A stretch of DNA of 17,030 bases from Bacteroidia bacterium (GTDB lineage Bacteria > Bacteroidota > Bacteroidia > Bacteroidales > VadinHA17): NCBI GenBank assembly GCA_026391215.1, contig JAPLDX010000114.1:1-17030 (forward strand), read 5' to 3'. Below are positions 1 to 17,030 of this stretch, piece after piece. Each line of letters starts with the position of its first letter. Position 1 is the first letter of the stretch. Position numbers and translations under genes: made by a program. The notes under the pieces are model-generated. The model was not told where the DNA came from and searched no databases. It was given only the letters and a program-made list of their open reading frames with translations.

Positions 1-377
1 GGAAGTACCCTGGTTGCAACATTACCATTAGGAAGTGTTACCTTCAAACCACACTGATCCTGGGAAGCCTGTTCAATAAATGCTTTAAACTCATGATCCC
101 AGGCAAATGATTTTGGATCGCAATAGGTGCGAGAAATAATTGGTATAAAAATCAGACATTTAAGTTTCTTTTCCAGGGATGCATCTACATCATAAGACTC
201 CAGAAGATAGTCGCTAGGATTTATGTCAAAGTATATACTGATCTCCTCCTTGAATGTTGATTCAAGTTCAGTTTTAAGAGCCTCAACAAACTCACTTACC
301 CACTTGTCGCCCTTATTGTCTTTCTGGCGATAGCTTATGAAGATGTCATATTCAAAACCGGGGATGAGGCTTGCCAT
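1..377 (-). CDS. TIR-domain protein, N-terminal part (runs off the left edge)
   Basis: Manual translation from ATG at 377 is open to the window edge: MASLIPGFEYDIFISYRQKDNKGDKWVSEFVEALKTELES...LIFIPIISRTYCDPKSFAWDHEFKAF...GNVATRVL. YDIFISY matches TIR box 1, and SxxY...WxxEF matches the region carrying the catalytic Glu. Not in the ORF track because no stop lies within the window. Confidence 0.85.
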   Translation of the reverse strand, partial: MASLIPGFEYDIFISYRQKDNKGDKWVSEFVEALKTELESTFKEEISIYFDINPSDYLLESYDVDASLEKKLKCLIFIPIISRTYCDPKSFAWDHEFKAFIEQASQDQCGLKVTLPNGNVATRVL

Positions 378-559
378 GGTAGCGATTCATTGTGATAAAG
401 TTATGAAAGAGTTCAATGCAAGTCAAATAAAAAACGGTCCACCGTAATTCCAATATCATTGTGTCGGCTTACCGATAATTCATTCCAATCAAAATTAAAG
501 CATTAAAGTGACAGTAGTAATACTAATAAGATTAAAAAGCTGGTTGCAACTTTTGTCCG

Positions 560-614
560 CCTGCCTGCATCGCCTTCGCGTAGCCGCTTCGGCGGAGCAA
601 GGCCGGCAGGCAGG
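560..614. repeat. REP-like nested GC-rich hairpin
   Basis: CCTGCCTGC (560-568) / GCAGGCAGG (606-614) encloses GCCTT (572-576) / AAGGC (599-603), which encloses CCGC-TTCG-GCGG (584-595). Confidence 0.75.
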
Positions 615-630
615 TTCGGGGTACAAGAAC

Positions 631-690
631 AGAGCGAGAGTGAGAGTGAGAGCGAGCACTCCCCATCTCCCCATCTCCTATTCTCCCCCT
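631..690. repeat. Adjacent simple tandem repeats: (AGAGYG)x4 and a CTCCCCAT-like octamer x4
   Basis: AGAGCG AGAGTG AGAGTG AGAGCG (631-654), then CTCCCCAT CTCCCCAT CTCCTATT CTCCCCCT (659-690). Confidence 0.85.
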
Positions 691-764
691 CCATATTTTT
701 TTTGGGAACTTCCCAAAACCTTACTAATCCTGAGGATGAGTTGGACTGGTTCTGTGAAGATGGG

Positions 765-817
765 GGTTGCAACTTTTTTTTGAAGAAAATGAGTTTTTTG
801 TCAGAGTTGCAACCAGG
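765..817 (+). repeat. GGTTGCAAC element, full copy A
   Basis: GGTTGCAAC-T8-GAAGAAAATGAGTTTTTTGTCAGA-GTTGCAACC-AGG. It has 10-bp terminal inverted repeats and is nearly identical to 11758-11811. Confidence 0.9.
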
Positions 818-929
818 TATCTTATTTAATAATCATTTACATGCTCTGGCAGGCTGGGATAAAATAAACTCTTCACCGATAAAAACCGGCTTTCTACCCG
901 TTCCATTCATTTTCTAATAGTGAAAAAAA

Positions 930-937
930 TACTTTTG
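930..937 (+). promoter_or_regulatory. Bacteroidota sigma-A -7 box for the ABC permease
   Basis: TACTTTTG fits TAnnTTTG and lies about 90 nt upstream of the ATG. No clean -33 TTTG was found. Confidence 0.5.
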
Positions 938-1024
938 CCTGAAAACCTCAGGACACACACACTCTGCTAACACAGAATAAACTGGCATTTAAATTATGCT
1001 TTTAAAACTCAATACAACTTGTTT

Positions 1025-3463
1025 ATGTTTAAAAATTATTTCAAAACCGCATTCAGGAGTTTGATCCGAAACAGGAATTACACTATTATCAACATCGTCG
1101 GCCTGGCTGTTGGTATTGCCGTTTGTATGATGATCTTTATCATAATACAATTTCAAACAAGCTTCGACAATTTTCACTCAAAGAAAGATCGCATCTATCG
1201 TGTGTTAACCGAATATCATCATGCAGAGGCAGCAAATACTGGAAAAGATGTTCCTTTTCCTTTGCCGGAAGGATTGAAAACAACTTTTGCCCAAATAGAA
1301 CAAGTAGCTCCGGTTTGGGCAAGCCACAATGATAAATTATTGATACCGGACAATAACGGAGCAGCGACTAAATCATTTAAAGAAGACAAAGGCGTATTTT
1401 TTACAGAGCTTTCATTCTTTAAAATGTTTGATTACCCGCTGCTTGCAGGTTCATATGAATCATTGAAAGATCCGAACAATGTATTGCTTACAAAAGAGAT
1501 TGCAGAAAAATACTTTGGTGACTGGAAAACAGCGCTGGGCAAAACCATTAACCTGGAAGCAGGCGGCTCTCTCTTCAGCCATTCCACTGATGTTTTGAAA
1601 GTTTCAGGCATTCTTGCGACCATACCTGCCAATACAGACTTTCAACTAAAACTTGTGGTGGCTTTTGGAACAGGCATTACCGAAGATATGGCAAAAAACA
1701 CCGATTGGAAGGATAGAACGAATTCTGATTACGGTTGCTATGTTTTGTTGCCGCCGAATATTTCTGTTGACAATTTTAATCAACAATTAAGAGCCTACTC
1801 ACGAAAGATGGAATCTCCTGATAATAAGGATAGTTATATTATACAACCATTAAGTGCGGTTCATTACGATACACAAACGGGTGATTACAGCAACAAAACA
1901 ATCAGCCGCCAGCTGCTTAATGTTTTGTGGCTGATTGCAGCATTCATCCTGTTAATTGCCTGCGTCAACTTTATCAACCTTTCCACTGCACAAGCTGTTA
2001 ATCGTGCAAAGGAAGTCAGCGTAAGAAAAGTTTTTGGAAGTAATAAATCTCAATTGCAAATCCAGTTCATTATCGAGACATTTTTGATAGTTATAAGTGC
2101 TGTAATACTTGCAAGTGTTATTACAATTATTGCATTGCCTTATATAAATCAACTTTTAGAACTTTCGCTGTCATTTAACAAACTCAACAACTCTGCAACT
2201 ATTTTATTTCTTATAACTATAACAATTGTTGTAACTGCCCTCGCCTGTTTTTATCCTTCTGTAGTTTTATCACGTTTAAGTCCTGTTAATGCTTTAAAGA
2301 GTAAACTAACAGCCAATACAGCAAAGGGAATTTCATTAAGAAGGGGCTTGGTTGTGTTTCAATTCATCATTGCACAGGTACTTATCATCGGAACTCTCAT
2401 AATTGTAAAGCAAATGAATTATTTTATGGATCAACCGCTGGGCTTCGATAAAGATGCAATTATAAATGTTCCTTTCCGTGTTGATACTGTTTGGTTCAGA
2501 AAGGAGGATTATTTAAAGCAACAGTTATTGTCAGTAAACGGTGTGCAGGCAGTAACCTTCAGTTCCAACACCCCGGTTGAAGATGCTAATGATATCTGGA
2601 GCTCATTCAAATTTGACAATGCAATAAAAGAAGAAGATTTTAAAGCTATTACCAAATTCGCCGACGAAGAATATGTGCCGGCTTACAAATTACAGCTGAT
2701 AGCCGGAAGAAATTTGCAACCTTCTGGTCCGACAAGAGAATTTTTAGTGAATGAGTCGCTCATGAAAAGTTTGGGAATTAAAAACCCTGATGAAATATTG
2801 AATAAAGAAATAGCTATGTGGGGTGATCGGATAAAATGTCCTGTTGTAGGTGTATTGAAAGATTTTAATGACAGATCCTTTCGCCATTATCCTGCACCAT
2901 TGCTTATTACCACAAACATCACCATGTACAGCCAGGCAGGAATAAAACTTGAATCGAAAAACATTTCTTCTACACTGCAATCAATCAAAACAATATGGGA
3001 GCAAACACTTCCCAACTTTGTTTATGAATACAAGTTTCTGGATGATAAAATTGCAGGTTTTTACAAACAGGAAAGCCAGTTGGCGCAGTTGTATAAAATT
3101 TTTGCAACCATCGCCATATTCCTTAGCTGTCTTGGGCTATACGGTTTAGCCTTATTCATGGCAGTGCAGAGAACCAAAGAAATTGGTATTCGTAAAGTAC
3201 TAGGTGCCAGCGCATACAATATTGTTTATTTGTTTTCAAAAGAATTTATTATGCTCATTGCAATTGCCTTTGCAATTGCTACACCCATTGCCTGGTATTA
3301 CATGTACAACTGGCTGCAGAATTATGTTTATCACATTAGCATCAATTGGTGGTTATTTGTTGCAGGCGGGTTTGTTGCTATACTTATTGCACTAGCAACG
3401 ATAAGTTTCGAGGCAATTAAAGCTGCGTTTGCAAACCCGGTGAACAGCCTTCGCTCTCAATGA
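1025..3463 (+). CDS. ABC transporter permease, MacB/FtsX family (duplicated MacB_PCD + FtsX architecture)
   Basis: Typical start MFKNYFKTAFRSL, plus IACVNFINLSTAQAVNRAKEVSVRKVFGS and QRTKEIGIRKVLGAS FtsX motifs and a C-terminal ANPVNSLRS. ATG 1025 preferred to TTG 1019. Confidence 0.95.
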   Translation: MFKNYFKTAFRSLIRNRNYTIINIVGLAVGIAVCMMIFIIIQFQTSFDNFHSKKDRIYRVLTEYHHAEAANTGKDVPFPLPEGLKTTFAQIEQVAPVWASHNDKLLIPDNNGAATKSFKEDKGVFFTELSFFKMFDYPLLAGSYESLKDPNNVLLTKEIAEKYFGDWKTALGKTINLEAGGSLFSHSTDVLKVSGILATIPANTDFQLKLVVAFGTGITEDMAKNTDWKDRTNSDYGCYVLLPPNISVDNFNQQLRAYSRKMESPDNKDSYIIQPLSAVHYDTQTGDYSNKTISRQLLNVLWLIAAFILLIACVNFINLSTAQAVNRAKEVSVRKVFGSNKSQLQIQFIIETFLIVISAVILASVITIIALPYINQLLELSLSFNKLNNSATILFLITITIVVTALACFYPSVVLSRLSPVNALKSKLTANTAKGISLRRGLVVFQFIIAQVLIIGTLIIVKQMNYFMDQPLGFDKDAIINVPFRVDTVWFRKEDYLKQQLLSVNGVQAVTFSSNTPVEDANDIWSSFKFDNAIKEEDFKAITKFADEEYVPAYKLQLIAGRNLQPSGPTREFLVNESLMKSLGIKNPDEILNKEIAMWGDRIKCPVVGVLKDFNDRSFRHYPAPLLITTNITMYSQAGIKLESKNISSTLQSIKTIWEQTLPNFVYEYKFLDDKIAGFYKQESQLAQLYKIFATIAIFLSCLGLYGLALFMAVQRTKEIGIRKVLGASAYNIVYLFSKEFIMLIAIAFAIATPIAWYYMYNWLQNYVYHISINWWLFVAGGFVAILIALATISFEAIKAAFANPVNSLRSQ

Positions 3464-3566
3464 GCTAAGGCTTAGATGCACCGAGGTATGAATAAAAGAT
3501 CATTTTCAACAGTAAATAGTTCTGAATAATTAAATTTATAATCAAATTTGTTTGTTTAAAGATACT

Positions 3567-4679
3567 ATGAGGAAAGGGGCAAAGGAAAAGGCCATCAGGA
3601 TTATACTCCACATCCTGGTTTGGGCTGTTATTATGGGCTTACCGATTTACTCCGCGAGAAGGTTCCAGATGGGAAGTAATTTCCTCGTAGTCTATTATAC
3701 CATCACGGCTATAAGTGCCTTAATTTTTTACACAAATTACCTGTTCCTTGTACCGGTGCTTTTCTTTCAGAAAAAAAGGTACAGGTATTATATTGCCGTA
3801 CTGGCTCTTCTTTTCTTTTTTTATTTCATATCTGACTTTGCCAACGAGCAGATATCCAGTTATATATCTAAAAATGACAACTCAGAACAGTTTATCAGGC
3901 CACCCGTTGATAAACAGGGCCGGATACAACCACCACCTCTTAGGTTGAGACCCGGGATCATTATAGCTGTGCCTAATGCCCATTTCATTGGGTATATGTC
4001 ATCTTCACTTTTTATGGTATTTCTTTCACTGGGTCTTAGTTTGCTTGAACGTCAGTCAAAAATTGAAAAAATGCAGGAAGAGATGGAAAAGGCAAAGCTT
4101 AATGCAGAGCTTGCCCTTCTGAAAAGCCAGATCAGTCCTCATTTTTTCTTCAATACCCTTAATAACATCTATTCGCTCAGTACAATCAACCCGGAGGATT
4201 CACGTACTGCAATATTGAAGCTGTCGAAAATGATGCGATACCTGCTTTACGATTCGGAGGAAGGTGATACGAAACTCAGCAATGAGATAGAACTGATGAC
4301 AAATTATATCGAACTTATGAAACTCAGGCTTGATGATAATTATGACCTGAGAGTTAAGTTCCCCGATGAATACGAGGATTTCAGGATACCCCCGCTTCTC
4401 TTCATTCCGTTCATTGAAAATGCTTTCAAGCACGGTGTAAGCTTCCGTGAGGATTCATTCATCGACATATTTATGGCTATCTCTGATAGCATCATAATAT
4501 TCAGATCCTTTAACAGCTTATCCGGATCTGCAGCCGAAACAGGTCTTGAATCATCCGGCATAGGTTTGAATAATGTCAGGAAACGACTCGATCTGCTCTT
4601 TCCCGGCAAACATGACCTGCAACTAAATAAAACCGAAAGTACCTTTGAAGTATTGCTAAAAATCGATTTGACCTTATGA
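3567..4679 (+). CDS. Membrane sensor histidine kinase, LytS/YehU-type
   Basis: About four N-terminal hydrophobic helices, H-box LKSQISPHFFFNTLNNIY, N-box PFIENAFKHG and G-box SGIGLNNVRKRL. ATG 3567 preferred to TTG 3552. Confidence 0.93.
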   Translation: MRKGAKEKAIRIILHILVWAVIMGLPIYSARRFQMGSNFLVVYYTITAISALIFYTNYLFLVPVLFFQKKRYRYYIAVLALLFFFYFISDFANEQISSYISKNDNSEQFIRPPVDKQGRIQPPPLRLRPGIIIAVPNAHFIGYMSSSLFMVFLSLGLSLLERQSKIEKMQEEMEKAKLNAELALLKSQISPHFFFNTLNNIYSLSTINPEDSRTAILKLSKMMRYLLYDSEEGDTKLSNEIELMTNYIELMKLRLDDNYDLRVKFPDEYEDFRIPPLLFIPFIENAFKHGVSFREDSFIDIFMAISDSIIIFRSFNSLSGSAAETGLESSGIGLNNVRKRLDLLFPGKHDLQLNKTESTFEVLLKIDLTL

Positions 4680-5389
4680 TGACAATTGTAGCAGTTGATG
4701 ACGAACCATTGGCTCTTCAGCTGATTACCAGGTACATTGAAGAAACTCCGGAGCTGTCGCTTCTCAGGATGTTTAGAAATCCTCTTGAGGCTGCCGTTTT
4801 CCTGAAGGAGAACAGTGTTGATATTGTAATGCTCGATATCCAGATGCCGGAGCTGAATGGAATCGAATTCGCCAGGCAAATGCCCCCGGGACCAAAAGTG
4901 ATCTTCACTACGGCATATAAGAAATACGCGATCGAAGGTTTCAAACTTGAAGTAGTGGATTACCTTGTCAAACCCTTCAGTTACCAGGATTTTCTCAAGG
5001 CAATTCGACGGGCTGAAAAGATTATCAGTCTTGAAAAGAAATCCTACGAGAATATCGAGTCAAACAACGAATTCCTGTACCTGAAGTCTAATTACAAGAT
5101 CAAAAGATTAAAATTCAATGACATTCAGTACATCGAGGGATTTAACGACTCTGTAAGGATCTATGCCGTTTCTTCCCCTGAACCTATTCAGTCCCAGACC
5201 ACACTCAAGGTACTCGAAGCCAAACTGCCTGCCGGAAGATTCATGAGAATTCACCGCTCGTTCATAGTGAATCTCCAGATGGTAGATACCATTGACAGGG
5301 GCAGAATTGTATTCGGCAAGGTATATATTCCCGTTGGCGATCAGTATAAGGAGAAATTTGAAGACTATCTCAGGAAGAACTTTTTATAG
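4676..5389 (+). CDS. LytTR-family response regulator
   Basis: Receiver motifs VDDEPLA, LDIQMP, FTTAY and DYLVKP, and LytTR motif FMRIHRSFIVN. ATGA overlap with the kinase stop. Confidence 0.95.
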   Translation: MMTIVAVDDEPLALQLITRYIEETPELSLLRMFRNPLEAAVFLKENSVDIVMLDIQMPELNGIEFARQMPPGPKVIFTTAYKKYAIEGFKLEVVDYLVKPFSYQDFLKAIRRAEKIISLEKKSYENIESNNEFLYLKSNYKIKRLKFNDIQYIEGFNDSVRIYAVSSPEPIQSQTTLKVLEAKLPAGRFMRIHRSFIVNLQMVDTIDRGRIVFGKVYIPVGDQYKEKFEDYLRKNFL

Positions 5390-5496
5390 CTCAAGGGTTT
5401 TGCATTTTTATGAGATACAAATAGGATACTAAAACTAACGGTCTTTGCTCTTCACCTAAGAAAGTATTCTATTAAATAGATTCTTTTTCTCAAACA

Positions 5497-6393
5497 CTAG
5501 TTCTTGAATCTATATTCATTAGGGGAAAACCCAGTCACATTTTTAAACATGCGACTAAAGTGCTGGGGATGCTTAAACCCTAATTCATAAGCTATTTCAC
5601 TTACCGATTTACTTGTGTCAAATATCCGCTCTTTGGCAATATTAATTAGTTTTAACTGGATACTTTCCTGAGCGGATTTCCCTGTTTCTTTCTTTATCAG
5701 ATCTCCGAAATAATTGGGAGAAAGATGAAGCTGATCAGCACAATATTTTACGGTTGGCAAGCCGATGGATTTTGTTATTTCTGATTGAAAATAATCATTC
5801 AGCAGATTTTCAAATCTTACAAGTATGTCTTTATTAACCTGGCTGCGGGTAATAAATTGCCTGTCGTAGAAGCGCAGACAATAATTAAGAAGCAGCTCAA
5901 TATTATCTGCAATCAGTCTTTTACTGTGCTTATCGACTGATTGATTTAATTCATATTCAATCTTTTTAAGGCAATCCATTACAATCTGCCGTTCTTTTTC
6001 CGAAAGATGCAATGCCTCATTTGATTCATATGAAAAAAAGGTGTATTCCTTAATATTTTGTCCCAATGAAGTTCCACTGATCAGATCAGGATGAAAGAGC
6101 AATGCCCACCCTTTTGGCTGAGGACTCCCGGGTTTGTTCCCAATTCCAACTACCTGACCGGGAGCAATAAAAACCATGGTTCCTTCCTGGTAATCGTAAT
6201 AATTGCAGCCATATTTCAAATCTCCGCATTTCGCTTCTTTCAGAAAAACACAATAAAAGCCATAGCGTGCCCTGGCTTCAGGGATCAGCTTAAGCCTGGA
6301 AAAATCAAATACACTTACTAAGGGATGCAGAGTTTTGATACCTCTCAAAATATTAAAATGAGATATATTGTCAAGTTGTATTATTTCGTCCAT
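5497..6393 (-). CDS. AraC-family transcriptional regulator
   Basis: C-terminal double HTH (LPTVKYCADQLHLSPNYFGDLIKKETG...SVSEIAYELGFKHPQHFSRMFKNVTGFSPNEYR) and the Bacteroidota-type N-terminus (YYDYQEGT, LLFHPDL). Confidence 0.95.
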   Translation of the reverse strand: MDEIIQLDNISHFNILRGIKTLHPLVSVFDFSRLKLIPEARARYGFYCVFLKEAKCGDLKYGCNYYDYQEGTMVFIAPGQVVGIGNKPGSPQPKGWALLFHPDLISGTSLGQNIKEYTFFSYESNEALHLSEKERQIVMDCLKKIEYELNQSVDKHSKRLIADNIELLLNYCLRFYDRQFITRSQVNKDILVRFENLLNDYFQSEITKSIGLPTVKYCADQLHLSPNYFGDLIKKETGKSAQESIQLKLINIAKERIFDTSKSVSEIAYELGFKHPQHFSRMFKNVTGFSPNEYRFKN

Positions 6394-6415
6394 GGCTGTG
6401 TAATTTAATTTCCCT

Positions 6416-6423
6416 CAAAATTA
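6416..6423 (-). promoter_or_regulatory. -7 box for the AraC gene
   Basis: Minus strand TAATTTTG (TAnnTTTG), 22 nt upstream of the ATG. Confidence 0.6.
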
Positions 6424-6465
6424 TAACTTAATTTATGTATTTGAACTACATGGAAATGCACATTC

Positions 6466-6501
6466 AGTAATTCAGGTACAGAAAAGAGTAATCTGTATAC
6501 A
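6466..6501 (+). promoter_or_regulatory. Putative AraC tandem binding sites
   Basis: AGTAAT-N5-TACA at 6466-6480 and 6487-6501 (21-bp period), upstream of the imperfect -7 box CAACTTTG (6522-6529). Confidence 0.6.
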
Positions 6502-6592
6502 TATATCGTTCAATTTTACCTCAACTTTGTATCAGAAAGTTTTTGTATTACACAATATGTAATAATTAGCAGAATCAAAGTACAGTGTAAAA

Positions 6593-7675
6593 GTGAAAAA
6601 GAAAAAGAATTTCCTGAATCCTGTATGCTTAGTTTTAGTATTGACAGTCGTTATTACGGCTGAAGCACAGAATTCAAAAAATCCCAAGCTTATTCTCATA
6701 ACGGAACAAGGAAGCTTTGCAGTTGGCGGAACCATAAATGCCAATCCCGGCACTTTCGATCCGTACAATCCGACTCCCGCCGGGCAAACCTTCAGGGGTG
6801 ATCATGCTTATATTTTTTACCAGATACCGGCGAAGGCACGCAAATATCCTCTGGTAATGTGGCATGGTATCGGACAGTTTTCAAAAACATGGGAGACAAC
6901 TCCTGACGGCAGGGAAGGCTTTCAGAATATATTTCTCCGCCGTCGTTTTGGTGTCTACCTGATTGATCAGCCAAGAAGAGGTAATGCAGGTCGAAGCACT
7001 ACAGAAGCAACCATAAATCCAATCCCTGACGAACAACAATGGTTCGGAACATTTCGTGTAGGTGTATGGCCAGACTATTTCGAAGGTGTGCAGTTCTCAC
7101 GGGACACTGAGGCGTTAAACCAGTATTTCCGCCAGATGACACCCAACGTCGGACCTATTGATATTAGTGTCAATGTCAAGGCAATATCGGCGCTTTTCGA
7201 TAAAATTGGTCCGGCAATTCTGGTTTCTCATTCGCATTCCGGAGGAATGGGATGGCTGACAGCAATTAAGAGTCAGAATGTTAAAGCCATAGTATCTTAT
7301 GAACCGGGTAGCGGCTTTGTATTCCCGGAAGGAGAAGTGCCTCCTCCCATACCAATGTCAGGCGGAACTCTAGCGGCTGCAGCAGTGCCTATGGCTGATT
7401 TTATGAAACTCACCAAAATTCCAATAGTGATTTACTATGGTGATTTCATACCGGAGATGCAAATCGCGAATCCCGGCCAGGATGGATGGCGGGCACGTCT
7501 TGAAATGGCAAGATTATGGAGGGATGCCGTAAATAAACACGGAGGGGACGTTACTGTGATTCACTTGCCTGAAATCGGCATCAAAGGCAACACACACTTT
7601 CCGTTTTCAGATTTAAACAATATAGAGATAGCCGACTTAATGTCGGAATGGTTAAAGGAAAAGGAATTGGATTAA
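6593..7675 (+). CDS. Secreted alpha/beta-fold hydrolase
   Basis: Signal peptide ending AEA|Q, WHGIGQ, WETTPDGREG, IDQPRRG, nucleophile elbow VSHSHSGG and catalytic-His region GNTHFPF. GTG start. Confidence 0.88.
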   Translation: MKKKKNFLNPVCLVLVLTVVITAEAQNSKNPKLILITEQGSFAVGGTINANPGTFDPYNPTPAGQTFRGDHAYIFYQIPAKARKYPLVMWHGIGQFSKTWETTPDGREGFQNIFLRRRFGVYLIDQPRRGNAGRSTTEATINPIPDEQQWFGTFRVGVWPDYFEGVQFSRDTEALNQYFRQMTPNVGPIDISVNVKAISALFDKIGPAILVSHSHSGGMGWLTAIKSQNVKAIVSYEPGSGFVFPEGEVPPPIPMSGGTLAAAAVPMADFMKLTKIPIVIYYGDFIPEMQIANPGQDGWRARLEMARLWRDAVNKHGGDVTVIHLPEIGIKGNTHFPFSDLNNIEIADLMSEWLKEKELD

Positions 7676-7733
7676 GAATGAGTCAATAACAATAAAGTCA
7701 TTGTAAATAATTAATATTTAAATAATTATCAAT

Positions 7734-9362
7734 ATGAAAGCAATATGTCTTGGATTGTTCATAGTAATCTTAAGTTCGACTTTGTCCTTAGCACAGGATT
7801 CTCCTGCCCCTGCAGCAGCGCCAACTGTTCGTACCGCTTCAGGGACCTTGCGAGGTGTAACAAATGGAGATGTCGACAGTTTCCTGGGAATTCCCTATGC
7901 TGCTGCTCCGGTTGGTGAGTTTCGCTGGCGTCCACCCCAACCTGTTGTCGCATGGCAGGGAGAGCGTGATGCCAGCAAGTTTGGCGAGACTTGCGCAGCG
8001 GCAGGATGGGGTGCTGCTCAAGGATCAATTCAGGAGGGTTCATCGGAAGATTGCCTGTTTTTAAATATATGGCGGCCTGCAGGAGCCGTACAGGGGGCAA
8101 AGCTGCCGGTTATGGTTTGGATACACGGAGGCGCCTTTGTGGGAGGCAGCGGTAACACTTCCGGAGATCAGTTTGCCAAACAGGGTGTAATCCTGATTAG
8201 CATCAATTACCGTCTTGGGCGCCTTGGTCATTTTGCATTCCCCGCGCTGAGCAGGGAGCATCCGGAAGAACCCAAAGGCAGTTACGCATTCATGGACCAG
8301 ATAGCAGCCCTCAGGTGGGTACAGCAAAATATTGCAGCATTCGGGGGTGATCCTGAAAATGTTACTATTTTCGGTTTTTCTGCGGGTGGCGTTTCGATAC
8401 ATTCACTCCTTACCATACCAGCCGCACAAGGTCTTTTCCAAAAGGCGATCAGTCATTCCGGAGGTGGGCGGGATGGCGTTTTGACCGGCAGGCCGATCAG
8501 TAAAGAAAATGCATCTCCATACTACCCTGTTTCAGCGGAAACTATCGGAATAAACTTTGCCCGTAAACATGGGATCGAGGGTACAGATGCGGCCGCACTG
8601 GCCAGACTACGTGCCCTGAAAGTTGAAGAGATTGTGGACGGGGGACAGGAAAATGATGGCCAGGGAGGTCCGCGTATCTATTCAGGCCCGATCCTCGACG
8701 GTAAATTTGTTGTAGAGACTGCTGAGAGTGCATACAAGGCAGGCAGGCAGGCACGCGTTCCGCTCATGATCGGTAATAATAGTGCAGAAATAGGAGGACC
8801 CTTTGTTAATGCCAGCAGCTCAAAGGAAGAACTGTTTTCACTGTTCGGGGAACTTGAAGATGAGGCAAAAGCTGCCTATGATCCTGATGGTAAAAAAGAA
8901 TTCGCTGAGGTAGTCACAAGGTTTAACACGGACAAGGTATGGGCAGAGCCTGCACGGTTCACCGCGAGTTCTTTTGCCGCCGTTGGTGATCCAGCCTACA
9001 TTTTTCTCTTCTCTTACGTACCAGCTGCCATGAAGGAGCGGATGCGGTTCGGCCCCGGACACGGAACCGATATTTCTTATGTGTTCGATAATCTAAGAGC
9101 ACCGGATGGAGCAACCGTAGCACCTGAGGATAAAGAGGTCGCCAGGATGATGAACGCCTATTGGGTGAACTTCGCCAGGACCGGCAATCCTAATGGTAAA
9201 GGTCTGCCGAAATGGCCTGTTTACAGTCCCAGGAAAAACAAAATACTCGATATACAACCTGATGGTGTACCAGTCGGTAAGCCTGATCCAAGGAAAGCGA
9301 GACTGGACGTGATTGAAAAGGCAGTGAACATGGGGGATAAGCTACAACCAAATGGTATTTAA
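7734..9362 (+). CDS. Secreted type-B carboxylesterase (COesterase family)
   Basis: [49 protein letters not shown] and His motif [10 protein letters not shown]. Signal peptide SLA|Q. Confidence 0.95.
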
Positions 9363-9442
9363 CCGGCAAGGTGAAGCATTGAAGGACCGTCTATCACAGA
9401 TCAGTGACTTGCATTTTTCTAAAAGCGCAAAATATTATAGAT

Positions 9443-10234
9443 ATGTCAATTAACAGAAATCATCATAATTACTTATCAATTATTCTGTTTATCGTTCTTG
9501 TTGGTTTTTCGCAAAAAATGTCAGCACAGGAAAAAGACAGTACCATTGCCAAAATAAATAGTTTTACCGGTGCTGTCACAATTCAAAGTAAAGGTATCTC
9601 CACAATTCCAAACCTGACATTAGGAAAACCTGCCATGGTCTTTGATATATCAATGGGAAGAAAACTGACTTTCGAACCTCAATTCCGATTTTCTCTTGAA
9701 GGAAAACCATGGGCCATGGTTTTCTGGTGGAGATATAAAGTATTGAGCAGTAATAAGTTTACAATGGATGTGCGTGCAAATCATTCCCTGTCATTCAAGT
9801 CCATTACTGATACATCATCCGGAACATCACAGGAAATAATCAGGACAACCAGGTACCTGGCAGGTGCAATAACGCCTAACTATCAGGTAAATAAATATAT
9901 AGGTATTGGGATGTATCTTTTTTATACCCGGGGGATAGAAAGATATATAACCAGAAATACCTATATGGTTTCGCTCAGACCGAGTATTTCTAACATCCCT
10001 ATCACAAAGAATATGGTTGCAAGGTTTGGTCCGGAGATATACTACCTGAAAATGGATGATAAGGATGGTGTGTATTTAAACACCACATTTTCAATTAGGA
10101 AGAAGAATTTCCCACTTTCAGTATCGGCATTGATAAATAAACCACTGAAGTCAAATATCCCATCTGAATATGATTTCCTTTGGAATGTAGGTCTGATTTA
10201 TGCTTTTAACAAAGAATACAGGGAAGTACGTTAG
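9443..10234 (+). CDS. Hypothetical exported protein, probable outer-membrane beta-barrel
   Basis: Signal peptide ending MSA|Q, alternating hydrophobic/aromatic strands, and a terminal strand FLWNVGLIYAF. ATG 9443 preferred to GTG 9404. Confidence 0.65.
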   Translation: MSINRNHHNYLSIILFIVLVGFSQKMSAQEKDSTIAKINSFTGAVTIQSKGISTIPNLTLGKPAMVFDISMGRKLTFEPQFRFSLEGKPWAMVFWWRYKVLSSNKFTMDVRANHSLSFKSITDTSSGTSQEIIRTTRYLAGAITPNYQVNKYIGIGMYLFYTRGIERYITRNTYMVSLRPSISNIPITKNMVARFGPEIYYLKMDDKDGVYLNTTFSIRKKNFPLSVSALINKPLKSNIPSEYDFLWNVGLIYAFNKEYREVR

Positions 10235-10379
10235 ATTTTGGAGAAATTCGTTACAAGAAAGCGATGTCAGTGAAGTTTCGTGTTAACTCCATGTTTTTTC
10301 TTTTTGAAGGACTATCAGATTGTCCTGATACATAATTATATATTTTTATTAGTATAAATGCAAAACAATTACATTCAAG

Positions 10380-11714
10380 ATGAAAAAAATTAAGCTGCTC
10401 TTCACCTCTATGGTTTTATTCGCATGTTTGTCGAATATCCACGCACAGGACTGGCCTCAGTACCTTGGACCAAACAGGAATAGTACATCACCACAGAAAG
10501 ACATTTTGCGAACCTGGCCAGCGAGCGGACCCGAAGTTCTATGGACAGTAAACGTGGGTCCCGGATATGGCGGCCCGGTCATCAAAGACGGCAAGGTCTA
10601 TTTACTCGACAGAGATGATAAGACAGGTGATATAATGAAGTGTTTTGACTTTAACACAGGTAAGGAATTATGGAAGTTCAGCTACGATGCCCCGGGATCT
10701 GTTATGTTTCCCGGCTCACGAAGCGTTCCGGCTGTGGACGACAAATATGTCTGGTCCTGTGGTCACAACGGAGATCTTTATTGTATAGACATCAAAACGC
10801 ACAAACCAGTCTGGAATAAAAATATCTGGACGGATTTTGGTGGAACACAGCTTCCAATCTGGGCTATCACTCAGTGTCCTCTTATCTATGGTGATCTGGT
10901 TATTGTATCATCCCAGGCTCCGGGAGCAGGAGTTGTTGCTTATAATAAGCTTACAGGCAAAATTGTCTGGAAAACACCAAATCTCGGGAATGAATCCTAT
11001 GCCAGTCCTGCAGTTATAAAAATAGACGGAAACGACCACATTGTCATGGTCATTTCATCTACCAATCCATTTGGTCATCGTGAACTGCCTCAAACCAAGG
11101 GCAGAATCGTTGGATTAGAACCCGGTACGGGAAAATTACTCTGGGATTACAATGAATGGGAATGTCATATTTCGGTACCGTCTGCTGTTGATGCCGGTAA
11201 TAATAAAGTGCTGGTCGCCGGAGGATATGAAAATGGAGTTGTAATGATTAAGGTTGAAAAAAAGACGGATGGTAGTTATGGCGTTAAAGAGCTATTTAAG
11301 CATAACGATTTTGGAGATCATACCAAGCCGCCCTTATTATATAATGGTTACTTCTACGCTCAGTTCTCAACAAACAGCAAACGTGACGGTCTGGCTTGCA
11401 TGGACATGAATGGAAAGGTCTTGTGGAAAACTATGAGGGCTCCGGCTTTCGATAAAGGAAGCATGATACTTGCCGACGGACTTATTCTGGCTACTGACGG
11501 CAGGAAGTCCTTGTATTTTATAGAGCCTGATACATCCGGATTCAAACCTCTTGCATCGGCTGAAGTGCTTAATGAAGGAGGACTATCAGGTGATGATCCA
11601 ATGGCTTCAAGAATTGGAGGGGCAGCTCAGAACTGGGCACCGCTGGCGCTTGCCGGGGGCAGGCTCCTGATCAGGGATCAAAGCCGGTTAATATGTGTCA
11701 GGATTGCTAAATGA
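10380..11714 (+). CDS. Secreted PQQ-like (BamB-type) beta-propeller repeat protein
   Basis: Signal peptide IHA|Q, start DWPQYLGPNRNS, and repeated Trp-docking motifs TGKELW, THKPVW, TGKIVW, TGKLLW and NGKVLW. Confidence 0.9.
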   Translation: MKKIKLLFTSMVLFACLSNIHAQDWPQYLGPNRNSTSPQKDILRTWPASGPEVLWTVNVGPGYGGPVIKDGKVYLLDRDDKTGDIMKCFDFNTGKELWKFSYDAPGSVMFPGSRSVPAVDDKYVWSCGHNGDLYCIDIKTHKPVWNKNIWTDFGGTQLPIWAITQCPLIYGDLVIVSSQAPGAGVVAYNKLTGKIVWKTPNLGNESYASPAVIKIDGNDHIVMVISSTNPFGHRELPQTKGRIVGLEPGTGKLLWDYNEWECHISVPSAVDAGNNKVLVAGGYENGVVMIKVEKKTDGSYGVKELFKHNDFGDHTKPPLLYNGYFYAQFSTNSKRDGLACMDMNGKVLWKTMRAPAFDKGSMILADGLILATDGRKSLYFIEPDTSGFKPLASAEVLNEGGLSGDDPMASRIGGAAQNWAPLALAGGRLLIRDQSRLICVRIAK

Positions 11715-11728
11715 TTCCCGTAAAGGCA

Positions 11729-11750
11729 ATCAGAACTTTTAAGTTCTGAT
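11729..11750. terminator. Perfect hairpin between convergent genes (possible terminator or binding site)
   Basis: ATCAGAACTT-TT-AAGTTCTGAT, 14 nt after the stop at 11714. It has no immediately adjacent U-tract. Confidence 0.4.
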
Positions 11751-11757
11751 AAGAAAA

Positions 11758-11811
11758 GGTTGCAACTTTTTTTTTGCCGAATATGAGTTTTTTGTCAGAG
11801 TTGCAACCAGG
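11758..11811 (+). repeat. GGTTGCAAC element, full copy B
   Basis: GGTTGCAAC-T9-GCCGAATATGAGTTTTTTGTCAGA-GTTGCAACC-AGG. It differs from copy A by 3 substitutions and one T in the homopolymer. Confidence 0.9.
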
Positions 11812-11849
11812 GATTCTCCACTGCTTTCCATCTGTCAAATAACCGTTCG

Positions 11850-12185
11850 TTATTTTGTAACCTCATTAAAATGCACCTGAGCCCACTCTATCATCTTCTC
11901 TATTATTGGCATCAGACTCAGACCAAGTTCTGTTAGCGAATACTCCACACGTGGCGGTATTTCAGCATAAGCTTTTCTTTTCAACAGATGTTCCTGTTTA
12001 AGGTGTTTCAAAGAGCTTGTAAGCATCTTTTGCGAAATGTCTGGTATTGCTTTCCTTATTTCCGTATAACGCATTTTGCCTTGCGCCTGAAGGCTGCATA
12101 ATATCAGCAAAGACCATTTGTCAGCAAACCGGCCTAATACATTTCTTATAGGACATGTCGGGAATCGTAAGTCAAGTTCTTTCAT
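11850..12185 (-). CDS. HxlR (MarR/DUF24) family winged-helix regulator
   Basis: TCPIRNVLGRFADKWSLLIL, ISQKMLTSSLKHL and YAEIPPRVEYSLTELG are HxlR signatures. The N-terminal CP motif is retained. Confidence 0.95.
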   Translation of the reverse strand: MKELDLRFPTCPIRNVLGRFADKWSLLILCSLQAQGKMRYTEIRKAIPDISQKMLTSSLKHLKQEHLLKRKAYAEIPPRVEYSLTELGLSLMPIIEKMIEWAQVHFNEVTK

Positions 12186-12204
12186 TCTTATGATTTTGTT
12201 GGTG

Positions 12205-12212
12205 CAAATATA
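12205..12212 (-). promoter_or_regulatory. -7 box for the HxlR gene
   Basis: Minus strand TATATTTG (TAnnTTTG), 19 nt upstream of the ATG. Confidence 0.6.
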
Positions 12213-12350
12213 TATCTTATACTCAAAAAGAGAGTAATAATACTAATAAGTCATTACTCTATTAAAGGATCTTTAAATTATTTGTTAAATATTGATATCT
12301 AAAATGTTGATAATCAATATTTCTAACCATATAGGTGCGTAAGATACCTC

Positions 12351-12382
12351 TTTGCAGGATTCCTCATGCTATCATAGCTTTG
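12351..12382 (+). promoter_or_regulatory. Consensus Bacteroidota sigma-A promoter for the precursor/radical SAM operon
   Basis: TTTG (12351-12354), 20 nt spacer, TAGCTTTG (12375-12382). This matches TTTG-N19-21-TAnnTTTG and ends 26 nt before ATG 12409. Confidence 0.75.
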
Positions 12383-12408
12383 CTGATTATTAATTTAAAA
12401 ATATACGA

Positions 12409-12720
12409 ATGAACAATTTGAACAAGTTAAATGGATGGGCAGGAGATGGTGGATATATTTCACGTACCTCTGCACAAAGCTACATGGTTTCAGGATCATT
12501 TGACATGACTTCTTCCGGTTGTGGTTCCTCATGTGGTTCAAAGGATGGCGATGCCAAGCCTACCCCTTCCTCTTGCGGAACCGGTGACAGCGAACCAAAA
12601 CCTTCATCATGTGGCGCTGGCGACAGTAAACCTGCACCTTCTGCCTGTGGTTCAGGTGAAGGTGACGACAAACCTAAAACATCAGCCTGCGGTTCCTCAT
12701 GCGGAAGTGGGGGAAAGTAA
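12409..12720 (+). CDS. acgA: Cys-Gly repeat RiPP precursor peptide (ACGX-repeat type)
   Basis: 103 aa: leader-like MNNLNKLNGW..., then seven S[SAG]CG units. It lies 19 nt upstream of a radical SAM/SPASM gene and behind a consensus promoter. The family name is recalled, not searched. Confidence 0.85.
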   Translation: MNNLNKLNGWAGDGGYISRTSAQSYMVSGSFDMTSSGCGSSCGSKDGDAKPTPSSCGTGDSEPKPSSCGAGDSKPAPSACGSGEGDDKPKTSACGSSCGSGGK

Positions 12721-12739
12721 AGATTTTAGTCATAAAATT

Positions 12740-13768
12740 ATGGAATACTTTGCTTTTCAATGGCACATAACCGACAGTTGTGACCAGCGCTGCCGGCATT
12801 GCTATATCTTCTCAGAAAACAATCATAACAATTTGAAAGAGATGTCCTGGACTGGGATAGAATCAGTTTTTGAAAATTGTCAGGATATGTGCAAGAAGGC
12901 AAATCGTATACCTTATTTCTATATTACAGGAGGAGATCCGATACTACACAGTCGTTTCTGGGATCTGATGGAATTGTTCAAGTCTCACAATATTGATTTC
13001 ACCATACTTGGAAATCCTTTCCATCTTAATGATAAAGTATGTAAGAAGTTGAAAGATTATGGATGCGAAAGGTATCAGCTATCGATTGACGGATTAAGGG
13101 AAACTCATGACGCAATGAGAAAAAAGGGTTCTTTCGATTCAACAATTGAAAAGATAAAATGCCTGCATAAAGCAGGTATCAGAAGTGCGATCATGACTAC
13201 AGTTTCAGGAGTAAATGCTGAAGAATTACCCGGGATTATCGATCTTGTTGTTGAAAATAAAGTTAATGTCTTTGCTTTTGCAAGGTACGCACCGACTAGT
13301 TTTGAAAAGAGTACACATCTGACACCTGATCAATACAGAAGCTTACTGGAAGTCTGCTGGCAGAAGTTTGAGCAATATAAAGACAGCGAAACAAGTTTTA
13401 ATCTCAAGGATCATTTGTGGACTCTATTTTTACACGAAAAGGGTCTTTTCAAAGTGCCAGAAAAACTTAATGACGATGTGATCTACGAAGGCTGCAACTG
13501 CTCTAATTGTCATCTCACAATACTACCTCAGGGGGAGGTTTATGCATGCAGACGGTTTGAAAGCAATATCGGTAATGCGTTTACTGAAAATCTATACGAT
13601 ATTTTCACCGGTGAAAAAATGGATGTTTACAGAGACTACAACAAATTTGAAAAATGTTCCTCATGTGAATTAAAAAGATTTTGCCGTGGCTGTCCTGCCG
13701 TAACATACGGGTATACAGGTAATTTTTATGGAGTTGATCCCCAGTGCTGGAAACAAATAGCAGGCTGA
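12740..13768 (+). CDS. acgM: Radical SAM/SPASM peptide maturase, ACGX-system type (342 aa)
   Basis: MEYFAFQWHITDSCDQRCRHCY (CxxxCxxC), ITGGDP, QLSIDG, and SPASM region GCNCSNC...GEVYAC...CSSCELKRFCRGC...DPQCW. The real start is ATG 12740; the 12521 extension overlaps the precursor. Confidence 0.9.
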   Translation: MEYFAFQWHITDSCDQRCRHCYIFSENNHNNLKEMSWTGIESVFENCQDMCKKANRIPYFYITGGDPILHSRFWDLMELFKSHNIDFTILGNPFHLNDKVCKKLKDYGCERYQLSIDGLRETHDAMRKKGSFDSTIEKIKCLHKAGIRSAIMTTVSGVNAEELPGIIDLVVENKVNVFAFARYAPTSFEKSTHLTPDQYRSLLEVCWQKFEQYKDSETSFNLKDHLWTLFLHEKGLFKVPEKLNDDVIYEGCNCSNCHLTILPQGEVYACRRFESNIGNAFTENLYDIFTGEKMDVYRDYNKFEKCSSCELKRFCRGCPAVTYGYTGNFYGVDPQCWKQIAG

Positions 13769-13782
13769 AAAGCGAATTTGTA

Positions 13783-14751
13783 ATGAAAGCAGTCGTATTA
13801 TATAAAACCTGTGAGCCTGAACAACTTACTGTAAGTGAGGTTTCAATACCGGAGGTGAAACCAGGCTGGGTACTGATCAAAGTAAAAGCTTTTGGACTCA
13901 ACCGCTCAGAGCTGATGATGCGGGAATATGAAGGAAATGCGCCATATATCACTTTGCCTCGAATCCTTGGAATTGAATGTGCGGGAGAAATCGCCGATGG
14001 TTCGGATAGTGGATTCAGGAAAGGACAGCGGGTGGTTGCCCTCATGGGCGGAATGGGCCGGTCATTCGATGGCAGTTATGCCGAATACACAATGGTTCCT
14101 TCAAAAAATGTTTTTTCCGTAGGTAACACCTATGACTGGGAAGAATTGGGAGCCATCCCTGAAACGTATTTTACTGCATGGGGATCTGTCATGGATTGTT
14201 TGCAACTCAGCCCGCATGATACTCTCCTGGTTCGCGGGGGTACCAGTGCAACTGGACTGGCAGCTGTACAATTGGCCAAAAGCTGCGGAGCAACGGTACT
14301 GGCATCCACACGAAATGAAAATAAACATGAAATCTTGCTGCGACAGGGAGCCGATCATGTGGTGATCGATGATGGAACGCTTAAGGCACAAGTATTGAGT
14401 ATCTTTCCCTCCGGTTTAAACAAGATCCTTGAACTTATCGGTGCTGTTACTCTTCTTGAGTCAGCCAGCCTGCTAAGGCATCATGGGATTGTTTGTGTCA
14501 CAGGCATATTGGGTAAAAAGGGAACACTCGACAATTTCTATCCTGTTAAGGACCTGCCTTCCGGAGTATATCTGACAGGCTTTTCGAGTAATTCCCCTTC
14601 ACAGGCTGCAATAGATGATATTTTTGAACATATACATAAACATAACCTTCACCCTGCTATATCAAGAGTATTTTCTCTGGATGAGATTGGTCAGGCACAC
14701 ACATTAATGGAAAACAACACAGCTAACGGGAAAGTGGTAGTGAAAATATAA
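13783..14751 (+). CDS. MDR-superfamily NAD(P)H oxidoreductase, quinone-oxidoreductase-like (zinc-independent)
   Basis: MKAVVL start, VKAFGLNRSE (Asn in place of the catalytic-zinc Cys), LGIECAG, GSYAEY, VRGGTSATG, and C-terminal AHTLMENNTANGKVVV. ATG 13783 is 14 nt after the radical SAM stop. Confidence 0.9.
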   Translation: MKAVVLYKTCEPEQLTVSEVSIPEVKPGWVLIKVKAFGLNRSELMMREYEGNAPYITLPRILGIECAGEIADGSDSGFRKGQRVVALMGGMGRSFDGSYAEYTMVPSKNVFSVGNTYDWEELGAIPETYFTAWGSVMDCLQLSPHDTLLVRGGTSATGLAAVQLAKSCGATVLASTRNENKHEILLRQGADHVVIDDGTLKAQVLSIFPSGLNKILELIGAVTLLESASLLRHHGIVCVTGILGKKGTLDNFYPVKDLPSGVYLTGFSSNSPSQAAIDDIFEHIHKHNLHPAISRVFSLDEIGQAHTLMENNTANGKVVVKI

Positions 14752-14804
14752 GACAGTAACTAACTACCAAAACTGAACCTCGTAATGTATTAAATATCAA
14801 GATT

Positions 14805-15893
14805 ATGAAAACAATTAAAAACTTATTCATTATAATGCTGATAGTATTTGTAATGAATCCGGTTGTTGAAGGACAGATTGCTGATTTATTTGTCAATTCA
14901 AACTCCGGGAATGACCATAGCATTGGATCGAAAGAACAGCCATTGAAAACATTGAACGAAGCAGCTGAAAGGGTCAATCATGCCAATGGTAAAGGAGCTG
15001 TTACGATTTATCTTTCTGAAGGTATATATGGTCTGGATGCCACAGTAACCTTTCATCCGGTGAACTGGCATTTTTCTAAAGATGAACGATTGACTATCCG
15101 TGCAACAGTTTTACCGGATGATACCGGGTGGAACCCTGGAATGATGCCGGTAATTGTATCAACAATGCCTCTTGACTTTAAACCAAATGGAAGAGTGGAT
15201 CCCCTTGGCGGGGCATCGTACGGAATCCAGATTGAAACAAGCTTTGTTACCATTCAGGGTTTACGGGTCTTAGGTACCCCGGTTCATGAAAGGCCACAGG
15301 AAGGAATGGTAAGACGAAATTATCCCATTGTGAGAGAAGGTAGAAATCTCGATGATCTCAGAATTACTCAATGCCTGTTTGTCGGGGATAAGGTTGCAAT
15401 TCCTAACCATCTGGCAATTCTGGCCAGCGGACAGGGAATAGTAGTTGATCACTGTGTTTTTTATCACTGTAAAGATGCAATTGTATTCTGGTTTTCTGAT
15501 CGACCTGCCGAGCATTGTGAAGTACATCACAATCTATTTATTGGTAATTATGGCGCAAATGTTTGGTCATGGTCAGCCGCCGAAGATTTAAAATTTTACA
15601 ATAATGTTGTCGGGAGCACCAATGTTTTTTGGATCTTAAACAGAGATGAAAAAGTATCGTTTTCTCTTTCAAATTCTCTGATTGCTGGCTATAACGAACT
15701 TGTTAACAAAGGTGGAGGTCCTGGAGGTTTTGGTGAAAAAGCTGACCCGGCTAAATTGAAATTTGGCCAGGATGTTATTGTTAAAAAGGAAGGGACCGTT
15801 CAAATTGAGGAAGATCCTGTAAAAAGAAACTATTTACATCTGATGCCGGGCACAATGGGTGCTGACCTGGGAGCCGGGTTATTCACGAAGTAA
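14805..15893 (+). CDS. Secreted right-handed parallel beta-helix (pectin-lyase-like fold) protein
   Basis: Signal peptide VEG|Q, N-terminal LFVNSNSGNDHSIGSKEQPLKTLNEA...IYLSEGIY motif, and coil repeats VTIQGLRV, ITQCLF, VDHCVF, VHHNLF, FYNNVV. Confidence 0.75.
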   Translation: MKTIKNLFIIMLIVFVMNPVVEGQIADLFVNSNSGNDHSIGSKEQPLKTLNEAAERVNHANGKGAVTIYLSEGIYGLDATVTFHPVNWHFSKDERLTIRATVLPDDTGWNPGMMPVIVSTMPLDFKPNGRVDPLGGASYGIQIETSFVTIQGLRVLGTPVHERPQEGMVRRNYPIVREGRNLDDLRITQCLFVGDKVAIPNHLAILASGQGIVVDHCVFYHCKDAIVFWFSDRPAEHCEVHHNLFIGNYGANVWSWSAAEDLKFYNNVVGSTNVFWILNRDEKVSFSLSNSLIAGYNELVNKGGGPGGFGEKADPAKLKFGQDVIVKKEGTVQIEEDPVKRNYLHLMPGTMGADLGAGLFTK

Positions 15894-15909
15894 AAAAATT
15901 CAGCTATAC

Positions 15910-15989
15910 GGTTGCAACTTTTCCTTTCCGCGCAGCGGAACTGTATCACTACGTTTCTTGTCTCCAAAACGAGTTTTCTGATCTTATCA
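15910..15989 (+). repeat. Degenerate GGTTGCAAC element (copy D) with internal GC hairpin
   Basis: GGTTGCAACTTTT (15910-15922), hairpin TTCCGC-GCA-GCGGAA (15926-15940), then AAAACGAGTTTTCTG-ATCTTATC, which resembles AAAATGAGTTTTTTG...ATCTTATT of copy A. Confidence 0.6.
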
Positions 15990-17030
15990 GATTTTTATTC
16001 CCATGACTGTTATATCATCCGTTTGTTCCCTCTTTATATTGCCGCTTCCCATCCACTGCTCTATTGTTATGTCTAATATTTCTTTCTGTTCAACCATTGA
16101 CTTTTTTGAAATAGATAACAATAATTCTTTAAACCGACTAACCATGAATTTCCTGTTATGTGGTCCTCCGAACTGGTCAGTAAAACCATCGCTGGCAAGA
16201 TAAATAATCCAGCCCTTTTGCAGCTTTATTTCGTGTAATGTAAAACTATCCATCTTGATGGAAATTCCAATAGGCATTTTATCTGGTTCTAGCTTTATTA
16301 ATTTTCCTTCTTTTATAATCCAGCATGGATTGTATGCACCGGACCATTTCATCTCCATTGTTTCTAAGTTTATGGAACATAATGAAATGTCCATTCCGTC
16401 TTTTGCCTCTCCAAACTTACCGCTTTGTCCCAGTGATCTGATTATTTCTTTTCTTAACCGTCTTAGTATAATATCTGGTTGAGTCATATATTCCTTTAGT
16501 ACTATTTCTTTCAAAAGTGACATTCCCAGCATACTCATAAATGCACCAGGTACGCCATGACCCGTACAGTCTGCAACGGTAATGACAATTTGATTTTCAA
16601 CTTTTGCATACCAGTAGAAATCTCCACTAACAACATTGCGTGGTTTGAAAAGCACAAAGTGCTCCGGAAATGATTGTTGAATTATATCGCTTGCAGGTAA
16701 TACTGCCTGCTGAATTTTTTGTGCATATTGAATGCTGTCAGTAATTTGTCCATAAGCCACTTCTATCTCTATTTTCTGTTCAAGCACCTCGGCAGTACGT
16801 TCTTCAACAATTTTTTGTAACTGATCTTTTTGTTTTACAAGTCGCCGGATGTTATATTTAACAATAATCCAGATAAGAGTGACTAATAAAATTACATATA
16901 ATCCGTAAGCCCACCATTCCCGTGACCAGGGTGGTTTTATATGGAAGGAATAGGAAGCTGTGACTCCAACCATCTGGTACTGGTTCTTTGATTTTACTTC
17001 AAATTTATATTTGCCTTCAGGGAGATTAGT
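15987..17030 (-). CDS. Membrane-anchored SpoIIE/RsbU-type PP2C phosphatase with upstream Y_Y_Y domain (3' part; starts beyond the right edge)
   Basis: The frame stays open to the edge (TNLPEGKYKFEVKSKNQYQ-MVGV..., a Y_Y_Y motif), followed by PPW + TM helix and a coiled coil. PP2C motifs: VSGDFY, ADCTGHGVPGA, DGMD, SDGFTDQFGG and QTDDIT. Confidence 0.92.
   Translation of the reverse strand, partial: TNLPEGKYKFEVKSKNQYQMVGVTASYSFHIKPPWSREWWAYGLYVILLVTLIWIIVKYNIRRLVKQKDQLQKIVEERTAEVLEQKIEIEVAYGQITDSIQYAQKIQQAVLPASDIIQQSFPEHFVLFKPRNVVSGDFYWYAKVENQIVITVADCTGHGVPGAFMSMLGMSLLKEIVLKEYMTQPDIILRRLRKEIIRSLGQSGKFGEAKDGMDISLCSINLETMEMKWSGAYNPCWIIKEGKLIKLEPDKMPIGISIKMDSFTLHEIKLQKGWIIYLASDGFTDQFGGPHNRKFMVSRFKELLLSISKKSMVEQKEILDITIEQWMGSGNIKREQTDDITVMGIKI

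Follow-up and report, generated by a model that had tools for sequence, protein, structure and literature searches.

An HxlR-type regulator, an ACGX-type cysteine-repeat peptide, a radical SAM/SPASM maturase and an NAD(P)H reductase form a four-gene cassette conserved as a unit across many anaerobic bacteria and some archaea

The window, by which we mean the whole stretch of 17,030 nucleotides that was analysed (contig JAPLDX010000114.1 of the Bacteroidia bacterium assembly GCA_026391215.1), harbours a real four-gene cassette composed of a regulator of thiol-sensing type, a cysteine-repeat peptide, a radical SAM enzyme and an NAD(P)H reductase (Table 1). Inspection of the open reading frames confirmed the gene order first described from the sequence alone, with hxlR on the minus strand divergent from the precursor, radical SAM/SPASM (rSAM) and MDR genes on the plus strand, as well as the tight operon claimed for the latter three, which are separated by 19 nt between precursor and rSAM (12721-12739) and by 14 nt between rSAM and MDR (13769-13782); no terminator-like site was found on the plus strand of the scanned region, which includes the whole operon. 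The reported absence of a protease, an exporter and a signal peptide was also borne out, as neither protease nor exporter genes are present inside the cassette and the precursor translation shows no hydrophobic signal sequence. A MacB/FtsX permease gene is located at 1019-3463, approximately 9 kb upstream of the cassette, and is not syntenic in relatives. The possible trailing gene, the product of which gives a weak match to Pfam Beta_helix (E 8e-5), follows the MDR gene in 13 of 81 loci, all of them close relatives, and at one further locus (L110) a 64% homologue of it stands beside a 45% MDR homologue, with no ACGX maturase seen at that locus. No published paper on the ACGX cassette was found.

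Table 1. Genes, promoter elements and candidate operators of the cassette.
Feature	Position	Strand	Remarks
hxlR, HxlR/DUF24-type winged-helix regulator, 111 aa	11850..12185	-	PF01638; Cys11 in C-P-I-R-N-V
Candidate -7 box of hxlR promoter (TATATTTG, minus strand)	12205..12212	-	Read from sequence; putative function
Palindrome AGAGTAAT-N14-ATTACTCT beside hxlR promoter	12231..12260		Candidate autoregulatory operator
Inverted repeat, 10-nt arms (AAATATTGAT...ATCAATATTT)	12287..12322		Only right arm TGATAATCAATA conserved in relatives
Conserved block TTCTAACC-N5-GGTGCGTAAGATACC, ends 2 nt before -33 element	12321..12348		Candidate HxlR operon-control site
Bacteroidetes-type promoter	12351..12382	+	-33 TTTG 12351-12354, 20-nt spacer, -7 TAGCTTTG 12375-12382
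Precursor peptide, 103 aa	12409..12720	+	Leader motifs and 7 Cys-Gly core; TIGR04341 below cut-off
Radical SAM/SPASM maturase, 342 aa	12740..13768	+	TIGR04340, Pfam Radical_SAM and SPASM
MDR-superfamily NAD(P)H oxidoreductase, zinc-less quinone-oxidoreductase type, 322 aa	13783..14751	+	ADH_N and ADH_zinc_N
Possible trailing gene: secreted beta-helix protein	14805..15893	+	53 nt after MDR; cassette membership uncertain

The hxlR product matches PF01638 at E 4e-31 (107 bits), and the solved chains closest to it are PG_0823, B. subtilis HxlR and YybR/HypR. Its N-terminal cysteine, to which the sequence-only reading had drawn attention, is Cys11, a residue that is invariant in all 59 ACGX-linked homologues and that corresponds to Cys11 of HxlR and Cys14 of HypR, placed at the N-terminus of helix 1 in published accounts of these proteins. 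Regulators of the DUF24 family are described as sensing through this N-terminal cysteine, which is conserved throughout the family, and as having nitroreductase (YodB/YodC, HypR/HypO) or quinone oxidoreductase (QorR/QorA) targets (PMC3351151), in agreement with the earlier claim that such regulators control quinone reductases. Since the cysteine is DUF24-wide, its conservation does not prove sensing in the present case. A two-cysteine, HypR-like intersubunit-disulfide type was rejected, as the second cysteine, Cys30, is kept in just 11 of the 59 homologues. The formaldehyde sensing of B. subtilis HxlR is reported to require both Cys11 and Lys13, joined by a methylene bridge (PMC7835342), and a sensor of this type was likewise rejected because residue 13 of the window regulator is Ile; the columns conserved at 90% in the 59-sequence alignment include 11, 12 and 14-16 and not 13, where the printed rows carry Val, Ile or Phe. 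The proposed wiring to metal stress obtained no specific support, because the HxlR/DUF24 type is known for sensing electrophiles and oxidants and is not a known metal sensor.

The precursor carries a leader with L-N-x-L-N-G-W and S-A-Q-S-Y motifs, followed by a core that is devoid of aromatic residues and contains seven cysteines (Cys38, 42, 56, 68, 80, 94 and 98), each preceded by Ser, Ala or Gly (7/7) and followed by Gly. Four of the seven stand in a C-x3-D/E context, two in C-x3-C and one, Cys98, in neither; no cleavage motif is obvious, and the 103-codon reading frame holds no in-frame stop able to encode selenocysteine. The proposed assignment to the ACGX families by TIGRFAM HMM search stood for the maturase, which is above the TIGR04340 cut-off, and did not stand for the precursor, which at 17.3 bits falls under the TIGR04341 cut-off of 28 even though its leader and repeats match. 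The precursors of relatives score between 19.7 and 74.2 bits on the same model (L007 19.7, L028 27.4, L023 36.8, canonical ones 32-74), and the window precursor shares their leader motif and their gene position directly upstream of the maturase. Across the family, 74 precursors hold 360 Cys-Gly sites with Asp at the +4 position in 144, Glu in 50 and Cys in 140, the C-x3-D/E context being found at 194 sites, while the number of Cys-Gly repeats varies from 2 to 8. The A-C-G-x-x-D/E unit is retained in Clostridia, Negativicutes, Treponema and methanogens, and single A-C-G-x-x-D units without C-x3-C occur in many lineages.

The maturase scores 592.2 bits on TIGR04340 (cut-off 400) over model positions 1-341, and contains a Radical_SAM domain (PF04055, residues 10-170, E 2.9e-25) and a SPASM domain (PF13186, residues 252-310, E 1.8e-8). 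Its CxxxCxxC motif begins at residue 14, CDQRCRHC and CSSCELKRFCRGC motifs were seen in the translation, and a separate N-terminal peptide-recognition domain is absent. The next-best models are SbtM TIGR04082, at 179.6 bits (cut-off 350) and with a match spanning only positions 198-504 of the 516-position model, and PapB NF047865, at 68.7 bits (cut-off 340); both scores lie well under the cut-offs, and membership of either family was rejected. The mycofactocin maturase model gives 74.6 bits, a weak similarity, and CteB (chain 5wgg) is a weak PDB match. A 72%-identical homologue is labelled 'putative mycofactocin radical SAM maturase' by one source, this being an automatic label only.

The MDR has the two-domain architecture of PF08240 (ADH_N) and PF00107 (ADH_zinc_N), its best NCBIfam match being the PIG3-type quinone oxidoreductase model TIGR02824 at 183.5 bits, under the cut-off of 296.8. 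The solved chains closest to it are quinone oxidoreductases (4dup, 1yb5, 2j8z and 2oby, E 1e-31 to 1e-21). It reads GLNRSE at what we take to be the site of the Cys/His ligands of zinc alcohol dehydrogenases. A LanJA-type RiPP reductase was rejected, given that no lanthipeptide synthetase is present in the window and that GLNRSE stands in place of the zinc ligands. Among 300 other genomes of the class, only 8 contain an MDR homologue (E<=1e-40), none above 50% identity, while ACGX-linked MDRs are 51-83% identical and, in many relatives, overlap the rSAM stop with their start (offset 0); by these sequence comparisons the MDR is dedicated to the cassette. The clade accompanies the cassette across phyla, with scores of 420-517 bits on the MDR model in Bacillota and archaea. 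On the 77-row maturase tree the label of the reductase requires five changes between MDR and nitroreductase, with at least three of the changes forced by well-supported branches, and on that tree the type of reductase is swapped at least three times.

The proposed survey of neighbourhoods for HxlR and reductase co-occurrence was conducted on 116 distinct Bacteroidales loci, of which 85 were assessable, having flanks of 1500 nt or more on either side. Of these 85, 73 had HxlR within 3 kb and 12 did not, and 84 had a reductase (an MDR in 53, a nitroreductase only in 31), leaving one locus (L031) with none; in several HxlR-less loci (7 among the first 80 loci) a weak ThuA-like gene lies just upstream. 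Beyond Bacteroidota, 19 assessable loci (13 in Bacillota, 5 in methanogenic archaea and 1 in a spirochaete) showed HxlR in 17 and a reductase in 18. The linkage of HxlR and MDR is thus not unique to this genome, and the MDR gene, so close behind the rSAM gene here, often overlaps it elsewhere. No recurrent peptidase or transporter was seen among the annotated gene clusters found in at least 5 of 81 loci, no metal transporter or chaperone recurs in cassette neighbourhoods, and the queries used brought up no HxlR-MDR pair from the ACGX-linked MDR clade that lacked the maturase. Many anaerobic bacteria, and some archaea, retain the four genes as a group, and the cassette is a self-contained, horizontally mobile unit of hxlR, ACGX-type precursor, maturase and reductase.

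The consensus promoter noticed in front of the precursor proved not to be of the sigma-70 kind, for which a scan returned 10 sites against 10.6 expected, the best matching 9 of 12 positions; it is instead the Bacteroidetes-type TTTG-N20-TAGCTTTG, in keeping with the consensus established for Bacteroides promoters. TTG-N17-23-TAnnTTTG was found upstream of the precursor in 51 of the 59 HxlR-linked loci, and at the -7 box of hxlR a column block CAAAnATA is conserved across 22 aligned intergenic regions. In the same 22 regions the block that precedes the -33 element reaches a consensus of at least 80%. Site-motif counts, which are clade-structured and not independent, compare 59 HxlR-linked loci with 13 that have no divergent HxlR. 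CTAACC-N5-GGT was present in 22 of 59, all in the window's clade, against 0 of 13, and is unique in the window's own genome; a GTTAC-N11-15-GTAAC palindrome abutting the -33 element was present in 20 of 59 against 0 of 13, and 17 of 59 have neither site motif by the criteria used here. AGTAAY-N14-RTTAC with at most one mismatch was present in 16 of 59 against 0 of 13. The exact pattern of the palindrome beside the hxlR promoter occurs at one other place in the genome, inside a large ORF, a count equal to that of the reversed-pattern control. Conserved palindromes adjoin the promoter only where HxlR is present.

The gene content of the locus, its conservation, the conserved cysteine and the conserved promoter-adjacent sites are established. 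As to function, the explanation we prefer, and to which we would give an even chance, is that the cassette yields an HxlR-gated intracellular peptide, modified at its A-C-G-x-x-D/E repeats, which would act together with the reductase against thiol-reactive electrophiles or oxidants. An HxlR dimer would occupy the conserved palindromes next to each of the divergent promoters. Once a quinone, an aldehyde, a disulfide-stress agent or a similar thiol-reactive electrophile or oxidant had modified Cys11, where helix 1 begins, the Bacteroidetes-type promoter would be switched on and the precursor, maturase and reductase genes transcribed; as a candidate site ends just ahead of the -33 element, the switch may equally well be activation, in the manner of HxlR and HypR, or de-repression. 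Oxidant stress proper is disfavoured as the trigger because the maturase is oxygen-labile. Judging by family and motif, this oxygen-sensitive enzyme would bind the conserved leader and modify the cysteine of each A-C-G-x-x-D/E unit, the outcome being a Cys-to-Asp/Glu thioether of the PapB kind or a thiooxazole of the SbtM kind. The product would be cytoplasmic, a placement drawn from absences only (no signal peptide, no recurrent exporter or protease), and unlinked exporters or proteases may be involved. The QOR-type MDR here, and the nitroreductase elsewhere, would reduce the same electrophiles or finish or recycle the peptide, and the cassette as a whole would protect strict anaerobes from thiol-reactive stress. 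The ACGX peptide is probably an intracellular component of a stress response rather than an exported antibiotic. It counts against this explanation that a peptide with all its cysteines as thioethers would have no free thiols for quenching electrophiles, and that a role in tailoring would account for a dedicated reductase clade under translational coupling no less well than one in detoxification. In a bolder form, which we consider rather improbable, the peptide would be a gene-encoded, enzymatically rechargeable cytoplasmic protectant that takes the place, as a ribosomal product, of a low-molecular-weight thiol or redox buffer in strict anaerobes. It would be made on demand under a thiol sensor and regenerated by an NAD(P)H reductase of its own, and the whole unit would have been exchanged between Bacteria and methanogenic Archaea.

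It is unlikely, if worth serious consideration, that the cassette encodes a conventional RiPP, in which the reductase would tailor an oxidised or unsaturated intermediate made by the maturase, by reduction or dehydrogenation, to give a signalling or antagonistic product with processing and export supplied by unlinked genes and HxlR providing only the timing. The near-constant presence of the reductase in the operon, often overlapping the maturase stop, the confinement of the MDR clade to the cassette at above 50% identity, against 300 other genomes of the class, and the company it keeps with the cassette across phyla would all suit a tailoring enzyme, and unrelated reductase classes are described as serving a single RiPP tailoring step, namely LanJA (zinc/NADPH), LanJB (flavin) and LanJC (F420H2) (PMC11519912). 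However, the closest relatives of both cassette reductase types are small-molecule quinone and nitro reductases and not peptide-modifying enzymes, the zinc ligands of LanJA-type enzymes are lacking from the MDR, and neither thioether nor thiooxazole chemistry needs a reductase. The precursor, moreover, shows neither a signal peptide nor an obvious cleavage motif, and no protease, exporter or immunity gene recurs beside it.

An intracellular metal-binding peptide, the cysteines of which would chelate thiophilic metals in the cytoplasm, either as thiooxazoles of the copper-binding captophorin/bufferin class or as C-x3-C pairs left unconverted, is improbable. SbtM, which converts cysteine to thiooxazole (PMC11002830), is by model score the closest characterised relative of the maturase, and MNIO thiooxazole peptides are reported to be copper metallophores with Gly after the modified cysteine (10.1101/2025.11.18.689057, PMC12538549), as every ACGX core cysteine has, quite apart from the share of sites in C-x3-C. 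The SbtM score is nevertheless far under its cut-off, many lineages make do with single units lacking C-x3-C, neither the regulator type nor the neighbouring genes point to metals, and it is hard to see what a quinone or nitro reductase would contribute to metal handling.

More doubtful still is the idea that the peptide gives rise to a redox cofactor or electron carrier of the mycofactocin or PQQ kind, with redox-active repeats used or recharged by the dedicated reductase. The reductase is indeed an obligatory partner although its family is interchangeable, the system is apparently intracellular and the maturase bears its weak similarity to the mycofactocin model; against this, no peptidase is available for the release of a small cofactor, the core lacks aromatic residues, the variable repeat number is unusual in a cofactor precursor, and the reductases have NAD(P)H or FMN sites of their own and resemble ordinary quinone and nitro reductases. 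Finally, a purely incidental acquisition of an unrelated peptide and maturase by an ordinary HxlR-reductase stress pair, leaving two functionally unconnected halves, is hardly credible, for while HxlR-type regulators beside reductases are common in characterised systems and HxlR stands divergent from one distant MDR homologue (30% identity, L102) with no ACGX there, neither repeated exchange of the reductase nor transfer across phyla and domains has parted the four genes, the queries used brought up no ACGX-clade pair lacking the maturase, and peptide and maturase lie between regulator and reductase, behind the regulated promoter.

Among known systems, the nearest is the ACGX system (TIGR04340/TIGR04341), a database definition without experiments, with which the window shares a full-length maturase above cut-off and, directly upstream of it, small-residue-Cys-Gly repeats with the family leader; it differs in that the peptide falls below the precursor cut-off and in that the repeats are stretched to about 12-14 residues (SSCG-x-GD-x-x-PKP) in place of the tandem ACGSACGAG. 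To our knowledge, the database definition leaves out the regulator and the reductase present here. Regulator family, helix 1 cysteine and target enzyme classes resemble those described for the YodB (AzoR1, nitroreductase YodC), HypR (HypO) and QorR (QorA) regulons, which contain no peptide or radical SAM enzyme, and while HypR and YodB use two cysteines the window regulator has one conserved cysteine. B. subtilis HxlR, the formaldehyde-sensing activator of hxlAB, is similar (E about 1e-23), with its cysteine at 11 and its gene divergent from the target, but carries Lys13 where the window regulator has Ile13. PapB/freyrasin ranthipeptides are described as combining a Cys-X3-Asp/Glu repeat core with one SPASM radical SAM enzyme (PMC9413430), whereas about 39% of ACGX cysteines are in C-x3-C, the maturase scores low on the PapB model and the context includes a regulator and a reductase. 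SbtM, the best-scoring characterised family after ACGX, is described as modifying cysteine in a short peptide; the match is partial and below cut-off, and the window precursor differs in having no in-frame selenocysteine-type stop. SCIFF-type pairs consist of a Cys-rich peptide and a SPASM maturase in anaerobes with no linked protease or exporter, as in ACGX; the families are different, CteB being a weak match, and the ACGX system has its own regulator and reductase.

The tight operon that had been read from the sequence, with gaps of 19 and 14 nt and a divergent hxlR, was verified by ORF listing, and a scan of the cassette region found no plus-strand terminator. Membership of the ACGX system, which the sequence-only reading had proposed, was established by HMM search for the maturase, which scores 592.2 bits on the NCBIfam model TIGR04340 'radical SAM/SPASM domain protein, ACGX system' (cut-off 400), but not for the precursor, which reaches just 17.3 bits on the repeat-peptide model TIGR04341 against a cut-off of 28; no Pfam model matched even canonical ACGX peptides. 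In the maturase Pfam recognizes Radical_SAM and SPASM domains and nothing N-terminal to these. The hxlR product matches the HxlR-type family PF01638 (E 4e-31), its closest solved structures being PG_0823, B. subtilis HxlR and YybR/HypR, while the solved structures closest to the oxidoreductase (MDR) are quinone oxidoreductases, and the MDR reads GLNRSE at what we take to be the zinc-ligand site of zinc alcohol dehydrogenases. The ACGX family has its name from NCBIfam, and public annotations use it. A literature search on ACGX, TIGR04340 and TIGR04341 returned no relevant paper, the supplements of radical SAM genome-mining papers being a place where the family may be listed, and a search for work tying HxlR to a radical SAM/SPASM enzyme, conducted outside supplementary tables, likewise returned none. 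The locus adds one more case to the ACGX kind, which is catalogued but uncharacterised, and its own precursor has diverged and has stretched repeats.

Features of the ACGX cassette and of its divergent intergenic region
Feature	Position	Strand	Description	Basis or context
hxlR	11850-12185	minus	111 aa	ORF listing and sequence reading
Candidate operator, hxlR side	12231-12260		palindrome AGAGTAAT-N14-ATTACTCT	kept in 22-region alignment
Candidate operator, promoter side	12321-12348		TTCTAACC-N5-GGTGCGTAAGATACC	22-region alignment; end abuts -33 element
Presumed Bacteroidetes-type promoter	12351-12354 (TTTG); 12375-12382 (TAGCTTTG)	plus	TTTG, 20-nt spacer, TAGCTTTG	sequence; before precursor
Precursor	12409-12720	plus	103-aa Cys-rich peptide	223 nt from hxlR
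Maturase	12740-13768	plus	342 aa	19 nt past precursor
Oxidoreductase (MDR)	13783-14751	plus	322 aa	14 nt past maturase

The linkage of an HxlR regulator and a reductase to the ACGX pair is not limited to the genome of the window. A first scan gave 80 related loci, of which 73 had at least 1000 nt upstream and 71 at least 1100 nt downstream; a divergent HxlR was present in 61 of the former, and in the latter the gene directly after the maturase encoded an MDR in 43 cases, a nitroreductase (PF00881, E 3.5e-19) in 27, both in none and neither in one. A distant member used as seed for a second scan brought in 36 further loci (another 38 duplicated the first set), and among the 85 of the pooled 116 loci that had flanks of 1500 nt or more on both sides, all Bacteroidales, counting of genes anywhere within 3 kb returned HxlR in 73 and a reductase in 84, comprising 53 with an MDR and 31 with a nitroreductase only. 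In three second-scan loci that appeared to be reductase-less the operon opens with the nitroreductase gene, and in several loci HxlR lies downstream on the same strand. The single locus with no reductase is an outlier (L031, 1-7900) whose peptide carries SSGCGV repeats and which has no HxlR, MDR or nitroreductase, with four ABC-transporter-like genes upstream and a flavodoxin-like gene downstream.

A third scan, seeded with a Clostridium homologue and screened by models built from Bacteroidales proteins, left out loci titled Bacteroidota or 'Staphylococcus' (probably mis-binned) as well as partial maturase matches, and yielded 29 loci from outside Bacteroidota in which the maturase is whole; a protein search limited to E<=1e-40 found 2813 clusters. 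Flanks of 1200 nt or more on both sides were available for nineteen of the 29 loci (13 Bacillota, 5 methanogenic archaea and 1 spirochaete), and it was established that 17 carry HxlR and 18 a reductase (16 MDR, 2 nitroreductase only), one locus, L192, having neither. A Bacillota MAG locus (L244, 3465-4521) has its maturase broken into three overlapping ORFs, representing frameshifts or assembly errors. Carriers are gut, rumen and sediment Bacteroidales, Clostridia, one spirochaete and methanogens, and every nameable one falls in a group of anaerobes. The same maturase-MDR cassette occurs in Methanobrevibacter and Methanosphaera of the Methanobacteriaceae (L195, L201, L204, L216 and L218), with a divergent HxlR in each of the four with upstream flank (that of L204 stops at 239 nt), maturases 64-72% identical to a Clostridium homologue, and, at the three loci where peptides were read, repeats including A-C-G-E-E, A-C-G-S-E and S-A-C-G-G-S-C-G-A-G-D. 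The presence of the same cassette with maturases of this identity points to a probable transfer between domains.

A reductase is integral to the cassette, yet its type is interchangeable. When the label MDR, nitroreductase or none is mapped on a maximum-likelihood phylogeny of 77 maturases, from which L050, L054, L061 and L064 were left out owing to stops or short matches, 5 changes are needed, at least 3 of them forced by well-supported branches. Nor is the MDR a housekeeping gene next to which the cassette happened to land: homologues at E<=1e-40 were found in just 8 of 300 other genomes of the class, all at 50% identity or less. ACGX-linked MDRs are 51-83% identical to that of the window, and those of Bacillota and archaeal cassettes score 420-517 bits on the Bacteroidales-built MDR model; the cassette nitroreductases look like ordinary small NAD(P)H nitroreductases. 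No ACGX-type MDR accompanied by HxlR in the absence of the maturase was found with these queries among 17 pattern-limited loci and the 300-genome class sample, the sole locus of that search with a divergent HxlR (L102) having an MDR of 30% identity.

The 'consensus promoter' that had been assigned to the operon was not upheld as a sigma-70 element, since a scan was at chance with 10 sites as compared to 10.6 expected. The region instead contains a TTTG-N20-TAGCTTTG motif, presumably a promoter of Bacteroidetes type, and of 59 related loci with a divergent HxlR, 51 have this motif ahead of the precursor. Alignment of 22 intergenic regions of the window's clade retained three conserved blocks: CAAAnATA near the hxlR start, corresponding to TAnnTTTG on the minus strand, and the two candidate operators. 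In distant clades the promoter-side block is replaced by a GGTTACT-N12-TGTAACC palindrome, which begins 27 nt ahead of the -33 TTG in every locus where both motifs were detected. CTAACC-N5-GGT was present in 22 of the 59 HxlR-linked loci and a GTTAC...GTAAC palindrome abutting -33 in 20, and neither was present in any of the 13 loci that lack a divergent HxlR; by the criteria used 17 of the 59 had neither motif, and these counts are clade-structured and hence non-independent. The promoter-side block occurs only once in the window's own genome, and the hxlR-side palindrome has a single other exact match, within a large repeat-protein ORF, its count equalling that of a reversed-pattern control; with these two patterns no regulon beyond the cassette was found. 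Loci without a divergent HxlR (L029-L034, L072 and L074) have no Bacteroidetes-type promoter motif ahead of the precursor and often carry, directly upstream on the same strand, a gene for a weakly ThuA-like protein of ~255 aa (E 7e-5).

The absence of a protease and exporter had been remarked upon, and no protease or transporter recurs among annotated clusters seen in at least 5 of 81 loci, some small clusters being left unannotated; anaerobes commonly have orphan peptide/radical SAM pairs that lack export genes. Genes recurrent in few loci encode a cupin, a tautomerase, an ABM monooxygenase, DUF5131 and a Macro plus SIR2-like pair. The latter lies downstream of the cassette in 7-8 of 81 loci, the window not being among them (both genes in L007, L009, L010, L021, L072 and L074; SIR2-like only in L035 and L043). 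Between precursor and maturase there is a cupin-domain gene in L014 (1317-1754) and L075 (5618-5995), and a gene for a 176-aa secreted protein in L040. A secreted beta-helix protein gene (14805-15893) begins 53 nt past the MDR; 13 of the 81 loci, each a close relative, have such a gene behind the MDR, and at L110 a 64% homologue adjoins a 45% MDR homologue with no ACGX maturase seen. Elsewhere in the window, genes for a MacB/FtsX-type permease, a histidine kinase and a LytTR response regulator (1019-5389, ~7-11 kb upstream) show no synteny with the cassette in relatives, and G+C rises to 0.48-0.51 at 7500-9400, across a carboxylesterase gene (7734-9362), from ~0.38-0.41 around it. One locus from another family of the phylum (L006), whose maturase relative scores 320 bits on TIGR04340, under the cut-off, has a different, 83-aa Cys-Gly-rich peptide downstream, a glycosyltransferase-like gene, and no HxlR-like or reductase-like ORF apparent by eye across its 4 kb; it was set apart from the ACGX cassettes and is probably a separate peptide system.

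Precursors were usable from 74 of the 81 loci, 7 being dropped because another ORF had been picked, none was found or the stretch was masked. A leader motif [R/H/T]-[S/T]-A-Q is present in 72 of the 74, with L-N-x-L-N-G-W as an extra motif in the window's clade. Of 360 Cys-Gly sites, 282 have Ala ahead of the Cys and 51 have Ser, and position +4 holds Asp at 144 sites, Cys at 140 and Glu at 50; in the window precursor Cys42, 56, 68 and 80 conform to C-x3-D/E, Cys38 and 94 to C-x3-C, and Cys98 to neither. Single A-C-G-x-x-D or A-C-G-E-E units are frequent in Clostridia, Negativicutes, Treponema and methanogens, which makes Ala-Cys-Gly with an acid within two to four residues the common denominator of the precursors. 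The second-ranked model for the maturase is SbtM (TIGR04082, 179.6 bits), with PapB much lower at 68.7 bits and under its cut-off, so that the enzyme scores closer to SbtM than to PapB, albeit without reaching the SbtM cut-off. The modification may be a thioether of the PapB type or a thiooxazole of the SbtM type. SbtM converts Cys to a thiooxazole (PMC11002830), and in MNIO-made thiooxazole metallophores a Gly follows the modified Cys and the heterocycle is readily alkylated (10.1101/2025.11.18.689057, PMC12538549).

The gene content of the cassette, its persistence despite swaps of the reductase, its spread between phyla and domains, the invariant Cys11 of HxlR and the confinement of promoter-adjacent sites to HxlR-bearing loci suggest, with about an even chance of being correct, that an HxlR-gated, cytoplasmic, Cys-modified peptide acts together with a quinone/nitro-type reductase against thiol-reactive electrophiles. 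As nameable carriers belong to anaerobe groups and the maturase is an iron-sulfur enzyme, electrophile stress under anoxia is favoured over oxidant stress as the trigger. The main rival, that the reductase tailors the peptide, is rather unlikely, yet the dedicated, translationally coupled MDR clade fits it well, and unrelated reductase classes have a precedent in performing one step, namely LanJA, LanJB and LanJC (PMC11519912); a complex prediction of MDR (37-row alignment) with precursor (21-row alignment) returned a score of 0.00 and was counted neither for nor against. Less supported than either of these are a metal-binding role for the peptide, which is improbable, and its use as the source of a cofactor, which is very improbable, and incidental linkage of the genes is the least probable of all. 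If the peptide is indeed an intracellular protectant, ribosomal peptide modification would reach into stress physiology, beyond antibiotics and cofactors, and gut and rumen anaerobes, including methanogens, would share a transferable defence module. The conserved sensor and reductase provide experimental handles, these being the inducing stress, the mass shift per Cys and the action of the reductase on the peptide.

The N-terminal Cys reported for HxlR was confirmed as Cys11, which is invariant in 59 of 59 divergent homologues within C-P-[V/I/F]-R-N-V and is their sole conserved Cys, Cys30 occurring in 11 of 59. Since two activators are among the nearest solved relatives and the candidate site lies just upstream of -33, activation of the operon by HxlR may be as plausible as de-repression. 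B. subtilis HxlR requires Cys11 plus Lys13 to sense formaldehyde (PMC7835342), whereas the window protein has Ile at position 13, and the formaldehyde mechanism is for this reason not expected here. DUF24 regulators have a conserved N-terminal Cys at the start of helix 1; their targets include an azoreductase, the nitroreductase YodC and a dioxygenase, which are repressed by YodB and CatR, the nitroreductase HypO, activated by HypR, and the quinone oxidoreductase QorA, repressed by QorR (PMC3351151). Nitroreductases and quinone oxidoreductases, as they appear among these targets, are the same two enzyme classes that are found in ACGX cassettes.
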